DNA from: Escherichia phage vB_EcoM_G10400
Strand: one strand, 5' to 3'
Length of the DNA stretch: 64,000 nt
Sequence record: MK327937.1
Shown here: piece after piece, positions 1 to 64,000 of the stretch
Numbering within the stretch: the first letter of the stretch is position 1
How the letters are laid out: each line of letters begins with the position of its first letter
Program-made: the position numbers and the translations under genes
Notes under the pieces: model-generated
Seen by the model: only the letters and a program-made list of their open reading frames with translations
Databases searched by the model: none
What the model was told of the DNA's origin: nothing

Positions 1-1
1 T

Positions 2-256
2 AGTGAAAAAGGCGTGTCTTGGGCGGCTGAAGAAGGTTATCATGACGATTTAGTAATGTCTTTAGTAATTTTTGGATGGTTATCAACACAATCAAAATTT
101 ATTGATTATGCCGACAAAGATGACATGCGATTAGCATCTGAAGTGTTTTCAAAAGAGCTTCAAGATATGGGGGATGAATACGCTCCAGTTATATTTGTTG
201 ATTCGGTTCATTCTGCTGAGTATGTTCCAGTATCTCATGGTATGTCAATGGTATAA
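2..256 (+). CDS. 17: Terminase large subunit, C-terminal fragment (5' end outside window)
   Basis: Frame open from window edge to TAA at 254-256; position immediately upstream of tail sheath gene matches T4 synteny. Confidence 0.7.
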   Translation, partial: SEKGVSWAAEEGYHDDLVMSLVIFGWLSTQSKFIDYADKDDMRLASEVFSKELQDMGDEYAPVIFVDSVHSAEYVPVSHGMSMV

Positions 257-259
257 ATA
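252..259 (+). promoter_or_regulatory. T4-type late promoter motif TATAAATA upstream of gene 18
   Basis: Exact TATAAATA about 30 nt upstream of gene 18 ATG, followed by AAGAGG Shine-Dalgarno. Confidence 0.6.
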
Positions 260-287
260 TATTAAAGCATATTAAAGAGGATTAAAA

Positions 288-2267
288 ATGACTTTATTAT
301 CTCCGGGCATTGAGCTCAAAGAAACTACGGTTCAAAGCACCGTGGTTAATAACTCTACTGGTACAGCAGCTTTGGCCGGTAAATTCCAGTGGGGTCCTGC
401 TTTTCAGATTAAACAGGTTACAAACGAAGTAGATTTAGTTAATACTTTTGGTCAACCTACAGCTGAAACTGCTGACTATTTTATGTCTGCAATGAATTTC
501 TTACAATATGGAAATGATTTGCGAGTTGTGCGCGCTGTCGATAGAGATACCGCTAAAAACTCATCTCCGATTGCTGGTAATATTGAATACACAATTTCTA
601 CCCCAGGTAGTAACTACGCGGTTGGAGATAAAATCACGGTCAAATATGTTTCAGATGATATTGAAACTGAAGGTAAAATTACTGAAGTAGACGCAGATGG
701 AAAAATTAAGAAAATTAATATTCCTACTGCAAAAATTATTGCTAAAGCTAAAGAAGTTGGCGAATACCCAGCATTAGGTTCTAACTGGACTGCAGAAATT
801 TCTTCATCTTCTTCCGGTTTAGCTGCAGTAATAACTCTTGGAAAAATTATTACTGATTCCGGTATTTTATTAGCTGAAATCGAGAGCGCTGAAACTGCTA
901 TGACAGCAGTTGATTTTCAGGCAAATCTTGAAAAATATGGAATTCCAGGAGTAGTAGCTCTCTATCCAGGCGAATTAGGCGATAAAATTGAAATTGAAAT
1001 CGTATCTAAAGCTGACTATGCGAAAGGCGCTTCTGCATTACTCCCAATTTATCCAGGTGGTGGTACTCGCGCATCTACTGCCAAAGCAGTGTTTGGATAT
1101 GGACCACAAACTGATTCACAGTACGCCATTATAGTTCGTCGTAATGATGCTATTGTTCAAAGCGTTGTTCTTTCAACTAAGCGTGGTGAAAAAGATATTT
1201 ACGATAGTAACATCTATATCGATGACTTTTTCGCAAAAGGTGGTTCAGAATATATTTTTGCAACTGCACAAAACTGGCCAGAAGGCTTCTCTGGAATTTT
1301 AACTCTGTCTGGTGGATTATCATCAAATGCTGAAGTAACAGCAGGAGATTTGATGGAAGCTTGGGACTTCTTTGCTGACCGTGAATCTGTTGACGTTCAA
1401 CTGTTTATTGCGGGTTCTTGTGCTGGTGAATCTTTAGAAACAGCATCTACTGTCCAAAAACACGTCGTTTCAATTGGTGATGCTCGCCAGGATTGCTTAG
1501 TATTGTGCTCTCCTCCGCGTGAAACTGTAGTTGGAATTCCTGTAACTCGTGCAGTAGATAATTTAGTTAACTGGAGAACTGCGGCAGGTTCATACACTGA
1601 TAATAACTTTAATATCAGTTCAACCTATGCAGCAATTGATGGTAACTATAAGTATCAGTATGACAAATATAATGATGTGAATCGTTGGGTTCCATTAGCA
1701 GCTGATATTGCTGGTTTATGCGCAAGAACTGATAACGTATCTCAGACTTGGATGTCTCCAGCTGGTTATAATCGTGGCCAAATTTTGAACGTTATTAAAC
1801 TGGCTATTGAAACTCGCCAGGCTCAGCGCGACCGTTTATACCAAGAAGCTATCAACCCGGTAACCGGTACAGGTGGTGATGGTTACGTATTGTATGGTGA
1901 TAAAACAGCTACTTCTGTTCCTTCTCCATTTGATCGTATTAACGTTCGTCGTCTGTTTAATATGTTGAAAACGAATATCGGACGTAGTTCAAAATATCGT
2001 TTGTTCGAATTAAACAACGCGTTTACTCGTTCATCATTCCGCACAGAAACTGCCCAGTACTTGCAGGGAATTAAAGCTCTCGGTGGAATTTATGAATATC
2101 GTGTAGTTTGCGATACAACAAATAATACTCCGTCAGTAATTGATAGAAATGAGTTTGTTGCAACATTCTACATCCAACCGGCTCGTAGTATAAATTATAT
2201 CCAACTTAATTTCGTCGCAACTGCTACTGGTGCAGATTTTGATGAGTTAACTGGTCTTGCAGGTTAA
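288..2267 (+). CDS. 18: Tail sheath protein
   Basis: 659-aa ORF, length and sequence match T4 gp18; SD upstream. Confidence 0.95.
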   Translation: MTLLSPGIELKETTVQSTVVNNSTGTAALAGKFQWGPAFQIKQVTNEVDLVNTFGQPTAETADYFMSAMNFLQYGNDLRVVRAVDRDTAKNSSPIAGNIEYTISTPGSNYAVGDKITVKYVSDDIETEGKITEVDADGKIKKINIPTAKIIAKAKEVGEYPALGSNWTAEISSSSSGLAAVITLGKIITDSGILLAEIESAETAMTAVDFQANLEKYGIPGVVALYPGELGDKIEIEIVSKADYAKGASALLPIYPGGGTRASTAKAVFGYGPQTDSQYAIIVRRNDAIVQSVVLSTKRGEKDIYDSNIYIDDFFAKGGSEYIFATAQNWPEGFSGILTLSGGLSSNAEVTAGDLMEAWDFFADRESVDVQLFIAGSCAGESLETASTVQKHVVSIGDARQDCLVLCSPPRETVVGIPVTRAVDNLVNWRTAAGSYTDNNFNISSTYAAIDGNYKYQYDKYNDVNRWVPLAADIAGLCARTDNVSQTWMSPAGYNRGQILNVIKLAIETRQAQRDRLYQEAINPVTGTGGDGYVLYGDKTATSVPSPFDRINVRRLFNMLKTNIGRSSKYRLFELNNAFTRSSFRTETAQYLQGIKALGGIYEYRVVCDTTNNTPSVIDRNEFVATFYIQPARSINYIQLNFVATATGADFDELTGLAG

Positions 2268-2275
2268 TTGATTAT

Positions 2276-2289
2276 GGGGCTTCGGCCCC
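2276..2289 (+). terminator. Hairpin GGGGC-UUCG-GCCCC immediately after gene 18 stop
   Basis: Perfect 5-bp GC stem with UUCG tetraloop 9 nt after TAA; weak U-tract, so may be an attenuating or stability hairpin. Confidence 0.45.
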
Positions 2290-2306
2290 TATTCTCGAGG
2301 AAACAA

Positions 2307-2912
2307 GTGATTATTTCTAAGTTTGTTACAATAAAACCAAGAAATCATTCAAAAATGTGGTCGACAATTCTGGGATATAAAGTATCATATCATGATACAG
2401 TATCTGTTCCAATAGAATTAATGCCAAAGAATAGTAATAAAATAGTTGACGCTAAATGTGATTTGTGTGGTACTAAATTTAGTAGAAGCATTCAACTTTT
2501 AAATAGAACACCCACACATGCATGTAGAAAATGTAGCATTAAACAAGTTGCTATTAAAAATTCGGAAGTTCAATCTGGAATAAGCAGACCATGGCAAAGA
2601 GGCGATAAACATCCTCGATGGACTGGTAAAAGAAAAGAGTTTGCATTATATGCTAGTAGAGTTCATTCTATAACTAAGTCAGCTAAAATAAGAAAAATTT
2701 GGTCAAAATGGCCGAATGCTGATAAAATAGGAGTGTGTGGAGTAGAAGGTGCTTACCAACTCGATCATAAAGTATCTATCAAATATGGATTTGATAATTT
2801 AATTCCGCCGGAAATTATAGCAAGCGTAAAAAATTTAGAAATAATCACTTGGGAATCTAACCGAGAAAAGTCAAAAAGAAATAGCGTAGATCTTTGGGAT
2901 TTACTAGAATGA
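2307..2912 (+). CDS. HNH-family endonuclease-like protein (free-standing homing endonuclease candidate)
   Basis: Track ORF 2268-2912; likely start GTG 2307 (GAGGAAA SD 2297-2303) or ATG 2355. Two CxxC pairs (CDLCG..CRKC) and a DH..N..N motif (QLDHKVS...FDN...WESNREK) typical of HNH nucleases. Confidence 0.6.
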   Translation: MIISKFVTIKPRNHSKMWSTILGYKVSYHDTVSVPIELMPKNSNKIVDAKCDLCGTKFSRSIQLLNRTPTHACRKCSIKQVAIKNSEVQSGISRPWQRGDKHPRWTGKRKEFALYASRVHSITKSAKIRKIWSKWPNADKIGVCGVEGAYQLDHKVSIKYGFDNLIPPEIIASVKNLEIITWESNREKSKRNSVDLWDLLE

Positions 2913-2919
2913 TTCTAAA

Positions 2920-2937
2920 GGCCTGTTTCGACAGGCC
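2920..2937 (+). terminator. Hairpin GGCCUGU-UUCG-ACAGGCC after the HNH ORF
   Basis: 7-bp stem, UUCG loop, 8 nt after TGA stop. Confidence 0.45.
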
Positions 2938-2938
2938 A

Positions 2939-3005
2939 TATAAATACACTATATCCTTAATTCTTTAATTCTATATGCCCTAGGTTAAACATAGGGATAT
3001 AAATA
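2939..3005 (+). promoter_or_regulatory. Two late promoter motifs (TATAAATA at 2939-2946 and 2998-3005) upstream of gene 19
   Basis: Exact TATAAATA octamers; second is 15 nt upstream of the gene 19 ATG. Confidence 0.55.
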
Positions 3006-3019
3006 CTACAGAGGCTAAT

Positions 3020-3511
3020 ATGTTTGTAGATGATGTAACACGAGCGTTTGAATCTGGTGATTTTGCTCGACCTAACTTATTCCAAGTAGAAATTTCTTAT
3101 CTTGGACAAAATTTTACGTTCCAATGTAAAGCCACTGCTTTACCAGCTGGTATTGTAGAAAAAATTCCAGTCGGATTTATGAACCGTAAAATTAACGTAG
3201 CAGGCGATCGTACATTCGATGACTGGACTGTTACAGTAATGAACGATGAAGCTCATGATGCTCGCCAGAAGTTCGTTGATTGGCAAAGCATTGCTGCTGG
3301 TCAAGGAAACGAAATTACTGGTGGAAAACCTGCAGAGTATAAAAAGAGCGCTATTGTTCGTCAATATGCTCGTGATGCTAAAACAGTAACAAAAGAAATT
3401 GAAATTAAAGGTCTGTGGCCTACTAACGTGGGTGAACTTCAATTAGATTGGGATTCAAACAATGAAATCCAAACCTTTGAAGTAACTCTTGCTCTCGATT
3501 ATTGGGAATAA
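3020..3511 (+). CDS. 19: Tail tube protein
   Basis: 163-aa ORF matching T4 gp19 in size, sequence and position; AGAGG SD. Confidence 0.95.
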   Translation: MFVDDVTRAFESGDFARPNLFQVEISYLGQNFTFQCKATALPAGIVEKIPVGFMNRKINVAGDRTFDDWTVTVMNDEAHDARQKFVDWQSIAAGQGNEITGGKPAEYKKSAIVRQYARDAKTVTKEIEIKGLWPTNVGELQLDWDSNNEIQTFEVTLALDYWE

Positions 3512-3518
3512 AATGAAT

Positions 3519-3532
3519 GGGGAGAAATCCCC
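3519..3532 (+). terminator. Hairpin GGGGA-GAAA-UCCCC after gene 19
   Basis: 5-bp stem with GNRA loop 8 nt after stop. Confidence 0.4.
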
Positions 3533-3543
3533 ATCCTGCTTAA

Positions 3544-5168
<1,625 letters not shown>

Positions 5169-5169
<1 letters not shown>

Positions 5170-5408
5170 TGGAAGGTTTAATTGAAGCTATTAAATCAAA
5201 CGACCTCGTAGCCGCTCGTAAATTATTTGCTGAAGCCATGGCTGCAAGAACGACTGATTTAATTAAAGAAGAAAAAATCGCTATCGCTCGTAATTTCTTA
5301 ATCGAAGGTGAAGAACCTGATGACGAGGATGATGACGAAGACGAAGATAGTGATGATAAAGACGACAAAAAAGACAAAGACTCTGACGAAGACGAGGATG
5401 ATGAATAA
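5169..5408 (+). CDS. 67: Prohead core protein (highly acidic C-terminus)
   Basis: 79-aa ORF, TAATG overlap with gene 20 stop, acidic D/E-rich tail, T4 synteny. Confidence 0.85.
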
Positions 5409-5833
5409 TGCTTCTGATCCCTGAAACTCATGAATTAGTTCTCGAGAATGTCGAAGCACTTATTCCTGAAGCACAGGGTCGCTTTGACGAATTGTCTTCT
5501 GCTTTAAATAAAGACGATATAAATACAATTGTCGAGAATATGCTTGATGATGAAACTGATTTAGCGGTTGCATTAGCTTCTATTAATGAAAATATGCCGT
5601 TAAATGAATTTATCGTTAAACATGTTTCTGCCCGTGGTGAAATTACTCGCACTAAAGATCGCAAAACCCGCGAACGTAATGCATTTCAAACTACCGGGTT
5701 GTCTAAAGCAAAACGTAGACAAATTGCTCGTAAAGCTACCAAAACGAAGATTGCCAATCCAGCAGGTCAATCTCGTGCTCAGCGTAAGCGTAAAAAAGCT
5801 CTTAAACGCCGTAAAGCATTAGGATTAAGCTAA
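5408..5833 (+). CDS. 68: Prohead core protein
   Basis: 141-aa ORF with basic C-terminus, T4 synteny between 67 and 21. Confidence 0.85.
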
Positions 5834-6471
5834 TGAATGAACCCCAATTACTAATTGAAACTTGGGGTCAACCTGGCGAAATTATTGATGGCGTACCAAT
5901 GCTTGAATCTCATGATGGAAAAGACTTAGGTTTAAAACCGGGTTTATACATCGAAGGAATATTCATGCAAGCGGAAGTCGTCAATAGAAATAAACGTCTT
6001 TATCCAAAACGTATATTAGAAAAAGCGGTAAAAGACTATATTAATGAGCAAGTTTTAACTAAACAAGCTCTCGGAGAATTAAATCATCCTCCACGCGCTA
6101 ATGTTGACCCGATGCAAGCCGCTATCATTATAGAAGATATGTGGTGGAAAGGAAATGACGTATACGGACGAGCTCGTGTTATTGAAGGTGACCACGGTCC
6201 TGGAGATAAATTAGCAGCTAATATTCGTGCCGGATGGATTCCAGGAGTTTCTTCTCGTGGATTAGGTTCATTGACTGACACAAATAAAGGTTATCGTATC
6301 GTAAACGAAGGATTCAAATTAACTGTAGGTGTTGATGCAGTATGGGGTCCAAGTGCTCCAGATGCATGGGTAACTCCTAAGGAAATTACCGAATCACAGA
6401 CGGCGGAAGCCGATACAAGTGCCGATGACGCCTATATGGCTCTCGCAGAGGCCATGAAAAAAGCGTTATAA
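5833..6471 (+). CDS. 21: Prohead core scaffold protease
   Basis: 212-aa ORF, size and position match T4 gp21. Confidence 0.92.
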   Translation: MNEPQLLIETWGQPGEIIDGVPMLESHDGKDLGLKPGLYIEGIFMQAEVVNRNKRLYPKRILEKAVKDYINEQVLTKQALGELNHPPRANVDPMQAAIIIEDMWWKGNDVYGRARVIEGDHGPGDKLAANIRAGWIPGVSSRGLGSLTDTNKGYRIVNEGFKLTVGVDAVWGPSAPDAWVTPKEITESQTAEADTSADDAYMALAEAMKKAL

Positions 6472-6474
6472 ATA
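6467..6474 (+). promoter_or_regulatory. Late promoter TATAAATA upstream of gene 22
   Basis: Exact octamer overlapping gene 21 stop. Confidence 0.5.
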
Positions 6475-6501
6475 TTATTATCTAAACAACAGGACTACAA
6501 A

Positions 6502-7311
6502 ATGCTTAAAGAACAACTGATTGCCGAAGCGCAGAAAATTGATGCTTCCGTTGCTCTTGATAGTATTTTCGAATCAGTTAATATTTCTCCGGAAGCAAAA
6601 GAAACTTTCGGCACTGTATTCGAAGCTACCGTCAAGCAGCACGCCGTTAAATTAGCTGAATCTCATATCGCTAAAATTGCTGAAAAAGCAGAAGAAGAAG
6701 TAGAAAAAAATAAAGAAGAAGCAGAAGAAAAAGCTGAGAAGAAAATCGCTGAGCAAGCTTCTAAATTCCTTGACCATCTTGCAAAAGAATGGCTCACTGA
6801 AAATAAATTAGCAGTAGATAAAGGTATCAAAGCCGAACTGTTTGAATCCATGCTTGGTGGATTGAAAGAGCTCTTCGTTGAACACAACGTTGTTGTTCCA
6901 GAAGAATCAGTTGATGTTGTAGCTGAAATGGAAGAAGAACTGCAAGAACATAAAGAAGAATCAGCTCGTCTGTTCGAAGAACTCAATAAGCGTGACGCAT
7001 ATATCAATTATGTGCAGCGTGAAGTGGCATTGAGCGAAAGTACTAAAGATCTGACTGAGTCTCAAAAAGAAAAAGTCTCTGCTCTGGTCGAAGGTATGGA
7101 TTATTCAGATGCATTCTCAAGTAAATTGAGTGCAATCGTAGAAATGGTGAAGAAATCTAATAAAGATGAAAGCACTATTACTGAGAGTATAAATACTCCT
7201 GATACTGAAGCAGCCGGACTGAATTTCGTCACTGAAGCTGTAGAAGATAAATCTGCACAAGGTGCAGAAGATATTGTAAGTGTATATGCGAAAGTCGCAT
7301 CTCGTTTCTAA
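6502..7311 (+). CDS. 22: Prohead scaffold core protein
   Basis: 269-aa acidic, coiled-coil-rich ORF, T4 synteny. Confidence 0.92.
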   Translation: MLKEQLIAEAQKIDASVALDSIFESVNISPEAKETFGTVFEATVKQHAVKLAESHIAKIAEKAEEEVEKNKEEAEEKAEKKIAEQASKFLDHLAKEWLTENKLAVDKGIKAELFESMLGGLKELFVEHNVVVPEESVDVVAEMEEELQEHKEESARLFEELNKRDAYINYVQREVALSESTKDLTESQKEKVSALVEGMDYSDAFSSKLSAIVEMVKKSNKDESTITESINTPDTEAAGLNFVTEAVEDKSAQGAEDIVSVYAKVASRF

Positions 7312-7329
7312 TTTTAAAGGTTAACACAA

Positions 7330-8895
7330 ATGACTATCAAAACTAAAGCTGAACTTTTGAACAAATGGAAGCCATTACTGGAAGGTGAAGGTTTACCGGA
7401 AATTGCTAATAGCAAACAAGCGATTATCGCTAAAATCTTTGAAAACCAGGAAAAAGATTTCCAGACAGCTCCGGAATATAAAGACGAAAAAATTGCTCAG
7501 GCATTCGGTTCTTTCTTAACAGAAGCTGAAATCGGTGGTGACCACGGTTACAATGCTACCAACATCGCCGCAGGTCAGACTTCTGGCGCAGTAACTCAGA
7601 TTGGCCCAGCTGTTATGGGTATGGTACGTCGTGCTATTCCTAACCTGATTGCTTTCGATATTTGTGGTGTTCAGCCAATGAACAGCCCGACTGGCCAGGT
7701 ATTCGCGCTGCGCGCAGTATATGGTAAAGATCCAATCGCTTCCGGCGCTAAAGAAGCATTCCACCCAATGTATGGTCCAGATGCAATGTTCTCTGGTCAG
7801 GGTGCTGCTAAGAAATTCGCTGCTTTGAAAGCAAGTGATACTCTTGAAGTCGGAACTATTTACACTCACTTCTTCCAGGAAACTGGTACAGTATATCTGC
7901 AAGCTACAGCAGCTAAACAAATTGATTCAGGCGCATCTGACGCAGACAAATTAGATGCTGAAATTAAGAAACAAATGGAAGCTGGTGTACTGGTAGAAAT
8001 CGCTGAAGGTATGGCTACTTCTATCGCTGAACTTCAGGAAGGTTTCAACGGTTCTACCGATAACCCATGGAATGAAATGGGCTTCCGTATCGATAAACAA
8101 GTTATCGAAGCTAAATCTCGTCAGCTGAAAGCTGCTTACTCTATTGAATTAGCACAAGACCTTCGCGCTGTTCACGGTATGGATGCTGATGCTGAACTGT
8201 CTGGTATTCTGGCTACCGAAATTATGCTGGAAATCAACCGCGAAGTTGTTGATTGGATTAACTACTCCGCTCAGGTTGGTAAATCTGGTATGACCCTGAC
8301 TCCGGGTTCTAAAGCTGGTGTATTTGACTTCCAGGACCCAATCGATATTCGTGGTGCTCGCTGGGCAGGTGAATCCTTTAAAGCTCTGTTGTTCCAGATT
8401 GACAAAGAAGCAGTTGAAATTGCTCGTCAGACTGGTCGCGGCGAAGGTAACTTCATTATCGCTTCCCGTAACGTAGTTAACGTTCTGGCTTCAGTTGATA
8501 CCGGCATTTCTTATGCTGCACAAGGTCTGGCTACTGGCTTTAACACTGATACTACCAAGTCAGTATTTGCTGGTGTTCTGGGTGGTAAATACCGTGTATA
8601 TATCGACCAGTATGCTAAACAGGATTATTTCACCGTAGGTTATAAAGGTCCGAACGAAATGGATGCTGGTATTTACTATGCTCCATATGTAGCTCTGACT
8701 CCGCTGCGTGGTTCTGATCCGAAGAACTTCCAACCGGTAATGGGATTCAAAACTCGTTACGGTATCGGTATCAACCCATTTGCAGAATCCGCTGCTCAGG
8801 CTCCGGCTTCTCGCATCCAGAGCGGTATGCCTTCTATTCTGAATAGCCTTGGTAAAAACGCTTACTTCCGCCGTGTATATGTTAAAGGTATCTAA
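7330..8895 (+). CDS. 23: Major capsid protein
   Basis: 521-aa ORF matching T4 gp23 in size and sequence. Confidence 0.97.
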   Translation: MTIKTKAELLNKWKPLLEGEGLPEIANSKQAIIAKIFENQEKDFQTAPEYKDEKIAQAFGSFLTEAEIGGDHGYNATNIAAGQTSGAVTQIGPAVMGMVRRAIPNLIAFDICGVQPMNSPTGQVFALRAVYGKDPIASGAKEAFHPMYGPDAMFSGQGAAKKFAALKASDTLEVGTIYTHFFQETGTVYLQATAAKQIDSGASDADKLDAEIKKQMEAGVLVEIAEGMATSIAELQEGFNGSTDNPWNEMGFRIDKQVIEAKSRQLKAAYSIELAQDLRAVHGMDADAELSGILATEIMLEINREVVDWINYSAQVGKSGMTLTPGSKAGVFDFQDPIDIRGARWAGESFKALLFQIDKEAVEIARQTGRGEGNFIIASRNVVNVLASVDTGISYAAQGLATGFNTDTTKSVFAGVLGGKYRVYIDQYAKQDYFTVGYKGPNEMDAGIYYAPYVALTPLRGSDPKNFQPVMGFKTRYGIGINPFAESAAQAPASRIQSGMPSILNSLGKNAYFRRVYVKGI

Positions 8896-8910
8896 TCTTT
8901 GACGATTTAA

Positions 8911-8929
8911 GGGACCTTCGGGTCCCTTT
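8911..8929 (+). terminator. Rho-independent terminator after gene 23
   Basis: GGGACC-UUCG-GGUCCC hairpin followed by U-tract, 16 nt after stop. Confidence 0.7.
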
Positions 8930-8943
8930 AGTTGTTTTTATGG

Positions 8944-8951
8944 TATAAATA
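8944..8951 (+). promoter_or_regulatory. Late promoter TATAAATA upstream of gene 24
   Basis: Exact octamer 27 nt upstream of ATG 8979. Confidence 0.55.
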
Positions 8952-8978
8952 AATCATATAAACTGAAAGGAAAGCGCA

Positions 8979-10262
8979 ATGGCTAAAATCAACGAACTTC
9001 TGCGCGAATCAACCACAACGAATAGCAACTCAATCGGTCGCCCAAATCTCGTTGCTTTGACTCGCGCTACCACTAAATTAATATATTCTGACATTGTAGC
9101 AACGCAAAGAACTAATCAACCTGTTGCTGCTTTTTATGGTATCAAATACCTTAACCCGGATAACGAATTTACATTTAAAACTGGTGCTACTTACGCCGGC
9201 GAAGCTGGATATGTAGACCGAGAACAAATCACAGAATTAACAGAAGAGTCTAAATTAACTCTCAATAAGGGCGATTTATTCAAATATAATAATATCGTTT
9301 ATAAAGTATTAGAAGATACACCATTTGCTGATATTGAAGAAAGCGATTTAGAATTAGCTCTTCAGATTGCAATTGTTCTTTTAAAGGTTCGTCTATTTTC
9401 TGACGCAGCGTCAACAAGCAAATTTGAAAGCTCTGATAGTGAAATTGCGGATGCTAGATTCCAGATTAATAAATGGCAAACCGCAGTTAAATCTCGTAAA
9501 CTTAAAACTGGTATCACAGTTGAATTAGCACAAGATTTAGAAGCAAATGGATTCGATGCTCCTAATTTCTTGGAAGATTTGCTTGCAACCGAAATGGCAG
9601 ATGAAATCAATAAAGATATTCTGCAGTCTTTGATTACAGTGTCAAAACGCTATAAAGTTACAGGAATTACTGATACTGGATTCATCGATTTGAGTTATGC
9701 ATCTGCACCTGAAGCTGGTCGTTCATTATACCGAATGGTATGTGAAATGGTTTCACATATCCAGAAAGAATCAACTTATACAGCAACGTTCTGTGTTGCT
9801 TCAGCTCGTGCCGCTGCGATTCTTGCTGCATCAGGTTGGTTAAAACATAAACCAGAAGATGACAAATATCTTTCACAAAATGCCTACGGGTTCTTAGCTA
9901 ATGGTTTACCGCTTTATTGCGATACCAACAGCCCATTAGATTATGTAATCGTTGGCGTAGTAGAAAATATCGGTGAAAAAGAAATTGTTGGATCAATTTT
10001 CTATGCTCCGTATACAGAAGGTCTTGACTTAGATGACCCTGAACATGTAGGTGCATTTAAAGTTGTAGTTGATCCAGAAAGTTTGCAGCCATCTATCGGT
10101 TTATTAGTTAGATATGCTTTATCTGCAAATCCTTACACTGTAGCAAAAGATGAAAAAGAAGCAAGAGTAATTGATGGTGGAGACATGGATAAAATGGCGG
10201 GTCGTTCAGATTTGTCTGTTTTATTAGGTGTTAAGCTACCAAAAATTATCATTGATGAATAA
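8979..10262 (+). CDS. 24: Capsid vertex protein
   Basis: 427-aa ORF, gp23 paralog, T4 synteny. Confidence 0.95.
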   Translation: MAKINELLRESTTTNSNSIGRPNLVALTRATTKLIYSDIVATQRTNQPVAAFYGIKYLNPDNEFTFKTGATYAGEAGYVDREQITELTEESKLTLNKGDLFKYNNIVYKVLEDTPFADIEESDLELALQIAIVLLKVRLFSDAASTSKFESSDSEIADARFQINKWQTAVKSRKLKTGITVELAQDLEANGFDAPNFLEDLLATEMADEINKDILQSLITVSKRYKVTGITDTGFIDLSYASAPEAGRSLYRMVCEMVSHIQKESTYTATFCVASARAAAILAASGWLKHKPEDDKYLSQNAYGFLANGLPLYCDTNSPLDYVIVGVVENIGEKEIVGSIFYAPYTEGLDLDDPEHVGAFKVVVDPESLQPSIGLLVRYALSANPYTVAKDEKEARVIDGGDMDKMAGRSDLSVLLGVKLPKIIIDE

Positions 10263-10268
10263 AACAAA

Positions 10269-10289
10269 GGGACCTTTCGGTCCCTTTTT
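10269..10289. terminator. Bidirectional terminator between convergent genes 24 and rnlB
   Basis: GGGACC-UUUC-GGUCCC hairpin flanked by T5 on plus strand and A/T-rich run on minus strand. Confidence 0.65.
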
Positions 10290-10291
10290 AT

Positions 10292-11296
10292 TTAACTTAC
10301 CAATTCAATCCAAGCCGGACGAAGTACATCTTGTACCATTTTAACTAATTCCTTCTTAATCAAAGAAGGATTATCCGCTTGAGTTAGAGTAATACCTTCA
10401 CGAGAAGTTTCTTCCAAAATATCTTGAACCGTTAGTCCCATCACCTTTCCAAAATCTTTTGGACCAATTTCACCAATTTTAGAAATAACGTTATTTACTC
10501 GGTTCAGTGTAACATAACAAGCTAAAATTCCCAGCAATTTATTATCAGCTTCTGACAACTCAACTTTAGCTTTAATAGGCTTATCAGACTTTTTCTTTTC
10601 ACTAAATTTAGAGTTCTTGCATTTGATGGCTACACGATTGCGATTAGGCAGCCAAGAAGGATAACAAGGTTTCAATACATATCCTTCAGCGGTAAATACT
10701 TCGCCTTTTGCTTCAGCATTCCAAACGCATTTATTTGCATCAACTAATCCAGCATGGTCTACCGTAAAATTATAATCCTGTACGACAGAATCTAAATCAT
10801 TTGGCAATTTAATAAGTTCTTCAAATTTACCACGACCTAAAAGTGGAGCCATTTTAAATTTAAATGTATTACAGAATGATTCCATCATATAATCATCGAC
10901 ATAAATTACATCACCACTTTCTGTAGTAACAATAATGTCAAATACATAAAAATCTTTATCACCATAATCGACATTCTTCTGAATGCCAGGTCCGGCGAAT
11001 TCACCAAAGACTTGATAAGATACAACCGCTGAAGTTTCCATAATATCTTGTACTGCTTTAATGGAATCAGCGTAATTCTTCAAAATAATTTCATACCCAA
11101 AGAAATCTTCAGCAGGAAGAATAGGACCAGTTCGTTTAGCACAAGTTACTTTATCACGCTCAATAATCAATGAGAAATTTGTGCCGTGAATCTTTTCACG
11201 AGCTACCCATTCGCCGCCAGTCAATCCTAAACTGTAAAGTTTTTCAATAAATTTAGAGTTGTAATGATTTTCAAGACTGCTATACTTTTTAAACAT
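10292..11296 (-). CDS. rnlB: RNA ligase 2
   Basis: 334-aa ORF with nucleotidyltransferase KxHGxN motif (KIHGTN); matches T4 Rnl2. Confidence 0.93.
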
Positions 11297-11305
11297 AATT
11301 AATCC

Positions 11306-11584
11306 TCAAAATGTAATTTCTAACCAATCACCATCACGCTGATCACTATTGACTTTAAAGCTAAATCCTTCTTTTCTCAGCCAATCACCAATTTCTTCAG
11401 TAATCAATTTATCGCGAGCAGTACAATAATAACTAAAATATGTTTTACCTTGTTCAGCTGCTTTATTAGCAAGTTCCGAAAAATCTTTAATAAAACACTC
11501 TAGCTTAAACTGTTTACTTTTAAGTGCTTTTTCGCGTAATCGATTAGCAAAAGATTCATTTTCATAAAGATCATACTGTTCCAT
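11306..11584 (-). CDS. Hypothetical protein (T4 24.2 position)
   Basis: 92-aa ORF in operon context. Confidence 0.6.
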   Translation of the reverse strand: MEQYDLYENESFANRLREKALKSKQFKLECFIKDFSELANKAAEQGKTYFSYYCTARDKLITEEIGDWLRKEGFSFKVNSDQRDGDWLEITF

Positions 11585-11587
11585 TTT

Positions 11588-11785
11588 TCACCTTTTATTA
11601 ATATGTCTTTTTCTATAGACAACTTTTTCTCGAGTTTCAAATTTATTCTTAGCAGTCATAGCTCGAGCCCATAATACAGCCACTTCTTTCGCCTGTAAGT
11701 TTAATTCACGAGCAATTTCAATGAATGACTTTCCAGACTCATGAAGAGTAAACACCACAACCTCAGTTCTCATAATCAATCTCAT
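11588..11785 (-). CDS. Hypothetical small basic protein (T4 24.3 position)
   Basis: 65-aa ORF tightly packed with neighbours. Confidence 0.55.
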   Translation of the reverse strand: MRLIMRTEVVVFTLHESGKSFIEIARELNLQAKEVAVLWARAMTAKNKFETREKVVYRKRHINKR

Positions 11786-11854
11786 GTTATCGAGTTGATG
11801 CCATTATATACATCATTTTCTGAGTATGTTTTGTGTGCTTTCAAAATGAAGAAA

Positions 11855-11868
11855 GGGGCCGAAGCCCC
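11855..11868 (-). terminator. Hairpin GGGGC-UUCG-GCCCC downstream of hoc
   Basis: Read on minus strand; followed by UUUCUUC. Confidence 0.45.
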
Positions 11869-11886
11869 TTATGATTATGATTATGA

Positions 11887-13305
11887 TTATGGATAGGTAT
11901 AGATGATACCAGTTTCTAAAGCAGTTTTATGAATGATGTATCCATTGCGTGATTCTTGAACATCAACTTCTGGATAGTCTTTCATCATCTTCTGAAGAGT
12001 GTAACGATGCAGGTAGTATTTACTGTCTGGATCTTCAGTTTTCCAATCTTTACCTTCTTCGGTCATTTTTTGGATTTCATCCATAACCCACCAACCGCAC
12101 CAGATATAAGCTGAAGTACGATGTGGAAGAGGATGAACATAAGGTAATTCACCTTCTGGCTCTGGAGCAACTTTATCAGTTACCTGAACTTGACCTTCCG
12201 CCGTAATAGTTTTGCTATCATAATCAGTTGCAGTAACGACAGCAGTAACTTCAATAGTTTGACTTCCAATAGATGAGGTATCAACGGTATATACATTAGT
12301 TGACCCTTCTACAGGAGAAGAATCTTTCTTCCATGAATACGCAATTTGCGCTTCTTCTGGAGCATCAGTGACATTAGCAGTAAATGTAGCCGAAGCATCT
12401 TGTTGAACGTTAATAGAAGGAGGAGTCAATGTAACCTGTGGATTCATTGTCTTCTTATTAACTGTTAATGATACTTCATTCGAAGTAACTTCCTTTTCAT
12501 TGTAATTTTCAGCAGTTACTTGGGCTACGCATTTAATTCTTTTTACTCCACTTGTAGTAGGAGTATAGCTAAATGTAGCGTTAGTTGCTTCACCCACAGG
12601 AGAATCATCTACATACCACTGATACGTAGCAGATGCCCCATCAGGTTGAGAAGCTAAGGCAGCAGTAAATTCAACGGCTGTTCCAATCACTCCAGCTGGA
12701 GGACTATCAGGAGTTACTGCCAAGGTAGTCGTCTGCGTCTTTTTATTAACAGTCAATGATACTTCATTAGAAGTAACGCTTAGTGCATCATAATCTGCCG
12801 CAGTTACTTGAGCTACACACTTGATTTTTTTAACTCCGCTTGTGTCAGGAGTGTAATTGAATGTAGCGTCAGTTGCTTCGTCTACAGGAGAACCGTCAAC
12901 GTGCCATTGATACGTAGCGTTTGCACCTGATGGCTGTGAAGCTAAGGCAGCGGTAAATTCAATTGGAGTTCCAATCACTCCAGCATCAGGGCTACCAGGA
13001 GTTACAGCTAAAGTAGTTGTTTGTGTCTTATTTTGAACTGTGATAGTTGTACTAATTTCTGCTGTTTCAGGTTCAGATTCTGCAACTTGATTGGTTGCAA
13101 CTACTTTAATAGTCTTTTGACCGGCAGGTCCTTTTAGTACATAACTAAAAGTTGCTGACGTTTCTTCCTGTGGAGCGTCGTCTACAGTCCAAGCATATGT
13201 AATAGGTCCATCTCCAGTTTGACCACTGGGTGTAGCAGTAAACTGCTGAGTCTGATCTATAACTCCAGTAGGTGTTTTAGGAGTTATATCAACTGTAAAA
13301 GCCAT
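11887..13305 (-). CDS. hoc: Highly immunogenic outer capsid protein with an extra tandem Ig-like domain
   Basis: 472-aa ORF; N-terminal Ig-like repeats and conserved C-terminal capsid-binding region (..WCGWWVMDEIQK..); residues 93-188 and 189-284 are a diverged tandem repeat. Confidence 0.9.
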   Translation of the reverse strand: MAFTVDITPKTPTGVIDQTQQFTATPSGQTGDGPITYAWTVDDAPQEETSATFSYVLKGPAGQKTIKVVATNQVAESEPETAEISTTITVQNKTQTTTLAVTPGSPDAGVIGTPIEFTAALASQPSGANATYQWHVDGSPVDEATDATFNYTPDTSGVKKIKCVAQVTAADYDALSVTSNEVSLTVNKKTQTTTLAVTPDSPPAGVIGTAVEFTAALASQPDGASATYQWYVDDSPVGEATNATFSYTPTTSGVKRIKCVAQVTAENYNEKEVTSNEVSLTVNKKTMNPQVTLTPPSINVQQDASATFTANVTDAPEEAQIAYSWKKDSSPVEGSTNVYTVDTSSIGSQTIEVTAVVTATDYDSKTITAEGQVQVTDKVAPEPEGELPYVHPLPHRTSAYIWCGWWVMDEIQKMTEEGKDWKTEDPDSKYYLHRYTLQKMMKDYPEVDVQESRNGYIIHKTALETGIIYTYP

Positions 13306-13314
13306 AAGTTATCC

Positions 13315-13995
13315 TTATTTTAATGTTACGAAAGAAGAATTACGTGTTTCACGAATTAGAACTGATCCGTCACGATTAATGTAGTAAATTAAGCTAAATA
13401 AAGTTTGGTGTGCCGACGCATGTTCAAAACTAGTTGGGTGAGATTTCCAATCTGGGGTTTCAGCAATCCATTGATAAATCCACCAAGGAACAGTGCAGAA
13501 TCCTGGATTTTTTCCAATCAGCTGAAGATTCGGACTAAAGTTTTCCGGAAGAGTAAATACAGACGGCTTTTCGGATTCAATAATCTCAGCTACAGCCTGT
13601 TCGAATTTTTCTTCAACAAAAGGAGTATCTTCAATTAAAACAGTGGTATTTTCAGGAATTTTATCCGTTTCTACTACTTCAATTTTAATGTCAGATTTAA
13701 CCGGAGAATCAATCAGAAGTGCTGCCTCTGGATTGACTTCTTCATCGTCATATTTTAATCCGTCTGCGGCATCAGCAGCATCAATTAAGTCTTTAATAGA
13801 TAACCCATCAGTCTCTGGCATAGGTTCACTAGCGAGCTTCTGGAGAGCTTCTTCAATATCATTAACGATATTATCAAAAGATTTATTCTTTTTGACCTTT
13901 ATACCAAACTGTTCAGCATATTCAGCTAATTTAGCTTTAGCTTCTTTATTATCATCAAGAGCCTTCAGCTCTGCAATATAATCTTTATCTATCAT
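13315..13995 (-). CDS. inh: Inhibitor of prohead protease
   Basis: 226-aa ORF, size and position match T4 inh. Confidence 0.85.
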   Translation of the reverse strand: MIDKDYIAELKALDDNKEAKAKLAEYAEQFGIKVKKNKSFDNIVNDIEEALQKLASEPMPETDGLSIKDLIDAADAADGLKYDDEEVNPEAALLIDSPVKSDIKIEVVETDKIPENTTVLIEDTPFVEEKFEQAVAEIIESEKPSVFTLPENFSPNLQLIGKNPGFCTVPWWIYQWIAETPDWKSHPTSFEHASAHQTLFSLIYYINRDGSVLIRETRNSSFVTLK

Positions 13996-14017
13996 AATAT
14001 TTCCTCAGTATAAATAT
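13963..14017. repeat. 55-bp exact direct repeat, copy 1 (probable assembler k-mer overlap)
   Basis: Identical to 14140-14194; directly abuts the adapter sequence. Confidence 0.9.
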
Positions 14018-14194
<177 letters not shown>

Positions 14195-14221
14195 AGATAT
14201 ATTTATTACTCGGAAAATAGT

Positions 14222-14839
14222 ATGTACCACTTTGTATATGAAACAACAAATCTAATAAATGGTAAAAAGTATATAGGAAAACACTCTACTGATGACTTGA
14301 ATGATGGTTACCTTGGTTCCGGTAAGGCAATTCAGCAGGCTATAAAGAAATATGGTGAAAACAATTTCTCTAGAACAATACTAAAAGAGTTTAAAACTTC
14401 CGAAGAAGCGTACATGTATGAAGAAGAAATTATAACTCCTGAAATAATAAAAAGCAAAAATTATTATAATATGAAACCTGGTGGAATTGGTGGAATTGTT
14501 ATGACTACAGAGGTTATAGCAAAGATGAAAGAATCTTCCGCTAAGAGATTTGAAAACTCACCGGGCACGGTATTAGGTACAACTTGTTACACTAATGGAA
14601 CTAAAAATATTTTTATTAAACCTGGAGAACTTGTTCCAGAAGGATTTGTAAAAGGAATGGTTCATCCTAATAGAAAGTCCAGAAAAGGATGTAAAGTCAA
14701 ACCGACTACCACAGGAACTTTTTGGGTCAATAACGGTGCAATAAATAAATTAATACAACCAGACGGTATTATTCCCGACGGATTTATTAAAGGTCGTCTC
14801 ATGAAAAGAGATTCTAAAGGCAAATTTAGTAAGGCATAA
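14222..14839 (+). CDS. segD: GIY-YIG homing endonuclease (Seg family)
   Basis: 205-aa ORF with N-terminal GIY-YIG-type motif (YHFVYETTNLINGKKYIGKHS); position between inh and uvsW as T4 segD. Confidence 0.8.
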   Translation: MYHFVYETTNLINGKKYIGKHSTDDLNDGYLGSGKAIQQAIKKYGENNFSRTILKEFKTSEEAYMYEEEIITPEIIKSKNYYNMKPGGIGGIVMTTEVIAKMKESSAKRFENSPGTVLGTTCYTNGTKNIFIKPGELVPEGFVKGMVHPNRKSRKGCKVKPTTTGTFWVNNGAINKLIQPDGIIPDGFIKGRLMKRDSKGKFSKA

Positions 14840-14841
14840 TT

Positions 14842-16350
14842 ATGGATATTAAAGTACATTTTCACGACTTCAGCCATGTACGCATCGATTGTGAAGAGAG
14901 CACGTTCCACGAATTAAGAGATTTCTTTTCGTTTGAGGCCGATGGATATAGATTTAATCCTCGCTTCAGATATGGCAACTGGGATGGACGAATCCGTCTT
15001 TTAGATTATAATCGTCTTCTTCCATTTGGCTTAGTCGGGCAAATTAAAAAGTTCTGTGATAACTTTGGCTATAAAGCCTGGATTGACCCACAAATTAACG
15101 AAAAAGAAGAATTATCAAGAAAAGATTTTGATGAATGGCTTTCTAAATTAGAAATCTATTCAGGAAATAAAAGAATTGAACCGCATTGGTATCAAAAAGA
15201 TGCAGTGTTCGAAGGATTAGTTAATCGTCGTAGAATTCTTAATCTTCCAACATCCGCTGGTAAATCTTTAATTCAAGCTTTGCTTGCGCGATATTATTTG
15301 GAAAATTATGAAGGCAAAATTCTTATCATTGTTCCAACAACTGCTCTGACAACTCAGATGGCTGATGACTTTGTTGACTATCGTTTATTCAGTCATGCAA
15401 TGATAAAGAAAATCGGCGGTGGAGCATCAAAAGATGATAAATATAAAAATGATGCACCGGTCGTTGTTGGTACATGGCAAACTGTAGTTAAACAACCAAA
15501 AGAATGGTTCTCACAGTTTGGAATGATGATGAATGATGAATGCCATCTTGCTACAGGAAAAAGTATTTCATCTATCATATCAGGTTTAAATAACTGTATG
15601 TTTAAATTTGGTCTATCTGGTTCATTACGTGATGGCAAAGCCAATATCATGCAGTATGTTGGAATGTTTGGTGAAATATTTAAGCCAGTAACGACTTCTA
15701 AGTTAATGGAAGATGGACAAGTAACTGAGCTAAAAATTAATAGTATTTTTCTTCGCTATCCCGATGAGTTCACTACTAAATTAAAGGGAAAAACTTATCA
15801 AGAAGAAATAAAAATTATTACTGGGCTTAGTAAAAGAAATAAATGGATCGCTAAATTAGCTATTAAGCTTGCGCAAAAAGATGAAAACGCTTTTGTCATG
15901 TTTAAACATGTATCACATGGTAAAGCTATTTTCGATTTAATTAAAAATGAATACGATAAAGTTTATTACGTATCAGGGGAAGTTGATACCGAAACCCGCA
16001 ATATAATGAAAACCTTAGCTGAAAATGGTAAAGGAATAATTATAGTAGCTAGTTATGGTGTATTTTCTACTGGTATTTCAGTTAAAAATCTGCATCACGT
16101 TGTTTTAGCGCACGGTGTTAAATCAAAAATCATTGTATTACAAACAATCGGTCGTGTATTACGTAAGCATGGTTCTAAGACAATAGCAACCGTCTGGGAC
16201 CTCATAGATGATTGTGGCGTTAAGCCAAAATCTGCTAATACGAAAAAGAAATATGTTCATTTGAACTATCTTTTAAAACACGGCATTGATCGTATTCAGC
16301 GCTACGCAGATGAAAAATTTAATTACGTAATGAAAACAGTTAATTTATAA
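14842..16350 (+). CDS. uvsW: UvsW DNA/RNA helicase
   Basis: 502-aa ORF with SF2 helicase features (DECH box), T4 synteny. Confidence 0.93.
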   Translation: MDIKVHFHDFSHVRIDCEESTFHELRDFFSFEADGYRFNPRFRYGNWDGRIRLLDYNRLLPFGLVGQIKKFCDNFGYKAWIDPQINEKEELSRKDFDEWLSKLEIYSGNKRIEPHWYQKDAVFEGLVNRRRILNLPTSAGKSLIQALLARYYLENYEGKILIIVPTTALTTQMADDFVDYRLFSHAMIKKIGGGASKDDKYKNDAPVVVGTWQTVVKQPKEWFSQFGMMMNDECHLATGKSISSIISGLNNCMFKFGLSGSLRDGKANIMQYVGMFGEIFKPVTTSKLMEDGQVTELKINSIFLRYPDEFTTKLKGKTYQEEIKIITGLSKRNKWIAKLAIKLAQKDENAFVMFKHVSHGKAIFDLIKNEYDKVYYVSGEVDTETRNIMKTLAENGKGIIIVASYGVFSTGISVKNLHHVVLAHGVKSKIIVLQTIGRVLRKHGSKTIATVWDLIDDCGVKPKSANTKKKYVHLNYLLKHGIDRIQRYADEKFNYVMKTVNL

Positions 16351-16362
16351 GGGCTTCGGCCC
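16351..16362 (+). terminator. Hairpin GGGC-UUCG-GCCC right after uvsW stop
   Basis: Short GC stem with UUCG loop followed by UUUGG. Confidence 0.4.
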
Positions 16363-16375
16363 TTTGGAGAAAAAG

Positions 16376-16606
16376 ATGTTACTAGAATTTAAACAATTTC
16401 TTTATGAAGCTTCTATTGATGAATTTATGGGTAAAATTGCCTCTTGTCAAACATTAGAAGGTTTAGAAGAACTTGAAGCTTATTATAAGAAAAGAGTTAA
16501 AGAAACTGAATTAAAAGATACTGATGACATCTCTGTGAGAGATGCTTTGGCAGGAAAAAGAGCTGAATTAGAAGATTCAGATGATGAAGTAGAAGAAAGC
16601 TTTTAA
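16376..16606 (+). CDS. uvsW.1: UvsW.1 small acidic protein
   Basis: Track ORF 16364-16606; ATG 16376 with GGAG SD gives 76 aa. Confidence 0.75.
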   Translation: MLLEFKQFLYEASIDEFMGKIASCQTLEGLEELEAYYKKRVKETELKDTDDISVRDALAGKRAELEDSDDEVEESF

Positions 16607-16661
16607 ATTAAAAAAGGCCCAACCAAAAAGGAAGGGCCAAAACTATAGACTAAAGGTCACA

Positions 16662-16829
16662 CTATAGCAAAAGTTGTGTTTCATTTAATTGTTCTTCCGA
16701 ACTTTCTGAAACTGGTAGTTCTTTAATGTAATTATAGCAAGGCCCAGGATGTACAGGACCTTTGTCTGTTTCAACAACCAATGCAGAATCGATTGGAGTT
16801 TTACAGACAACACAAATCTTATCTGACAT
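16662..16829 (-). CDS. Hypothetical 55-aa protein with CxxC...PGPC motif (zinc-ribbon-like), not in ORF track
   Basis: Hand translation MSDKICVVCKTPIDSALVVETDKGPVHPGPCYNYIKELPVSESSEEQLNETQLLL; GAGGAG SD 6 nt upstream of ATG; at T4 uvsY.-2 position. Confidence 0.5.
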   Translation of the reverse strand: MSDKICVVCKTPIDSALVVETDKGPVHPGPCYNYIKELPVSESSEEQLNETQLLL

Positions 16830-16857
16830 GATTGTCTCCTCTGAATTATATATCTAT

Positions 16858-17082
16858 TTATACAACTCTCATATGCATATCAATGCCCATATCTTTAGAA
16901 TAAAAATATTCATCAAGATATCCAGCAAATTTTCCTTTAATATAAAGGACATCTTCACCACACGGGTGGTCGGCCAGGATACGAATATCCTGACGCTTAA
17001 GATTATACTTTTTCATTAAGAATTGAATCTCAGTTTCAAATTCTTCTTCATAATTAAAAGCATCATCAATGCTATATCTCAT
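16858..17082 (-). CDS. Hypothetical protein (uvsY.-1 position)
   Basis: 74-aa ORF abutting uvsY. Confidence 0.6.
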   Translation of the reverse strand: MRYSIDDAFNYEEEFETEIQFLMKKYNLKRQDIRILADHPCGEDVLYIKGKFAGYLDEYFYSKDMGIDMHMRVV

Positions 17083-17495
17083 TATTTTCCAGCCTCAAAT
17101 GCTCGCATGTCTTGAATGTGCTTAATAGCAAATCCACGTGATTTAATAGCATCAAGAGCTCCGCTACAGAAATCTAATAAAATCCCCCAATACTGTAACG
17201 AGGTATCAACCTTTAAAACATCCTTATCAGCTGATAGAACTGTCTTCATTTCTGATTTCTCGTAACGATCCATACTAAATTCATCACCATCTCCTCGTCC
17301 CGAGTAGTAGTCTAATTTAGCTTTAAGAGCAACTTTCTTTTGCGCGTCAATTCTAAGCATTTCCTTTTTAATACTTGAATGCTTATTAAGCCATTTACTA
17401 TATAACATCACATTATTAGCTGCTTCATACTGTAATTTAGTCGAATCTATAAACACATCTTTCTTCAATTCTTCTTGAAGATCTTCTAATCTCAT
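17082..17495 (-). CDS. uvsY: Recombination mediator protein UvsY
   Basis: 137-aa ORF, size and sequence match T4 UvsY. Confidence 0.9.
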   Translation of the reverse strand: MRLEDLQEELKKDVFIDSTKLQYEAANNVMLYSKWLNKHSSIKKEMLRIDAQKKVALKAKLDYYSGRGDGDEFSMDRYEKSEMKTVLSADKDVLKVDTSLQYWGILLDFCSGALDAIKSRGFAIKHIQDMRAFEAGK

Positions 17496-17561
17496 ATTGT
17501 TCTCTATTCAATTGTTATTGGATGGACTTAGATTCATTATACCACGTTTTAACGTGAAGCA

Positions 17562-17960
17562 TTATACTCTATTACTAGAAGCCAGTTGCAGTTTTATCTG
17601 CTCAATATCATCAGGGTTATCGATGACCGAAAAACGTATTTCTACTATCAGAGTATAATCATCATAAACGGGTATCACATTAACTGCTAATTTATCAATA
17701 CGTGGCTCATAGTTTCTTACTGCGCTTTCGATATTACGCTCAACTGTGTCAGCAGTAAGAGGAGTCATATTTTCAAAAAGCTGGTCTGATAAATCACATC
17801 CAAATTCAGGGTCAAACGGTCTTGAACCTTTTCTTGTTGTAATAATTCCCAAAAGACTGTTTTTAATTGACCTTAATCCAAGTGATCTGGAAACGTCTTT
17901 GTTCCAATCCATTTTCATTTCCGGGTCAATGTCAGAATAAAGCTTATTAATATTTGACAT
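17562..17960 (-). CDS. 25: Baseplate wedge protein gp25
   Basis: 132-aa ORF, T4 synteny and size. Confidence 0.9.
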   Translation of the reverse strand: MSNINKLYSDIDPEMKMDWNKDVSRSLGLRSIKNSLLGIITTRKGSRPFDPEFGCDLSDQLFENMTPLTADTVERNIESAVRNYEPRIDKLAVNVIPVYDDYTLIVEIRFSVIDNPDDIEQIKLQLASSNRV

Positions 17961-18586
17961 TATAGTAACTCAAAGAACTCTTTGAGGCCTCTTATTACGT
18001 GAGCATGGGTTTTTCCACACTCTGGACACTTAATTGGAACAGCCAAATAAACAGTAGGCTTTAAAAGCATATCTTTTATAGCTACAATATCTGACTCTGT
18101 GATGATAGAATATAAATCTTCCAGTTCTTTTTCATTTAAGTCTTCAACTGGAATGCTTTCCCCGTTAGCATGAATCGTTTCTATACATGATACTATCATG
18201 TGGGCTATATTTTTATCATCAAAAATTTTAGGGTATCGGAATTTAATTTTAATGTCACCCAGTGTATACCAGAGGTCTTCTGGTGCATCTATTTGTGTAT
18301 GTAATAGATTTATATGGGTTGGTATTTCAGTTCCACAGGTGCACTTCCAGGAGTTTTCGTGATTAACTTCACCGAGAGAATGTGCCCATAAATGAATCAA
18401 CAATAGTTCTGATTCTTGGCGGTTTAAATCTTTTGCATTTGTGCAGTCTTTGATTAGCTTTTTAACAATTACTTCTACGGAACCATTATTTTTGGCAGTA
18501 ATAAGTTCTAGATATTCTTTAAGCGTGAATGCGCGACAATTGATTATTTTAGAACCAACTCTCACATCAAATTTGTATTCATACAT
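17960..18586 (-). CDS. 26: Baseplate hub protein gp26
   Basis: 208-aa ORF, T4 synteny and size. Confidence 0.88.
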
Positions 18587-18607
18587 ATTTAGCTCCTTTA
18601 TTTATCA

Positions 18608-18619
18608 TATTTATAAATA
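18608..18619. promoter_or_regulatory. Palindromic divergent late promoters (TATTTATAAATA) for gene 26 (-) and gene 51 (+)
   Basis: 12-bp perfect palindrome contains TATAAATA on both strands, between divergent late genes. Confidence 0.55.
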
Positions 18620-18636
18620 GAATAAAAGGAGCATCT

Positions 18637-19386
18637 ATGGCAAACATTATTCGTTGTAAATTACCAGATGGTGTTCATCGTTTTAAACCATTTACGGTAG
18701 AAGATTATCGAGATTTTTTGTTAGTTCGAAACGATATAGAACATCGGTCACCGCAAGAACAAAAAGAAATAATTACTGATTTAATTGATGATTATTTTGG
18801 AGACTATCCGAAGACTTGGCAACCATTTATATTTTTGCAGGTATTTGTAGGGTCGATAGGTAAAACTAAAGTACCGGTCACATTTGTATGTCCAAAATGT
18901 AAAAAAGAAAAGACAGTTCCATTTGAAATATACCAAAAAGAATTAAAGGAACCTGTTTTTGATGTAGCTAATGTTAAAATTAAATTAAAGTTTCCTTCTG
19001 AGTTTTATGAAAATAAAGCAAAGATGATTACTGAAAATATTCATTCTGTCCAAGTAGATGAAATATGGTATGATTGGAAGGAAATTAGTGAATCAAGCCA
19101 AATAGAACTTGTTGATGCCATCGAGATAGAAACATTAGAAAAAATTCTCGATGCAATGAATCCTATTAATTTAACTCTACATATGTCATGCTGTAATAAG
19201 TACATTAAAAAATACACTGATATAGTAGATGTGTTTAAGCTATTAGTTAACCCAGATGAAATATTTACTTTTTATCAAATTAATCACACACTCGTAAAAA
19301 GTAATTATAGCTTAAATTCAATAATGAAAATGATTCCTGCCGAGCGCGGATTCGTATTAAAACTGATTGAGAAGGATAAACAATAA
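18637..19386 (+). CDS. 51: Baseplate hub assembly catalyst gp51
   Basis: 249-aa ORF, T4 synteny and size. Confidence 0.9.
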
Positions 19387-20561
19387 TGAGTATGTTGCAA
19401 CGCCCCGGATATCCAAATCTCAGCGTTAAATTATTTGATAGCTACGACGCTTGGAGTAATAATAGATTTGTTGAATTAGCTGCTACTATTACCACATTAA
19501 CTATGCGGGATTCTCTTTATGGCCGAAATGAAGGAATGTTGCAGTTTTATGATTCTAAAAACATCCATACAAAAATGGATGGAAATGAAATAATTCAGAT
19601 TTCTGTAGCTAATGCAAATGATATTAATAATGTTAAAACACGAATTTATGGATGTAAGCATTTTTCCGTGTCAGTAGATTCAAAAGGTGATAACATCATT
19701 GCTATTGAATTGGGAACTATTCATTCTATAGAAAATCTTAAATTTGGTAGACCATTTTTCCCTGATGCGGGTGAATCAATAAAAGAAATGCTTGGTGTCA
19801 TTTATCAAGACCGTACACTATTAACTCCAGCAATAAATGCTATAAATGCTTATGTTCCTGATATTCCATGGACTAGCACATTTGAAAACTATTTGTCATA
19901 TGTAAGAGAAGTTGCTCTAGCTGTAGGAAGTGACAAATTTGTATTTGTGTGGCAAGACATCATGGGAGTTAACATGATGGACTATGATATGATGATAAAC
20001 CAAGAACCATATCCAATGATTGTCGGCGAGCCATCTTTAATAGGTCAATTCATCCAAGAATTAAAATACCCATTAGCATATGATTTCGTTTGGTTGACTA
20101 AATCGAATCCTCACAAACGTGACCCAATGAAAAATGCTACTATCTATGCTCATTCATTTTTAGATTCTTCATTGCCAATGATTACTACGGGAAAGGGCGA
20201 AAACTCTATTGTAGTGTCAAGGTCAGGTGCTTATTCTGAAATGACTTATAGGAATGGTTATGAAGAAGCTATTCGTCTTCAAACTATGGCACAATATGAC
20301 GGCTATGCTAAATGTTCTACTGTCGGTAATTTTAACTTGACTCCTGGTGTTAAAATTATTTTTAATGATAGTAAAAACCAATTTAAAACAGAATTTTACG
20401 TTGATGAAGTTATCCATGAATTATCAAATAATAATTCAGTAACTCATCTTTATATGTTCACTAATGCAACGAAACTGGAAACAATAGACCCAGTTAAGGT
20501 TAAAAATGAATTTAAATCTGATACTACCACTGAAGAAAGTAGTTCTTCCAATAAGCAATAA
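19386..20561 (+). CDS. 27: Baseplate hub protein gp27
   Basis: 391-aa ORF, T4 synteny and size. Confidence 0.93.
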
Positions 20562-21039
20562 AGAAGTTTCTATTCCTAAAATGGGTCTTAAACATTATAA
20601 CATTTTAAAGGATGTTAAAGGTCCTGATGAAAATTTAAAACTTCTTATTGATTCTATTTGTCCGAATTTATCACCGGCAGAAGTTGATTTCGTTTCTATT
20701 CATTTATTGGAATTTAATGGAAAGATTAAATCTCGTAAAGAAATAGATGGCTATACTTATGACATTAATGATGTCTATGTATGCCAAAGATTGGAATTTC
20801 AATACCAAGGAAATACATTTTATTTTAGACCTCCTGGAAAATTTGAACAATTTTTAACGGTGAGCGATATGTTATCTAAATGCTTGCTTAAGGTCAACGA
20901 TGAAGTTAAAGAAATTAATTTTCTTGAGATGCCAGCATTCGTTTTAAAATGGGCAAATGATATTTTTACAACTTTAGCAATTCCTGGCCCTAATGGTCCA
21001 ATAACTGGAATTGGCAATATTATTGGATTATTTGAATGA
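20506..21039 (+). CDS. 28: Baseplate hub distal subunit gp28
   Basis: 177-aa ORF overlapping end of gene 27; T4 synteny and size. Confidence 0.85.
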
Positions 21040-22808
21040 AAAAGCCACAAGAAATGCAAACGATGCGTAGAAAAGTTATTTCAGATAATAAACCAACACA
21101 GGAAGCGGCTAAATCCGCTTCCAACACTTTATCTGGACTTAATGATATATCTACGAAATTGGATGATGCTCAAGCTGCTTCTGAATTAATAGCTCAAACT
21201 GTCGAAGAAAAATCGAATGAAATAGTTGGAGCAATTGGTAACGTAGAAAGCGCAGTGAGTGATACTACTGCCGGTTCTGAGTTAATTGCCGAGACTGTTG
21301 AAATTGGCAATAATATCAATAAAGAAATAGGCGAATCACTCGGAAGTAAATTAGATAAATTAACAAGTTTACTAGAGCAAAAAATTCAGACAGCTGGAAT
21401 TCAACAGACTGGAACTAGTTTAGCCACAGTTGAAAGCGCTATTCCTGTTAAAGTCGTTGAGGATGATACTGCTGAATCTGTGGGTCCTTTATTACCGGCC
21501 CCTGAAGCAGTTAATAATGATCCTGACGCTGATTTTTTCCCTACCCCTCAGCCAGTTGAACCCAAACAAGAATCGCCAGAAGAAAAACAGAAAAAAGAAG
21601 CATTTAACTTAAAATTATCTCAAGCTTTAGATAAATTAACGAAGACTGTTGATTTTGGATTTAAAAAATCCATTTCAATTACTGATAAAATATCAAGCAT
21701 GTTATTTAAGTACACCATCAGTGCTGCTATTGAAGCTGCTAAAATGACTGCAATGATATTGGCTGTTGTTGTTGGAATAGACCTGTTGATGGTTCATTTT
21801 AAATACTGGTCAGATAAATTTTCAAAAGCCTGGGATTTATTTAATACTGACTTTACTAAATTCTCTAGCGAAACCGGAACATGGGGTCCTTTATTACAGA
21901 GCATCTTTGATTCTATTGATAAAATTAAACAACTTTGGGAAGCGGGAGATTGGGGTGGATTGACAGCAGCTATTGTTGAAGGACTCGGAAGTGTTCTTTT
22001 TAATTTAGGTGAACTTATTCAATTAGGTATGGCTAAATTATCTGCAGCAATTCTTCGAGTCATTCCTGGTATGAAGGATACTGCTGATGAAGTAGAAGGA
22101 AGAGCATTAGAAAATTTCCAAAATTCTACTGGAGCATCTCTCAATAAAGAAGACCAGGAAAAAGTTGCAAATTATCAAGATAAACGAATGAACGGAGACC
22201 TTGGTCCGATAGCAAAAGGATTAGATAAAATTGCTAATTGGAAAACTCGTGCATCTAATTGGATTCGTGGGGTTGATAATAAAGAAGCACTAACTACCGA
22301 CGAAGAACGTGCAGCAGAAGAAGAAAAATTAAAGCAACTTTCACCTGAAGAAAGAAAAAATGCTTTAATGAAGGCTAATGAAGCCCGTGCCGCAATGATT
22401 CGCTTTGAAAAATATGCTGATTCAGCTGATATGAGTAAAGACTCAACGGTTAAATCTGTTGAATCTGCCTATGAAGACCTTAAAAAACGGATGGATGACC
22501 CGGATTTAAATAATTCACCGGCAGTTAAAAAAGAACTTGCTGCTAGATTTTCTAAAATTGATGCTACTTATCAAGAGCTCAAGAAAAATCAGCCTAATGC
22601 CAAACCTGAAACTTCTGCTAAATCGCCAGAAGCAAAACAAGTCCAGGTAATAGAAAAGAACAAAGCACAGCAAGCTCCTGTTCAACAAGCATCTCCTTCA
22701 ATCAATAATACTAATAATGTTATTAAGAAAAATACTGTCGTTCATAATATGACACCTGTCACAAGCACAACTGCTCCTGGTGTATTTGATGCGACTGGGG
22801 TTAATTAA
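21036..22808 (+). CDS. 29: Baseplate hub / tail length determinator gp29
   Basis: 590-aa ORF, T4 synteny and size. Confidence 0.92.
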   Translation: MKKPQEMQTMRRKVISDNKPTQEAAKSASNTLSGLNDISTKLDDAQAASELIAQTVEEKSNEIVGAIGNVESAVSDTTAGSELIAETVEIGNNINKEIGESLGSKLDKLTSLLEQKIQTAGIQQTGTSLATVESAIPVKVVEDDTAESVGPLLPAPEAVNNDPDADFFPTPQPVEPKQESPEEKQKKEAFNLKLSQALDKLTKTVDFGFKKSISITDKISSMLFKYTISAAIEAAKMTAMILAVVVGIDLLMVHFKYWSDKFSKAWDLFNTDFTKFSSETGTWGPLLQSIFDSIDKIKQLWEAGDWGGLTAAIVEGLGSVLFNLGELIQLGMAKLSAAILRVIPGMKDTADEVEGRALENFQNSTGASLNKEDQEKVANYQDKRMNGDLGPIAKGLDKIANWKTRASNWIRGVDNKEALTTDEERAAEEEKLKQLSPEERKNALMKANEARAAMIRFEKYADSADMSKDSTVKSVESAYEDLKKRMDDPDLNNSPAVKKELAARFSKIDATYQELKKNQPNAKPETSAKSPEAKQVQVIEKNKAQQAPVQQASPSINNTNNVIKKNTVVHNMTPVTSTTAPGVFDATGVN

Positions 22809-22816
22809 GGAATAAT

Positions 22817-23911
22817 ATGGCAATTGTTAAAGAAATAACTGCTGATTTAATTAAAAAGTCCGGTGAGAAAATTTCAGCCGGACAGAGTACTAAATCAGAA
22901 GTAGGAACTAAAACATACACAGCCCAGTTTCCAACTGGGCGTGCTAGTGGTAATGACACTACAGGGGACTTCCAGGTAACAGATCTATATAAGAATGGAT
23001 TATTATTTACTGCATACAATATGTCATCTAGGGATTCTGGAAGTCTTAGATCGATGAGATCTAACTACTCTTCTTCATCTTCGAGTATTTTACGTACAGC
23101 CAGAAACACTATCAGTAATACAGTATCAAAACTGTCAAATGGATTAATATCAGATAATAATTCAGGAACAATAAGTAAAGCCCCTGTTGCAAATATTCTT
23201 TTACCAAGATCTAAATCCGATGTTGATACATCATCACATAGATTTAATGATGTTCAAGAAAGTCTTATCAGCAGAGGCGGAGGTACTGCTACTGGTGTGC
23301 TAAGTAATATTGCTTCAACTGCAGTATTTGGAGCACTGGAAAGTATAACACAAGGTATAATGGCTGATAATAATGAACAAATATACACTACGGCTCGAAG
23401 TATGTATGGTGGTGCTGAAAATAGAACTAAAGTGTTTACTTGGGATTTGACTCCACGTTCAACAGAAGATTTAATGGCTATTATTAATATCTATCAATAT
23501 TTTAACTATTTTTCTTATGGTGAAACTGGTAAATCTCAATATGCTGCTGAAATAAAGGGGTATTTAGATGATTGGTATCGTTCTACGTTAATTGAACCTT
23601 TATCTCCGGAAGACGCAGCTAAAAATAAAACACTATTTGAGAAAATGACATCGAGTTTAACTAACGTTCTAGTAGTTTCAAACCCGACAATTTGGATGGT
23701 GAAAAACTTTGGTGCAACATCTAAGTTTGATGGAAAAACGGAAATATTTGGCCCATGCCAAATACAAAGCATCAGATTTGATAAAACACCTAATGGTAAC
23801 TTTAACGGATTAGCTATTGCTCCAAACCTCCCTAGTACATTTACTCTTGAGATTACTATGAGAGAAATTATCACGTTAAACCGTGCTTCTTTATATGCGG
23901 GGACTTTTTAA
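22817..23911 (+). CDS. 48: Baseplate tail tube cap gp48
   Basis: 364-aa ORF, T4 synteny and size. Confidence 0.92.
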   Translation: MAIVKEITADLIKKSGEKISAGQSTKSEVGTKTYTAQFPTGRASGNDTTGDFQVTDLYKNGLLFTAYNMSSRDSGSLRSMRSNYSSSSSSILRTARNTISNTVSKLSNGLISDNNSGTISKAPVANILLPRSKSDVDTSSHRFNDVQESLISRGGGTATGVLSNIASTAVFGALESITQGIMADNNEQIYTTARSMYGGAENRTKVFTWDLTPRSTEDLMAIINIYQYFNYFSYGETGKSQYAAEIKGYLDDWYRSTLIEPLSPEDAAKNKTLFEKMTSSLTNVLVVSNPTIWMVKNFGATSKFDGKTEIFGPCQIQSIRFDKTPNGNFNGLAIAPNLPSTFTLEITMREIITLNRASLYAGTF

Positions 23912-24876
23912 TGTATTCTTTAGAGGAATTTAATAATCAAGCAATAAACGCAGATTTCCAACGTAATAATATGTTTAGCTGCGTTTTTGCGACAACTCCA
24001 TCAACTAAAAGCTCTTCGTTGATAAGTTCAATTAGCAACTTTTCTTATAATAACTTGGGCCTAAATTCAGATTGGTTAGGATTGACTCAAGGTGATATTA
24101 ATCAGGGAATTACCACGCTAATTACTGCTGGCACACAAAAACTGATAAGAAAATCAGGGGTTAGTAAATATCTTATTGGTGCCATGAGTCAACGTACAGT
24201 TCAAAGTTTATTAGGCTCATTTACAGTTGGTACATATTTAATTGACTTCTTTAACATGGCATATAACTCATCTGGATTGATGATATACTCTGTAAAAATG
24301 CCAGAGAATAGATTATCCTATGAAACTGACTGGAACTACAATTCTCCTAATATTCGCATAACCGGGAGAGAATTAGACCCTTTGGTTATTTCATTTAGAA
24401 TGGATTCAGAAGCTTGTAACTATCGTGCAATGCAAGACTGGGTTAACTCCGTTCAAGACCCAGTAACTGGATTACGCGCTTTGCCACAGGATGTCGAGGC
24501 AGATATTCAGGTTAATCTTCATTCTCGTAATGGATTGCCTCATACTGCGGTGATGTTCACTGGATGCATTCCAATATCAGTGAGCGCTCCTGAGTTATCA
24601 TATGATGGAGATAACCAAATAACTACATTTGACGTTACTTTTGCGTATAGAGTGATGCAGGCTGGAGCAGTTGATAGGCAAGCTGCGCTTGAATGGCTTG
24701 AATCTGCTGCTATAAATGGTATTCAAAGCGTTCTCGGAAATAGTGGAGGTGTTACTGGACTATCTAATTCGCTTTCACGACTCAGTAGATTAGGGGGAAC
24801 TGCAGGAAGCATTTCAAACATTAATACTATGACAGGAATTGTCAATTCGCAAAGTAAAATATTAGGAGCAATATAA
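23911..24876 (+). CDS. 54: Baseplate tail tube initiator gp54
   Basis: 321-aa ORF, T4 synteny and size. Confidence 0.92.
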   Translation: MYSLEEFNNQAINADFQRNNMFSCVFATTPSTKSSSLISSISNFSYNNLGLNSDWLGLTQGDINQGITTLITAGTQKLIRKSGVSKYLIGAMSQRTVQSLLGSFTVGTYLIDFFNMAYNSSGLMIYSVKMPENRLSYETDWNYNSPNIRITGRELDPLVISFRMDSEACNYRAMQDWVNSVQDPVTGLRALPQDVEADIQVNLHSRNGLPHTAVMFTGCIPISVSAPELSYDGDNQITTFDVTFAYRVMQAGAVDRQAALEWLESAAINGIQSVLGNSGGVTGLSNSLSRLSRLGGTAGSISNINTMTGIVNSQSKILGAI

Positions 24877-24880
24877 CAAT

Positions 24881-24898
24881 GGGGACCTTTCGGTCCCC
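24881..24898. terminator. Hairpin GGGGACC-UUUC-GGUCCCC between convergent gene 54 and minus-strand ORF
   Basis: 7-bp GC stem, tetraloop, followed by A/U-rich run. Confidence 0.6.
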
Positions 24899-24904
24899 AT
24901 ATTT

Positions 24905-25195
24905 TTATTTACGGAATGAAATAAAAGCAGCAACTGAAGCAACTAAACTGTCTTCAATATAAACCTCAATTTTTACCGGAGCTTCTGACTCAAATTTACC
25001 TGTTACTACACCTTGGAAAATACTTTCAGTCTGTTCTGGCTTTGAAAAATTTTCAGAAGGAAAAATTCCGAACTTTTTATCTGTTCCAAAAATTTTGATA
25101 AATTCATCGTAAACTGCTTCATTAAAAGCATTATCAGCAGGAATAACTCCTTCAACTACAAGTTCTTGACCTAAAAAGCGCAAAGAAGATTTCAT
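24905..25195 (-). CDS. Hypothetical protein
   Basis: 96-aa ORF with GAGGA SD 7 nt upstream; downstream of a sigma70-like promoter. Confidence 0.6.
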   Translation of the reverse strand: MKSSLRFLGQELVVEGVIPADNAFNEAVYDEFIKIFGTDKKFGIFPSENFSKPEQTESIFQGVVTGKFESEAPVKIEVYIEDSLVASVAAFISFRK

Positions 25196-25226
25196 TTTGT
25201 GTTCCTCATGTTATGTCAGTAAGACT

Positions 25227-25255
25227 ACTATAACACAACACGAGGGACTTGTAAA
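25227..25255 (-). promoter_or_regulatory. T4 early-type (sigma70-like) promoter: TTTACA-N17-TATAGT
   Basis: Minus-strand -35 TTTACA (25250-25255) and -10 TATAGT (25227-25232), 17-nt spacer; part of a 54-bp element repeated at 40463-40516. Confidence 0.5.
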
Positions 25256-27313
25256 CTACATTTTGAACTTTTTAGACATTCCGTTGATGTTAACCAAAGA
25301 AGCCAAGATTTGAGAAACTTCATTTTCCTCTTCTTTTGATTCTTCTACAAGGAATTGATTAAATCCAGCCATTGGACGAACTTCACCAGTTTCCATTAGA
25401 TGGTCTCCATCATATACTGATTCTTCTAATTGTTCAGAAGGAGGAACGATTGTACCTTCGATTAGATACTTGTTATAAGCAGTTTCTTTCATAAAGTACG
25501 TACTTACTTTATTAATCTTCAGTAAAATTCCACGTGGTAGAATAACTTCAGCTTCTGATGGAAATCCTGATAAATGACCTGGAACGATAACTTTGATTCG
25601 CTCAGCTCCTTTAATTATCATACCCACGCTAGTTTCTGCATCTTCATTAGCATATGTAGAATGACTACCCATATGCATCAAATCTTCTGCATCAACGGAA
25701 CCTTCTCCTTCACCAGAAAATACTGCGCCGGAATCATCTAGAGCCATATAGTTTTTACCATGCTCACCGAAGATATTTGGTTTAAGCGATGTGGATACGA
25801 AGTTCTTGAAATAGAACATTTTATTTTCAATGTTATGACGCAAAGTTTTAAAGGTAACTTCTTGCCCACGGTAAAGTGTAGTTCCTGGAGGAAGAACTGA
25901 TCCTTTGGCAAAGGCAGAATCTAACGTCTCGATGTGCTTAATAGCTCGTTCCATGTATTCTTCACGGGTAGAATCTGGTTTACCCAAAAGGAACGAGTTC
26001 ATTTCAACATATGAATCTGCACAATAATCTTCAATTACATCAGATTCAGCCTGAGTCAGTCCTTTTGGAGCTACTTCGGTGCTTGCGTATTCATATGCCT
26101 GGGCAGCAGATTCATTAATCAATTTATAAATGCCATTCATGACAAATTGAATAATAGCTGTCTTTTCATCTGGTGTGGTTTTAGAACCTTTAACTAAATC
26201 ATTAATAATTTTCTTAATAACATCAAAGCTATTAGAAATATTAATGTCAGCAAGATCGCTTAAAATTTTATCAGTTTTATAATCAAAGAATTCTTTATTC
26301 TTTAAATATTCTTGAGAACCTTGATATGTTATATCGCTCTGCAACTTGATAGATGGATCACGTAAACGTGCATGGGCCAATGCAATATGATTTCGGAAGC
26401 TTTCTAGTTCATAATCGTTAGATTTAAAACGAGAAGCACTTCTCATACCACCGATAGCTCCTTTGCTGAAGTTTGAACCAATCTGGATAACGCCAGAGTT
26501 CATCGGACCTTCTGCTTTATATACCGGAACTTTAGATTCAAACTCTTGATATTTCTTGGCAGCAAAGCTATCACCCTGAAGTGAAGCATCAACAGTAGAA
26601 TATTGAGCTTGTGCTGCTAATCGACGACTTATTTTAGTTTTCTGAATAACAGCTTGGTCCGTGCGCTTATCATTTTCTAAAGCAATAGAAGCAGCAACAG
26701 CGACAGCTTTAGGAACAGCATTTCCTGTTTTAACGTCTACATAAACATCACCGACCTTTGATTCAACTTTTGTGAATAACTCAGTTGAAATAGGAGGTAC
26801 ACCTGGAATGTCTTCTAAATTGGCATTTTTACGGTAAACCATAATATATGCATATTTCTTATCATAGTCCCAGATTTCCTTTAAAAGAACATATCGACCT
26901 GCTCCTTTAGTACGTACTAAACGGTCAGCAATAACTTGCATTTGACGAGCTGCGCCATTTGTTTTACTTTTTAGTACGCGGAATAGGCATGCGTCGATTT
27001 TATACTGTTTCATTGTTTGAAGAGCAGTATCAAAAACGGCATTAATGACACCAATTGGATTTCCACCCAAGTTTTTAAGCTTAACTAATGATAGTTTCTC
27101 ATTAACACCTATCATTACGATATGCATCATTTTATCGCCTGGCTTAACGTTTTTATTCGTATCACCACCAGAGGTGTATGTACAAAATCTAAATCCAGGA
27201 AGCACGCTTTCTTCGCCGGCTTGAATAGCAAAAATTTGTGGTATTTTATGCTTAGGATTTAAGTTAACAACCGGCGCCGAAGCGCCGTCAAATAATTCTG
27301 TAATAAGTTCCAT
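25256..27313 (-). CDS. alt: Alt-like ADP-ribosyltransferase (paralog A)
   Basis: 685-aa ORF; R-S-E type ART motifs near C-terminus (LYRGQ, FVSTSL, EAEVILPRG); N-terminal MELITELFD shared with neighbour. Confidence 0.85.
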   Translation of the reverse strand: MELITELFDGASAPVVNLNPKHKIPQIFAIQAGEESVLPGFRFCTYTSGGDTNKNVKPGDKMMHIVMIGVNEKLSLVKLKNLGGNPIGVINAVFDTALQTMKQYKIDACLFRVLKSKTNGAARQMQVIADRLVRTKGAGRYVLLKEIWDYDKKYAYIMVYRKNANLEDIPGVPPISTELFTKVESKVGDVYVDVKTGNAVPKAVAVAASIALENDKRTDQAVIQKTKISRRLAAQAQYSTVDASLQGDSFAAKKYQEFESKVPVYKAEGPMNSGVIQIGSNFSKGAIGGMRSASRFKSNDYELESFRNHIALAHARLRDPSIKLQSDITYQGSQEYLKNKEFFDYKTDKILSDLADINISNSFDVIKKIINDLVKGSKTTPDEKTAIIQFVMNGIYKLINESAAQAYEYASTEVAPKGLTQAESDVIEDYCADSYVEMNSFLLGKPDSTREEYMERAIKHIETLDSAFAKGSVLPPGTTLYRGQEVTFKTLRHNIENKMFYFKNFVSTSLKPNIFGEHGKNYMALDDSGAVFSGEGEGSVDAEDLMHMGSHSTYANEDAETSVGMIIKGAERIKVIVPGHLSGFPSEAEVILPRGILLKINKVSTYFMKETAYNKYLIEGTIVPPSEQLEESVYDGDHLMETGEVRPMAGFNQFLVEESKEEENEVSQILASLVNINGMSKKFKM

Positions 27314-27316
27314 GAT

Positions 27317-29374
27317 TTATCCTTGAACGAACTTGTAAGGCATGTTTGCAATATCTATACAAGACGCAATAATTCCAAGAGATGATTCTACTTTCTGTTT
27401 AACATTTGATGAAACAAATGATGCAAAGTCAACTCTGTCTTCTACTTCAATATCACCTGTCATTGTAACTACTTCGCCGGTTTCCATTAGACGGTCACCG
27501 TCATAAATTACCGATTCGGTGAGTTCTTCTGTGGTCATAACTTCAGCTTGAATAAGCTTGTTGTTAGTTTTAACTGTTCCATCATTGTAAGATGCATCGG
27601 TTATTTTATTAACTTTGACCATTAATCCACGTGGCAAAATGACTTCCATTTCATTTGAAGGTGCTAAACTTCCACCTGGTAAAACAACATTGACTTTATC
27701 AGCCCCAGTAATAACCCATCCAATTCCAACTAAATTATCGCTAGAATTTACTAGTCCTTCATCAGTTTTATCAATAGAAACACTTAAACGCTTTTCGTCT
27801 GGTAAAACACCCACAGATGAATCAGTCATCCAGGTACCAAAAATATTTGGATATAATGATGTTGACACAAAGTTTCTAAAATAAAAAACTCGATTTTTTA
27901 CCATTGCTTCATATATTGAAGGTAACATTCGTTGTGAACGATACAAAGTAATACCTTTTGGTAATCGTTCACCATTTTTAAAGGCTGAATCTAAATTATC
28001 AATAGCTTTTTCTATGTCAGATGCTGTCAAAATACTTGTACGCTCATCTGGATTATATAATCCCAAAAGAGCATTATTTATATCTACATATCCTGAACCT
28101 ACGTATTCACGAATTCCGCGTTTTTGCGCCGGTGTGTATTTAGATGAATCTTTATTTTCGACTATAGGATGTAATGACCATCCAGCGGTAAGAGCATATC
28201 CACGTAATTCTCTTCGAATAATCTTTGTTTTTATTGCATTCCAAGAATTTTGTACTAACTCATTTGCAGCATCTTGGTTTAAATGCGAATGTTTGTTAAT
28301 ATTTCTTTCAAACCAAGCACCTTTATATTTTTCTAAGGTATCATCGACGATAGAAGCAATAGTTTCTAAAGTTTTTATTGAAGTAATAGATTCTTTTTTT
28401 AATTTTTCTAAAGCTTTATTTTTTATTTCTGCATTAATAATGGATTCTTTATCTTCAGGAATTATAGAAGCTTCTCTGAATGCCATCCCAGCTGTAACAC
28501 TGCTAAGAGCATTCTCTAGTGCAAATCCTGAAGTAGAAATTACCGTTAATTCATTAGAATCAGAAATTAAAGGCGCGTCCGCTGGTTTATTTAATTCTGC
28601 CGCTGAAGCCTCAAATTTTTGAAACATCGGTGTTTCAAATCTAGAAGATTCCAATGACTGACTTTGTGCAATTGCTCTACGGGAAATTTTAACTTTAACG
28701 ATTACAGCTTGGTCAGAACGTTTATCATTTTCTTGTGCAATAGATGCTGCAATTGCCTCATTTTTAGTTACTTGAGCTCCAGTATCTTTATTGATATAAA
28801 CATCACCGACCTTCGATTCAACTTTAGTAAAGAGCTCGGTACTAATTTCTGGAACTCCTGGAATGTCTTCTAGTGATACATTTTTGCGATGTATAAGAAT
28901 ATATGCATACTTTTTATCATAATCCCAGAGTTCCTTAAGAAGGACGTATCTGCCACCTGAACGACTACGGATAAGTCTATCAGCAATAACTTGAATTTGT
29001 CGAGCTTGACCAGCGGTTTTAGACTTAAGAATACGAAGCATACAGGCATCAATTTTATACTGACGCATTGTTTGCATCGCAACAGTAAAAACTGAATTGA
29101 TATAATTAATTGGGCTTGGACCAAGACCTTTTAATTTAGCAATTGAACCTTTAGCAGTTAATGTAAAAGGAACAATATGCATCATTTTATCGCCCATCTT
29201 TAAATCGCGATTAGTATCACCTCCAGATGTATAGGTACATAAACGAAAGCCTGGTTGTTCAATTGCATCATCAACATGAACTGAAAAAATTTGCGGTATT
29301 TTCTTCTTTGGATTTAAGTTTGTAATCGGAAGAGTAGTATCTTCGTCAAATAATTCTGTAATAAGTTCCATCAT
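27317..29374 (-). CDS. alt: Alt-like ADP-ribosyltransferase (paralog B)
   Basis: 685-aa ORF; ART motifs (LYRSQ, FVSTSL, EMEVILPRG); first 9 codons identical at nucleotide level to paralog A. Confidence 0.85.
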   Translation of the reverse strand: MMELITELFDEDTTLPITNLNPKKKIPQIFSVHVDDAIEQPGFRLCTYTSGGDTNRDLKMGDKMMHIVPFTLTAKGSIAKLKGLGPSPINYINSVFTVAMQTMRQYKIDACMLRILKSKTAGQARQIQVIADRLIRSRSGGRYVLLKELWDYDKKYAYILIHRKNVSLEDIPGVPEISTELFTKVESKVGDVYINKDTGAQVTKNEAIAASIAQENDKRSDQAVIVKVKISRRAIAQSQSLESSRFETPMFQKFEASAAELNKPADAPLISDSNELTVISTSGFALENALSSVTAGMAFREASIIPEDKESIINAEIKNKALEKLKKESITSIKTLETIASIVDDTLEKYKGAWFERNINKHSHLNQDAANELVQNSWNAIKTKIIRRELRGYALTAGWSLHPIVENKDSSKYTPAQKRGIREYVGSGYVDINNALLGLYNPDERTSILTASDIEKAIDNLDSAFKNGERLPKGITLYRSQRMLPSIYEAMVKNRVFYFRNFVSTSLYPNIFGTWMTDSSVGVLPDEKRLSVSIDKTDEGLVNSSDNLVGIGWVITGADKVNVVLPGGSLAPSNEMEVILPRGLMVKVNKITDASYNDGTVKTNNKLIQAEVMTTEELTESVIYDGDRLMETGEVVTMTGDIEVEDRVDFASFVSSNVKQKVESSLGIIASCIDIANMPYKFVQG

Positions 29375-29394
29375 AGCCTCTCTAGTGTTTATTC

Positions 29395-29402
29395 TATTTA
29401 TA
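29395..29402 (-). promoter_or_regulatory. Late promoter TATAAATA (minus strand) upstream of Alt-like paralog B
   Basis: Exact octamer on minus strand about 20 nt upstream of ATG at 29374; consistent with Alt being a late, head-packaged protein. Confidence 0.5.
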
Positions 29403-29423
29403 AAATTAAAGGCCCGAAGGCCT

Positions 29424-29612
29424 TTAATAATCTAGTGGTAAGAGAGTACGGTATATTTCAAACTTTGGACCTTTTTCATAGGCATCAAATGTTTCTGTGA
29501 ATTTATTATAAGCATATGCATCTACAAATTCGAGAATGACTTGTGATACAGAAGTAGAAACATCTCCACCTTCTTTTTGAGCAATGACAATTGTTTCTAA
29601 GTAAGCTTTCAT
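29424..29612 (-). CDS. Hypothetical protein
   Basis: 62-aa ORF overlapping stop/start with DNA ligase gene. Confidence 0.55.
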   Translation of the reverse strand: MKAYLETIVIAQKEGGDVSTSVSQVILEFVDAYAYNKFTETFDAYEKGPKFEIYRTLLPLDY

Positions 29613-31072
29613 AAACCAGTTACCTCATGAAAATCACCAAATACATCCTCGAATGTATTAGCTTTAGTTTTATCTTCACGCAAACGAATCGCAATCGGAA
29701 GAAATAATTTAACGTAATCAGTGCGGCCATCAGATTTTAACCAACCGTTGCATTCGCACTCTAGAATTTTTCCAATATAATAATTTTGGTTTTCCATAAT
29801 GCGAGTACGGTCAAGTTCATGCGATTTTACACCGGCTTTATCTTTTAAGCCTGAACCAGCATTTACTTTAATTTTTCCACACTCTGACTCAAGAATAAAT
29901 CCACCTGCTTTAGTAGGGTCTTTACGGTGAGGATAAATTCCTACAATTTTTAAATCAACATCAATTACTTCTTTAAATTTATAGAGATTTTTTGAACGAG
30001 CATTTTCCCATAATCCATCGATATTTTTGAGAATAATACCTTCAAGACCTTGGTCAATATACTTTTTATAAATTATCTTGGCTTCGTCTAGGTTATTTAC
30101 TACCTGGTTTTCAATTAAAATTACTTTATCATAGCCTGATGTCATTTGTTCTAGTTTAGAAAAACGTACATCATATTTCAAACGAAATGCAGGAAGACCG
30201 TATATTTCTACCAACGGTACATAATCCCAGACCTGAAACTTCATGCATTGTGCTTCTTTTTCAGAAATGGTTCCCTTTAAAGATTTATTGGCGATGCCAT
30301 TAGATGCAGTACGTGATTCAGCTACTTCGGCGAATTCTTTAGCTTTACTGTTTTCAGGATAAGCATCAAAAAGAAAATCTAGGCCTTCTGGCTCCTTTTT
30401 AACTTGCTCATGATATACCAATTCGCCATCAATTAACACGCCTTCTGGATGAATCTGGCGGGCTTCAGCGGTCATTTTGATTAATTCTTCCTTAAGAAGA
30501 TCTAATCCTAGATATTCATTACCAGCTCGTGATAAAAGACGAACGTCATCTAATTCATCACCTCTGACTTCGGCAAAGCACCGAGCTCCATCAGCTTTTA
30601 ACTGGGCAAAGGCTGGAAATTTGATATTCTTATTAATGCCTTTTTCATCATAAGAACTTGCAAGCATTTGAGGTTGTTCAGGAATTAAACCTGGCCAAAC
30701 TTTGTTCGCAATAGATACTGAAGCGCCACATTCAAGGTCTCGCATCATCACTCGACGCAAAACTTCAACATCATCTTTTTTACCGTCAGTAATATAACCT
30801 ACTAATTCCTCAATTGCCGCATTTCCGGTCAATTTTCGAGTAGCTAATGTAAATTCAATGAAGTCAAGCATATCAGTAATAGTCAGCATTCCAAAACTCT
30901 GGGTAGCAATACCAGGTTTAGGCCATTTCTTGATATAATACTGTAACCCACGAGAATAAGTCAGACGATATACTCGTTTAAGCAATTCATTATCTTTATT
31001 CTTTTCAAGAATTGCTTGCTTCTGCTTAGTTGAACCAATAGATGCTATTTCGTTCAGAATTTTAAGAATCAT
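29609..31072 (-). CDS. 30: ATP-dependent DNA ligase
   Basis: 487-aa ORF; sequence recalled as T4 DNA ligase, with adenylation motif region (AQLKADGAR). Confidence 0.95.
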   Translation of the reverse strand: MILKILNEIASIGSTKQKQAILEKNKDNELLKRVYRLTYSRGLQYYIKKWPKPGIATQSFGMLTITDMLDFIEFTLATRKLTGNAAIEELVGYITDGKKDDVEVLRRVMMRDLECGASVSIANKVWPGLIPEQPQMLASSYDEKGINKNIKFPAFAQLKADGARCFAEVRGDELDDVRLLSRAGNEYLGLDLLKEELIKMTAEARQIHPEGVLIDGELVYHEQVKKEPEGLDFLFDAYPENSKAKEFAEVAESRTASNGIANKSLKGTISEKEAQCMKFQVWDYVPLVEIYGLPAFRLKYDVRFSKLEQMTSGYDKVILIENQVVNNLDEAKIIYKKYIDQGLEGIILKNIDGLWENARSKNLYKFKEVIDVDLKIVGIYPHRKDPTKAGGFILESECGKIKVNAGSGLKDKAGVKSHELDRTRIMENQNYYIGKILECECNGWLKSDGRTDYVKLFLPIAIRLREDKTKANTFEDVFGDFHEVTGL

Positions 31073-31338
31073 TGTTCATCCTTTAGAGTTTGGTTTACAG
31101 CTCTATTATAAATCAATTCATCATTAAGCTCAGTCAAAGACCTGTGGTACGTTGTTCTAACTTTATTTCCTTGCATCCAGTGCTTGACGTAAATGAAACC
31201 TTGCTCTACACATTTTTTAAAAATTCGTTCGTCTTTTTGAGCTCGGAATTCTGGATTGCATCTAAAAAATTGATTTACGTGACCGTAATCACGTGTAGTA
31301 TTACCTTCATTTTCATAAATAGTGTGAACAACAAACAT
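31069..31338 (-). CDS. Hypothetical protein (T4 30.1 position)
   Basis: 89-aa ORF. Confidence 0.6.
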   Translation of the reverse strand: MFVVHTIYENEGNTTRDYGHVNQFFRCNPEFRAQKDERIFKKCVEQGFIYVKHWMQGNKVRTTYHRSLTELNDELIYNRAVNQTLKDEQ

Positions 31339-32177
31339 TAGAATGCTCCTTGGAAAATATTATTAGCACCAGTAGGTCTATTATACAAATACTCTATGCC
31401 ACCGGGTTTAATATAGTTCCATGTCTGAAACGGATGCGTCTGATATGGATGATATAGATGATTATAAGGATTAAATCCAGGAGTTCTCCAGGTAGTGTTC
31501 CAAGGAAAAGAATCGTTTTTAATCATCTTTTCAATTACATCTTTTATAGCTTTTTCACTATCAAAACTTTCTTTATTTTCCTTCGGTGAAAAAAGCTTAT
31601 TTTCTACATCATTCCATGTATAAACTCGCTGAGCAGTTTTTGGAATATTGTCACGCTCTCCTCGAGCCATCCAATAAACAGGAACATTTAATATTTCACT
31701 CGCATGATCGCAATGGTGAGCGAGATCGTCAATATAACAAATCACGTTATATTTCTCTTTTGCCTTTTTAAACAACTCTTCTTTTGAAGAATCATGACCA
31801 CACATCAGTACTTCTGAGAAGGCACCAGGAAAAAGAGCGTTCAAATTAAATTGACGATTCAGCAGAGCGTCAATAGAATCACCCAATGCTGTAACAGCTA
31901 CAAAATTATAATCTTCTTTTAATTTGTTAATTACACACAGAGCATCTTTATATGGAGACAAGTAACGAATAAAATCTGAACGATTGTATTTTTCAATTAG
32001 CTTGACGCCAAGTTCTTCATCACAATTAAAAAGTTTACCTGGAGAAATAAATTTCTCATCTTGGATCATTTTTAAAATATGTTCTAATGGAAGATTATAT
32101 TTCTGAGCAAAATAAGGAAGACCTGATTGCCAGCTTAAACATACTCCATCAATATCAGTTAAAATAGTAGGCTTCAT
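31338..32177 (-). CDS. HAD-superfamily hydrolase-like protein (T4 30.2 position)
   Basis: 279-aa ORF with N-terminal DxDGx motif (LTDIDGV) and downstream DD motif (YIDD). Confidence 0.65.
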   Translation of the reverse strand: MKPTILTDIDGVCLSWQSGLPYFAQKYNLPLEHILKMIQDEKFISPGKLFNCDEELGVKLIEKYNRSDFIRYLSPYKDALCVINKLKEDYNFVAVTALGDSIDALLNRQFNLNALFPGAFSEVLMCGHDSSKEELFKKAKEKYNVICYIDDLAHHCDHASEILNVPVYWMARGERDNIPKTAQRVYTWNDVENKLFSPKENKESFDSEKAIKDVIEKMIKNDSFPWNTTWRTPGFNPYNHLYHPYQTHPFQTWNYIKPGGIEYLYNRPTGANNIFQGAF

Positions 32178-32638
32178 AGAGAGTCTCTTAATAGGTTTAA
32201 CACATCAATAAATTCAGCTTCGGTTAGTATTGTATCATCTTTTGTTAGACCACTAGCCATGCTGTGCTTCAAAACTTTTCCTTTCGAGGCTTGTAATGCA
32301 TCACGAAAGCCCTTGTTTTGAATCGCTGCTTCAAAATATGCATTTGTGTATAATTCTTTCCACGCCGGGGAGTATCTTGAAAACGGAACTCCAATCCAGA
32401 AGAGGGTCCCACGGTCCTGAGCTCTAGCATAAGACCTTCCAGCTTGTTGGGCGGCAAGCCCGGATAACCCAAATATACGACGTTGTTGTTCAACATTTTT
32501 CACCTTACACCCTTGGAGGAATCCTTCAAGACCTCCAAATTGAATACCATCCATAACGAAAGGCCATTGGGCGAAATTACTTAATGCGCATGATGGCCAT
32601 CTAAAATTACTTCTAATCTCTAACTCAGACATTTTCAA
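32174..32638 (-). CDS. NADAR / YbiA-like (DUF1768) domain protein (T4 30.3 position)
   Basis: 154-aa ORF; motif LSNFAQWPFVMDG...LEGFLQGCK resembles the E. coli YbiA core FSNFAAWPIKVDG...SEHYFQAQK. Confidence 0.6.
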   Translation of the reverse strand: MKMSELEIRSNFRWPSCALSNFAQWPFVMDGIQFGGLEGFLQGCKVKNVEQQRRIFGLSGLAAQQAGRSYARAQDRGTLFWIGVPFSRYSPAWKELYTNAYFEAAIQNKGFRDALQASKGKVLKHSMASGLTKDDTILTEAEFIDVLNLLRDSL

Positions 32639-32831
32639 TGCTTATAATTTCAACATCAGCCCAATGACCATAGCAAGGAAGACGAAATTCAACTGGCCAG
32701 TTAGGGTCCTTTTCTAATATAATAGACTTAACTTGTGGTTCTTCGTGTTCATCAGTATACGGATTTTTATCTGTTACTTTATATGTGACCTTAATGTACT
32801 GAATTCCAAAAATCTTATTAATTATATTCAT
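32625..32831 (-). CDS. Hypothetical protein
   Basis: 68-aa ORF in tightly packed minus-strand operon. Confidence 0.5.
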   Translation of the reverse strand: MNIINKIFGIQYIKVTYKVTDKNPYTDEHEEPQVKSIILEKDPNWPVEFRLPCYGHWADVEIISIENV

Positions 32832-33025
32832 ACTAATTCCTTTAATCCGTAGATAGGAGATAATTCATCACCCATACGAAGGTCTTCATTTCCATCTACC
32901 CAGGAAACAATATAAGCCTCTTTTATTTGAATACCACTCCATTTAAATGGAGGTAGAACCTTAGAAATTAATCCAGGTATACCAACTCCCTTTAATTCAA
33001 CGGTTTGACCTAAAAAGAATTTCAT
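32828..33025 (-). CDS. Hypothetical protein
   Basis: 65-aa ORF, overlapping start/stop with neighbours. Confidence 0.5.
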   Translation of the reverse strand: MKFFLGQTVELKGVGIPGLISKVLPPFKWSGIQIKEAYIVSWVDGNEDLRMGDELSPIYGLKELV

Positions 33026-33312
33026 TAAAACCTCATCTGAAAACCATGCGATTTAACGTTACCACCGCCAATATCAGAAATATTAATTTCACGCGCAATT
33101 GAAGGGTCAATGTCAATTTCACGATTGAGTTTAGTGATAGCTAAAGTATCGCGCCCATTTACAGTACGGAACTCTAAAGGACAAACCACATCAACGTAGT
33201 TTTTAATCGATTCGCTAGTAGGTTGCAAATGTGCAGGAAGGTCTTTAGGCGACTTTGAGAAAACTACTTCGCAGAAGTTTTTACGGGTATCAAAATAAGT
33301 AGTCATAAACAT
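33025..33312 (-). CDS. Hypothetical protein
   Basis: 95-aa ORF. Confidence 0.55.
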   Translation of the reverse strand: MFMTTYFDTRKNFCEVVFSKSPKDLPAHLQPTSESIKNYVDVVCPLEFRTVNGRDTLAITKLNREIDIDPSIAREINISDIGGGNVKSHGFQMRF

Positions 33313-33353
33313 AACATTTTCCTCAGTAAGGGGCCAAAGCCCCTCATTTTATT

Positions 33354-33731
33354 TTAAATATCAAATTCGTTAAGAACTACATCAAAGATTGCTTCAAGAT
33401 GCTCAGGTTTAGCTCTGTTACTCAGAATATGACGAATCCAAGTTTTAACCAAAAGCTTGCGATTAGCACCATTCCAGCAAGGATGAGTCCCTAAATCACG
33501 TTGACGAAAATCATCATCCAGAGCGATTTTGAAGTTTGAACCTTCCATTGTGATTGAAACCGTGATGCCATTTTCAAATCGCATATAAACGTAATTAGGA
33601 GTCATATACTGTTCAATTTCGCATACTGATCCATTTTGATGTTTCCAAAGGCAAATAGTATCAATAGAACCTGCAATACAATTAGAAACATATTTACGTT
33701 CAAAATTGGTGTAGTTCATTTTATTCTCCAA
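33354..33731 (-). CDS. Hypothetical protein
   Basis: 125-aa ORF. Confidence 0.55.
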   Translation of the reverse strand: MENKMNYTNFERKYVSNCIAGSIDTICLWKHQNGSVCEIEQYMTPNYVYMRFENGITVSITMEGSNFKIALDDDFRQRDLGTHPCWNGANRKLLVKTWIRHILSNRAKPEHLEAIFDVVLNEFDI

Positions 33732-33786
33732 GATGTTTAATTGCGGTACAGGTATATAATATCATATCCTGTACCAAAGTAAACAA

Positions 33787-34119
33787 TTATTTTACTACTT
33801 TCCAATGCTGCATGTCAAGTTTACCAACTTTTTTCATCTTCTCAATTAAGCGTTCTGCACGTTGGCGAGCTGTAACATAATGCCATTCGCCTAATTCATT
33901 TTGTTCAATTTTTCCAACGATTACTGTATTCAATTCATAAATCCAACCAGTAAAGAAATTATGAACTTGAATTGTAAAGGTGAAATCTGTTCCCATACCT
34001 TCTGTTGTTTCTACTTCAATAATATCACCTTCAACTGCCATTAAGAACCACATAGTTTCATCATATTTACCATTGAAGCATTTAGTTTTAACTGTAGCGT
34101 TCAGATTAATCGTTTTCAT
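33787..34119 (-). CDS. Hypothetical protein
   Basis: 110-aa ORF. Confidence 0.55.
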   Translation of the reverse strand: MKTINLNATVKTKCFNGKYDETMWFLMAVEGDIIEVETTEGMGTDFTFTIQVHNFFTGWIYELNTVIVGKIEQNELGEWHYVTARQRAERLIEKMKKVGKLDMQHWKVVK

Positions 34120-34200
34120 TTTATTCTCCTTTGTTTATGTAAGATAATACTATCACAAAGGAACTATACTGTAAACAACTTTATGCAATCTTTGGAAAAT

Positions 34201-34224
34201 AAAAAAGGACTCCCGAAGGAGTCC
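34201..34224 (-). terminator. Rho-independent terminator (minus strand) after small basic-protein gene
   Basis: GGACUCC-UUCG-GGAGUCC hairpin followed by U6 when read on minus strand. Confidence 0.6.
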
Positions 34225-34229
34225 TCAAC

Positions 34230-34406
34230 TTATGCTTTCTGCTTACCAAAACGAGAAGCATCATCTCGAAGAACCGCACGTGCTCGGCGCATGATCTTCT
34301 CAACAGTTTGATTGATACGAGAGTTCGACCCACGCTTGTAGCCAGCGCGTTTAGAATCACCAACTTTCTTTTCAACTGCTTTCTTTGCTTTAACTTGTTT
34401 TGCCAT
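34230..34406 (-). CDS. Small lysine/arginine-rich protein (T4 30.9 position)
   Basis: Track ORF 34230-34448; internal ATG at 34406 (MAKQVKAKK...) more plausible, 58 aa. Confidence 0.5.
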   Translation of the reverse strand: MAKQVKAKKAVEKKVGDSKRAGYKRGSNSRINQTVEKIMRRARAVLRDDASRFGKQKA

Positions 34407-34650
34407 TATAAATTCTCTTTTAAATGAAAATGCAGGACTTATTGGCATTGCCTGCGAAAGCCCTCAAAGGGGTACTTAGGTTTTGAATATTTACCGACAG
34501 GATAACCATAAACCCGTCATCATTCACATTCAAGAGGTACACCATAAAACTGCCGGGGTCTTAAAACTATAATGATTCGCAAATCATTAATCAGACAGTT
34601 CGATGGCTCCTCGATTTTAGCTCACACTAAGGCAGTGAATCTCCAATAAA

Positions 34651-34899
34651 TTACTTCAGTGTTACCACAAAGTGACGAACTGCTTTTCGTGCAGCAGAAG
34701 CCAGAGGCTTAGCATACTTAAGTTCATCTTTTTCCTGAAGCTCAGCGGCTAATGCAGTTTGAGCAGGATTTAGATGTTTGAAATAACGCAGGATTTCAAG
34801 AGCTTCGGCTTCAACATCAATAGATGCGCCATAGTTTTCGTGACCATTATTCCATGCGTTTCGTTGCAGTTCAAGAGCGTGTTGTAATTGTTTAATCAT
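34651..34899 (-). CDS. rIII: rIII lysis inhibition accessory protein
   Basis: 82-aa ORF matching T4 rIII in size and position. Confidence 0.85.
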   Translation of the reverse strand: MIKQLQHALELQRNAWNNGHENYGASIDVEAEALEILRYFKHLNPAQTALAAELQEKDELKYAKPLASAARKAVRHFVVTLK

Positions 34900-35046
34900 T
34901 TAAAAATTCTCGTTAGAGATTAAAACTCGGTAGTCACGTTCTTCTGAATTTCATCTTCTTTCGACAGATCTCTCAGTTGTAGACTACCACATAGAATTGT
35001 TCGGTTAACTTATTATTCCGACACCCAATTCATATTATTATTTATA

Positions 35047-35382
35047 TCACTTATAAAGACATGGAATAGCTTTATAGTGACAAGTAACGAATTTTTGTTT
35101 AATTTCTTTTGGCTGCTTAAGACCCAGAGCTACAAAAGGATGCGGAACGTTTCGAATTTGACCAACTGGAAGAGAAGTCAAATCACCAACTTCGCAGAAA
35201 CCTTCAGGAACATCAGGACCAACAGAGTGAACTACACACAATTCAGGAACTTCACCTTGAACACGTTTACCGATAATAAGCCCTGATTCTGTGACTTCTT
35301 CATCGCCAGCTTGTGCAGGTTCAGAAACTAAAATAACATATTCACCGACAGCACGAATTGGTAGCTGTTGTACTTCAGACAT
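35047..35382 (-). CDS. 31: Co-chaperonin for GroEL (GroES-like)
   Basis: 111-aa ORF matching T4 gp31. Confidence 0.9.
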
Positions 35383-35438
35383 CGTTTTTCCTTTTTGTTA
35401 ATAGATGAATTAATAATAACAAATAATTCTTAAAGCAT

Positions 35439-35747
35439 TTATTTACCAATAAATTGGAGCAAATGCTCAACTTTCATACCATTAACGGAAATCAATTTGT
35501 CAATAGAAAAACCTCGCCATGCGCCAAGTTCAACATCAAATACTGGAATCATGTCAGTAGATTCTTTCCGAGTAGATTCAGTCAATTTACCAGTTTGCAT
35601 GGTTGGCATAAAGTCTGCATCACGAGTACCTTTCATAGTACGAATAGTACCATCAGACTTTTCAAAAACTACGTTTGAAACACCCATGGACAATTTAGTT
35701 TTCAAAATTTCGCGAATTGCTACTTTCTGCTCAGTTGTCAGTTTCAT
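35439..35747 (-). CDS. Hypothetical protein (31.1 position)
   Basis: 102-aa ORF. Confidence 0.55.
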   Translation of the reverse strand: MKLTTEQKVAIREILKTKLSMGVSNVVFEKSDGTIRTMKGTRDADFMPTMQTGKLTESTRKESTDMIPVFDVELGAWRGFSIDKLISVNGMKVEHLLQFIGK

Positions 35748-35984
35748 TTATTTACCTATTACAGTTTTAATATGAGTTGTTCCACGTTCTTTAAGGGTGG
35801 AAAGTAATTTTTGGCATTTTTCTAAATCAGATTTCCAACTATATGGTCTATCAATACAAACCCAATTTGTCTTATAATACTGTTTCCATTTAGAGAAAAA
35901 ATATTTCTTATACTCTACAGCAAACGAGATGTTCTCATTAGAATAAGAACTAATTGCTGTGAGCTTTACCAAACGAAATTTCAT
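35748..35984 (-). CDS. Hypothetical protein (31.2 position)
   Basis: 78-aa ORF. Confidence 0.5.
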   Translation of the reverse strand: MKFRLVKLTAISSYSNENISFAVEYKKYFFSKWKQYYKTNWVCIDRPYSWKSDLEKCQKLLSTLKERGTTHIKTVIGK

Positions 35985-36565
35985 TATTCACCACAGAATT
36001 CGTTGATATTTTCCCAGTTTAACTTATTCAAGTTTTTCTTAGGAACATTAAACACTTCAATACCTGCATTTCGCAGAATATCATCCCAGCCAGGTTTATT
36101 TTTATCGTATGTTTCGCAATAAACCAGCTTTTTAATACCAGATTGAGCTATTGCTTTTGCACAATCTGGACAGGGAGAAAGTGTTACATACATAGTAGCA
36201 CCTTCAATAGAAGAACCATTTCGTGCAGCAAACAAAATTGCATTTAGTTCAGCATGAATTTCATTTTTAGATGACCATTCCGAGTGAGCACTACGATGTT
36301 CTTTTGCCAAGACAAAACGATCAGTTGAACCAAATGATACGCATTCGGGCTTATGGCCTTGAATGATAGTATGTTTAGGCTTATTCAACAACCATCCTTG
36401 CTCAGCAGCATAATCACAACAGTTCACACCCCCTGCGGGTGAACCATTATACCCAGTAGAAATAATACGTCCATTCTTTTCAATTACTGCTCCTACCTTC
36501 CAGGAGCAACATTTTGATTCTTGTGATACTAAATATGCAATTTGAAGTACTGTACTCGCTTTCAT
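35984..36565 (-). CDS. cd: dCMP deaminase
   Basis: 193-aa ORF with zinc deaminase motifs (HAE...PCxxC: HAELNA, SPCPDCAKA). Confidence 0.93.
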   Translation of the reverse strand: MKASTVLQIAYLVSQESKCCSWKVGAVIEKNGRIISTGYNGSPAGGVNCCDYAAEQGWLLNKPKHTIIQGHKPECVSFGSTDRFVLAKEHRSAHSEWSSKNEIHAELNAILFAARNGSSIEGATMYVTLSPCPDCAKAIAQSGIKKLVYCETYDKNKPGWDDILRNAGIEVFNVPKKNLNKLNWENINEFCGE

Positions 36566-36900
36566 TTCATAATCACCAGATAAGCAGATTTAGCAGTTTC
36601 AACACGATAAATTTCGTGACGAAGTTTAGTTATACTTTTAATAACAGAACTAATTATATTCTGCCCATCTTTAAAGCGGTTTTTCTTGTCAATAAAAATT
36701 GCACCAACCATCTTTTTGTGAAGCTCAACTGGATACTTCGTCACAATAATAGCATCATATACAGAAGGATGAATACTATTTACTAGAGTGTCATTCATTA
36801 AAGTTATTCTAATGAACTGTGCTGTTTCAGAGTCAAGCGCTCTATGATCGCCAGTATCATTTTCAAGACAATTATCAATTATATCAGTTAAATTCATCAT
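36562..36900 (-). CDS. Hypothetical protein (cd.1 position)
   Basis: 112-aa ORF. Confidence 0.55.
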   Translation of the reverse strand: MMNLTDIIDNCLENDTGDHRALDSETAQFIRITLMNDTLVNSIHPSVYDAIIVTKYPVELHKKMVGAIFIDKKNRFKDGQNIISSVIKSITKLRHEIYRVETAKSAYLVIMK

Positions 36901-37136
36901 AGTACGCCATACACCCTTTGTGCTTCAACTAATCCATCAAAATCCAGTTTAAGATGCGATATTTGATCGCCATCGCCTGGATTCACAATTACTAATACTG
37001 AACGAGGAGTTTCGGTAATAACACGAACCGATGTTTCAGGAAATCGTTCAGAAACCTTATTTACCAATTCCTGAGCAAATAGTTTAACTTTTTCTTGGAA
37101 TTCTTTAACAGTAATTGGTTTTTCACTTAGCAGCAT
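36897..37136 (-). CDS. Hypothetical protein (cd.2 position)
   Basis: Track ORF extends to 37232; internal ATG 37136 with GAGGAAA SD preferred because a promoter-like element lies in the extension. Confidence 0.5.
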   Translation of the reverse strand: MLLSEKPITVKEFQEKVKLFAQELVNKVSERFPETSVRVITETPRSVLVIVNPGDGDQISHLKLDFDGLVEAQRVYGVL

Positions 37137-37165
37137 TTTGTTTTCCTCATTTGTTTGGTAGAGCC

Positions 37166-37194
37166 ATAATATCACAACTCTACCGTAAAGTAAA
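37166..37194 (-). promoter_or_regulatory. Candidate early-type promoter TTTACT-N17-TATTAT
   Basis: Minus-strand -35/-10-like hexamers with 17-nt spacer upstream of the 37136 start. Confidence 0.35.
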
Positions 37195-37197
37195 CTA

Positions 37198-37473
37198 TTA
37201 AATCGCTTTGAATTCCGCAGTTTGAGATTCAAAGCGAATGTCGCCTTTGATAACTAGCTCAGCATCAAGACCAAATACGACAATGATATGCGCGGAACCT
37301 GGATACAGCGTAATGGCAACAGAATCCACCTGGTCTGGAAGCAAAGTGTTTAATACATGAGTCACTTGAGCATGGATTCGAAGTTCGGCTGCGTTATCAA
37401 GCTTTTCAAACATATTATTAGCGATAATTTGGCTAAACACTACTTCTACGATTTTAGAGTAAGTCGGAAACAT
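37198..37473 (-). CDS. Hypothetical protein (cd.3 position)
   Basis: 91-aa ORF. Confidence 0.55.
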   Translation of the reverse strand: MFPTYSKIVEVVFSQIIANNMFEKLDNAAELRIHAQVTHVLNTLLPDQVDSVAITLYPGSAHIIVVFGLDAELVIKGDIRFESQTAEFKAI

Positions 37474-37475
37474 AT

Positions 37476-37676
37476 TTACCTCACATAATTTTCTTCAAGC
37501 CAATCAATAACATCCAACGCATTATCAAAAGTTGAACCATCTACTCTGTCTTCTGTTTCATAATCAAGAACATCTAAGCCTACTCTTCCATCAACAATAG
37601 GCCATAAACAAAATAGATATTTCTTTTCTTTTTCAATTTTATCACAAAGACGATAAATCTTTTCTATGTTATTCAT
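37476..37676 (-). CDS. Hypothetical protein (cd.4 position)
   Basis: 66-aa ORF. Confidence 0.5.
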   Translation of the reverse strand: MNNIEKIYRLCDKIEKEKKYLFCLWPIVDGRVGLDVLDYETEDRVDGSTFDNALDVIDWLEENYVR

Positions 37677-37865
37677 AAGTTTTCCATGGTAAAGGCAGTT
37701 TAGTTTTCTTTACTGTTAGTTCAACATCAGGATTCTTTTCTCTTAATTTAAGGCATTCCTCCCAAGCTCTGATTTCACTAGTGAATACACAAAATTGCCC
37801 ATTACTAGTACCGACTAAACCACTATTTACAATAATAATAGCCCAAGTTTCATGGTGCAAAGCCA

Positions 37866-37866
<1 letters not shown>
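37669..37866 (-). CDS. Hypothetical protein (cd.5 position)
   Basis: 65-aa ORF. Confidence 0.5.
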
Positions 37867-39084
<1,218 letters not shown>

Positions 39085-39088
<4 letters not shown>

Positions 39089-39315
39089 TTATTTTTCTCA
39101 ACCAATGATTGAATATAATCATGCAGGTCTTTAGATGCTTTACCCCACTTATTTTGATATTCATTTTTGAGATTAGCACGTGATTGAGCTAATAAAACAT
39201 CATTAGTTGGAGGTAAAGATTCTAATCGCTGAATCTGGCGTCCATAAATCATTGCAGCCATCTCGGATTCATAAATCAATCCTTTGAGATGTTCAAATTG
39301 ATGCCATGAAATCAT
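39085..39315 (-). CDS. Hypothetical protein (pseT.2 position)
   Basis: 76-aa ORF. Confidence 0.5.
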
Positions 39316-39611
39316 TTACATTTATCCTCTTTTAACTCTTGACGATAATAACATATCATAGTTTTCTGGTCATGTACATATCGTTTTACATCATTAAGCC
39401 AAATACGAAATTCCTGGGAATCTTCAAATGGCATACCGACCCAAGCTTTACCATCAATAACTTTAACTTGCCAAGATAATTTAGCTTCGTCATATGACTT
39501 TATTTGTACAGGCCAATTAGGATGAATTGTTTCTTTCTTTACTTCTAGAGGCTTTGTCGAACAACCAACTAGAAGACCAATAGATAATATTACTGCTGAT
39601 AGTTTAATCAT
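39312..39611 (-). CDS. Predicted lipoprotein
   Basis: 99-aa ORF with signal peptide and lipobox-like LLVGC at residues 13-17. Confidence 0.5.
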   Translation of the reverse strand: MIKLSAVILSIGLLVGCSTKPLEVKKETIHPNWPVQIKSYDEAKLSWQVKVIDGKAWVGMPFEDSQEFRIWLNDVKRYVHDQKTMICYYRQELKEDKCK

Positions 39612-39961
39612 TTAGAAAGGTCCTGGATGTCTTCTGCTAACTTGTTGAAGGAGTTGTTAATTTGTTTTTCAACCAATCCTGGCTTATGAGCCACCACATC
39701 CGCCTTCTTTGCGTCTTTGCGCAGTTTTTCATTTTCACGCTCAATAGCAGCAATTGCCTCACGATTTTTATTATTCATCGCATCAATATAATTATACTGA
39801 ATTCGCAAATTATTTAATGCTAAAGCGTTTTCATTGGCTGTTTTTGTAATTTCGGTAACTGATGTTTCTAATCTTTCTACCTTATTTTTTAAAATAATAG
39901 ATGTTCCGCCAAATGCTATTACAAGTAATAGCAATCCAGCTGTAAAATTACTTACATGCAT
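39608..39961 (-). CDS. Hypothetical membrane-anchored coiled-coil protein
   Basis: 117-aa ORF with N-terminal hydrophobic helix (GLLLLVIAFGGTSIIL). Confidence 0.5.
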   Translation of the reverse strand: MHVSNFTAGLLLLVIAFGGTSIILKNKVERLETSVTEITKTANENALALNNLRIQYNYIDAMNNKNREAIAAIERENEKLRKDAKKADVVAHKPGLVEKQINNSFNKLAEDIQDLSK

Positions 39962-40455
39962 AAAGTTTTAATAACCTCTATAATATCGTCTTGAGAAAGA
40001 CCGTTAATTAAAATATGATGTTCAGCTGGAGATTTAGAAATTTTAAAGCATGCCTCAACATCTTCTGCCATATCCGATGCACTACGATTTGGATTACTAA
40101 TCCCAAGGCGATGTTTTCCCGTCAAAGGATTAACGATGATATAGCATTTGCAGCTATTGATATGAACATTGGGTTGAGTCTGATTAATGAACACTTCACA
40201 ATCATACTTAGCGAGTTGATTTTCTAAAAAGACTTTCATCTCTTCAACCGCATCAGGAAGCATATCACGGGCTTGCTCAAGACGACGATTTCGATATTCT
40301 TTAATGGTCGTTTTCCGCTTGACTTGCTTAGCTAAATCTTTCTTAAGATCGGTGATATATCCAACTCGACGGTTTCCTTTAAATACAGAAATCCCATCTG
40401 TAGTATCACCGTATGCTTCAACGACCATTTCAGTAGTAATACGCTGCAAATCCAT
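39952..40455 (-). CDS. alc: Alc, inhibitor of host transcription elongation
   Basis: Track ORF starts one codon earlier (40458); 167-aa product matches T4 Alc; GAGGA SD. Confidence 0.8.
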   Translation of the reverse strand: MDLQRITTEMVVEAYGDTTDGISVFKGNRRVGYITDLKKDLAKQVKRKTTIKEYRNRRLEQARDMLPDAVEEMKVFLENQLAKYDCEVFINQTQPNVHINSCKCYIIVNPLTGKHRLGISNPNRSASDMAEDVEACFKISKSPAEHHILINGLSQDDIIEVIKTLCM

Positions 40456-40486
40456 CATAAAGTCCTCATGTTATGCCAGTAAGACT

Positions 40487-40515
40487 ACTATAACACAACA
40501 CGAGGGACTTGTAAA
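40487..40515 (-). promoter_or_regulatory. T4 early-type (sigma70-like) promoter TTTACA-N17-TATAGT upstream of alc
   Basis: Second copy of the 54-bp element (one mismatch vs 25203-25256). Confidence 0.5.
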
Positions 40516-40519
40516 CAGC

Positions 40520-42107
<1,588 letters not shown>

Positions 42108-42134
42108 AATAAAATGGGCCTTGCGGCCCACTCC

Positions 42135-42637
42135 TTAAAAGTATTTTTTAAAACTCATCATAACTTTATCATCAACATCATTATCAATCTGTGCTACAAG
42201 GTAAGATGACAGTTCTACTTCTTGCGGCGCGGATTGAACATTATCAGAATTAAGGTATTCACGAATCCAAGGATATGGATGTTTAACCGGAGCATCGGTA
42301 ATTGGGCATGGAAGACCGCACTGTTTCATACGAGATACAGTTAAGTAATCAATAAAGCTCCACATGCTATTTGTATTTAATCCAGGAACATCGCCGTCTT
42401 TAAATAAATGAACTGCCCAATCTTTTTCTTGGCGGTTAACTTCCATGAAAATATCAACTGCTTCTTGTTCACACTCTTGAGCAATTTTAACCCATTCATC
42501 GCCGTCAGTGCCAAGTTGAAGTTGACGAATAATATATTGGGTGCCTTTAAGATGAAGCTGCTCATCACGTGCAATGAACTTCATAATCTTGGCATTACCT
42601 TCCATGATTTCCATGTTCTTATGGAAGTTAAAGGTAC
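42135..42637 (-). CDS. nrdB: Ribonucleotide reductase beta subunit, exon 2
   Basis: ORF continues R2 homology (..NMEIMEGNAKIMKFIARDEQLHLKGTQ..); 3' splice site placed after intron-terminal G so that the junction codon UGU restores the conserved Cys. Confidence 0.75.
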
Positions 42638-43727
42638 CGTATGTTCGATTGAGTTCGCTAATTCTCAACCCGTTCTCTTATGAACTGCTGCATGTTACCA
42701 TGCAGTCCAGACTATATCACAATCCCGGAGGGATTCTCCCCATTTCGAGTCGCTTGACCCTACGTCCGAAGACTAGTCGTTGAACCTTGTTTTGCAATTG
42801 TCGCCGTGCCATCGTTTATATGTTGATGGTGATAAATCTTTCTTATCACAATATGGACAATTCAATTGAATTCTATTTGGATTTAATTTACATCTGTCAT
42901 TATGTTTTAGATAAAATCCAGGACCTTTACCAATGTGACCACAAAAATCACATGTGATTTCTTTTTGTGCAGGATGGGTCCCGTTCTTAACCATTTCTAA
43001 TGTTTTTGCTGATGTTCTTTTCTTATGGTCTTCTGATAAGAAATGATGTGAACCGTCATTTACCCGTTTTGATTGAGTTTCTGACTGCATTTTACCACCG
43101 CAAAATACATGAGTACCTTCTTTTATAGCTGCAATATTGCGTTCTTTAACTTTTGCAATATGCTCAGCTTGTTGAAAATTATGTATACCTAATGCAACTC
43201 TATTTAAATTAGATTTACGCTGTATTTCACCATCTAAAAGATGAAATGTACCATTTTCTATCTTAGATTTAATAGAGGCAATATTTTTAGCTCGTACTTC
43301 AGGGATATTAAAAATCTGGATTTCTCTAGATTTTGCGGCTTTAGAAGCTAATTCAGAAATTTCTTCAGGAGAATATTTCATTCTAAGCTTTATAGCATGA
43401 CAAGCCTTGTAATCTTTTTGAGCTAAATGTATATCATAATGTTCCTGTATAGAAAGGCACATCAAATTATCTAAATCATTATTTTCACGGTTACCGTCTT
43501 TATGATGGATTTCGTATGTTCTTCCATCAGAATCTTTAGGTATAGGTCCGTTAGCATCTATCCAAATTTTTCTATAGTTCAATTGTGCATCCTCTTAAAA
43601 GTATAATCATATTTATATTATACTAATTAAAGGTGCAAGCAAAACCTTGGCTGCTAGTTTTCCTATAAAGGACTTTCCAGCAATTAAAGGAGTTTTCGAT
43701 AAACGTTACCGTTTAAAGGCGCATTTT
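42638..43727 (-). mobile_element. Group I self-splicing intron in nrdB (about 1090 nt) carrying I-TevIII
   Basis: R2 reading frame is interrupted by about 1.1 kb containing an HNH endonuclease ORF; boundaries inferred from protein homology and U/G splice-site rules. Confidence 0.7.
42773..43582 (-). CDS. I-TevIII: Intron-encoded HNH homing endonuclease I-TevIII (full length)
   Basis: 269-aa ORF inside nrdB intron; N-terminal HNH motif (EIHHKDGNRENNDLDNL) and C-terminal Cys/His-rich zinc-finger-like region. Confidence 0.8.
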   Translation of the reverse strand: MNYRKIWIDANGPIPKDSDGRTYEIHHKDGNRENNDLDNLMCLSIQEHYDIHLAQKDYKACHAIKLRMKYSPEEISELASKAAKSREIQIFNIPEVRAKNIASIKSKIENGTFHLLDGEIQRKSNLNRVALGIHNFQQAEHIAKVKERNIAAIKEGTHVFCGGKMQSETQSKRVNDGSHHFLSEDHKKRTSAKTLEMVKNGTHPAQKEITCDFCGHIGKGPGFYLKHNDRCKLNPNRIQLNCPYCDKKDLSPSTYKRWHGDNCKTRFND

Positions 43728-44403
43728 ACGCAAAAGATACATAAAAACGAATAGCTTCTAAGGCATTAATAACGTGCAAACAGAGGTAAAGAGATTTCAT
43801 TAAAGCACGTTTAGCTTCGGCTTCTTGTTTAATAGCTCGGTTTAAACGAAAGACGGCATCAGGAGATTCTTTAGCTAGTTCTACAAATTCTTTAGCATTT
43901 TCCCATTCACGAGTTTTAATCAGAACATCATCATAATAACGTCCAATGGATTCAGCACGTTTCATAATAGCTTCATCTAATACAATCTCATCAAATACCT
44001 TTGACGGATCAGTATAAAGATTTCGCATGATATGAGTATATGAACGACTATGAATAGTTTCACTAAAAGTCCATGTAGCAACCCATGTATCAAGGCTTGG
44101 GTCTGAAATTAATGACATAAGTACAGCAGATGGCGCACGACCCTGAATGCTATCCAAAAGTGATTGATACTTCAGGTTATTAGTAAAAATATCTTGCTGA
44201 TATTGAGGAAGCTTGTTAAATTGTGCAGCATCCATCATCAAGTTTACTTCTTCAGGACGCCAGAAAAATGACAATTGCTTTTCGGTTAAATCTTCAAAAA
44301 CTTTATGGCGTTGAATATCATAACGCGCAATACCAAGACCTGAACCAAAAAACATAGGTTCTTTTAAAACATCAACTGGATTTGTATTAAAAACTGTGCT
44401 CAT
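43728..44403 (-). CDS. nrdB: Ribonucleotide reductase beta subunit, exon 1
   Basis: 225 codons ending ..LEAIRFYVSFA, homologous to R2 N-terminal half. Confidence 0.8.
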
Positions 44404-44454
44404 AAATTTTCCGCTTAGTTAATAGTTGGTGACTCGTCCGTGAGTCAAATTATA

Positions 44455-46719
44455 TCATAATTTACAGGATGAACAATCTTCAGCTTTTGGAGTTTCTATT
44501 TCATAATCATCAGTACCAGAACCATCGCGGGTATTATGATAATAGAAATTTTTAATGCCATAATACCATCCGTATAGCATATCATCAATCATTATTGACA
44601 TTGGAACCTTTCCTTTTGGAAAAATCTGCGGGTCATAATATGTATTCGCTGAAGCTGATTGACATACCCATTTCAGCATAATAGCTACCTGCGTAAGATA
44701 AGGTTTATTACCTTTCTTAGCTAATTTCCATGTATAATCATATAGGTCTATGTTATGTTCAATATTGGGCACGACTTGATTAAAGGAACCCTCTTTTGAT
44801 TCTTTAACAGAGACTGGTCCACGTGGAGGCTCGATACCGTTTGTACTGTTAGAAACTTGGGAAGATGACTCACATGGCATAAGTGCTGATAGTGTGCTAT
44901 TACGGATGCCAAAGAGCTTAAGGTCTTCCCGCAGCGACGACCAGTCACAAACGTATTTTGGAGCTGCGATTTGGTCAATCTTTTTATTGTACCAGTCGAT
45001 AGGTAATTCGCCTCGAGACCAACGAGTGTCTGAATAATATTCACAAGGTCCTTTTTCTTTGGCGAGTTTAATGGATGCTTTAATGAGTCCATACTGTAAT
45101 CTCTCAAATAGTTCATGTGTTAAATCGTTAGCATCTTCATAAGAAGCAAAGTTACTTGCCAACCAAGCTGCATAGTTAGTAACACCTACACCGAGGTTAC
45201 GACGCTTTTTAGCTTTTTCTGCTTCAGGAACTGGATATCCTTGGTAATCCAAAAGATTATCAAGAGCACGAACCTGGACTTCTGCCAATTCATTAATTTT
45301 ATCTTGGTCTTGCCAGTCAAAATTATCCAGTACGAATGCAGAGAGAGTACACAATCCAATTTCAGCATCAGGACTATTCACATCATTTGTTGGAATAGCA
45401 ATTTCACAGCACAAGTTACTCTGACGAATAGGTGCCTTTTCACGAATAAACGGAGTATAGTTATTCGTATTATCAATGAACTGTACATAAATCCTTGCTG
45501 TTCCTGAGCGTTCAGTCATGAGCAATTCAAATAGTTCACGAGCTTTAATACGCTTTTTACGAATATTAGGGTCTTTTTCTGCTGCTTCGTACAATTCACG
45601 GAAACGGTCTTGGTCTTTAAAATAAGAATAATAAAGTTCGCCACCCATTTCATGCGGACTAAACAAAGTAATGTAATCGTTCTTTCCGAATCGTTCCATC
45701 ATTAGGTCATTCAGCTGGACGCCATAATCCATATGACGGATACGGTTTTCTTCTACACCTTTGTTATTTTTCAAAACGAGAAGATTTTCAACTTCCAAAT
45801 GCCAAATAGGATAATAAGCAGTAGCAGCGCCGCCACGAATTCCACCCTGTGAGCATGATTTAACTGCAGTCTGAAAATGTTTCCAAAAAGGAATAACACC
45901 GGTATGGCGTACTTCACCCATGCCAATCTTAGAACCTTCGGCACGAATCATACCAACGTTAATACCAATTCCAGCGCGTTTAGAGATATATTCAACAATC
46001 GAAGCGGAAGCCTTATTGATAGACTTCAGCGAATCACCTGCCTCAATAACAACACATGAACTAAACTGTCGAGTCGGAGTACGACAACCAGCCATAATAG
46101 GAGTTGGTAATGAAATCTGTCGAGTAGATACTGCTTCATAAAAACGAATAACATGTTTTAATCTATCAACAGGTTCATCTTGATGCAATGCCATTCCAAT
46201 AGTCATAAATGCAAACTGCGGAGTTTCATAAATTTGACCAGTGGTTTTATCTTTAACTAAATATTTTTCTTTTAATTGCATCGCCCCGGAATAAGTAAAT
46301 TCCATATCCCGCTCGTGCTTAATTTTTGATTCTAAAAATGTAATTTCTTCTGCTGAATATTTTGACAACAATTCAGGGTCATATTTACCTGCATTTACAC
46401 AGTAAGAAATATGGTCAATAAATGAACGTGGTTCATACTGCCCATAAACATGCTTACGAAGAGCAAACATTAAACAGCGTGCAGCTACATATTGATAATC
46501 AGGTTCTTCAACCGAAATAGAATTCGCAGCAGCCTTAATGACAATAGTCTGAATATCATCAGTTGTCATTCCATCACGGAGATATGATTTAATATTTTCA
46601 TATAATTCATAAGGATCTACTGATGTTCCCTCAGATGCCCAAGATAAAACTTTAATAATTTTTTGCGGGTCAAAGCTCTGAGAAACACCACTACTTTTGA
46701 TAACATTAATTAATTGCAT
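44455..46719 (-). CDS. nrdA: Ribonucleotide reductase alpha subunit
   Basis: 754-aa ORF, size and sequence match T4 NrdA; C-terminal CxxC tail. Confidence 0.95.
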   Translation of the reverse strand: MQLINVIKSSGVSQSFDPQKIIKVLSWASEGTSVDPYELYENIKSYLRDGMTTDDIQTIVIKAAANSISVEEPDYQYVAARCLMFALRKHVYGQYEPRSFIDHISYCVNAGKYDPELLSKYSAEEITFLESKIKHERDMEFTYSGAMQLKEKYLVKDKTTGQIYETPQFAFMTIGMALHQDEPVDRLKHVIRFYEAVSTRQISLPTPIMAGCRTPTRQFSSCVVIEAGDSLKSINKASASIVEYISKRAGIGINVGMIRAEGSKIGMGEVRHTGVIPFWKHFQTAVKSCSQGGIRGGAATAYYPIWHLEVENLLVLKNNKGVEENRIRHMDYGVQLNDLMMERFGKNDYITLFSPHEMGGELYYSYFKDQDRFRELYEAAEKDPNIRKKRIKARELFELLMTERSGTARIYVQFIDNTNNYTPFIREKAPIRQSNLCCEIAIPTNDVNSPDAEIGLCTLSAFVLDNFDWQDQDKINELAEVQVRALDNLLDYQGYPVPEAEKAKKRRNLGVGVTNYAAWLASNFASYEDANDLTHELFERLQYGLIKASIKLAKEKGPCEYYSDTRWSRGELPIDWYNKKIDQIAAPKYVCDWSSLREDLKLFGIRNSTLSALMPCESSSQVSNSTNGIEPPRGPVSVKESKEGSFNQVVPNIEHNIDLYDYTWKLAKKGNKPYLTQVAIMLKWVCQSASANTYYDPQIFPKGKVPMSIMIDDMLYGWYYGIKNFYYHNTRDGSGTDDYEIETPKAEDCSSCKL

Positions 46720-47036
46720 AAGTCCTCAACTTGAAAATCGTCTTTAAACAATCGGTTAACTATATGAGCTATTATATCACCATGACACGGCTTTGGTTTA
46801 CATGTGCATCCTAGCCTCATTCCACGTAAAGGCTCTAAATGTGCTTTAGTTATTTCTCCGGATTTAATTCGACGTATAAAATCTTTTTTGAATAATTCAA
46901 TGGCAGCCTCCCGGCTGCCAGCATCTTTACCGACGTAATTTCCCCAAAATGTACCACGGTGAATATTAACATCAAAGTCGGATTTATATTTATTCACTAC
47001 CTGGCATAGACGGCCCGCGCGGTGATAATTCGTCAT
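46710..47036 (-). CDS. Hypothetical protein (nrdA.1 position)
   Basis: 108-aa ORF. Confidence 0.55.
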
Positions 47037-47253
47037 ATTGTTTTTCCGTTAAAACAGTAATATCATAGTAACAATCAGAAGAAGTTTTAACTGTAGAAAT
47101 TTTATTATCAAAATACTCACGAGTCATTTTATGAGTATAATATTTTTTGCCATAAATGATAATAGGCTGATTTGGTCCTGGAACTTCTAACTCACTTGGG
47201 TTAGGAAGTGTAAAAAGAACTACACCAGAAGTATCTTTAAATCGTAAAATCAT
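46990..47253 (-). CDS. Hypothetical protein (nrdA.2 position)
   Basis: 87-aa ORF. Confidence 0.5.
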
Positions 47254-47276
47254 AAATCCTCACAATTAAATTAAAA

Positions 47277-47588
47277 TTACACCGCCATTTTTCCTTTCAA
47301 GACGCCGTGGGGCTGATAATCTTTGAGAACGAAATCTTTAGGCCTGAGTTTAAGAATGTATTCCAATTGTTCTTTAGTAGAAAGATAGCGGAATTTATAA
47401 GGCAATCCGCCTATTACCAGTTCACAAAGCTCTTTAGGTTCACGACGCAAAATTTCTTTACATTGTTCTACGTGATTCATATAGATATGAGTATTACCAC
47501 CGGAAAATATCAAATCTCCCGGAATAAGATTACACATCTTAGCTACAATATGAACTAACGTAGCATATGATGCAATATTAAATGGAAG
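47277..47588 (-). CDS. td: Thymidylate synthase, exon 2
   Basis: Encodes LPFNIASYATLVHIV...; intron ends ..CUGAACAUAAUG at 47589, as recalled for the T4 td intron. Confidence 0.9.
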   Translation of the reverse strand, partial: LPFNIASYATLVHIVAKMCNLIPGDLIFSGGNTHIYMNHVEQCKEILRREPKELCELVIGGLPYKFRYLSTKEQLEYILKLRPKDFVLKDYQPHGVLKGKMAV

Positions 47589-48604
47589 CATTATGTTCAG
47601 ATAAGGTCGTTAATCTTACCCCGGAATTATATCCAGCTGCATGTCACCATGCAGATCAGACTATATCTCCAACTTGTTAAAGCAAGTTGTCTATCGTTTC
47701 GAGTCACTTGACCCTACTCCCCAAAGGGATAGTCGTTAGGCATTTATGTAGAACCAATTCCATTTATCAGATTTTACACGATAAGTAACTAATCCAGACG
47801 AAATTTTAAAATGTCTAGTTGCATCTGCTGCACAATCAAAAATAACCCCATCACATGAAATCTTTTTAATATTACTAGGCTTTTTACCTTTCATCTTTTC
47901 TGATATTTTAGATTTAGTTATGTCTGAATGCTTATGATTAAAGAATGAATTATTTTCACCTGAACGATTTCTGCATTTACTACAAGTATAAGCAGAAGTT
48001 TGTATGCGAACACCGCACTTACAAAACTTATGGGTTTCTGGATTCCAACGCCCGTTTTTACTTCCGGGTTTACTGTAAAGAGCTTTCCGACCATCAGGTC
48101 CAAGTTTAAGCATCTTAGCTTTAACAGTTTCAGAACGTTTCTTAATAATTTCTTCTTTTAATGGATGCGTAGAACATGTATCACCAAACGTTGCATCAGC
48201 AATATTGTATCCATTAATTTTAGAATTAAGCTCTTTAATCCAAAAATTTTCTCGTTCAATAATCAAATCTTTCTCATATGGAATTTCTTCCAAAATAGAA
48301 CATTCAAACACATTACCATGTTTGTTAAAAGACCTCTGAAGCTTTATAGAAGAATGGCATCCTTTTTCTAAATCTTTAAAATGCCTCTTCCATCTCTTTT
48401 CAAAATCTTTAGCACTTCCTACATATACTTTATTGTTTAAAGTATTTTTAATCTGATAAATTCCGCTTTTCATAAATACCTCTTTAAATATAGAAGTATT
48501 TATTAAAGGGCAGTCCTACAATTTAGCACGGGATTGTCTACTAGAGAGGTTCCCCGTTTAGATAGATTACAAGTATAAGTCACCTTATACTCAGGCCTCA
48601 ATTA
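47589..48604 (-). mobile_element. Group I self-splicing intron in td (1016 nt) carrying I-TevI
   Basis: 5' end UAAUUGAGGCCUGAGUAUAAGGUGACUUAUAC.. follows exon 1 ..CUUGGGU; length 1016 nt equals the T4 td intron. Confidence 0.9.
47736..48473 (-). CDS. I-TevI: Intron-encoded GIY-YIG homing endonuclease I-TevI
   Basis: 245-aa ORF with N-terminal GIY-YIG motif (SGIYQIKNTLNNKVYVGSA) inside td intron. Confidence 0.93.
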   Translation of the reverse strand: MKSGIYQIKNTLNNKVYVGSAKDFEKRWKRHFKDLEKGCHSSIKLQRSFNKHGNVFECSILEEIPYEKDLIIERENFWIKELNSKINGYNIADATFGDTCSTHPLKEEIIKKRSETVKAKMLKLGPDGRKALYSKPGSKNGRWNPETHKFCKCGVRIQTSAYTCSKCRNRSGENNSFFNHKHSDITKSKISEKMKGKKPSNIKKISCDGVIFDCAADATRHFKISSGLVTYRVKSDKWNWFYINA

Positions 48605-49153
48605 ACCCAAGAAAACATCTACTGATCGTTGATACCACTGCAAATCCAAATAGCCATTACGCACATTAAACTGATAGAACATATGACAAGGCGGTAATGC
48701 CATTTGCTTAAGTTCTGCCGGATTCCATGCTGAAACAATTTGACGCCTATCATTTGGCAGTTTTTTAATACGATCAATAACTTCTATAATTTGGTCTACA
48801 CCGCCAAAATCACGCCATTGTTTTCCATAAATTGGACCAAGTTCACCGCTATGGTATCCTAAATCTTTTGCTTGATTTTCGTAATTTTCATCCCAGACTG
48901 TTTTGCCTTGAATTAATGAATTATGTTGAATTAATCGCAAATCATTTACGTTAGTACTTCCTGATAAGAACCACAATAACTCAGAAATACATGCATTCCA
49001 GGCGAGCTTCTTAGTTGTTACTGCAGGAAAACCTTTAGTTAAATCCCAGCGTAATTTAGTACCGAACAAAGCAATTGTTCCTGTGCCCGTTCGGTCATCA
49101 GTTTCATAACCATTTTCAAAAATGTCTTTAATTAAATCTTGGTATTGTTTCAT
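48605..49153 (-). CDS. td: Thymidylate synthase, exon 1
   Basis: 183 codons ending ..YQRSVDVFLG; exon 1 plus exon 2 gives 286 aa. Confidence 0.9.
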
Positions 49154-49198
49154 TTAGTACCTTATATAAATTATAATACATTTTATGAAGCTAAATAA

Positions 49199-49558
49199 TC
49201 AATACGGTTTAGCATCAAATTTTCTCTCAATTTCAGGCGTGAAATATAATTCTTTACCGCGTTTGGAAAAGCGACCAATAATATGATAATTATTCTCATC
49301 AAACGTGATATTACCAATATCCATAGCTTTCAACCAAATATCGATATTTCTATCCAGCTTTATGTCAAAATTCCAATACGGAGAACTATTACCGAAAATA
49401 CTGCAAGCGGATTCAGTGAAACAACTGCTATAAATCTTGTCTTTAGGAACTACTAATTGATAGACACCTTTAATAAACTGAGGACCCTGCCACTTTGGCT
49501 GTTTCGCGTCTTCTTCTAATAGAATAGGGTAATAATTAAAATTCATATTTTCCGCCAC
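49199..49558 (-). CDS. Hypothetical protein between td and frd
   Basis: 119-aa ORF (GTG 49558 or ATG 49546) with no recognised motif. Confidence 0.5.
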   Translation of the reverse strand: MAENMNFNYYPILLEEDAKQPKWQGPQFIKGVYQLVVPKDKIYSSCFTESACSIFGNSSPYWNFDIKLDRNIDIWLKAMDIGNITFDENNYHIIGRFSKRGKELYFTPEIERKFDAKPY

Positions 49559-49566
49559 GTGTTATT

Positions 49567-50393
<827 letters not shown>

Positions 50394-50404
50394 ATTATCT
50401 CCTA

Positions 50405-50737
50405 TTAAAAAGGATCAGGAATATATCCGCTAGCTTTAATCATTTTAATTAACGTTAGCATTCCTTTATTAACCGCTCGTGAGATTTCATCAAAAACTTC
50501 ATCACTAAAAAGTTCTAACACACCCTTCTGAACTTTTAATTTACAGCCAACAATTTCGTCATCGCCTATAGTAAATTCATTACCACCAATTCCTCCGAAA
50601 AACTTAATTACACCAGTTAACTGTCTTCCACGAGAATATGGGTCGTGTGATAAATTAATATGAGTCACCCCGGGTACAGTTTTAAATTGGCAGCGAATGT
50701 TTACTTGGGAAATTCCAGTTACATGAATATCAGACAT
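50405..50737 (-). CDS. Hypothetical protein (frd.2 position)
   Basis: 110-aa ORF. Confidence 0.55.
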   Translation of the reverse strand: MSDIHVTGISQVNIRCQFKTVPGVTHINLSHDPYSRGRQLTGVIKFFGGIGGNEFTIGDDEIVGCKLKVQKGVLELFSDEVFDEISRAVNKGMLTLIKMIKASGYIPDPF

Positions 50738-50747
50738 AATATTTTCC

Positions 50748-51047
50748 TCAAACAGACTTTTTCACAATTTTCCAATCAGCTTTAAACTGTTCAACGTCAG
50801 AATGGTAAATCCAGAATCCTGCGCTTTCTCCATCCTCATAAAGAGGGCATCCATCACATTCATCTTCCCATCCCATATCACGCAAAAGACGTTCAGCTTT
50901 TTCAACAAGTTCAGAATCTTTACCAATAATATTAAAATACCATTTACCTCTAACTTCTGAATCTTTGATACTCTGACGTTGTAATCTCATTTTATTCTCC
51001 TTAGTTGATAAGGCTATAGTATCACTACCATAGCCTGTTGTAAACAA
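50748..51047 (-). CDS. Hypothetical protein (frd.3 position)
   Basis: 99-aa ORF. Confidence 0.55.
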   Translation of the reverse strand: MFTTGYGSDTIALSTKENKMRLQRQSIKDSEVRGKWYFNIIGKDSELVEKAERLLRDMGWEDECDGCPLYEDGESAGFWIYHSDVEQFKADWKIVKKSV

Positions 51048-51341
51048 TTATTTTTGAATTTTATCGAGCCACTTACCAAGCTTAATCATTTCTTTAGTAG
51101 CCTTTTCCATACTTCTGAACTTAACCAATAGAGGATAGGTATCGACACCCATAACTAAACTGGTTACAAGACTGTGTTCACCCACAAGCCATAACGAATA
51201 CGTTTGAATATCGAGCCCGTAATTTCTGTCTTTGTGGACCCGTACACCTATCACTTCAAATTTCTCACTAGCTTTTTCTACCGCATCCAGGAAATCATCT
51301 TTAGTCATATTAGGCCTTAAAAGTTTTTCGCAAAAGTTCAA
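51048..51341 (-). CDS. Hypothetical protein
   Basis: 97-aa ORF; start may be the internal ATG (MTKDDF..). Confidence 0.5.
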   Translation of the reverse strand: MNFCEKLLRPNMTKDDFLDAVEKASEKFEVIGVRVHKDRNYGLDIQTYSLWLVGEHSLVTSLVMGVDTYPLLVKFRSMEKATKEMIKLGKWLDKIQK

Positions 51342-51732
51342 TGATTTCGTCTACATTGTTTTCATCTACAATGCAGTGAATTTTTGTTACGCCAGAAACC
51401 TTGTCTTTGACTTCATCTTCTTCAGAAGTCGGTTCTTTATACTCGCGAAAACAATGAAATTCGTCTTCACAAACGTTAAAGTAAAAATGCTTTCCATTTG
51501 CGCATTCAATGTGTTTTATTACTCTAAATCCATCAACAAAGAAAGCTTCTTTAACTTCAAACCATCCGCCGTTTTCTTGAATAATTTTAACTATTGATGA
51601 ATTAGAACGTGGGCGATAATTAATAAATGTATCAATAAGTCTTGGAACAAGCTCATACTTTTTGCCGATATACATTACGGTTTCCTCATTTTGATAGGGG
51701 CTTGATAGAGCCCCTTGATAATTATTGTTCAA
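51310..51732 (-). CDS. Hypothetical protein
   Basis: 140-aa ORF. Confidence 0.5.
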
Positions 51733-52012
51733 TCAGTCCCATGTAAAATTCTGCGTCTTCAGAATCCATGCCATCACAATATTCATTAGCCATAAAGCGG
51801 GTGAGGTCTTCAAGAGGACCTTCAATAACGATTTGAATACTCCAAAACTTAGAATCTTGTACGCTTGTGATACTAAGTTCAGGATAACGATTACGAATAA
51901 TTTCTTCAATATATTCAAAATCAACGATGTCAATATCAACTTTAGCCATATTATTTTCCTCTTTAATTATCAGCAGTATTGCCGATAGTTGTATAGTACC
52001 ATGGAAGGACAA
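51722..52012 (-). CDS. Hypothetical protein
   Basis: 96-aa ORF. Confidence 0.5.
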
Positions 52013-52052
52013 GGATGTAAACCGTTTTGTGAAAAATTTTTAAAATAAAAAA

Positions 52053-52071
52053 GGGGACCCTAGAGGTCCCC
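52053..52071 (-). terminator. Rho-independent terminator downstream of gene 32
   Basis: GGGGACC-ucuag-GGUCCCC hairpin followed by U-rich run when read on minus strand. Confidence 0.7.
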
Positions 52072-52093
52072 AATTAATTAGTAATATAATCTA

Positions 52094-53002
52094 TTAAAGG
52101 TCATTCAAAAGGTCATCCAGGTCCGTGTCATCAGCACTAGATGAACTGCCAGAGCTTGAGCTCATAAAATCATCTTCAGTTTTTGTATTGAAGTCATCAA
52201 CATTGAATGCATCCAAATCATCAGCAACTTTATCAGCTTTCTTAGCAGCAGTTGCAGCGGCACCGCCCATCACAGCAGTTCCCATAACTTGACCGAATTT
52301 AGTGCTCAGTTCTTCAAATGATTTGAATTTATCTTTAGAAGTCATTTCAGAAAGGTCAACCATTTGTTCGAACAGTTCTTTCTGAAAAGATTCATCATCA
52401 ATGTTTGGAATCGCAGATTGATTCAGGAATTTAGATTCATCGTAGTTACTAAATCCAGAAACCTGTTTAACTTTCAGTACAAAGTTAGCACCTTCCCACG
52501 GACAAGTTACATCAACCGGAGTTTCACCCATTTCAACATCAACTGCAATCATTGCATTGATTTTATCCCAGATTTTCTTACCGAAACGGTATTTAAATAC
52601 TTTACCTTCATTTTCTGGAGCAGCTGGGTCTTTTACAACAAGAATGTTAGCCCAGTAAGAAGTTTTACGTTTAACAAGACTGTACTCTTTATTGTCAGTG
52701 TTGTACAGATCATTTTTACTGATGTATTGACATACTGGGCAAGAATCGTAATCACCGTGGGTAGATGAACAGTTTTCAATATACCATTTACCATTTTTCT
52801 TGAAACCGTGATTTACAAGAATTGCGAATGGTGCTTGTTCATCATTTTTAGACGGAAGAAAACGAATTACTGCTTGACCGTTACCCGCATTGTCGAGTTT
52901 CAGTTTCCACTCGCCTTTATCTTCAGAAGAAAAACCACCTTTATTTCCAGCCAGTTTAGCCATTTGCGCAGCGAGTTCAGCAGTAGATTTACGTTTAAAC
53001 AT
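52094..53002 (-). CDS. 32: Single-stranded DNA-binding protein
   Basis: 302-aa ORF matching T4 gp32, including acidic Ser/Asp-rich C-terminal tail. Confidence 0.96.
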
Positions 53003-53101
53003 TTTTATTTCCTTTTTAATTTAATTAACAGTTGGTGCTATGACGATGTATGACCTCATAGCTGGTCAATGAGATAATTATAATCTATTTATAATAAGCA
53101 A
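53003..53101 (-). promoter_or_regulatory. Gene 32 leader: late promoter TATAAATA (53086-53093) and A/U-rich UUAAA-repeat translational operator
   Basis: Minus strand reads ..TATAAATA..GCACCAACUGUUAAUUAAAUUAAAAAGGAAAUAAAAAUG, resembling the gp32 autoregulatory operator. Confidence 0.5.
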
Positions 53102-53755
53102 TTAATACTTACAAGATTTCACAGTTTCAATGAAAACATTTTTAGCTTTCTGTGAATCAATATTTAAAATTTTTCTATAAGCCTTTAACTTTATAGAATA
53201 ATTATTCCAGACTAAATTATCAGTCTGTTCATCATGTTTATCAATTATATTTAAAAATGAATCAAGCAAGATAAACGTCTCAAACGAAATTATGTTCGAT
53301 TGCAGAAGTTTAAAAATATAACTTGACTGAACCTTTGGATTATATTCAAAGATTTCTTTAAAAGCAGAAACTTCAACTTTTTTACTAAAATAGTAAATAT
53401 TGCGAATATCTTCTTCAAACTTAAACTTAATTTGCTTTAAGCGTCCGATATATTCACGATAAAACACAAGTGCATCAGCGTCAGAGATGTCACCAATCCA
53501 AGCATCTTGGTTAGCAACCAAATTACTTATAAAGATTAAAGCAAGTTCCTTTAATTTATATTTTTCTGATAACTTCTGGAAAAAATACTTATCCCTTCGC
53601 TTTTGATAAGCGGCATCAGACACCCGCATGCACCAATTATACTTAATTACATCATACTTTCCATTCATATGCTGTTTTATCATTAAGTATAATTTATAAA
53701 CTGATTTACCATCAATGTATCTTTCACCACCAGCAGGCATGCGGAGTTTAATCAT
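53102..53755 (-). CDS. 59: Helicase loader gp59
   Basis: 217-aa ORF, size and sequence match T4 gp59. Confidence 0.92.
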   Translation of the reverse strand: MIKLRMPAGGERYIDGKSVYKLYLMIKQHMNGKYDVIKYNWCMRVSDAAYQKRRDKYFFQKLSEKYKLKELALIFISNLVANQDAWIGDISDADALVFYREYIGRLKQIKFKFEEDIRNIYYFSKKVEVSAFKEIFEYNPKVQSSYIFKLLQSNIISFETFILLDSFLNIIDKHDEQTDNLVWNNYSIKLKAYRKILNIDSQKAKNVFIETVKSCKY

Positions 53756-54090
53756 AGCAGAAAATCTAATGTATTAGTTTTTTCACAACGAACAACAGAA
53801 GGACGTAAAAGATTTTCGTCAATAGCTTCTGACTGAATTTTTTCAATTATACCCGAAGGAATAAATTTAGCAAATTGAGTTTCAGGAATAGAATTTTCTT
53901 CCAAGAATGCTGTTGTAGCTTCAAGATAACTCATTCCAAACTCTTCTACCATTTTTTCAATAATAAATCCGTTTTCTTGACGATCAAGAAGCTTTGCTAT
54001 TTCATCCTTTTCTTTCTTGATTGAAAGTTCTTTTTCTGAAAGACCGGTCTCATCGACCGGACGAATATCATTTAGAGAAAACTGTGTCAT
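53752..54090 (-). CDS. 33: Late transcription co-activator gp33
   Basis: Track ORF 115 aa; ATG 54090 gives 112 aa starting MTQFSLNDIRPV as in T4 gp33. Confidence 0.88.
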   Translation of the reverse strand: MTQFSLNDIRPVDETGLSEKELSIKKEKDEIAKLLDRQENGFIIEKMVEEFGMSYLEATTAFLEENSIPETQFAKFIPSGIIEKIQSEAIDENLLRPSVVRCEKTNTLDFLL

Positions 54091-54337
54091 AAAGTTCAAC
54101 TACCTCTTCAGTTTCAGCTTCAAACACATCACGGTTATCTTTATGATACAAAGCTAATAGACGATTAAACATCTTACCATCAACGCCAAGTTCATCTTTA
54201 GCACGAATTCGAATATCTTTAATTAGTTCATTATAACCGGAAATTTTCAGTTTATGATCAGATGCTTCTTTAATAAATTTAGCCAAGTCTTCGCCATGGA
54301 TAGCTTCATCAAATTCAACCATTTCTTTTTTAGCCAT
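54068..54337 (-). CDS. dsbA: dsDNA-binding protein DsbA
   Basis: 89-aa ORF, T4 synteny and size. Confidence 0.85.
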   Translation of the reverse strand: MAKKEMVEFDEAIHGEDLAKFIKEASDHKLKISGYNELIKDIRIRAKDELGVDGKMFNRLLALYHKDNRDVFEAETEEVVELYDTVFSK

Positions 54338-54345
54338 TATTCACC

Positions 54346-55263
54346 TCAAAATTCATTAATGCTATTAGTTAATTTAGAAAGACCCGCTTTTACAAAATAT
54401 GAATAAATTTTGCCACGCGGTGGTAATTTATATGAATTATAGTAATTCACAATGTTTGAAGCAATATTATCAGGAATATAATCAAAATCAATTAGAACTA
54501 AATTTTCTTTATAACGATTATATTCAGATTCTGTGAGAAGCACCTTAGCTTGCTCACGGTCATTAGCAATAGCTTCAACGATTGAAGTTTTCATTGAAGG
54601 AGTTCGTTCACCTTCAACTTTGGTAAACCAAAAGTCAGATCGTACTTTAACTGAAGCAACGTTATCCTTTTTGTCGCCTTTAAGGATTTTAGTCATACAG
54701 TCAATTTCAGCAGAACCGCTTTTAATTTTAACCCATTTCTTGTGCATCGGTGACCATTGCTTAACATTTGGATATTTGTGAAGCTGTGTAAAGTCACCAT
54801 CCGATGAAATGATTAAAATCTTGTGTCCTTCTAAAGAGAACTTTTTAACAAGAACAGCAATGTGGTCATCTGCTTCATACTTATCAATATCCATAACAAT
54901 GTATGGCATATAAGCTTTCAATTCATCTATGACTTTATGACTGGATTCAAAATAACCTTCCCAGTCCCAAGTAGATTCTTCTCGTGCTTTTCCGCGGTTT
55001 TTCTTGTAATAGTAAGCAAAATCACGACGCCAATATCCAGATTTCGCATTATCAATACACAGTACAATTTTAGTGTATCCAAGCGTTTTTGCTTTTTTGA
55101 CATTAAACTTAATTGAGTTCAATATCAAATGACGAACCATTGATAAATTAATTTTTTCTTTATCTGGGAAGTTTACCAAAGCAGTTGAAAGCGCAATTTG
55201 ACTAAAGTCAATAAAGCAAATTCCTTCTTTGTAATCTTCATCCAACATCATTTCTAAATCCAT
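54346..55263 (-). CDS. rnh: RNase H (5'-3' exonuclease / flap endonuclease)
   Basis: Track ORF 310 aa; ATG 55263 gives 305 aa starting MDLEMMLDEDYKEG as in T4 RNase H. Confidence 0.9.
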   Translation of the reverse strand: MDLEMMLDEDYKEGICFIDFSQIALSTALVNFPDKEKINLSMVRHLILNSIKFNVKKAKTLGYTKIVLCIDNAKSGYWRRDFAYYYKKNRGKAREESTWDWEGYFESSHKVIDELKAYMPYIVMDIDKYEADDHIAVLVKKFSLEGHKILIISSDGDFTQLHKYPNVKQWSPMHKKWVKIKSGSAEIDCMTKILKGDKKDNVASVKVRSDFWFTKVEGERTPSMKTSIVEAIANDREQAKVLLTESEYNRYKENLVLIDFDYIPDNIASNIVNYYNSYKLPPRGKIYSYFVKAGLSKLTNSINEF

Positions 55264-55325
55264 ATGAACCTCGTTCAATTAGTGAGATTTCTATTATATA
55301 CCATCCAAATCTTAAAGTAAACAAG

Positions 55326-55333
55326 TATAAATA
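55326..55333 (+). promoter_or_regulatory. Late promoter TATAAATA upstream of gene 34
   Basis: Exact octamer 35 nt upstream of ATG 55368; AGGAG SD. Confidence 0.55.
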
Positions 55334-55367
55334 CTTATTATTGAAAACACAATAGGAGCCCGGGAGA

Positions 55368-58300
55368 ATGGCCGAGATTAAAAGAAAGTTCAGAGCAGAA
55401 GATGGTCTGGACGCAGGTGGTGATAAAATAATCAACGTAGCTTTAGCTGATCGTGCCGTAGGAACTGACGGCGTTAACGTTGATTACTTAATTCAAGAAA
55501 ACACAGTTCAACAATATGATCCAACTCGTGGATATTTAAAAGATTTTGTAATCATTTATGATAACCGCTTTTGGGCTGCTATAAATGATATTCCAAAACC
55601 AGCAGGAGCTTTTAATAGCGTACGATGGAGAGCGTTACGTACTGATGCAAACTGGACAACTGTTTCATCAGGACCTTATCAATTAAAATCGGGCGAATCA
55701 ATTTCAGTTGATACTGCAGCTGGTAATGACATTACATTTACTTTACCATCTTCTCCAATTGATGGTGATACCATCGTTCTCCAAGATATTGGAGGAAAAC
55801 CTGGAGTTAATCAAGTTTTAATTACAGCTCCGGTACAAAGCATTGTAAATTTTAGAGGTCAGCAAGTACGTTCAGTACTAATGACTCATCCAAAATCACA
55901 GATAGTTTTAATTTTTAGTAATCGTCTGTGGCAAATGTATGTTGCTGATTATAGTAGAGAAGCTGTAGTTGTAACTCCTGCGAGTCTCTATCAGGCACAA
56001 TCAAACGATTTTATCGTACGTAGATTTACTTCTGCTTCAGCAATTAATATTAAACTTCCAAGATTTGCCAATCATGGCGATATTATTAATTTCGTTGATT
56101 TGGATAAATTAAATCCTCTTTATCACACAATTGTTACTACATATGATGAAACAACTTCAGTACAAGAAGTTGGAACTCATTCCATTGAAGGTCGTACATC
56201 GATTGACGGTTTCTTGATGTTTGATGATAATGAGAAATTGTGGAGATTGTTTGACGGGGATAGTAAAGCACGTTTACGCATTATAACAACTAATTCTAAT
56301 ATTCGTCCAAACGAAGAAGTCATGGTATTTGGCGCGAATAATGGAACAACCCAAACAATTGAACTTCAGCTTCCGACTGATATTTCTGTTGGTGATACTG
56401 TCAAAATTTCCATGAATTACATGAGAAAAGGACAAACGGTTAAAATCAAAGCTGCAGGTGAAGATAAAATTGCTTCTTCAGTTCAATTGCTGCAATTCCC
56501 AAAACGCTCAGAATATCCACCTGAAGCTGAATGGGTAACAGTTCAAGAATTAGTTTTTAATGGTGAAACTAATTATGTACCAGTTTTGCAACTTGCTTAT
56601 ATTGAAGATTCTGATGGAAAATACTGGGTTGTACAGCAAAATGTTCCAACCGTAGAAAGAGTAGATTCTTTAAATGATTCTACTAGAGCAAGATTAGGCG
56701 TAATTGCTTTAGCTACACAAGCTCAAGCTAATGTCGATTTAGAAAATTCTCCTCAAAAAGAATTAGCAATTACTCCAGAAACGTTAGCTAATCGTACTGC
56801 TACAGAAACTCGCAGAGGTATTGCAAGAATAGCAACTACTGCTCAAGTGAATCAGAACACCACATTCTCTTTTGCAGATGACCTTATCATTACTCCTAAA
56901 AAGCTGAATGAAAGAACTGCTACAGAAACTCGTAGAGGTGTCGCAGAAATTGCTACGCAGCAAGAAACTAATACAGGTACTGATGATACTACAATCATTA
57001 CTCCTAAAAAGCTTCAAGCTCGTCAAGGTTCTGAATCATTATCTGGTATTGTAACCTTTGTATCTACTGCAGGAGCTACTCCAGCTTCTAGCCGTGAATT
57101 AAATGGTACGAATGTTTATAATAAAAACACTAATAATTTAGTTGTTTCGCCTAAAGCTCTGGATCAGTATAAAGCTACTCCAACGCAACAAGGTGCAGTA
57201 ATTTTAGCAGTTGAAAGTGAAGTAATTGCTGGACAAAGTCAGGAAGGATGGGCAAATGCGGTTGTAACGCCAGAAACGTTACATAAAAAGACATCAACTG
57301 ATGGAAGAATTGGTTTAATTGAAATTGCTACGCAAAGTGAAGTTAATACAGGAACTGATTATACACGTGCAGTCACTCCTAAAACTTTAAATGACCGTAG
57401 AGCAACTGAAAGTTTAAGTGGTATAGCTGAAATTGCTACACAAGTTGAATTCGACGCGGGCGTCGACGATACTCGTATCTCTACACCATTAAAAATTAAA
57501 ACCAGATTTAATAGTACTGATCGTACTTCTGTTGTTGCTCTATCTGGATTAGTTGAATCAGGAACTCTCTGGGACCATTATACCCTTAATATTCTTGAAG
57601 CAAATGAGACACAACGTGGTACACTTCGTGTGGCTACACAAGTAGAAGCTGCTGCTGGAAAATTAGATAATGTTTTAATAACTCCTAAAAAGCTTTTAGG
57701 TACTAAATCTACTGAAGCACAAGAAGGTGTTATTAAAGTTGCAACTCAGTCTGAAACTGTGACTGGAACGTCAGCAAATACTGCTGTATCTCCAAAAAAT
57801 TTAAAATGGATTGTGCAGAGTGAACCTACCTGGGCAGCTACTACTGCAGTAAGAGGCTTTGTTAAAACTTCATCTGGTTCAATTACATTTGTCGGTAATG
57901 ATACAGTCGGTTCTACCCAAGATTTAGAACTGTATGAGAAAAATAGTTATGCAGTATCACCATATGAATTAAACCGTGTATTAGCAAATTATTTGCCATT
58001 AAAAGCAAAAGCTGCGGATAGTAATTTATTGGATGGTCTAGATTCATCTCAGTTCATTCGTAGGGATATTGCGCAGACGGTTAATGGTTCACTAACCTTA
58101 ACTCAACAAACGAATCTGAGTGCCCCTCTTGTATCATCTAGTACTGCTACGTTTGGTGGATCAGTTTCGGCAAATAGTACACTAACTATTTCTAATACTG
58201 ATAGAACAGCAACTCGTCTGATTTTTGAGAAAGGATCTCAAACTGGAACGAACCCGGCTCAAACGATGACAGTCAGCGTGTGGGGGAATCAATTTAGTGG

Positions 58301-59240
58301 GGAATCAAACACAACACGTTCTACCGTATTTGAAGTTAGTGATGAAACATCTTATCACTTTTATTCTCAACGCGATAAAGATGGTAATATAGCATTTAGC
58401 ATTAATGGTACTGTAATGCCAATAAATGTGAATGCTTTAGGAACATTGAATGCAAATGGTGTAGCAACATTTGGTAATTCAGTCACTGCAAGTGGTGAAA
58501 TTATTTCTCGAAGCGCAAATGCTTTCCGTGCTATTAACGGAAATTATGGTTTTATTGTTCGCAATGACGGGTCAGTAACGAATTTTATGCTTACTGCATC
58601 GGGCGATCAGACTGGTGGATTTAATGGATTACGTCCATTAACTATTAATAATGCATCTGGTCAAGTAACGATTGGTGAAAGCTTAATCATTGCCAAAGGT
58701 GCTACTATAAATTCAGGCGGTTTAACTGTTAACTCGAGAATTCGTTCTCAGGGCACTAAAACATCTGACTTATATACCCGTGTGCCGACATCTGATACTG
58801 TAGGATTCTGGTCAATTGACATTAATGATTCAGCTACTTATAACCAATTCCCGGGTTATTTTGAAATGGTTGAAAAAACTAATGAAGTGACTGGACTTCC
58901 ATACTTAGAACGTGGCGAAGAGGTTAAATCTCCTGGTACATTGACTCAGTTTGGTAACACACTTGATTCGCTTTACCAAGATTGGATTACTTATCCAACT
59001 ACCCCAGAAGCTCGCACCACTCGCTGGACACGCACATGGCAGAAAACAAAAAACTCTTGGTCGAGTTTTGTTCAGGTATTTGATGGAGGTAACCCTCCTC
59101 AGCCATCTGATATTGGTGCTTTACCATCTGATAATGCTATAATGGGGAATCTTACTATTCGTGATTTCTTACGAATTGGTAATGTTCGCATTATTCCTGA
59201 CCCAGTGAATAAAACGGTTAAATTTGAATGGGTTGAATAA
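55368..59240 (+). CDS. 34: Long tail fibre proximal subunit
   Basis: 1290-aa ORF, size and position match T4 gp34; internal repeat-rich sequence. Confidence 0.95.
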   Translation: MAEIKRKFRAEDGLDAGGDKIINVALADRAVGTDGVNVDYLIQENTVQQYDPTRGYLKDFVIIYDNRFWAAINDIPKPAGAFNSVRWRALRTDANWTTVSSGPYQLKSGESISVDTAAGNDITFTLPSSPIDGDTIVLQDIGGKPGVNQVLITAPVQSIVNFRGQQVRSVLMTHPKSQIVLIFSNRLWQMYVADYSREAVVVTPASLYQAQSNDFIVRRFTSASAINIKLPRFANHGDIINFVDLDKLNPLYHTIVTTYDETTSVQEVGTHSIEGRTSIDGFLMFDDNEKLWRLFDGDSKARLRIITTNSNIRPNEEVMVFGANNGTTQTIELQLPTDISVGDTVKISMNYMRKGQTVKIKAAGEDKIASSVQLLQFPKRSEYPPEAEWVTVQELVFNGETNYVPVLQLAYIEDSDGKYWVVQQNVPTVERVDSLNDSTRARLGVIALATQAQANVDLENSPQKELAITPETLANRTATETRRGIARIATTAQVNQNTTFSFADDLIITPKKLNERTATETRRGVAEIATQQETNTGTDDTTIITPKKLQARQGSESLSGIVTFVSTAGATPASSRELNGTNVYNKNTNNLVVSPKALDQYKATPTQQGAVILAVESEVIAGQSQEGWANAVVTPETLHKKTSTDGRIGLIEIATQSEVNTGTDYTRAVTPKTLNDRRATESLSGIAEIATQVEFDAGVDDTRISTPLKIKTRFNSTDRTSVVALSGLVESGTLWDHYTLNILEANETQRGTLRVATQVEAAAGKLDNVLITPKKLLGTKSTEAQEGVIKVATQSETVTGTSANTAVSPKNLKWIVQSEPTWAATTAVRGFVKTSSGSITFVGNDTVGSTQDLELYEKNSYAVSPYELNRVLANYLPLKAKAADSNLLDGLDSSQFIRRDIAQTVNGSLTLTQQTNLSAPLVSSSTATFGGSVSANSTLTISNTDRTATRLIFEKGSQTGTNPAQTMTVSVWGNQFSGESNTTRSTVFEVSDETSYHFYSQRDKDGNIAFSINGTVMPINVNALGTLNANGVATFGNSVTASGEIISRSANAFRAINGNYGFIVRNDGSVTNFMLTASGDQTGGFNGLRPLTINNASGQVTIGESLIIAKGATINSGGLTVNSRIRSQGTKTSDLYTRVPTSDTVGFWSIDINDSATYNQFPGYFEMVEKTNEVTGLPYLERGEEVKSPGTLTQFGNTLDSLYQDWITYPTTPEARTTRWTRTWQKTKNSWSSFVQVFDGGNPPQPSDIGALPSDNAIMGNLTIRDFLRIGNVRIIPDPVNKTVKFEWVE

Positions 59241-59248
59241 GAGGTATT

Positions 59249-60364
59249 ATGGAAAAATTTATGGCAGAGTTTGGACAAGGATATGTCCAAACGCCATTTT
59301 TATCGGAAAGTAATTCAGTAAGATATAAAATAAGTATAGCGGGTTCTTGCCCGCTTTCTACTGCAGGACCATACGTCAAATTTCAGGATAATCTTGTTGG
59401 AAGCCAAACATTTAGCGCAGGTCTTCATTTAAGAGTTTTTGACCCTTCTACAGGAGCATTAGTTGATAGTAAGTCATATGCTTTTTCAACTTCAAATGAT
59501 ACTACATCAGCTGCTTTTGTTAGTTTCATGAATTCTTTGGCGAATAACAGACTTGTTGCTATATTAACTAGCGGAAAGGTTAATTTTCCTCCTGAAGTAG
59601 TATCTTGGTTAAGAGCAGCAGGAACGTCTGCTTTTCCATCTGATTCTTTATTGTCAAGATTTGACGTATCATATGCTGCCTTTTATACTTCTTCCAAAGG
59701 AGCTATTGCATTAGAACATGTTAAACTAAGTAATAGAAAAAGCACAGATGACTATCAAACTATTTTAGATGTTGTATTTGACAGTTTAGAAGACGTTGGA
59801 GCTACGGGATTTCCTAAAAGAACATATGAAAGCGTGGAGCAATTTATGTCAGCAGTCGGTGGAACTAATAACGAAATTGCACGTTTACCAACTTCATCCG
59901 CAATAAGTAAACTCTCTGATTATAATTTAATTCCTGGCGATGTTCTTTATCTTAAAGCGCAGTTATATGCTGATGCAGATTTACTTGCGCTTGGAACTAC
60001 AAATATATCTATCCGTTTTTATGATGAATCGAATGGATATATTTCTTCAACACATGCCGAGTTTACTGGACAAGCTGGGTCATGGGAATTAAAGGAAGAT
60101 TATGTAGTTATTCCAGAAAATGCAGTAGGATTTACGATATATGCACAAAGAACTGCGCAAGCAGGTCAAGGTGGCATGAGAAATTTAAGCTTTTCTGAAG
60201 TATCAAGAAATGGAGGAATTTCAAAACCTGCTGAATTTGGCGTCAATGGTATTCGAGTTAATTATGTCTGTGAATCTGCTTCACCTCCGGATATAATGGT
60301 ACTTCCTACACAAGCATCGTCTAAAACTGGTAAAGTGTTTGGACAAGAATTTAGAGAAGTTTAA
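59249..60364 (+). CDS. 35: Long tail fibre hinge connector
   Basis: 371-aa ORF, T4 synteny. Confidence 0.88.
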   Translation: MEKFMAEFGQGYVQTPFLSESNSVRYKISIAGSCPLSTAGPYVKFQDNLVGSQTFSAGLHLRVFDPSTGALVDSKSYAFSTSNDTTSAAFVSFMNSLANNRLVAILTSGKVNFPPEVVSWLRAAGTSAFPSDSLLSRFDVSYAAFYTSSKGAIALEHVKLSNRKSTDDYQTILDVVFDSLEDVGATGFPKRTYESVEQFMSAVGGTNNEIARLPTSSAISKLSDYNLIPGDVLYLKAQLYADADLLALGTTNISIRFYDESNGYISSTHAEFTGQAGSWELKEDYVVIPENAVGFTIYAQRTAQAGQGGMRNLSFSEVSRNGGISKPAEFGVNGIRVNYVCESASPPDIMVLPTQASSKTGKVFGQEFREV

Positions 60365-60369
60365 ATTGA

Positions 60370-60387
60370 GGGAGCCTTCGGGTTCCC
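60370..60387 (+). terminator. Hairpin GGGAGCC-UUCG-GGUUCCC followed by U-tract after gene 35
   Basis: 7-bp stem (one G-U pair), UUCG loop, UUUUUC. Confidence 0.6.
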
Positions 60388-60395
60388 TTTTTCTT

Positions 60396-60403
60396 TATAA
60401 ATA
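60396..60403 (+). promoter_or_regulatory. Late promoter TATAAATA upstream of gene 36
   Basis: Exact octamer 23 nt upstream of ATG 60427. Confidence 0.55.
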
Positions 60404-60426
60404 CTATTAAAATAAAGGGGCATACA

Positions 60427-61083
60427 ATGGCTGATTTAAAAGTAGGTTCAACAACTGGAGGCTCTGTCATTTGGCATCAAGGAAATTTTCCATTGAATCC
60501 AGCCGGTGACGATGTACTCTATAAATCATTTAAAATATATTCAGAATATAATAAGCCACAAGCTGCCGATAACGATTTCGTTTCTAAAGCTAATGGCGGT
60601 ACGTATTTAAATAAAGTAATTTTTAATAAAGGAATGACTGTTCCTGGCGCAGGGTCAGGTGATAATGGTATTTTTGCTGGTCCTGGTGATAGTGCCACGT
60701 ATGATACTACAAATATGGATATTGTTTCGTGGTATGGTATTGGTTTTAAATCATCACAAGGAACAGCAGGTAGAACTGTAGTAATTAACACGCGAAATGG
60801 AGATATTAGCTCAAAGGGTGTAATTGAAGCATCACAAATCCGTGTAACTTCGTTATCACCAGTAAATAATTATGACCTTACGCGGAAAGATTATGTTGAT
60901 GGAGCAATAAATATTGTTACAGCAAACGCAAACTCTAGGGTATTACGCTCTGGAGACACTATGACAGGAAATTTAACTGCGCCAAACCTTTTTTCACAGA
61001 ATCCTGCATCTCAACCCTCGCATGTTCCACGATTTGACCAAATTGTTATTAAGGATTCTGTTCAAGATTTCGGCTATTATTAA
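60427..61083 (+). CDS. 36: Long tail fibre distal connector
   Basis: 218-aa ORF, T4 synteny. Confidence 0.88.
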   Translation: MADLKVGSTTGGSVIWHQGNFPLNPAGDDVLYKSFKIYSEYNKPQAADNDFVSKANGGTYLNKVIFNKGMTVPGAGSGDNGIFAGPGDSATYDTTNMDIVSWYGIGFKSSQGTAGRTVVINTRNGDISSKGVIEASQIRVTSLSPVNNYDLTRKDYVDGAINIVTANANSRVLRSGDTMTGNLTAPNLFSQNPASQPSHVPRFDQIVIKDSVQDFGYY

Positions 61084-61091
61084 GAGGACTT

Positions 61092-64000
61092 ATGGCTACT
61101 TTAAAACAAATACAATTTAAAAGAAGCAAAACTGCAGGAGCACGTCCTGCCGCTTCAGTATTAGCCGAAGGTGAATTGGCTATAAACTTAAAAGACCGTG
61201 TACTTTTTACTAAAGATGACCAAGGAAATATTATTGATCTGGGTTTTGCTAAAGGCGGTAGTATTGACGGGAATGTTATTCATACAGGCAATTATAACCA
61301 AACTGGCGATTATACTTTAAATGGTGTCTTCACTCAGACTGGTAATTTTAATTTAACTGGTATTGCTCGAGTAACTCGCGATATTATTGCCGCTGGGCAG
61401 ATTATGACTGAAGGCGGAGAACTTATTACAAAAAGTTCAGGTACAGCGCATGTTCGTTTTTTCGATAACAATAGTCGCGAACGCGGAATCATTTATGCCC
61501 CGGCTAATGATGGTTTAACTACACAAGTACTTAATATCAGGGTTCAAGACTACGCCGCTGGTAGCGAAAGCACTTATGCATTTTCAGGCAGTGGACTATT
61601 TACTTCACCTGAAGTATCAGCATGGAAATCTATTTCGTCTCCACAAATTCTAACCAACAAAGTCATTACTAATAATAAATCTACGGGTGATTATGACATC
61701 TATTCGATGGCAGACAATGTTCCATTGTCTGAAAGCACTACTGCTATTAATCATCTTCGTGTCATGCGTAATGCCGTTGGTTCTGGTATTTTCCATGAAG
61801 TTAAAGATAATGATGGAATAACTTGGTATGCAGGTGATGGACTTGACACCTATCTTTGGTCATTTACTTGGAGCGGCGGAATTAAATCGAGTCACTCAAT
61901 TTCTATTGGTTTAACACCTGGTAATAAAGATTATTCAATATTAGGACCATCTAGTATTGCTTTAGGAGATAATGATACTGGATTTAAATGGCATCAAGAT
62001 GGATATTATTTTAGCGTTAATAATGGAACAAAAACGTTTTTATTTAGTCCTAGCGAAACAACTAGCCTAAGAAAATTTGTAGCTGGATATTCTACTAACG
62101 GAACCGATTTAACTACTCCTCCAACTGAAAACTATGCATTAGCCACTGTTGTTACTTACCATGATAATAACGCATACGGCGACGGTCAAACTCTTTTAGG
62201 ATATTATCAAGGCGGTAACTATCATCATTATTTCCGCGGTAAAGGTACTACAAACATTAATACTCACGGCGGTTTGTTAGTTACTCCTGGTAATATTGAC
62301 GTTATTGGTGGTTCTGTTAATATCGATGGTAGAAATAATAATTCAACTTTAATGTTTAAAGGCTATACCATGGGTCAAAGCTCCGTTGATAACATGTATA
62401 TAGCTGTTTGGGGAAATACTTTTACTAATCCAAGTGAAGGCACCCGTAAAAATGTCATGGAAATTTCTGATGATATTGGATGGATGCATTATATTCAACG
62501 AACAACTGCAGGTAAAGTCGAATCGGTTCTAAACGGCACCCAGATTGTTAATGAAAACTTGACCGTAGTAAAAAATGCTACATTTGATGGTACAATCAGC
62601 GCAGCAGGTGAAATTTCATCTGGGGCTGTGAATGCGCTTCGTATTTGGAACGCAGATTATGGAGCTATTTTTAGACGTTCAGAAGGCAGTCTTCATATTA
62701 TTCCAACTGCTTACGGTGAAGGTAAATATGGCGATATCGGTCCACTTCGCCCGTTTAGTATGGCTTTAGATACCGGTAAAGTTACTATTCCAGATTTACA
62801 ATCAAGTTACAATACGTTTGCTGCTAACGGTTATATTAAATTTGTTGGTCATGGAGCGGGTGCCGGCGGTTATGACATTCAATATGCTCAAGCGGCTCCT
62901 ATTTTCCAGGAAATTGATGATGATGCTGTAAGCAAATATTATCCTATTGTTAAACAGAAGTTTTTAAATGGTAAAGCTGTTTGGTCTTTAGGTACTGAAA
63001 TTAGTTCAGGTACATTCGTTATTCATCATCTGAAAGAAGATGGTTCACAAGGCCATACGTCTCGTTTTAATCAAGACGGTACTGTTAACTTCCCAGATAA
63101 CGTTTCTGTCGGCGGCGGTGAAGCTACTATTGCTCGCAATGGTAATATCTGGTCTGATATCTGGAAAACGTTTACTTCAGCAGGCGACGTAACTAATATT
63201 CGCGATGCAATAGCTACTCGTGTTGCTAAAGAAGGTGATACGATGACCGGTAGGTTGACTTTATCTGCTGGAAATGATGCCCTTGTTTTAACTGCAGGCA
63301 CGGGCGCTTCATCGCACATCCGTAGTGATGTAGGTGGTACAAATAATTGGTTTATAGGCAAAGGCGGCGGCGACAATGGTCTAAGTTTTTACAGTTACAT
63401 TACACAAGGCGGTGTGAACATAACAAATAACGGCGAAATAGCGCTTTCTCCTCAAGGACAAGGAGCGTTTAATTTTAATAGAGACCGCCTTCATATAAAC
63501 GGTACACAATGGACCGCACACCAGGCTGGCGATTGGGGAAATCAATGGCGCCAGGAAGCTCCTGTATTTGTGGATTTTGGTAATGTCGGTAATGATAGTT
63601 ATTATCCTATTATTAAAGGAAAATCTGGTATTACTAATGAAGGGTATATATCTGGTGTAGATTTTGGTATGCGACGCATTCCTAATAACTGGGCACAAGG
63701 TATTATTCGTGTAGGTAATCAGGAAAACGGTTCCGACCCACAAGCTGTCTTCGAATTCCACCATAATGGAAACATGTACGTTCCTGACATGGTTAAAGCT
63801 GGAGTAAGAATATCAGCTGGTGGAGGTGACCCTGCATGGACAGACGCATGTGTTGTTATTGGTGATAATGACACCGGATTAGTTCATGGTGGTGACGGCC
63901 GAATCAATATGGTTGCCAATGGTATACATATTGCAAACTGGGGAGCAGGCTATCAATCTCATCCTGGGCTTTGGGATTCAACCGGTGCTTTTTGGACAGA
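61092..64000 (+). CDS. 37: Long tail fibre distal subunit (receptor-binding fibre), 3' end outside window
   Basis: Open frame from ATG 61092 to window edge; N-terminus MATLKQIQFKRSK...AEGELAINLKDR resembles T4 gp37 while the rest diverges. Confidence 0.9.
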   Translation, partial: MATLKQIQFKRSKTAGARPAASVLAEGELAINLKDRVLFTKDDQGNIIDLGFAKGGSIDGNVIHTGNYNQTGDYTLNGVFTQTGNFNLTGIARVTRDIIAAGQIMTEGGELITKSSGTAHVRFFDNNSRERGIIYAPANDGLTTQVLNIRVQDYAAGSESTYAFSGSGLFTSPEVSAWKSISSPQILTNKVITNNKSTGDYDIYSMADNVPLSESTTAINHLRVMRNAVGSGIFHEVKDNDGITWYAGDGLDTYLWSFTWSGGIKSSHSISIGLTPGNKDYSILGPSSIALGDNDTGFKWHQDGYYFSVNNGTKTFLFSPSETTSLRKFVAGYSTNGTDLTTPPTENYALATVVTYHDNNAYGDGQTLLGYYQGGNYHHYFRGKGTTNINTHGGLLVTPGNIDVIGGSVNIDGRNNNSTLMFKGYTMGQSSVDNMYIAVWGNTFTNPSEGTRKNVMEISDDIGWMHYIQRTTAGKVESVLNGTQIVNENLTVVKNATFDGTISAAGEISSGAVNALRIWNADYGAIFRRSEGSLHIIPTAYGEGKYGDIGPLRPFSMALDTGKVTIPDLQSSYNTFAANGYIKFVGHGAGAGGYDIQYAQAAPIFQEIDDDAVSKYYPIVKQKFLNGKAVWSLGTEISSGTFVIHHLKEDGSQGHTSRFNQDGTVNFPDNVSVGGGEATIARNGNIWSDIWKTFTSAGDVTNIRDAIATRVAKEGDTMTGRLTLSAGNDALVLTAGTGASSHIRSDVGGTNNWFIGKGGGDNGLSFYSYITQGGVNITNNGEIALSPQGQGAFNFNRDRLHINGTQWTAHQAGDWGNQWRQEAPVFVDFGNVGNDSYYPIIKGKSGITNEGYISGVDFGMRRIPNNWAQGIIRVGNQENGSDPQAVFEFHHNGNMYVPDMVKAGVRISAGGGDPAWTDACVVIGDNDTGLVHGGDGRINMVANGIHIANWGAGYQSHPGLWDSTGAFWT

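Follow-up and report, generated by a model that had tools for sequence, protein, structure and literature searches.

Hoc of phage T4 is a 180-Å fibre built from three Ig-like domains and an anchor, and 155 copies are present per capsid (PMC10385173). Its homologues carry strings of Ig-like domains that range from one or two to ten (PMC10385173), and the Hoc-like protein of Klebsiella phage PMBT63, 468 aa long, has four of them (PMC13435897). That the number of Ig-like domains in Hoc varies among T4-like phages has already been published in general terms (PMC10385173, PMC11150434). Hoc adheres weakly to mucin glycans, and its binding sites differ among phages (PMC11150434, PMC11853027, PMC9271167). 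In PNJ-6 Hoc, MUC2 binding was mapped by co-IP to D1, residues E29 and G33, and D2 showed no binding (PMC11150434); in PNJ-9 Hoc, residues S183, L184 and T185 of D2 bind MUC2, and S-L-T is reported as a MUC2/fucose contact (PMC11853027); in T4 Hoc, a change in D3 alters glycan binding (PMC9271167).

We examined the hoc gene in a 64,000-nucleotide stretch of DNA (the window) from Escherichia phage vB_EcoM_G10400 (MK327937.1), for which a first-pass annotation had described a diverged in-frame tandem duplication adding one Ig-like domain to Hoc. The 472-aa product is Hoc, the highly immunogenic outer capsid (head decoration) protein, with a phmmer E-value of 1.9e-212 against the T4 Hoc chains in the PDB and with Pfam matches to PKD, PKD_4, Ig_2 and Ig_3. 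A 100% identical 472-aa protein is already deposited under the name 'PKD domain protein [Escherichia phage vB_EcoM_G10400]' (P0009 in our protein search). The order of genes near inh, segE and uvsW follows the T4 layout: an inh-like ORF lies directly upstream of hoc on the same strand, a segE-like GIY-YIG ORF occupies the position of T4 segE, and relatives carry the annotations inh, homing endonuclease and helicase. The phmmer match to T4 Hoc came as two stretches with query residues 126-200 left out between them, the second aligning residues 201-472 with T4 Hoc 105-376 (E 4e-158). The T4 reference protein (NP_049793; gene at NC_000866 110187..111317) is indeed 376 aa long, as the first-pass annotation had given it, and the alignment to it that the annotation had proposed places T4 one unit short: apart from one clean gap of 96 aa, MAFFT aligned the two proteins without indels, at 87% identity. 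Coordinates are collected in Table 1.

Table 1. Parts of hoc and neighbouring features in the window; residue numbers are those of the 472-aa Hoc unless T4 is named
Feature	Position	Strand	Basis or remark
hoc CDS	11887..13305	(-)	472 codons + stop; ORF list
Ig-like domain 1, residues 1-92	13030..13305	(-)	aligns with T4 Hoc 1-92; AlphaFold2 (AF2) beta strands 4-91
Repeat unit 1 (u1), residues 93-188, A-type D2 Ig/PKD-like domain	12742..13029	(-)	unit absent from T4; AF2 strands 98-187
Repeat unit 2 (u2), residues 189-284, B-type D2 Ig/PKD-like domain	12454..12741	(-)	counterpart of T4 D2; Pfam PKD 195-267; AF2 strands 194-283
Ig-like domain 3 (T4 numbering), fourth Ig-like domain here, residues 285-378	12172..12453	(-)	Pfam Ig_3/I-set 289-373; T4 alignment; AF2 strands 290-376
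C-terminal capsid-binding domain, residues 379-472	11890..12171	(-)	near-identical to T4 Hoc 283-376
inh-like ORF	13315..13995	(-)	directly upstream of hoc
55-nt direct repeat, first copy	13963..14017		overlaps 5' end of inh
Nextera adapter	14018..14083	(+)	reads CTGTCTCTTATACACATCTCCGAGCCCACGAGAC-CGTACTAG-ATCTCGTATGCCGTCTTCTGCTTG
Poly(A)	14084..14139		56 nt, right after the adapter
55-nt direct repeat, second copy	14140..14194		identical to the first copy
GIY-YIG ORF, segE-like	14222..14839	(+)	205 aa; at position of T4 segE

The repeat itself was as described. Tandem Repeats Finder reported a period of 288, with 2.0 copies, 78% matches and a score of 715, at 12449..13029, and the 12454..13029 interval of the first-pass annotation corresponds exactly to codons 93-284. 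The two 96-aa units are adjacent, both begin with KTQTTTLAVTP and end with SNEVSLTVNK, and the estimate of roughly 80% identity agrees with a gap-free comparison in which 77/96 amino acids (80.2%) and 222/288 nt (77.1%) are the same. They lie head-to-tail, in frame and with no spacer, and are of equal length. When hoc was compared with itself at in-frame offsets of 30-897 nt, offset 288 alone gave 222/288, the next best offset giving 124/288, so that the expected 288-bp periodicity emerged from both methods; the binomial chance of at least 222/288 is ~8e-73. Identity between u1 and u2 is 80%, versus 40-42% between these units and D1 and D3 of the same Hoc. The 66 nucleotide differences between the units include 41 at third codon positions, and the differing codons comprise 31 that are synonymous and 19 that are not, with dS 1.0, dN 0.135 and dN/dS 0.13. 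The longest exact run that the units share is 17 nt. Both D2 copies are under purifying selection, with neither decaying, and both unit types are conserved across many phages.

An AlphaFold2 model of Hoc, built on 34 Hoc sequences (mean pLDDT 91.5, pTM 0.54), contains four beta-sandwich domains, with the strands listed in Table 1, followed by an alpha/beta C-terminal domain. Residues 93, 189 and 285, where the units begin or end, lie in inter-domain linkers of the model. The best Foldseek matches in the PDB are four-Ig fragments (Sidekick Ig1-4, Dscam1 Ig1-4 and ICAM-5 D1-D4, E ~1e-13), and the modelled C-terminal domain superposes on the cryo-EM C-terminal domain of T4 Hoc (8t1x_X) with a TM-score of 0.93, an rmsd of 1.3 Å and 98% identity. 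Full-length Foldseek TM-scores are low (0.15-0.3), as inter-domain angles differ, and we relied on E-values, aligned lengths and the C-terminal match. Together with the pTM of 0.54, the low global TM-scores make the relative orientation of the domains uncertain, and any gain in fibre length is accordingly an estimate. The model thus predicts four Ig-like domains in a row on a T4-type capsid anchor, in line with the architecture that the first-pass annotation had expected.

The two-unit gene is common among related phages. A megablast search of the phage genome collection with hoc returned 678 matching records. Counting records that were '100% covered' as two-unit genes was tried and rejected, since a one-unit gene aligns its single unit twice, as two pieces; alleles were counted instead from the span on the record and the number of pieces in 60 evenly spaced records. 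This sample held 19 one-piece matches of ~1419 nt (89-97% identity), 31 two-piece matches of ~1131 nt and 2 three-unit genes, the rest being partial or distant. By this count, about one in three related phage records has the two-unit, 1419-nt allele. At the protein level, the 120 cluster representatives among the matches listed included 81 of 376 aa, 28 of 472 aa and 8 of 568/570 aa; there are many clusters of 472-aa proteins, some with 58-167 member sequences. The two-unit allele is already known: it is widespread and deposited, and is not a new feature.

Longer alleles also occur. A tblastn search with the 568-aa form found 19 records in which hoc matched in one piece of ~1704 nt, covering at least 99% of the query, and these included phages slur03, slur08 and slur14. 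The annotated Hoc of slur03 (LN881728.1, our locus L011, 867..2861) is 664 aa long, with four 96-aa D2 units and six Ig-like domains, and the same holds for slur08 and slur14. The number of D2 units in hoc therefore spans 1 to 4 among related phages, and in the wider Hoc family the representatives are 185-1195 aa long. Among the alleles compared, the 664-aa Hoc of the three slur phages was the longest seen in Tequatrovirus.

Several records deserve separate mention. The RefSeq genomes of T6 (NC_054907.1) and T2 (NC_054931.1) split hoc into two annotated CDSs, suggesting that the gene is frameshifted or disrupted; in T2 the match is also ~14 nt shorter. The 32-kb record MG010123.1, 'Staphylococcus phage SAJK-IND', contains a hoc that is 94.8% identical to the gene of this E. 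coli phage, and because of this identity the Staphylococcus-labelled record is probably mislabelled or contaminated. The taxonomy line 'Rosemountvirus' of the HP3 RefSeq record NC_041919.1 looks inconsistent with its T4-like genome.

Across the 120 representatives, units grouped by their position in the protein and not by the phage that carries them, both in class-mean distances and in a neighbour-joining tree with short internal branches and no bootstrap. The first units of two- and three-unit Hocs clustered with most single units, and later units clustered together. Sites 48, 51, 52, 54 and 55 of the unit are diagnostic: they read P-E-A-S-A in 76/80 single units; P-E-A occupies sites 48, 51 and 52 in 27/28 first units, 18 of which have the full P-E-A-S-A; and 25/28 second units read Q-G-E-N-S, Q-G-E-N-A or L-G-E-T-T. 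The C-terminal motif of the unit is polymorphic within both classes.

At the DNA level, we compared nine hoc genes, those of the window, T4, HP3, wV7, G28, UGKSEcP1, slur03, D5505 and Shf125875. Matrices of identity and dS separated three types of unit. Type A comprises the first units and the single units of D5505 and Shf125875, with dS of 0.01-0.7 within the type and of 0.01-0.55 between u1 of the window and type-A units. Type B comprises the second units of multi-unit genes other than HP3, the third unit of slur03 and the single unit of T4, with a within-type dS of 0.17-0.85, or 0.17-0.39 if slur03 u2 is set aside. To type C belong HP3 u2 and the final units of UGKSEcP1 and slur03. Between types A and B, dS reaches 0.7-1.6, whereas the D3 and C-terminal part of hoc differs between the same phages by a dS of 0.09-0.44. 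Because a between-type dS of ~1.0 far exceeds that of the flanking hoc sequence, the split between unit types long predates the divergence of the hoc alleles compared. The multi-unit state of hoc, too, looks old.

The single D2 of T4 falls on one side of this split. It shares 253/288 nt with u2 of the window (dS 0.28) versus 230/288 with u1 (dS 0.81), so the domain that is extra relative to T4 is the one formed by residues 93-188. Among one-unit representatives, 78/80 are A-type and 2/80 B-type; T4 (L001 1688..2818) is B-type. As the single-unit genes fall into two kinds that do not correspond to each other, loss from an array is the simplest origin for at least one of them, and since the T4 domain is of the second-unit type while D5505 and Shf125875 carry the first-unit type, T4 is probably a loss form, its kind of single unit being the rarer one. 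The first-pass annotation spoke of a duplication adding a domain. That this Hoc has one more Ig-like domain than T4 stands; the direction of change is probably wrong, as the one D2 of T4 matches u2. More distant Hocs (P0122, P0124 and others) give no polarity of gain or loss, as their D2 regions lie equally far, ~30-32%, from u1 and u2. The T4 domain is closer to u1 in the last 48 nt alone (45/48 versus 38/48). A chimera of u1 (N-terminal) and u2 (C-terminal) formed by unequal crossover was considered for T4 D2 and rejected, as T4 is B-like over nt 97-240.

Our main reading, to which we assign a probability of roughly 90%, is that hoc of the window is an ordinary two-unit Tequatrovirus allele in which D2 is doubled head-to-tail and the two units belong to two old, position-specific types. 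The doubling is in phase with the domain boundaries, giving four Ig-like domains plus the anchor, versus three plus the anchor in T4. Alleles of one to four units would most likely have arisen by unequal homologous recombination between units, combined with exchange between co-infecting phages.

The alternative that survives best concerns how such an array was put together. Diverged single-unit alleles of types A and B may have been joined by unequal or illegitimate recombination in co-infecting phages, in which case the divergence of the units would be older than the tandem arrangement. T4-like phages recombine freely, both types do occur as single units, and hoc is visibly a mosaic: the window and UGKSEcP1 have the same u1 in DNA but are 8% apart in u2, and at diagnostic sites 48, 51 and 52 the window u2 has the residues typical of type A. 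However, such a joining requires that two deeply diverged single-unit alleles were kept independently while the rest of hoc stood at a dS of 0.1-0.4, and by itself it leaves type C, found as the last unit of three- and four-unit alleles and as HP3 u2, unexplained. We regard this origin as unlikely, though with a real share of the probability; the present data do not separate it from an old duplication followed by losses.

Far less probable is a recent, lineage-specific duplication of a T4-type D2 that diverged later, so that the allele would be the T4 form with a domain newly added. In favour of this scenario, the reference phage T4 carries a single unit and one-unit alleles are in the majority. 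But u1 is 98-100% identical in DNA to u1 of HP3 and UGKSEcP1, and u2 matches T4 D2 and the second units of G28, UGKSEcP1 and wV7 at 88-92% DNA identity, while u1 and u2 of the same gene, at 77% identity and a dS of ~1.0, differ by 2-10 times the flanking divergence between phages, which places their split before the diversification of the phages. A very slim chance is all that we would leave to this scenario.

The weakest alternative, that the second copy is a false repeat expansion produced by short-read assembly, is hardly credible: a clear assembly artefact ~1 kb away in the same contig means that the quality of the assembly is not beyond doubt, but with 66/288 nt differing and shared exact runs so short, reads could not be confused between the copies, the frame is intact with differences concentrated at third codon positions, and the 1419-nt architecture recurs in one piece in 19/60 independent records and in many independent protein clusters. 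The first-pass annotation had likewise argued for an evolved duplication and against a collapsed-repeat assembly error, and the same divergence between the copies upholds that view.

The nearby artefact lies between inh and the segE-like gene, where the window contains CTGTCTCTTATACACATCTCCGAGCCCACGAGAC, CGTACTAG and ATCTCGTATGCCGTCTTCTGCTTG in succession, an untrimmed Illumina Nextera read-through adapter with CGTACTAG as its i7 index. Poly(A) follows immediately, and a perfect 55-nt direct repeat brackets the adapter and the poly(A) (Table 1). Over the interval that takes up 1595 nt in the window, the closest relatives (99.9% identity) have 1418 nt, exactly 177 nt less. This 177-nt stretch of adapter, poly(A) and duplication is an assembly artefact and is to be removed, and the adapter should alert users to data quality in this assembly. 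We also noted a late-promoter-like motif, TATAAATA, a short way upstream of the GIY-YIG ORF and inside the 55-nt duplication.

As to the function of the doubled domain, we infer, solely from the near-identical anchor domain, that Hoc of this phage is a non-essential monomeric fibre, dispensable for growth, with one monomer per gp23* hexamer centre. The C-terminal domain would be expected to sit centrally on every hexamer of the major capsid protein, with the N-terminal string of Ig-like domains projecting outward from the capsid. Scaled from the 180 Å and four domains of T4 Hoc, the extra domain would lengthen the fibre by ~4-5 nm. It would also present a second D2 surface, including a second S-L-T motif, since u1 carries one at residues 183-185 and u2 another at 279-281. 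By analogy, its conservation could mark a putative mucin/fucose contact in the window Hoc, and either the added length or the doubled surface could modulate the reach and avidity with which the phage weakly adheres to mucus glycans or to other surfaces. Given that D2 of PNJ-6 did not bind, the second D2 may also be a mere spacer.

These observations are compatible with a broader history, which we put forward tentatively, at a little short of even odds. Tequatrovirus hoc would be a ladder of 1-4 D2 units of at least three anciently diverged types (A, B and C) in a fixed order; T4 would be a secondary loss that kept B, most one-unit phages having kept A; and fibre length and D2 valency would be tunable under niche selection, mucosal or environmental. 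Literature searches found no paper explicitly on the Tequatrovirus 472-aa allele, on the 1-4-unit ladder or on the non-equivalence of T4 D2, and an earlier description is possible. For those who use Hoc in phage display or as a vaccine scaffold, or who compare T4-like therapeutic phages for mucus adhesion, it matters that natural alleles carry 1-4 D2 units. The ladder offers ready variants, differing mainly in unit number, with which the effects of fibre length and valency on adhesion could be probed. Because D2 of T4 is not the counterpart of D2 in most other 376-aa Hocs, residue numbering and the labels 'domain 2' and 'domain 3' are not transferable between phages.

Compared with known systems, the locus is closest to other Tequatrovirus alleles. 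The 472-aa Hocs of vB_EcoM_G10400, teqsoen, HP3, ime09, phiD1, G28, wV7 and others have the same length and the same two-unit architecture, and are annotated as 'Hoc-like head decoration' (RefSeq), 'PKD domain protein' or 'capsid and scaffold protein'; the others differ from the window solely by allelic changes and by mosaic patches within units, at 89-97% DNA identity. The 568-aa Hocs (UGKSEcP1, YUEEL01, EC101 and others) and the 664-aa Hocs of slur03, slur08 and slur14 share the 96-aa unit and the flanking domains, but have one and two further units than the window, respectively, including type C as the last unit. T4 Hoc (NP_049793; PDB 5vf3, 8t1x and 8t9r) lies in the same place beside inh and has the same C-terminal fold (1.3 Å), but has one D2 unit where the window has two, its unit being of the B-type and 88% identical in nucleotides to u2.

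Beyond Tequatrovirus, the modular principle recurs with other domains. P0122, a 468-aa Hoc of the Klebsiella-phage type that we liken to the PMBT63 protein by length and description alone, has four Ig-like domains and a homologous anchor, with a C-terminal domain 82% identical to ours. Its tandem repeat, however, is a D3-like domain (residues 188-281 and 282-375, 74/94 identical), which is 54-57% identical to D3 of the window, not to D2. The duplication in P0122 is thus independent and of another domain, which indicates that Ig-domain duplication has recurred and that four-Ig Hocs arose at least twice. PNJ-9 Hoc, which is without D3 (PMC11853027), follows the same modular principle with a different domain count, and Hoc of Serratia phage Muldoon, with 10 Ig domains (PMC10385173), combines the same modular anchor with a variable number of Ig domains at much lower identity.

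Follow-up and report, generated by a model that had tools for sequence, protein, structure and literature searches.

A complete two-gene alt locus in the T4-like phage vB_EcoM_G10400, with AltB as a predicted second injected ADP-ribosyltransferase

The sequence analysed was a stretch of 64,000 nt from Escherichia phage vB_EcoM_G10400 (MK327937.1), a Tequatrovirus (T4-like phage); this whole stretch is called the window, and all coordinates refer to it. Its ORF list contained two neighbouring minus-strand ORFs of 685 aa each, at 27317..29374 and 25256..27313, with 3 nt between them. The upstream gene, altA, is the ortholog of T4 alt. By T4 convention it starts at the second ATG (29371), T4 sharing the ATGATG and annotating MELITE as the start, and it then spans 27317..29371 (−) and encodes 684 aa, against 685 aa from 29374. 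The spacing of a Shine-Dalgarno-like GAGAGG (29377..29382, −) also fits the second ATG better. The downstream gene, altB (25256..27313, −; 685 aa), encodes a second full-length Alt-like ADP-ribosyltransferase of a separate “B” lineage. Its ATG follows the altA stop codon (27317..27319) by 3 nt, and a Shine-Dalgarno-like AAGGA of its own (27320..27324, −) lies within the last codons of altA. The surroundings are those of the T4 Alt family locus, with gene 30/alt.1 on one side, alt.-3/gene 54 on the other and a late promoter before altA.

The T4-type late promoter motif, TATAAATA, which the original prediction had placed ahead of the upstream paralog, lies at 29395..29402 (−), ~23 nt before the altA start and in the same arrangement as in T4. 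At the end of alt.1, a GC-rich hairpin, aaaggccttcgggccttt, followed by aatttt (29408..29425, −), was read from the sequence and is identical in T4; it was absent from the output of the consensus scan. The hairpin is terminator-like and insulates late transcription of the alt unit from the genes upstream. Because the promoter motif scan of the window found no TATAAATA directly before altB, we infer that the two genes are co-transcribed and that altB is expressed by read-through out of altA; a further, internal TATAAATA (28075..28082) might add to this expression. The pair would then form one late transcription unit that runs from TATAAATA through altA and a 3-nt gap to altB, which has a ribosome-binding site of its own.

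AltA is 99% identical to T4 Alt (NP_049811), and BLASTP aligned it with AltB at 41% identity over 719 columns (E = 1e-157), far above chance. By region, identity was 68% in N-terminal residues 1-238, 12% in the central part, 35% in the ART domain and 46% in the C-terminal tail, in agreement with the prediction of a conserved N-terminus followed by a more divergent center and C-terminal parts. The two proteins have a common order of parts: a MELITE propeptide of 6 residues, a basic N-terminal module of ~230 residues, a helical central region, an ART domain and an acidic C-terminal propeptide standing behind a conserved (L/I)-x-E protease motif. The helical central regions are essentially unrelated. 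The N-terminal modules (codons 1-238) occupy 28658..29371 (−) in altA, where the pI is 9.5, and 26600..27313 (−) in altB. An N-terminal Tevenvirinae_ADPRT domain (PF26846), together with PF03496, is precomputed on P0001, a protein 99% identical to AltB, and on AltA-type homologs; the PF26846 assignment rests on these homolog annotations and on alignment, because the local Pfam copy gave PF03496 only for both proteins.

PF03496 (ADPrib_exo_Tox) matched AltA at 123.4 bits and AltB at 72.3 bits, above the curated cut-off of 23.4 bits. The match in AltA (27530..28252, −) includes LYR at 476-478, STS at 503-505 and EMEVILPRG from 574, with R478, S503-T-S505 and E574-x-E576 as catalytic residues; the match in AltB (25454..26077, −) includes LYR at 480-482, STS at 507-509 and EAEVILPRG from 587, with R482, S507-T-S509 and E587-x-E589. 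The pairwise alignment thus bears out the claim that both ORFs are full-length Alt-like proteins with R-S-E motifs, and neither paralog is missing catalytic residues. In a profile alignment, the YR and ExE of AltB stand opposite the YR and QxE/ExE of the C3-like transferase 4xsg and of BECa 5h03. An AF2 model of AltB of moderate quality (mean pLDDT 71, with the variable loop 517-555 and the C-terminal propeptide unmodelled) has an ART fold that matches Vis, Certhrax, CDTa, C3, VIP2 and iota toxin (E = 3e-7 to 1e-4; target-normalised TM ~0.6). By sequence and catalytic residues, and for AltB also by its modelled fold, both proteins are predicted to be R-S-E ADP-ribosyltransferases of the C2/C3/VIP2 type. 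Within the R-S-E ADP-ribosyltransferases, E-x-E, unlike Q-x-E, predicts arginine specificity.

The T4 reference record holds a single intact alt, as originally stated, and the second gene is broken there into alt.-1 (NP_049810) and alt.-2 (NP_049809). These two ORFs agree almost letter by letter with altB and not with T4 alt; they represent the same gene as altB, broken in T4 and intact here. The suggestion that alt.-1 to alt.-3 are remnants therefore holds for the first two but not for alt.-3, which is an intact DUF5498 gene (24905..25195 here) unrelated to Alt. Two changes set alt.-1/alt.-2 apart from altB, a -1 frameshift and the loss of 1,699 nt by deletion between 9-nt direct repeats, CTAAAAAGT; the DNA that is left is near-identical over codons 1-113 and the final 6 codons. 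The upstream repeat copy (altB codon 114; 26966..26974, −) marks the left end of the T4 deletion and the downstream copy (codon 680; 25267..25275, −) its right end; at an A5 run around codons 54-55 (27150..27154, −), T4 is one A short, which splits alt.-1 from alt.-2. Whereas the T4 record takes alt.-1/alt.-2 for a duplicated initial portion of alt, this comparison shows them to be a truncated full-length paralog. The T4-type deletion occurs in 91 records and phage sutha has lost altB through another deletion; the two types of loss make up ~18% of records, and altB is thus dispensable in nature.

Intact altB is nevertheless found in about three quarters of sequenced T-even phages. DNA specific to altB was detected in 401 of the ~530 Tequatrovirus records, including T2 and T6, at 94-99% identity, and the SHFML-11 locus is 97.9% identical to this window. 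Comparison with T2 gave a dN/dS of 0.037 at a dS of 0.15, that is, strong purifying selection over the whole gene, and altB is therefore a working gene. The novelty implied by the original prediction did not stand: since records with two annotated Alt-like genes number in the hundreds and the pair in 6phi13 / SHFML-11 was reported in 2026 (PMC13600099), the tandem pair is already known and is the usual, annotated state of most T-even phages. Tandem Alt pairs are also in print for JS98/Dhakavirus, Bp7, Ac42, 44RR and Riv-10 (PMC4177764, PMC1524935), and the T4 record itself calls alt.-1/alt.-2 an old alt duplication. The literature searched yielded neither an experiment on AltB nor proteomic data for it.

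The two genes begin with the same 28 nt, ATGGAACTTATTACAGAATTATTTGACG (altA 29344..29371, −; altB 27286..27313, −), which encode MELITELFD including the 6-residue propeptide. This identity, which the original prediction had attributed to gene conversion, holds with the second ATG taken as the altA start; it ends at the ATG, with none upstream. Recombination between the genes was observed directly in six natural single-gene altA(N)::altB(C) hybrids, carried by the cultured phages PST and ECML-134 and by four metagenomic phages. Their breakpoints are clean, differ from one another and all fall within the N-terminal module, the altB copy of which has served as a recombination substrate with altA. 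The hybrids prove that altA and altB recombine inside this module, and they show that the AltA head is likewise dispensable. They also show that the N-terminal modules are interchangeable and that an AltB head probably works behind the promoter and N-terminus of altA.

We assign a very low probability to the idea that frequent, ongoing altA/altB conversion maintains the N-terminal similarity. The identical 28 nt (local P ~0.003-0.008), the clustering of the N-terminal modules by genus and the natural crossovers within the module would be expected under it, but the gene-wide run test gave P ~0.10 and the longest exact run past the start is 20 nt. Four-fold sites in codons 10-238 are identical at a frequency of 0.43 against 0.36 expected from composition, the remainder of the gene behaves in the same way (0.42 against 0.38), and the same codon is used in altA and altB at 0.57 against 0.49 expected; broad recent gene conversion is unsupported because synonymous sites are saturated. 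All 4 of the 6 hybrids that have readable neighbours are deletion fusions, with no converted pair among them (the P0004 and P0005 loci were left out), and purifying selection acting on the protein sequence of a common packaging module explains the 68% identity.

Domain trees place this similarity in a longer history. In Tequatrovirus, the A and B N-terminal modules are sisters with 100% bootstrap. In the tree of the C-terminal two-thirds, the downstream Dhakavirus Alt falls within the B clade (100% bootstrap), and its upstream counterpart falls within the A clade together with Mosigvirus and Winklervirus (97% bootstrap). A weaker form of the conversion idea therefore holds, in that the modules are sisters and the hybrids recombine there, but it does not extend to the C-terminal two-thirds, which are not each other's closest relatives. 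As reconstructed in these trees, the A and B catalytic heads are shown to be old lineages that separated before the Tequatrovirus/Dhakavirus split, as the proposal of an ancestral pair would have it, and the N-terminal modules were homogenised or exchanged long ago within Tequatrovirus. The discordance between the trees could reflect module exchange between phages instead of conversion within a genome. In the Dhakavirus (JS98) pair, the catalytic two-thirds identify the upstream gene as an ortholog of AltA and the downstream gene as one of AltB, but, unlike those of Tequatrovirus, the two N-terminal modules do not form a sister pair, as the module of the upstream gene pairs with Mosigvirus. 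On sequence grounds, only AltA is assigned as the ortholog of T4 alt, and AltB as that of T4 alt.-1/alt.-2 and the downstream Dhakavirus gene. The two Alts of Aeromonas Riv-10 group together in both trees (N-terminal 100%, C-terminal two-thirds 77%), so there is no discordance and the pair looks like a separate duplication.

Motifs for the gp21 prohead protease were identified near both ends of the proteins. The I-T-E at AltA codons 4-6 (29354..29362, −) has an identical counterpart in altB at 27296..27304, and the L-T-E at the C-terminal cleavage site of AltA (codons 617-619; 27515..27523, −) is aligned with an L-E-E in AltB (codons 629-631; 25421..25429, −), a predicted gp21 site. An (L/I)-x-E occupies this column in 10 of 10 aligned Alt proteins from five genera, the alignment leaving out the RB49, Riv-10 and LC53 Alts. 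T4 Alt is cleaved at ITE-6 according to mass spectrometry, and cleavage at LTE-619 has also been reported; the predicted mature AltA (residues 7-619) has a mass of 68.1 kDa, compared with the published 68.2 kDa (PMC5694885). Putative gp21 processing motifs are thus present at either end of AltA (ITE-6 and LTE-619) and of AltB (ITE-6 and LEE-631). If they behave as T4 Alt does, the two proteins would be assembled into the prohead core, trimmed at both ends by the gp21 protease and delivered into the host with the DNA, where they would ADP-ribosylate host proteins in the first moments of infection. What we propose for the expression, packaging, cleavage, injection, activity and substrates of AltB is in each case modelled on T4 Alt.

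A late AltB that acts in the producing cell, or that is structural in the head core, would not be injected, and its ART activity may be irrelevant or lost. The long, variable and poorly modelled loop between S-T-S and E-x-E in AltB would be compatible with such a role, which we nevertheless judge very unlikely: AltB has the identical MELITE propeptide, with I-T-E and L-E-E where T4 Alt is cleaved (PMC5694885), its catalytic residues are all intact under purifying selection that covers the whole gene, and the hybrids join its head to the AltA delivery module in viable isolates.

AltA has the locus, promoter, hairpin and ATGATG of T4 Alt (gpAlt, NP_049811), the head-packaged, injected NAD:arginine ADP-ribosyltransferase. 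AltB resembles T4 Alt in architecture, propeptide, both gp21 motifs and catalytic triad, but differs from it in identity (41% overall, 12% central, 35% ART); its lineage is a separate one, with KFKM instead of KFVQG as the last residues. T4 Alt ADP-ribosylates RNA polymerase alpha at Arg265 (PMC2988021, PMC9958956), and AltA would act as a classical Alt with this subunit among its targets. Because its central region and catalytic head differ, AltB most likely has other substrates. The best inference, drawn by analogy, is that AltB is a second injected arginine-specific ADP-ribosyltransferase with substrates unlike those of AltA, and we put the probability that this Tequatrovirus has a complete two-gene alt locus, with both products injected ADP-ribosyltransferases and AltB differing in substrates, at about 70%. 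T4 ModA and ModB, adjacent paralogous R-S-E ADP-ribosyltransferases with diverged targets, offer a precedent for specialisation after duplication (PMC10468400), although the Mod proteins, unlike the Alts, are small, early and unpackaged and have neither the Alt N-terminal module nor propeptides.

A redundant back-up is an alternative: AltB would be packaged and injected as AltA is, would share its main targets (RNA polymerase alpha Arg265 and others) and would add only dose. The N-terminal module, propeptide motifs and catalytic triad are common to both proteins, and either head has been lost in nature, AltB's by the T4-type deletion and AltA's in the hybrids; such dispensability is also compatible with partial redundancy instead of distinct targets. 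We consider a pure back-up unlikely, however, given the low identity of the central and ART regions, the persistence of A and B heads as separate lineages across genera, and the strong purifying selection on AltB in ~400 genomes, as long retention of both would be unexpected under pure redundancy.

Since the N-terminal module is still a site of homologous recombination, the alt locus is unstable, and the outcomes comprise the microhomology deletion of altB (T4 and ~90 other records), the sutha deletion and the altA(N)::altB(C) fusions. We know of no defence target for any Alt protein. We tentatively suggest, at somewhat less than even odds, that AltB is an injected effector with its own substrates, possibly in a host defence or stress system and not RNA polymerase, that the shared module acts as both delivery cassette and recombination hot spot, and that T-even phages keep, drop or swap heads (T4-type AltA, T2-type AltA, AltB) much as they do internal proteins; AltB would then have been overlooked because the model phage T4 carries a deleted copy. 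The T-even Ip1, Ip2, Ip3 and others are polymorphic injected proteins with a constant N-terminal targeting and cleavage signal and a variable functional part, and every known Ip blocks one host-defence variant (PMC12373910). Like them, the alt locus combines a constant delivery part, a variable head and presence/absence polymorphism, but the Ips are small inhibitors that lack enzymatic activity and have a targeting sequence of 10 residues, whereas the Alts are enzymes with a 230-residue module.

As the result of a genome scan, the pair is ordinary, being annotated in hundreds of records and noted in print. Alt is the textbook phage enzyme injected with DNA for host takeover, and what is known of it comes nearly all from T4. 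The alt locus offers a clear natural case of a constant delivery module that promotes the loss and fusion of variable enzyme heads. If AltB does have its own substrates, more of the host would be modified in the first seconds of a T-even infection than the T4 model suggests.

The two Alt-like open reading frames named in the original prediction are full-length tandem genes on the minus strand, lying back to back: the upstream paralog altA (27317..29374) and the downstream paralog altB (25256..27313), each an ORF of 685 aa. The pair is flanked by the gene-29/48/54 baseplate block (21036..24876, plus strand) and the DNA ligase gene 30 (29609..31072), an order that is the same as in T4. When the two proteins were aligned with each other and with T4 Alt, as had been suggested, AltA and AltB showed 41% identity (BLASTP, E = 1e-157) and AltA was 99% identical to T4 Alt. 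The T4 gene starts at the second ATG of an ATGATG sequence that is also found here. A late promoter had been claimed ahead of the upstream paralog, and TATAAATA is indeed located at 29395..29402 (minus strand), in the short stretch between altA and the GC-rich hairpin that ends alt.1. A gap of 3 nt separates the altA stop from the altB ATG. altB is served by an AAGGA ribosome-binding site of its own and lacks a late promoter directly ahead of it, so it is presumably co-transcribed with altA.

Several further features were observed. altA itself contains a second exact TATAAATA at 28075-28082 (minus strand); this match, approximately 760 nt ahead of the altB start, could be due to chance or could act as an internal late promoter feeding altB. 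The window as a whole contains 21 copies of TATAAATA, where 8.95 are expected, and none of 100 shuffles reached that count; this excess is consistent with a dense array of T4-type late promoters among these structural genes. A 202-aa ORF antisense to altA (28014-28622, plus strand) is probably a by-product of altA codon composition. The ligase stop is overlapped by the alt.1 homolog (62 aa; 29424-29612, minus strand), whose end forms the hairpin ahead of the alt late promoter and which matches the recent Pfam family PF24647 ‘Phage blade protein’ (E = 2e-29).

Both proteins match the Pfam family ADPrib_exo_Tox (AltA, 123.4 bits; AltB, 72.3 bits; cut-off, 23.4), and the R-S-E signature attributed to them is present, with every quoted motif kept: R478, S503-T-S505 and E574-x-E576 in AltA, and R482, S507-T-S509 and E587-x-E589 in AltB. 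In the family profile, the YR and ExE motifs align with solved C3-like and binary-toxin ARTs. AltB as a single-sequence query gave no match among PDB sequences, so a profile was required for this comparison, and the AlphaFold model of AltB (pLDDT 71) matches Vis, Certhrax, CDTa, C3, VIP2 and iota toxin. Identity between AltA and AltB falls to 35% in the ART domain and 12% in the central region. Both proteins have a basic N-terminal module (residues 7-238; pI about 9.6), which had no sequence-family match in the Pfam copy searched, and an acidic ART domain and C-terminal propeptide.

Mass spectrometry of T4 Alt has shown that gp21 cuts off 6 N-terminal residues (ITE-6) and 63 C-terminal residues (LTE-619), leaving a mature protein of 68.2 kDa (PMC5694885; PMC9026906). 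Both gp21 motifs are present in AltA, whose mature form is predicted at 68.1 kDa, while AltB begins with an identical MELITE and has L-E-E at the aligned C-terminal column, giving a predicted mature form of residues 7-631 (69.2 kDa). An (L/I)-x-E sequence occupies this column in 10 of 10 aligned Alts from five genera; the alignment comprised Alts of Tequatrovirus, Mosigvirus, Dhakavirus, Jiaodavirus and Salmonella phage SG1, those of RB49, Riv-10 and LC53 being used in trees only. The C-terminal propeptides (25256-25420 and 27317-27514) carry the motif YDGDxLME(T/Q)G(E/K), also in all ten aligned Alts, within the part that gp21 cuts off in T4 Alt; possible roles are those of a tether, inhibitor or targeting signal. 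The proteins end in KF(V/I)QG in the A lineage, KFKM in the B lineage and KLA in the Jiaodavirus Alt.

T4 does not have two intact genes, as its second copy is broken. T4 DNA corresponds nearly base for base to altB in two stretches, codons 1-113 and the last six codons with the downstream spacer, but lacks one A from an A5 run near codon 54 and 1,699 nt between two copies of CTAAAAAGT (26974..26966 and 25275..25267). On this comparison, T4 alt.-1 and alt.-2 are a frameshifted, microhomology-deleted altB. The note in the T4 record, which suggests a partial duplication of T4’s own alt, is ruled out by the same match, since the T4 DNA resembles altB instead. An intact T4-type deletion junction was found in 91 records, with numerous independent isolates among them, and occurs with either AltA allele (e.g. 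in SG1), which excludes a laboratory artefact. The suggestion that the short T4 ORFs are remnants thus holds for alt.-1 and alt.-2 but fails for alt.-3, which is an intact DUF5498 gene (here 24905..25195).

Two other elements adjoin this gene. A sigma-70/T4-early-like promoter (TTTACA, 17-nt spacer, TG, TATAGT; 25227-25255, minus strand), also present in T4, lies directly past the altB stop and ahead of the alt.-3 homolog, which would make alt.-3 an early gene adjoining a late unit. Genes 54 and alt.-3 converge on a hairpin with a perfect 9-bp stem (ATGGGGACC...GGTCCCCAT; 24879-24900), whose loop sequence differs from that of T4. This hairpin has a T-rich plus-strand tail (ATTTTTATTT) and therefore fits a gene 54 terminator; with an only weakly T-rich minus-strand tail (TGTTATATTG), termination of alt.-3 there is less clear.

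Of about 530 Tequatrovirus records, 401, including T2, T6, RB51 and AR1, contain the part of altB absent from T4 (94-99% nucleotide identity). Matches to the full 4.9-kb locus with coverage of at least 80% come from 139 records, many of them annotated “Alt-like RNA polymerase ADP-ribosyltransferase (x2)”. Previous studies reported alt paralogs in 44RR and RB49, listing T4 alt.-1 and alt.-2 (Nolan 2006; PMC1524935), alt duplications in JS98, Bp7 and Ac42 (Jin 2014; PMC4177764), and two Alt-like paralogs with 43% identity in 6phi13 and SHFML-11 (a 2026 paper; PMC13600099); across the alt locus, SHFML-11 is 97.9% identical to the window. Given these hundreds of matching records, their annotation and the published mentions of duplication, the pair is already known as a standard property of most T-even phages. 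In the literature searched, we found no experiments on the second Alt and no virion proteomics of pair-bearing Tequatroviruses.

altB is under strong purifying selection over its whole length (dS = 0.15, dN = 0.0056 and dN/dS 0.037 between the window and T2) and is more uniform than altA. AltA has at least two alleles, T4-type and T2-type, with N-terminal modules 99-100% identical, central regions 36% and ART domains 63%; the T2-type is nearer the upstream Dhakavirus Alt (66% central, 82% ART), and full-length T4-type AltA occurs in only 174 of 521 records. The dimorphism was seen when 27317-28657 was compared with T2 (L003:5562-6940) and SG1 (L008).

The locus is also unstable. Four database homologs of AltB (P0003-P0006) have an AltA-like N-terminus and are AltB-like from there on, an arrangement shared by the cultured Yersinia phage PST and Escherichia phage ECML-134. 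At the four hybrid loci read, a single in-frame gene lies between alt.1 and alt.-3 (L011:5001-7061 and L012:5001-7061 for two of the database homologs; PST, L013:1802-3862; ECML-134, L014:1802-3862). Informative-site analysis indicated that the six hybrids are clean single crossovers at six different places, all inside the N-terminal module (codons 51-55, 100-103, about 104-111, 155-159, about 192 and 220-224). Every hybrid retains the altA promoter and 5′ part with the central and catalytic part of altB, and has lost the catalytic half of AltA. Assembly artefacts are an unlikely source, as the longest identity between the paralogs, 28 bases, is shorter than the k of assemblers, two hybrids come from cultured isolates, and the six breakpoints differ. 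In phage sutha (PV245934, L015:4501-6704), altB is deleted from AAGTTCGTTCAA in the last altA codons to AAGTTCGTCCAA at about altB codon 648, so that a tail ORF of 38 codons, annotated as Alt-like, remains; this loss is an independent event, different in kind from the hybrids. Taken together, the six hybrids and the sutha deletion indicate that the paralogs recombine in their shared N-terminal module, that these modules are functionally interchangeable, and that either head, i.e. the catalytic part, can be lost.

Separate trees of the N-terminal module (residues 1-238) and the remaining two-thirds (residues 239-685) were strongly discordant. In the latter, the downstream Dhakavirus Alt joins Tequatrovirus AltB (100% bootstrap), followed by the single Jiaodavirus Alt (96%), and AltA groups with the upstream Dhakavirus, Winklervirus and Mosigvirus Alts (97%), which supports the idea of an ancestral pair. 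In the former, Tequatrovirus AltA and AltB are sisters (100%) and all other genera fall outside. This disagreement shows that the A and B heads are ancient lineages, and that the Tequatrovirus N-terminal modules have a younger common ancestor, through either within-genome conversion or module exchange. The event is old, because four-fold sites in codons 10-238 (0.43 identical, 0.36 expected) are as saturated as those elsewhere in the gene (0.42 and 0.38); with same-codon use in this region also at saturation (0.57, 0.49 expected), recent conversion over the N-terminal domain is ruled out. The first 28 coding nucleotides are identical as predicted, provided that altA is read from the second ATG. 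A local test makes this run unusual (P about 0.003-0.008), a gene-wide run test does not (P about 0.10), and we do not accept it as proof of conversion; selection on the 5′ coding region accounts for it equally well, because the identity begins exactly at the ATG and spans the propeptide. The proposed gene conversion is therefore not supported as an ongoing process, but survives as ancient homogenisation, seen in the trees, and as present-day crossovers, seen in the hybrids.

By analogy, AltB most likely behaves as T4 Alt does. Synthesised late, it would enter the prohead core, lose its two ends to gp21 and pass into the host together with the DNA, where it would ADP-ribosylate arginines of host proteins. 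Its substrate set most likely differs from that of AltA, given how different the central regions and ART domains are in sequence.

Follow-up and report, generated by a model that had tools for sequence, protein, structure and literature searches.

A full-length group I intron encoding I-TevIII in the nrdB gene of Escherichia phage vB_EcoM_G10400

The nrdB gene of this phage is interrupted by a 1090-nt group I intron (42638..43727 of the window, i.e. the whole 64,000-nt stretch of DNA analysed; all features given below are on the minus strand), which has an intact and conserved ribozyme core and carries an intact open reading frame for the endonuclease I-TevIII. It is very probably the T-even nrdB intron in its full-length, RB3-type form, an element already known from some 80 sequenced phages besides RB3, and no sequence evidence contradicting this explanation was found. 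After transcription the intron would fold as a group I ribozyme and excise itself, linking U43728 to G42637 to give an intact 392-aa NrdB (R2). The I-TevIII gene, located in the P6 loop, is probably silent early, with its ribosome-binding site concealed in a hairpin, and probably expressed late from a promoter (TATAAATA) inside that hairpin; repair off an intron-bearing copy would then carry over the intron and some of the adjoining exon sequence. We infer splicing, cleavage and late expression in this phage by analogy with T4 and RB3.

Exon 1 (43728..44403) comprises 676 nt, made up of 225 codons and the first base, U, of the codon for Cys226, and exon 2 (42135..42637) comprises 503 nt including the stop codon, opening with the GU of the same Cys codon. 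The reading frame that contains exon 1 (44403..43726) extends to ...RFYVSFA and is then closed by TAA. Exon 1 ends in ...UUUGCGU, so that the base at the 5' splice site (43728) is U; at the 3' splice site the final base of the intron (42638) is G, and the GU at 42637 opens exon 2, which begins GUACCUUU. When U43728 is joined to G42637 a UGU Cys codon results, and the spliced nrdB CDS has 1179 nt encoding 392 aa, with ...RFYVSFA-C-TFNFHKNMEIMEGNAKI... across the junction. Exactly this junction (after U43728 and before the GU at 42637, with the Cys restored) had been proposed in an earlier note made from the sequence, and it proves correct by two kinds of gapless alignment. E. coli R2 (PDB 1piy and others, E=1e-125) aligns with the spliced NrdB without a gap at the junction, and in this protein alignment the Cys created by splicing is the Cys of E. 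coli FYVSFAC. A 400-nt probe spanning the spliced junction gives one ungapped 400-nt match, at 98.5% identity, to the intronless nrdB of other phages (HP3, Pinarejo, LZ2 and others). The nrdB gene of phage G4507 is also uninterrupted (1179 nt), and the insertion point relative to it falls exactly at the position of the intron here. If T4 and RB3 are joined at the homologous sites, introns of 598 nt and 1091 nt and proteins of 388 aa and 392 aa result, respectively.

The insert has the secondary structure of a group I ribozyme. The 5' half of the core (43639..43727) runs from the 3' strand of P1 to the 5' strand of P6 and contains the P1 3' strand (43722..43719), P2 (43714..43701), the P3 5' strand (43692..43689), P4 (43682..43677 with 43657..43652), P5 (43672..43661) and the P6 5' strand (43645..43639). 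The 3' half (42638..42795) extends from the P6 3' strand (42795..42789) to the terminal G (42638) by way of P7 (42778..42774 with 42714..42710), P7.1 (42773..42764; GUC-UUCG-GAC), P7.2 (42760..42747; GGGUC-AAGC-GACUC, with one compensatory change), the P3 3' strand (42739..42736), P8 (42735..42721), P9 (42705..42688), P9.1 (42685..42672) and P9.2 (42668..42649). P1 is a 4-bp helix (GCGU/GCGC) between exon bases 43731..43728 and intron bases 43722..43719; the wobble pair U43728.G43722 is possible in it, and this pair is invariant in six phages. All 13 helices from P1 to P9.2 are complementary. In the comparison of the six phages, 100% of 389 cells pair and there are 8 compensatory pairs, versus none with slid partners, and these pairing values were matched by none of 500 shuffles. 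The compensatory changes are located in P2, P5, P7.2, P9 and P9.2, while P3, P4, P7 and P8 vary little or not at all and are hence uninformative for covariation. The claim of a group I intron of about 1.09 kb in nrdB is confirmed. The two IA-type extra hairpins, P7.1 and P7.2, sit between P7 and the 3' strand of P3, which would fit subgroup IA2.

A covariance-model search had been suggested as a check in the earlier note. Scanning the whole window against Rfam at the gathering threshold (50 bits for RF00028) yielded zero matches, the full-length intron included. The separate halves do match RF00028, the 3' half with 35.6 bits (E=5e-7) and the 5' half with 17.4 bits, both scores being below the threshold; GUUCAACGACUA and GAUAUAGUCU align to the RF00028 consensus with high posterior probability, and the conserved elements of the core (P3 to P9 with the pseudoknot of P3 and P7, the R element and the S element) are all present. 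We ascribe the low score of the full-length intron to the 785-nt ORF insertion in its P6 loop. The nrdB introns of T4 and phage a20 likewise remain below the gathering score, and the natural ORF-less derivative in phage PD112 exceeds it (68.6 bits). With both halves matching, T4 and a20 failing as well and the ORF-less derivative passing, the empty scan was rejected as evidence against an intron.

The same empty scan, along with the many records that annotate the two halves apart (as 'nrdB_1'/'nrdB_2' or as two beta-subunit CDSs), would be expected if there were no intron at all and nrdB were a pseudogene broken by a free-standing HNH gene, its halves either unjoined or made as separate polypeptides. 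We regard this as extremely improbable, given that the inserted DNA holds a complete, covarying group I core, follows a U able to form the U.G pair of P1, ends in G and is positioned base-exactly relative to intronless alleles; moreover, self-splicing is described for the intron of T4, whose core is nearly identical (PMC2988022), and exon 2 alone does not contain the iron ligands that R2 has in its N-terminal part. Two further readings, an intein and a pair of independent R2 fragments, were considered and rejected, since the insert has stops in the nrdB frame (a TAA falls on the 5' splice site) and a ribozyme core. The split nrdB annotations are annotation artefacts: nrdB is properly annotated as a single spliced CDS of the minus strand, join(44403..43728, 42637..42135), and I-TevIII as an ORF within its intron, in place of the two 'beta subunit' genes and a 'hypothetical protein' given in many public records.

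The I-TevIII ORF (42773..43582) encodes 269 aa from a TTG start to a UAG stop (42775..42773); it loops out from P6, and its final 23 nt are shared with P6 (3' strand), J6/7 and P7 (5' strand). The description of this protein as an intact HNH endonuclease of 269 aa stands: internal stops are absent, Pfam HNH_3 matches residues 4-48 at 6e-13, and the ORF is full length. The H-N-H residues H26, H27, N39 and H48 are all in the positions that they have in RB3, and two zinc fingers (CX2CX12-13HX3C) start at residues 211 (C211/C214) and 242 (C242/C245). The H-N-H and zinc-finger residues of RB3 I-TevIII have been defined by mutation, and cleavage and homing by the RB3 protein have been demonstrated (PMC1865063); every residue mutated in that study is conserved here. 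The two proteins share 266 of 269 residues (98.9%), the differences being Y23, K59 and T265 here for D, Q and A in RB3, and the copy in phage a20 differs from the present one by a single amino acid. dN/dS for I-TevIII is 0.08-0.24, and about 0.1 even in comparison with the 89%-identical copy of S16. I-TevIII is an intact ORF under purifying selection. A sequence search of the PDB with I-TevIII found nothing meaningful (best E=0.29), and hence no close relative with a solved structure. Residues 74-114 also give a marginal match to Pfam FlgM (26.2 bits; cutoff 25 bits), which the context does not support.

An intron that splices, but is immobile and passed on by vertical descent only, with I-TevIII inactive or unexpressed as in T4, would be another way to read these data. 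The only I-TevIII protein tested biochemically, that of RB3, differs from this one at three residues, of which Y23 (D23 in RB3) is three positions ahead of the catalytic H26 and H27, and decay of the ORF is common in nature, as the T4-type 598-nt and the ORF-less ~300-nt versions of the intron testify. We nevertheless judge this very unlikely: the ORF is full length with its catalytic residues and zinc ligands complete, Y23 is the majority state (Y23 and T265 are both shared with a20 and SF4), and the low dN/dS extends to the divergent S16 copy. Recent mobility is also argued by the near-identity of the intron to that of a phage of another genus and by a co-conversion tract relative to G4507, as described below.

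Several candidate control elements are found in the intron upstream of I-TevIII. An RNA hairpin (43586..43637) is predicted in which the I-TevIII Shine-Dalgarno sequence GAGG (43594..43591) pairs with an upstream CCUU; its energy is -14.9 kcal/mol (z=-3.85), and equal stability was reached by none of 200 shuffles. The T4 late-promoter consensus TATAAATA (43617..43610) lies in the loop of this hairpin, and regulation of I-TevIII by hairpin and late promoter may be presumed to operate in this phage by analogy. Directly upstream of the late promoter is a 27-mer (43618..43644) that is identical to the reconstituted homing site at 21 of 27 positions. This is the top match in the 64-kb window besides exon 2, and the value of 21 exceeds the maximum of 20 among 50 shuffles. 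Homing-site-like operators overlap the promoters of I-Tev genes (PMC2988022), and the 27-mer is a putative I-TevIII operator. A scan of 42000..44800 for sigma-70 promoters and terminators, which is uninformative on T4 middle and late promoters, returned 11 hits versus 12.5 expected by shuffle.

Comparison with G4507 points to a footprint of recent transfer. G4507, which is intronless, is the closest genome (99.2% identical over 25 kb), and yet 59 differences from it fall in 43728..43927, compared with 1-6 per 100 nt elsewhere in exon 1. This segment, the 3'-terminal ~200 nt of exon 1 (43728..43930), is 98-100% identical to Mosigvirus a20, whereas the flanks of a20 are only 75-80% identical; the intron itself is 99.8% identical to that of a20, a phage of a different genus. 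This end of exon 1 has thus probably travelled with the intron, and such a co-conversion tract beside the intron indicates recent homing. The earlier suggestion of an active homing element is probably right, with indirect support from the tract, the near-identity across genera and the low dN/dS. The direction of the change (gain of the intron here versus its precise loss in G4507) is beyond proof by such comparisons. The element is a mobile group I intron of textbook kind and raises no new question, and its comparison with G4507 and a20 illustrates homing with co-conversion of an exon.

The earlier note had reported that no gene lies in the 51 bp between nrdA and nrdB, and this is so. nrdA, for the ribonucleotide reductase large subunit (754 aa; Pfam ATP-cone, Ribonuc_red_lgN and Ribonuc_red_lgC, the last at 3e-137), occupies 44455..46719 and ends at 44455, nrdB starts at 44403, and the 51-nt spacer (44404..44454), which is the site of mobE or hef in other phages, is without an ORF. 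The gap is likewise 51 nt in T2H, G4507 and Pu-Krd-SF4, with nothing annotated inside. An intact I-TevIII combined with an empty spacer is seen in 41 of the 60 best-matching records, and mobE or hef is present in the other 19; the layout with intact I-TevIII and without mobE is the commoner one among these 60 records. Since the spacer contains neither mobE nor hef, the intron would rely on its own endonuclease for its spread.

nrdB here has kept the T2-type MobE nick site, and mobE is absent. It is possible, at odds somewhat short of even, that I-TevIII homing brought in the intron and ~200 nt of exon 1 very recently, from a donor with an intron nearly identical to that of a20, and that the phage is at once an I-TevIII donor and a predicted MobE recipient. 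If this is true, the phage would act as donor (through I-TevIII) and as recipient (through MobE) in mixed infections, a two-way homing conflict over one gene; it would also form with G4507 a near-isogenic natural pair with and without the intron, useful for measuring homing and fitness cost. Such an acquisition would not imply a new kind of element.

A close known counterpart is the nrdB intron of RB3 with its I-TevIII (Robbins et al. 2007, PMC1865063; Eddy & Gold 1991, as cited in PMC2988022). It has the same insertion site, a 269-aa ORF with a TTG start, the same H-N-H motif and the same double zinc-finger layout, and its DNA is 98.8% identical to the intron in the window. It is 1091 nt long, versus 1090 nt here, owing to one additional A near its 3' end; its P9 shows a compensatory change from G-C to A-U plus a G.U, and its P6 a U.G. 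The likeness to RB3 that had been noted holds for the intron but not for the spacer, as the RB3 genome (KM606994) carries a 732-bp mobE between nrdA and nrdB, which the window lacks.

The nrdB intron of T4 shares its insertion site and splice junction with the one in the window, and the two cores differ at no more than 2 of 269 aligned positions, but the I-TevIII of T4 is defective and the intron depends on MobE to mobilise it in trans (Wilson & Edgell 2009, PMC2790892). The state of T4 given in the earlier note is correct: the T4 record places mobE and nrdB.1 between the two reductase genes and lists I-TevIII as a 'defective' protein of 97 aa. The T4 intron (598 nt) lacks the segment that corresponds to 43028..43518, a frame-shifting deletion of 491 nt between imperfect repeats GAAGA(A/C)CATA, which takes out the entire H-N-H domain, and the 97-aa remnant ORF matches only the C-terminal zinc-finger part. 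Two patches of exon 1 differ between T4 and the window; they include the region nicked by MobE, in which the window resembles T2. T4 NrdB has 388 aa instead of 392 aa.

The layout of the window, with a spacer of ~51 nt and a full-length intron, is shared by, among others, Pu-Krd-SF1 to SF7, fPS-2, SHFML-11, vB_EcoM_112, phiD1, Ozark and Mosigvirus a20. The intron-bearing relatives without mobE are 97-98% identical over 2.6 kb and differ by point substitutions only; no record in the searched collection is identical to the window. Mini-introns in vB_vPM_PD112, BYEP01 and DCP80 have the insertion site and ribozyme core found here, but their I-TevIII ORF has been deleted between flanking ACAATTG repeats, leaving ~300 nt, and they exceed the gathering score of Rfam.

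A further parallel is offered by the td gene of T4, which likewise belongs to nucleotide metabolism and holds a group I intron; the endonuclease encoded there, I-TevI, has its ORF looped from the core and controlled, as is proposed for I-TevIII, by a late promoter and a hairpin at the ribosome-binding site. A copy of the td intron with I-TevI is also present in the 64-kb window. The two systems differ in that I-TevI is a GIY-YIG and I-TevIII an H-N-H endonuclease, and in that the td intron has a different host gene and a different homing site.

The nrdB gene (minus strand) is split by a 1090-nt intron. The exon 1 ORF (44403..43726) ends in ...RFYVSFA followed by TAA, and the frame is picked up again in exon 2 at ...TFNFHKNMEIMEGNAKI; cuts after U43728 and before G42637 remove 1090 nt, form a UGU codon (Cys226) at the joint and leave a CDS of 1179 nt (392 aa). 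The spliced 392-aa protein matches Pfam Ribonuc_red_sm and aligns with E. coli R2 structures (E=1e-125), gap-free at the junction (FYVSFAC-TFNF vs FYVSFAC-SFAF). Two DNA-level comparisons fix the predicted junction to a single base: a 400-nt probe of the spliced junction aligns with the intronless nrdB of other phages (HP3, Pinarejo, LZ2 and others) as one ungapped 400-nt piece (98.5%), and the alignment with the uninterrupted 1179-nt nrdB of the relative vB_EcoM_G4507 breaks exactly at 42637/43730. All three comparisons confirm the split and the restored Cys proposed in the earlier note. Cuts at the homologous positions of T4 and RB3 would yield a 598-nt intron and a 388-aa protein for T4, and 1091 nt and 392 aa for RB3.

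An Rfam scan of the whole window at the gathering threshold gave no match, which could be held against an intron; we consider this miss an artefact, as the T4 nrdB intron and the full-length intron of phage a20 also miss the gathering score, whereas 68.6 bits are reached by the nrdB intron of vB_vPM_PD112, a natural form of the same intron from which the ORF has been lost between two ACAATTG repeats. The score is below threshold because a 785-nt ORF occupies the P6 loop. The covariance-model search suggested earlier does recover both halves of a group I intron below gathering: under permissive filters RF00028 (Intron_gpI) scores 35.6 bits (E=5e-7) on the insert's 3' part (42928..42688), where the R and S elements, P8 and P9 are aligned with high confidence, and the 5' part (43744..43585), searched by itself, scores 17.4 bits over model positions 1 to ∼105. 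Helices P1, P2, P3, P4, P5, P6, P7, P7.1, P7.2, P8, P9, P9.1 and P9.2 could be drawn on the window with all proposed pairs complementary. When this structure is tested on six phage cores (the window, RB3, T4, S16, HY03 and DCP80), 389 out of 389 cells are paired (100%, a value inflated by deriving the structure from the window sequence), and compensatory double changes, which are not so inflated, occur in eight pairs (in P2, P5, P7.2, P9 and P9.2); sliding the 3' partners by 1–3 columns leaves no compensatory pairs, and none of 500 shuffles reached the observed values. The catalytic helices P3, P4, P7 and P8 neither support nor contradict the structure, because they are invariant or nearly so. 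The window core differs from that of the T4 nrdB intron, described as self-splicing (PMC2988022), at two out of 269 aligned positions. The P7.1 and P7.2 hairpins fit an IA-type architecture, in line with the IA2-type suggestion. Intron positions 960–1088 (P7' to P9.2) have 80–96% nucleotide matches in unrelated Pectobacterium, Klebsiella, Vibrio, Aeromonas and Pseudomonas phages, mostly where nothing is annotated and in one case within a DNA polymerase gene. The matches presumably belong to further group I introns that have this 3' core segment in common.

The intron ORF (43582..42773, minus strand) encodes a 269-aa I-TevIII, an H-N-H homing endonuclease, from a TTG start with GAGG upstream at 8-nt spacing; the identical TTG start is annotated in RB3, SF4 and a20. 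As claimed before, it is full-length: it matches Pfam HNH_3 (6e-13) and keeps, in the same numbering, the catalytic residues H26, H27, N39 and H48 defined by Robbins et al. (PMC1865063) and both CX2CX12-13HX3C zinc fingers (C211/C214 and C242/C245) needed for DNA binding (PMC1865063). It differs from the characterised RB3 enzyme at three residues (Y23D, K59Q and T265A) and from the a20 protein at one. Purifying selection on this ORF is indicated by its dN/dS: 0.12 relative to the S16 copy, which is 89% identical, and 0.08 relative to HY03. Over its final 23 nt the ORF shares sequence with the 3' strand of P6, with J6/7 and with the 5' strand of P7; the UAG stop codon sits in GACUAGUC. Residues 74–114, part of the linker that joins the zinc fingers to the H-N-H domain, gave a marginal match to Pfam FlgM (anti-sigma-28), which at 26.2 bits (cutoff 25) is probably spurious.

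Upstream of the ORF, 43637..43586 folds as a hairpin (-14.9 kcal/mol, z=-3.85) that pairs the Shine-Dalgarno GAGG with an upstream CCUU and holds in its loop the T4 late-promoter consensus TATAAATA (43617..43610). Late transcripts begun inside the hairpin would free the I-TevIII ribosome-binding site, so hairpin and promoter together may control expression of the enzyme. A segment just upstream (43644..43618) agrees with the reconstituted homing site in 21 out of 27 positions (the best match in the window apart from exon 2, and above all 50 shuffles); this putative operator-like site is consistent with those noted in a review (PMC2988022).

At least 80% of the intron is present in 84 records of the phage collection; in other records it has the T4-type form of 598 nt or is a mini-intron of ∼300 nt. 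With the intron of Escherichia phage a20 (Mosigvirus) the window intron shares 99.8% identity: in 100-nt bins, identity is 98–100% from ∼43930 to ∼42700 and 96% in the bin spanning the 3' splice site, and elsewhere (nrdA, the remaining nrdB and denA) 65–89%. The comparison with G4507 shows a cluster of 59 differences in the part of exon 1 that adjoins the intron (200 nt, 43728..43927), with 1–6 per 100 nt in the remaining exon 1 and 11 in the 4.6 kb downstream of the intron (eight of them in exon 2). Both patterns are the scar expected of homing with exon co-conversion and support the active homing suggested by the earlier note. Intron gain in the window phage is favoured over precise loss in G4507, because the exon 1 tract looks imported, though the direction is not strictly proven. 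G4507 (NC_054919.1; intronless nrdB at 7888..9066) also has a 51-nt nrdA–nrdB spacer; further differences from it cluster at the nrdA 3' end (18 at 44528..44627) and, in smaller clusters, at 46928..47127. Natural ORF-less mini-introns of ∼300 nt are found in PD112 (1501..1812), BYEP01 and DCP80; since the PD112 ORF is excised exactly between the ACAATTG repeats (one overlaps the TTG start; the last base of the second is the first G of P6's 3' strand), recurrent ORF deletion by microhomology is suggested.

The td gene (thymidylate synthase; 47277..49153, minus strand) is also split (exon ORFs 49153..48602 and 47591..47277), with an intact GIY-YIG I-TevI ORF of 245 aa (48473..47736) in between; part of the insert (47867..47637) matches Intron_gpI below threshold (42.5 bits, E=4.6e-9). 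By these matches the window carries two endonuclease-bearing group I introns.

The window is part of a T4-like phage genome (Tequatrovirus). The best public match to 30001–55000 is G4507 (99.2% identity, 96% query coverage), followed by RB3 and SHFML-11 (∼97%), and the minus-strand gene order is that of pseudo-T4: alc, rnlA, denA, nrdB, nrdA, nrdA.1, nrdA.2, td, td.1, frd. A 119-aa ORF between frd and td (49199..49558, minus strand) is the td.1 annotated in T2H (99% identity over 115 aa), its true start probably being the ATG four codons in. Between the nrdB stop and denA (42105..42131, minus strand), a GC-rich hairpin, GGGCC-GCAA-GGCCC (42129..42116), precedes a T-rich run; a terminator is annotated at the equivalent place in G4507, and the consensus terminator scan did not report this hairpin. 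The mechanical denA ORF (144 aa, GTG 42131) reads through the hairpin, so the true start is probably ATG 42107 (136 aa), matching the annotation in relatives.

nrdA ends at 44455, and the 51 nt up to the nrdB ATG are ORF-free, as had been noted. Within this spacer (44404..44454, minus strand) lies a short inverted repeat, GACTC-ACGGAC-GAGTC, that no T run follows; phages without mobE are reported to lack a terminator in the spacer (PMC2790892). Among the best 60 matching records with the full-length intron, 41 likewise have no nrdA–nrdB insert and the other 19 have mobE, or hef in U5. MobE-dependent nicks were mapped by Wilson and Edgell to nt 122–126 of T2 nrdB, and codon 42 was reported to be AAG in all phages without mobE (PMC2790892). 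Because the window nrdB has a single base change from T2H over nt 103–156 (a stretch in which T4 has many) and AAG as codon 42, the phage is a candidate MobE recipient.

This RB3-type nrdB intron with I-TevIII is an element already known, and dozens of public genomes contain near-identical copies; of practical use are the corrected, spliced annotation of nrdB and a correction on RB3 mobE. The earlier note's account of T4 proved right: in the T4 reference record mobE (426 bp) and nrdB.1 lie between nrdA and nrdB, where the window has neither, and I-TevIII, annotated as defective, has 97 aa, compared with 269 aa here; in the alignment T4 lacks 491 nt (window 43518..43028) between imperfect GAAGA(A/C)CATA repeats, a frame-shifting deletion that costs the protein its H-N-H domain. 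The likeness to RB3 holds for the intron but not for the nrdA–nrdB spacer, where RB3 has a 732-bp mobE that the window lacks.

Follow-up and report, generated by a model that had tools for sequence, protein, structure and literature searches.

The frd-td junction of Escherichia phage vB_EcoM_G10400 (GenBank accession number MK327937.1) carries an open reading frame (ORF), referred to here as X1, which conservation and substitution patterns indicate is a genuine protein-coding gene under strong purifying selection. X1 is not a new discovery: it is an accessory gene that already has annotations in several hundred GenBank records and an entry in PHROGs. It is one of many conserved, ordinary T4-type ORFs, with a sequence identical to GenBank entries. 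The explanation that best accounts for the data as a whole, in which X1 is a real gene, a member of a module at the frd-td junction, and a binding protein, was given a probability of about 0.45. Its parts differ in strength, and the identity and evolution of X1 as a module gene are very probably correct.

Gene order and start codon of X1

The window analyzed here is the whole 64,000-nucleotide stretch from this phage. On its minus strand, frd is followed by X1, td exon 1, the td group I intron with I-TevI, and td exon 2 (Table 1). The 360-bp ORF that had been predicted between frd and td was confirmed. Its predicted spacing of 45 nt to td was exact, but the 9 to 21 nt given for the gap to frd was one base off, as the frd TGA is separated from X1 by 8 nt (from GTG 49558) or 20 nt (from ATG 49546). 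The ATG at 49546 is probably the start of X1, and it is favored because it is the one used in GenBank annotations, in phage SF, and in metagenomic contig L010. In a codon-by-codon alignment, however, the GTG at 49558 falls on the ATG with which P0002, a 119-aa homolog from contig L011, begins, so that a start at this GTG is also possible. The nucleotide composition of X1 is like that of its surroundings, and a 601-bp stretch spanning the gene shares 100% identity with Escherichia phages ES21 and ES19.

TABLE 1 Features at and around the frd-td junction in the window
Feature	Position	Strand	Evidence or remark
X1 CDS (115 aa plus TGA stop), RB32ORF229c/phrog_1928	49199..49546	-	Start as used in GenBank
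X1, longer form (119 aa), in-frame GTG start at 49558	49199..49558	-	Alternative start
frd, dihydrofolate reductase (193 aa)	49567..50148	-	98% identity to T4 Frd; Pfam DHFR_1, E = 6.8e-19
td exon 1, start at 49153, through to first in-frame stop within group I intron	48602..49153	-	Thymidylat_synt, E = 2.8e-64
I-TevI, td intron ORF	47736-48473		
td exon 2	~47277-47591		
Upstream spacer (20 nt), frd TGA to X1 ATG	49547..49566	-	Weak GGCGGA Shine-Dalgarno-like stretch inside
Downstream spacer (45 nt), X1 stop to td ATG	49154..49198	-	AAGG 6 nt 5' of td ATG
ATGAAATAACAC, includes frd TGA stop	49559..49570	-	10/12 match to td start ATGAAACAATAC (49142-49153)

The longest ORF at frd comprises 202 aa from an ATG at 50175 (49567-50175, minus strand), and the start equivalent to that of T4 Frd, the ATG at 50148, overlaps the stop of an upstream 81-aa ORF in an ATGA-type junction. 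The 45-nt spacer downstream of X1 contains a motif of the MotA-box type, GCTTCA-N12-TAATTT (49168-49191, minus strand), with ATTTA before it; from its resemblance to middle promoters, it can be regarded as a putative promoter of this class. The pattern GCTTYA-N11-13-TANNNT was found 20 times in the window, against an expectation of 6.6 +/- 2.5, and 13 of the 20 were on the minus strand. A spacer of 45 nt was found specifically in X1-type Tequatroviruses; the spacer of Mosigvirus SF is 30 nt shorter and is devoid of the middle-promoter-like motif.

Distribution and annotation of the X1 family

To the phrog_1928 profile, the window ORF was matched with an E value of 9.3e-36 (residues 8 to 115 on profile positions 2 to 125 of 126), and it shared 97% identity with cluster P0001. 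X1 is thus the same gene, with no difference, as RB32ORF229c/phrog_1928 of RB32, RB14, RB51, T2, T6, HP3, AR1, and other phages. Using the 601-bp junction as a query, matches were obtained in 518 phage records, 358 of which covered at least 80% of it. A tblastn search with the X1 protein identified homologs in 580 phage records. These comprised 362 that were at least 90% identical, including T2, T6, RB14, RB32, RB51, AR1, and HP3, and 218 that were less than 60% identical, all of which belong to other genera. In approximately 360 Tequatrovirus records, X1 occupies the same frd-td position with 95 to 100% identity. Two of the records with Tequatrovirus-like sequences, PV654520.1 ("Pseudomonas phage vB_PSGBLB0006") and OL741432.1 ("Proteus phage Isf-Pm2"), have host labels that look doubtful, as both are 96 to 99% identical to Tequatrovirus at the locus.

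X1 is generally labeled "hypothetical protein" (RB32ORF229c in RB14 and RB51). In the records of the BASEL phages it is a "putative homing endonuclease," and other GenBank entries name it "putative glucose-1-phosphate adenylyltransferase" or "putative dihydrofolate reductase"; none of these three functional labels was supported in this analysis. As the BASEL paper indicates, comparative presence and absence was the source of such endonuclease labels. A literature search found no mention of the X1 ORF.

Only 23 family proteins were recovered when 1.84 billion representatives were searched exhaustively with HMMER. All except two of them stand alone, with lengths of 95 to 119 aa, and every named protein among the matches came from a T4-like phage. 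As judged from these searches, the X1 family has so far been found in T4-like phages only. Neither the rest of the window nor T4 yielded a paralog of X1. Four genera, represented by Jiaodavirus KPV15, Kanagawavirus PEi26, Winklervirus CHI14, and Kagamiyamavirus EcS1, have a homolog with 27 to 45% identity in their frd-td slot. The slot is also filled by a family member in Marfavirus R3_1, in Mosigvirus SF, and in five metagenomic contigs (L010, L011, L017, L020, and L022). The stop and start codons of these homologs usually overlap those of their neighbors. Thirteen genomic contexts were examined in all, and in 12 of them the family member lay between frd and td.

P0024, which has all of the family motifs, lies outside the frd-td slot (L019, 1248-1577; ENA ERZ27260015 contig k141_230232). 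Its neighbors are a TM2/zinc-ribbon gene and an RlaP nucleotidyltransferase-like gene, and regB and a ValRS-modifier gene are found within a few kilobases of it, in a T4-like phage.

The original prediction had described X1 as an insertion inside a conserved operon. This description proved misleading, as no fewer than six other Tevenvirinae genera, and several metagenomic lineages, have a family member between frd and td, and within Tequatrovirus X1 is the majority state, with the approximately 360 records set against some 20 to 25 with empty junctions. In the synteny comparison across T4-like genomes that had been proposed as a check, the junction of T4 does differ, and X1 is common in the same slot elsewhere. 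At the level of the family, these comparisons suggest that the insertion interpretation is largely reversed.

A three-gene module between frd and td

In most of the frd-td slots outside Tequatrovirus, X1 is followed by a second ORF of 113 to 124 aa, X2, which is paralogous to X1 (hhalign probability of 98.9%, E = 3e-17; HMM E values of 1e-12 to 1e-19). A third gene, S, encodes 68 or 69 aa, lies just before td in L010 and R3_1, and is unrelated to X1. The complete X1-X2-S arrangement was identified in Marfavirus R3_1 and in one metagenomic lineage (L010). The window and the approximately 360 Tequatrovirus records have X1 only, while approximately 137 Tequatrovirus records, including SP21535 and ACG-C40, have S only; the S of these S-only phages shares 81% identity with that of L010. 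The junction is empty in T4, its laboratory derivatives, RB55, and SG1, and the count of 20 to 25 records of this type was estimated by subtraction and from an evenly sampled record list. These arrangements suggest that the frd-td slot of the Tevenvirinae is a variable, decaying three-gene module, of which individual lineages retain three, two, one, or none of the genes. No relics of X2 or S were found in the two spacers flanking X1 using blastn-short.

Copies of S were located at L005 2631-2837, L003 2709-2837, L010 5670-5879, and L024 2448-2654. In Tequatrovirus junctions S is joined to its neighbors by ATGA and TAATG overlaps on either side. Its annotation is inconsistent, ranging from hypothetical to "flagellar biosynthesis protein" and "DUF4858," and in ACG-C40 it is annotated as just 42 aa. 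S had no match in Pfam at an E value of 0.1 or below.

Loss from T4 or insertion into Tequatrovirus

The original prediction that frd and td overlap in T4 was borne out by the reference record, in which td ends at 145112 and frd starts at 145109, giving a 4-nt ATGA overlap. The absence of a T4 counterpart of X1 likewise held: when the whole T4 genome was searched in six frames with the family HMM, the best E value was above 0.4, compared with 4.5e-40 for the window ORF. Upstream of frd, the interval from gene 32 in the window contains the 81-aa ORF (50148-50393), a DUF7247 gene (50405-50737; 110 aa, E = 1.6e-43), and an 86-aa ORF (51048-51308), all on the minus strand, and tblastn found no counterpart of any of the three anywhere in T4. 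DUF7247 occupies the same place in distant T4-like lineages, after frd.1/DUF5417. With X1 the majority state and these three further ORFs also absent, T4 is a reduced outlier in the gene 32-td interval.

The X1 family is widespread, deeply diverged, and faithful to one locus. Because of this, and because the full X1-X2-S set occurs in two independent lineages, an old module with differential loss is favored. On this comparative basis, X1 was probably lost in the T4 lineage; its re-insertion in an ancestral Tequatrovirus is possible but doubtful. Clean vertical inheritance is not claimed, since the region is mosaic and the correlation between X1 and Frd identities is weak (Spearman 0.35, Mantel p = 0.02). 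As an illustration of the comparison with the metagenomic lineage L010, the identity to the window is 63% for X1 and 48% for Frd. Co-divergence was considered as proof of vertical descent and was rejected, given the weakness of this correlation and a Spearman value of only 0.19 for Frd against Td.

Lateral transfer of X1 is clear in one case. The frd-td junction is empty in most Mosigviruses, and a few, such as SF and JQD51, carry an X1 that shares 90% nucleotide identity with that of Tequatrovirus, compared with 63% for the adjoining frd; the td gene is native. It follows that SF gained X1 laterally. In Mosigvirus, X1 was placed exactly at the ATGA overlap, and in SF the X1 ATG overlaps the frd TGA with no upstream spacer.

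X1 of Tequatrovirus has flanking spacers, and the junctions elsewhere are tight. At the left junction of the window, ATGAAATAACAC differs from the td start ATGAAACAATAC by, among others, a C-to-T change that makes a two-codon mini-ORF, ATG AAA TAA. Judged from this similarity, ATGAAATAACAC may be a decayed duplicate of the 5' end of td left by an insertion, or it may be a re-initiation signal. It contains one arm of a 9-nt direct repeat, TAAATGAAA, that flanks X1; equally, a deletion between the TAAATGAAA repeats would yield exactly the T4 junction.

A further boundary was seen at td. The window and phage FriedrichMiescher share 97% nucleotide identity in frd and 99% in X1 but only 83% in td exon 1 (48602-49153 against the intronless td at L001 3547-4098). 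A sharp mosaic boundary at this point is expected, as the homing site of I-TevI is nearby.

Selection on X1 and predicted structure of its product

A dN/dS ratio of 0.046 was calculated between X1 of the window and that of SF (27 synonymous and 8 nonsynonymous differences), and of 0.097 between the copies of CHI14 and EcS1; the length and motifs of the protein are retained across genera. Together with the full-length match to phrog_1928 and the 580 records, these ratios place X1 far beyond a chance ORF. A nonfunctional chance reading frame, or a pseudogene decaying in a spacer, could be suspected from the weak ribosome-binding site, the ambiguous start codon, and the ability of T4 to live without the gene. 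Set against these are the dN/dS values of 0.05 to 0.10, the homologs of the same length and motifs at 27 to 45% identity in other genera, and the confident prediction of a compact fold. The probability of such an origin is negligible, and the conservation data effectively refute it.

As the original prediction had stated, X1 contains no recognizable motif: searches of Pfam, NCBIfam, PADLOC, and PDB sequences with the single sequence and with 4- and 24-sequence profiles gave no match. Across the 24-sequence alignment, Q16, W19, G27, G91, K95, and G97 are invariant, and L9, Y29, N79, R92, F93, and F102 are nearly so. The family can be recognized by the motifs LLExDxKQKKW, HGIY, GN, and IIGRFxKxGxxxxF. 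In the same alignment, neither Asp, Glu, nor His occupies an invariant position, and Cys and His are not conserved. The family is mildly basic, with a median pI of 8.6. An initial model based on a 4-sequence alignment was too poor to use (pLDDT of 57) and was replaced by an AlphaFold2 model from a 15-sequence alignment, which had a pLDDT of 82 and a pTM of 0.77. This model comprises strands at residues 6 to 12, 27 to 34, and 62 to 64, a helix at 68 to 76, and strands at 80 to 82, 86 to 96, and 99 to 104. No significant structural neighbor of the pLDDT 82 model was found, known OB folds included.

OB-fold domains, such as those of SSB, RPA, Teb1, S1, and cold-shock proteins, dominate the weak structural matches of X1, although none is significant, and the order of their secondary-structure elements is similar to that predicted for X1. 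The conserved aromatic and basic residues and the mildly basic pI of the family are also like those of OB-fold proteins that bind single-stranded nucleic acids.

In its size and setting X1 resembles the other small ORFs of the early/middle cluster, frd.1/DUF5417, frd.2, frd.3, DUF7247, nrdA.1/DUF4326, and nrdA.2/DUF5496. These are of the same kind, with 70 to 130 aa, and like X1 they are packed between core enzymes, conserved in the Tevenvirinae, and dispensable. X1 differs from them in having no Pfam family and in being absent from T4. No relationship was detected when X1 was compared with DUF7247, FRD2, and the 81-aa ORF using hhalign (probabilities below 1%).

Possible functions of X1

X1 is predicted to be nonenzymatic. 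Its features, among them the lack of catalytic motifs, point to binding rather than catalysis, by a protein presumably produced together with the enzymes of DNA-precursor synthesis, and X1 may, tentatively, be a small beta-barrel binding protein. The product would be a compact, mildly basic, beta-rich protein with one helix, in which the predicted order of elements (b1-b2-b3-helix-b4-b5) resembles that of an OB-like barrel. Lying in the early/middle nucleotide-precursor cluster and oriented like frd and td, X1 is presumably cotranscribed with them, and in most genera it would be translationally coupled to them through the overlapping stop and start codons. It would act by stoichiometric binding, with the aromatic and basic invariant patch contacting single-stranded nucleic acid or a nucleotide-like ligand, and where X2 is present the X1-X2 pair could be the binding unit. 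Binding would take place during the phase of DNA-precursor synthesis and replication, and the gene is dispensable in standard hosts. Binding as the mode of action and the nature of the ligand are the tentative parts of this proposal.

The original prediction had proposed an accessory or antidefense gene. The word accessory is apt in the sense of dispensable, as X1 is polymorphic for presence and absence among phages. A role in host takeover or antidefense, in which X1 would bind and neutralize a host factor such as a defense that depletes nucleotides or targets DNA, and would owe its place beside frd and td to history rather than to function, is rather unlikely. It would fit the occurrence of X1-type, S-type, and empty alleles within one genus, the tandem paralog X2, the lateral move of X1 into Mosigvirus SF, and the family member elsewhere in a T4-like genome. 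It would also fit a small protein with an orphan fold and no enzymatic motif that evolves faster than its neighbors (27 to 42% identity, compared with 44 to 54% for Frd and 77 to 85% for Td). These arguments do not discriminate, however, as most uncharacterized small T4-type ORFs share the same properties. X1 has no homology to any characterized protein, the search of PADLOC, which holds defense proteins only, was empty, no mention of the ORF was found in the literature, and the gene has been kept at one locus over many genera. The position itself is the main attraction of a different proposal, that X1, with X2, is a noncatalytic scaffold or regulator that bridges dihydrofolate reductase (DHFR) and thymidylate synthase (TS) or ties both into the dNTP-synthesizing complex. 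A family member lies between the two genes in all but one of the contexts examined, and it overlaps the frd stop in most genera and the td start in some, which implies coupled and therefore roughly equimolar translation. In the window, X1 has the orientation of frd and td but is set apart from them by its 20- and 45-nt spacers. A partnership with these enzymes is nevertheless unlikely: functional frd and td genes occur in the absence of X1 in T4, in most Mosigviruses, and in the approximately 137 Tequatroviruses of the S type, P0024 sits elsewhere, and the co-divergence of X1 with Frd is weak. Moreover, small ORFs in T4-type genomes routinely have functions unrelated to those of their neighbors. 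An extension of both ideas, as unlikely as the partnership, would make X1 and X2 a new small-barrel fold family of T4-like phages that forms a heterodimeric adaptor on the thymidylate cycle, either bridging DHFR and TS or shielding the dNTP supply from nucleotide-targeting host defenses. In its bridging version, such an adaptor would be a noncovalent counterpart of the fused DHFR-TS of protozoa.

The label used in the BASEL records raises the question of a free-standing homing endonuclease, or the remnant of one, that spread by cutting empty frd-td junctions. X1 shares several features with the seg and mob endonuclease genes, namely, a position between conserved genes, variable presence in close relatives, and mobility between phages; its alleles have sharp boundaries, SF gained it laterally, and elements of this type are abundant in the region, I-TevI in td being one. 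It is unlike seg and mob genes in being much smaller, in having no nuclease or DNA-binding domain, in its long residence at one locus, and in being under purifying selection. A GIY-YIG, HNH, LAGLIDADG, His-Cys, or other nuclease domain was found in none of the 24 family members (E <= 1), and there was no invariant Asp, Glu, or His, no conserved Cys, and no detectable DNA-binding module. At 95 to 119 aa, the X1 proteins fall short of the approximately 140 to 260 aa of the intact free-standing (seg and mob) and intron-encoded endonucleases of T4, and the fold matches no nuclease. Deep divergence at a single locus and strong purifying selection also depart from the invasion and decay through which such genes usually cycle. 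With motifs, size, fold, and selection all against it, an endonuclease origin is highly improbable and was rejected. The reading of X1 as a module gene encoding a binding protein is the one retained here.

Significance

X1 is somewhat more tractable than most T4-type ORFs, because it combines a confidently predicted orphan fold with a paralog, purifying selection, and natural phages with and without the gene. For genetics, X1-plus (T2 and T6) and X1-minus (T4) phages already exist. Should the X1-X2 adaptor reading be true, the polymorphism of X1-type, S-type, and empty junctions represented among T2, T6, and T4 would provide ready-made isogenic tests. Were X1 found to bind nucleic acid or the enzymes of the thymidylate cycle, this would be a small addition to the nucleotide-metabolism machinery of these phages and would overturn nothing. 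The main value of the analysis lies in a correction, namely, that the reference genome T4 is a reduced outlier at the frd-td junction. For this reason, an ORF that is "extra" relative to T4 is not to be taken as an insertion or a novelty without a genus-wide comparison.
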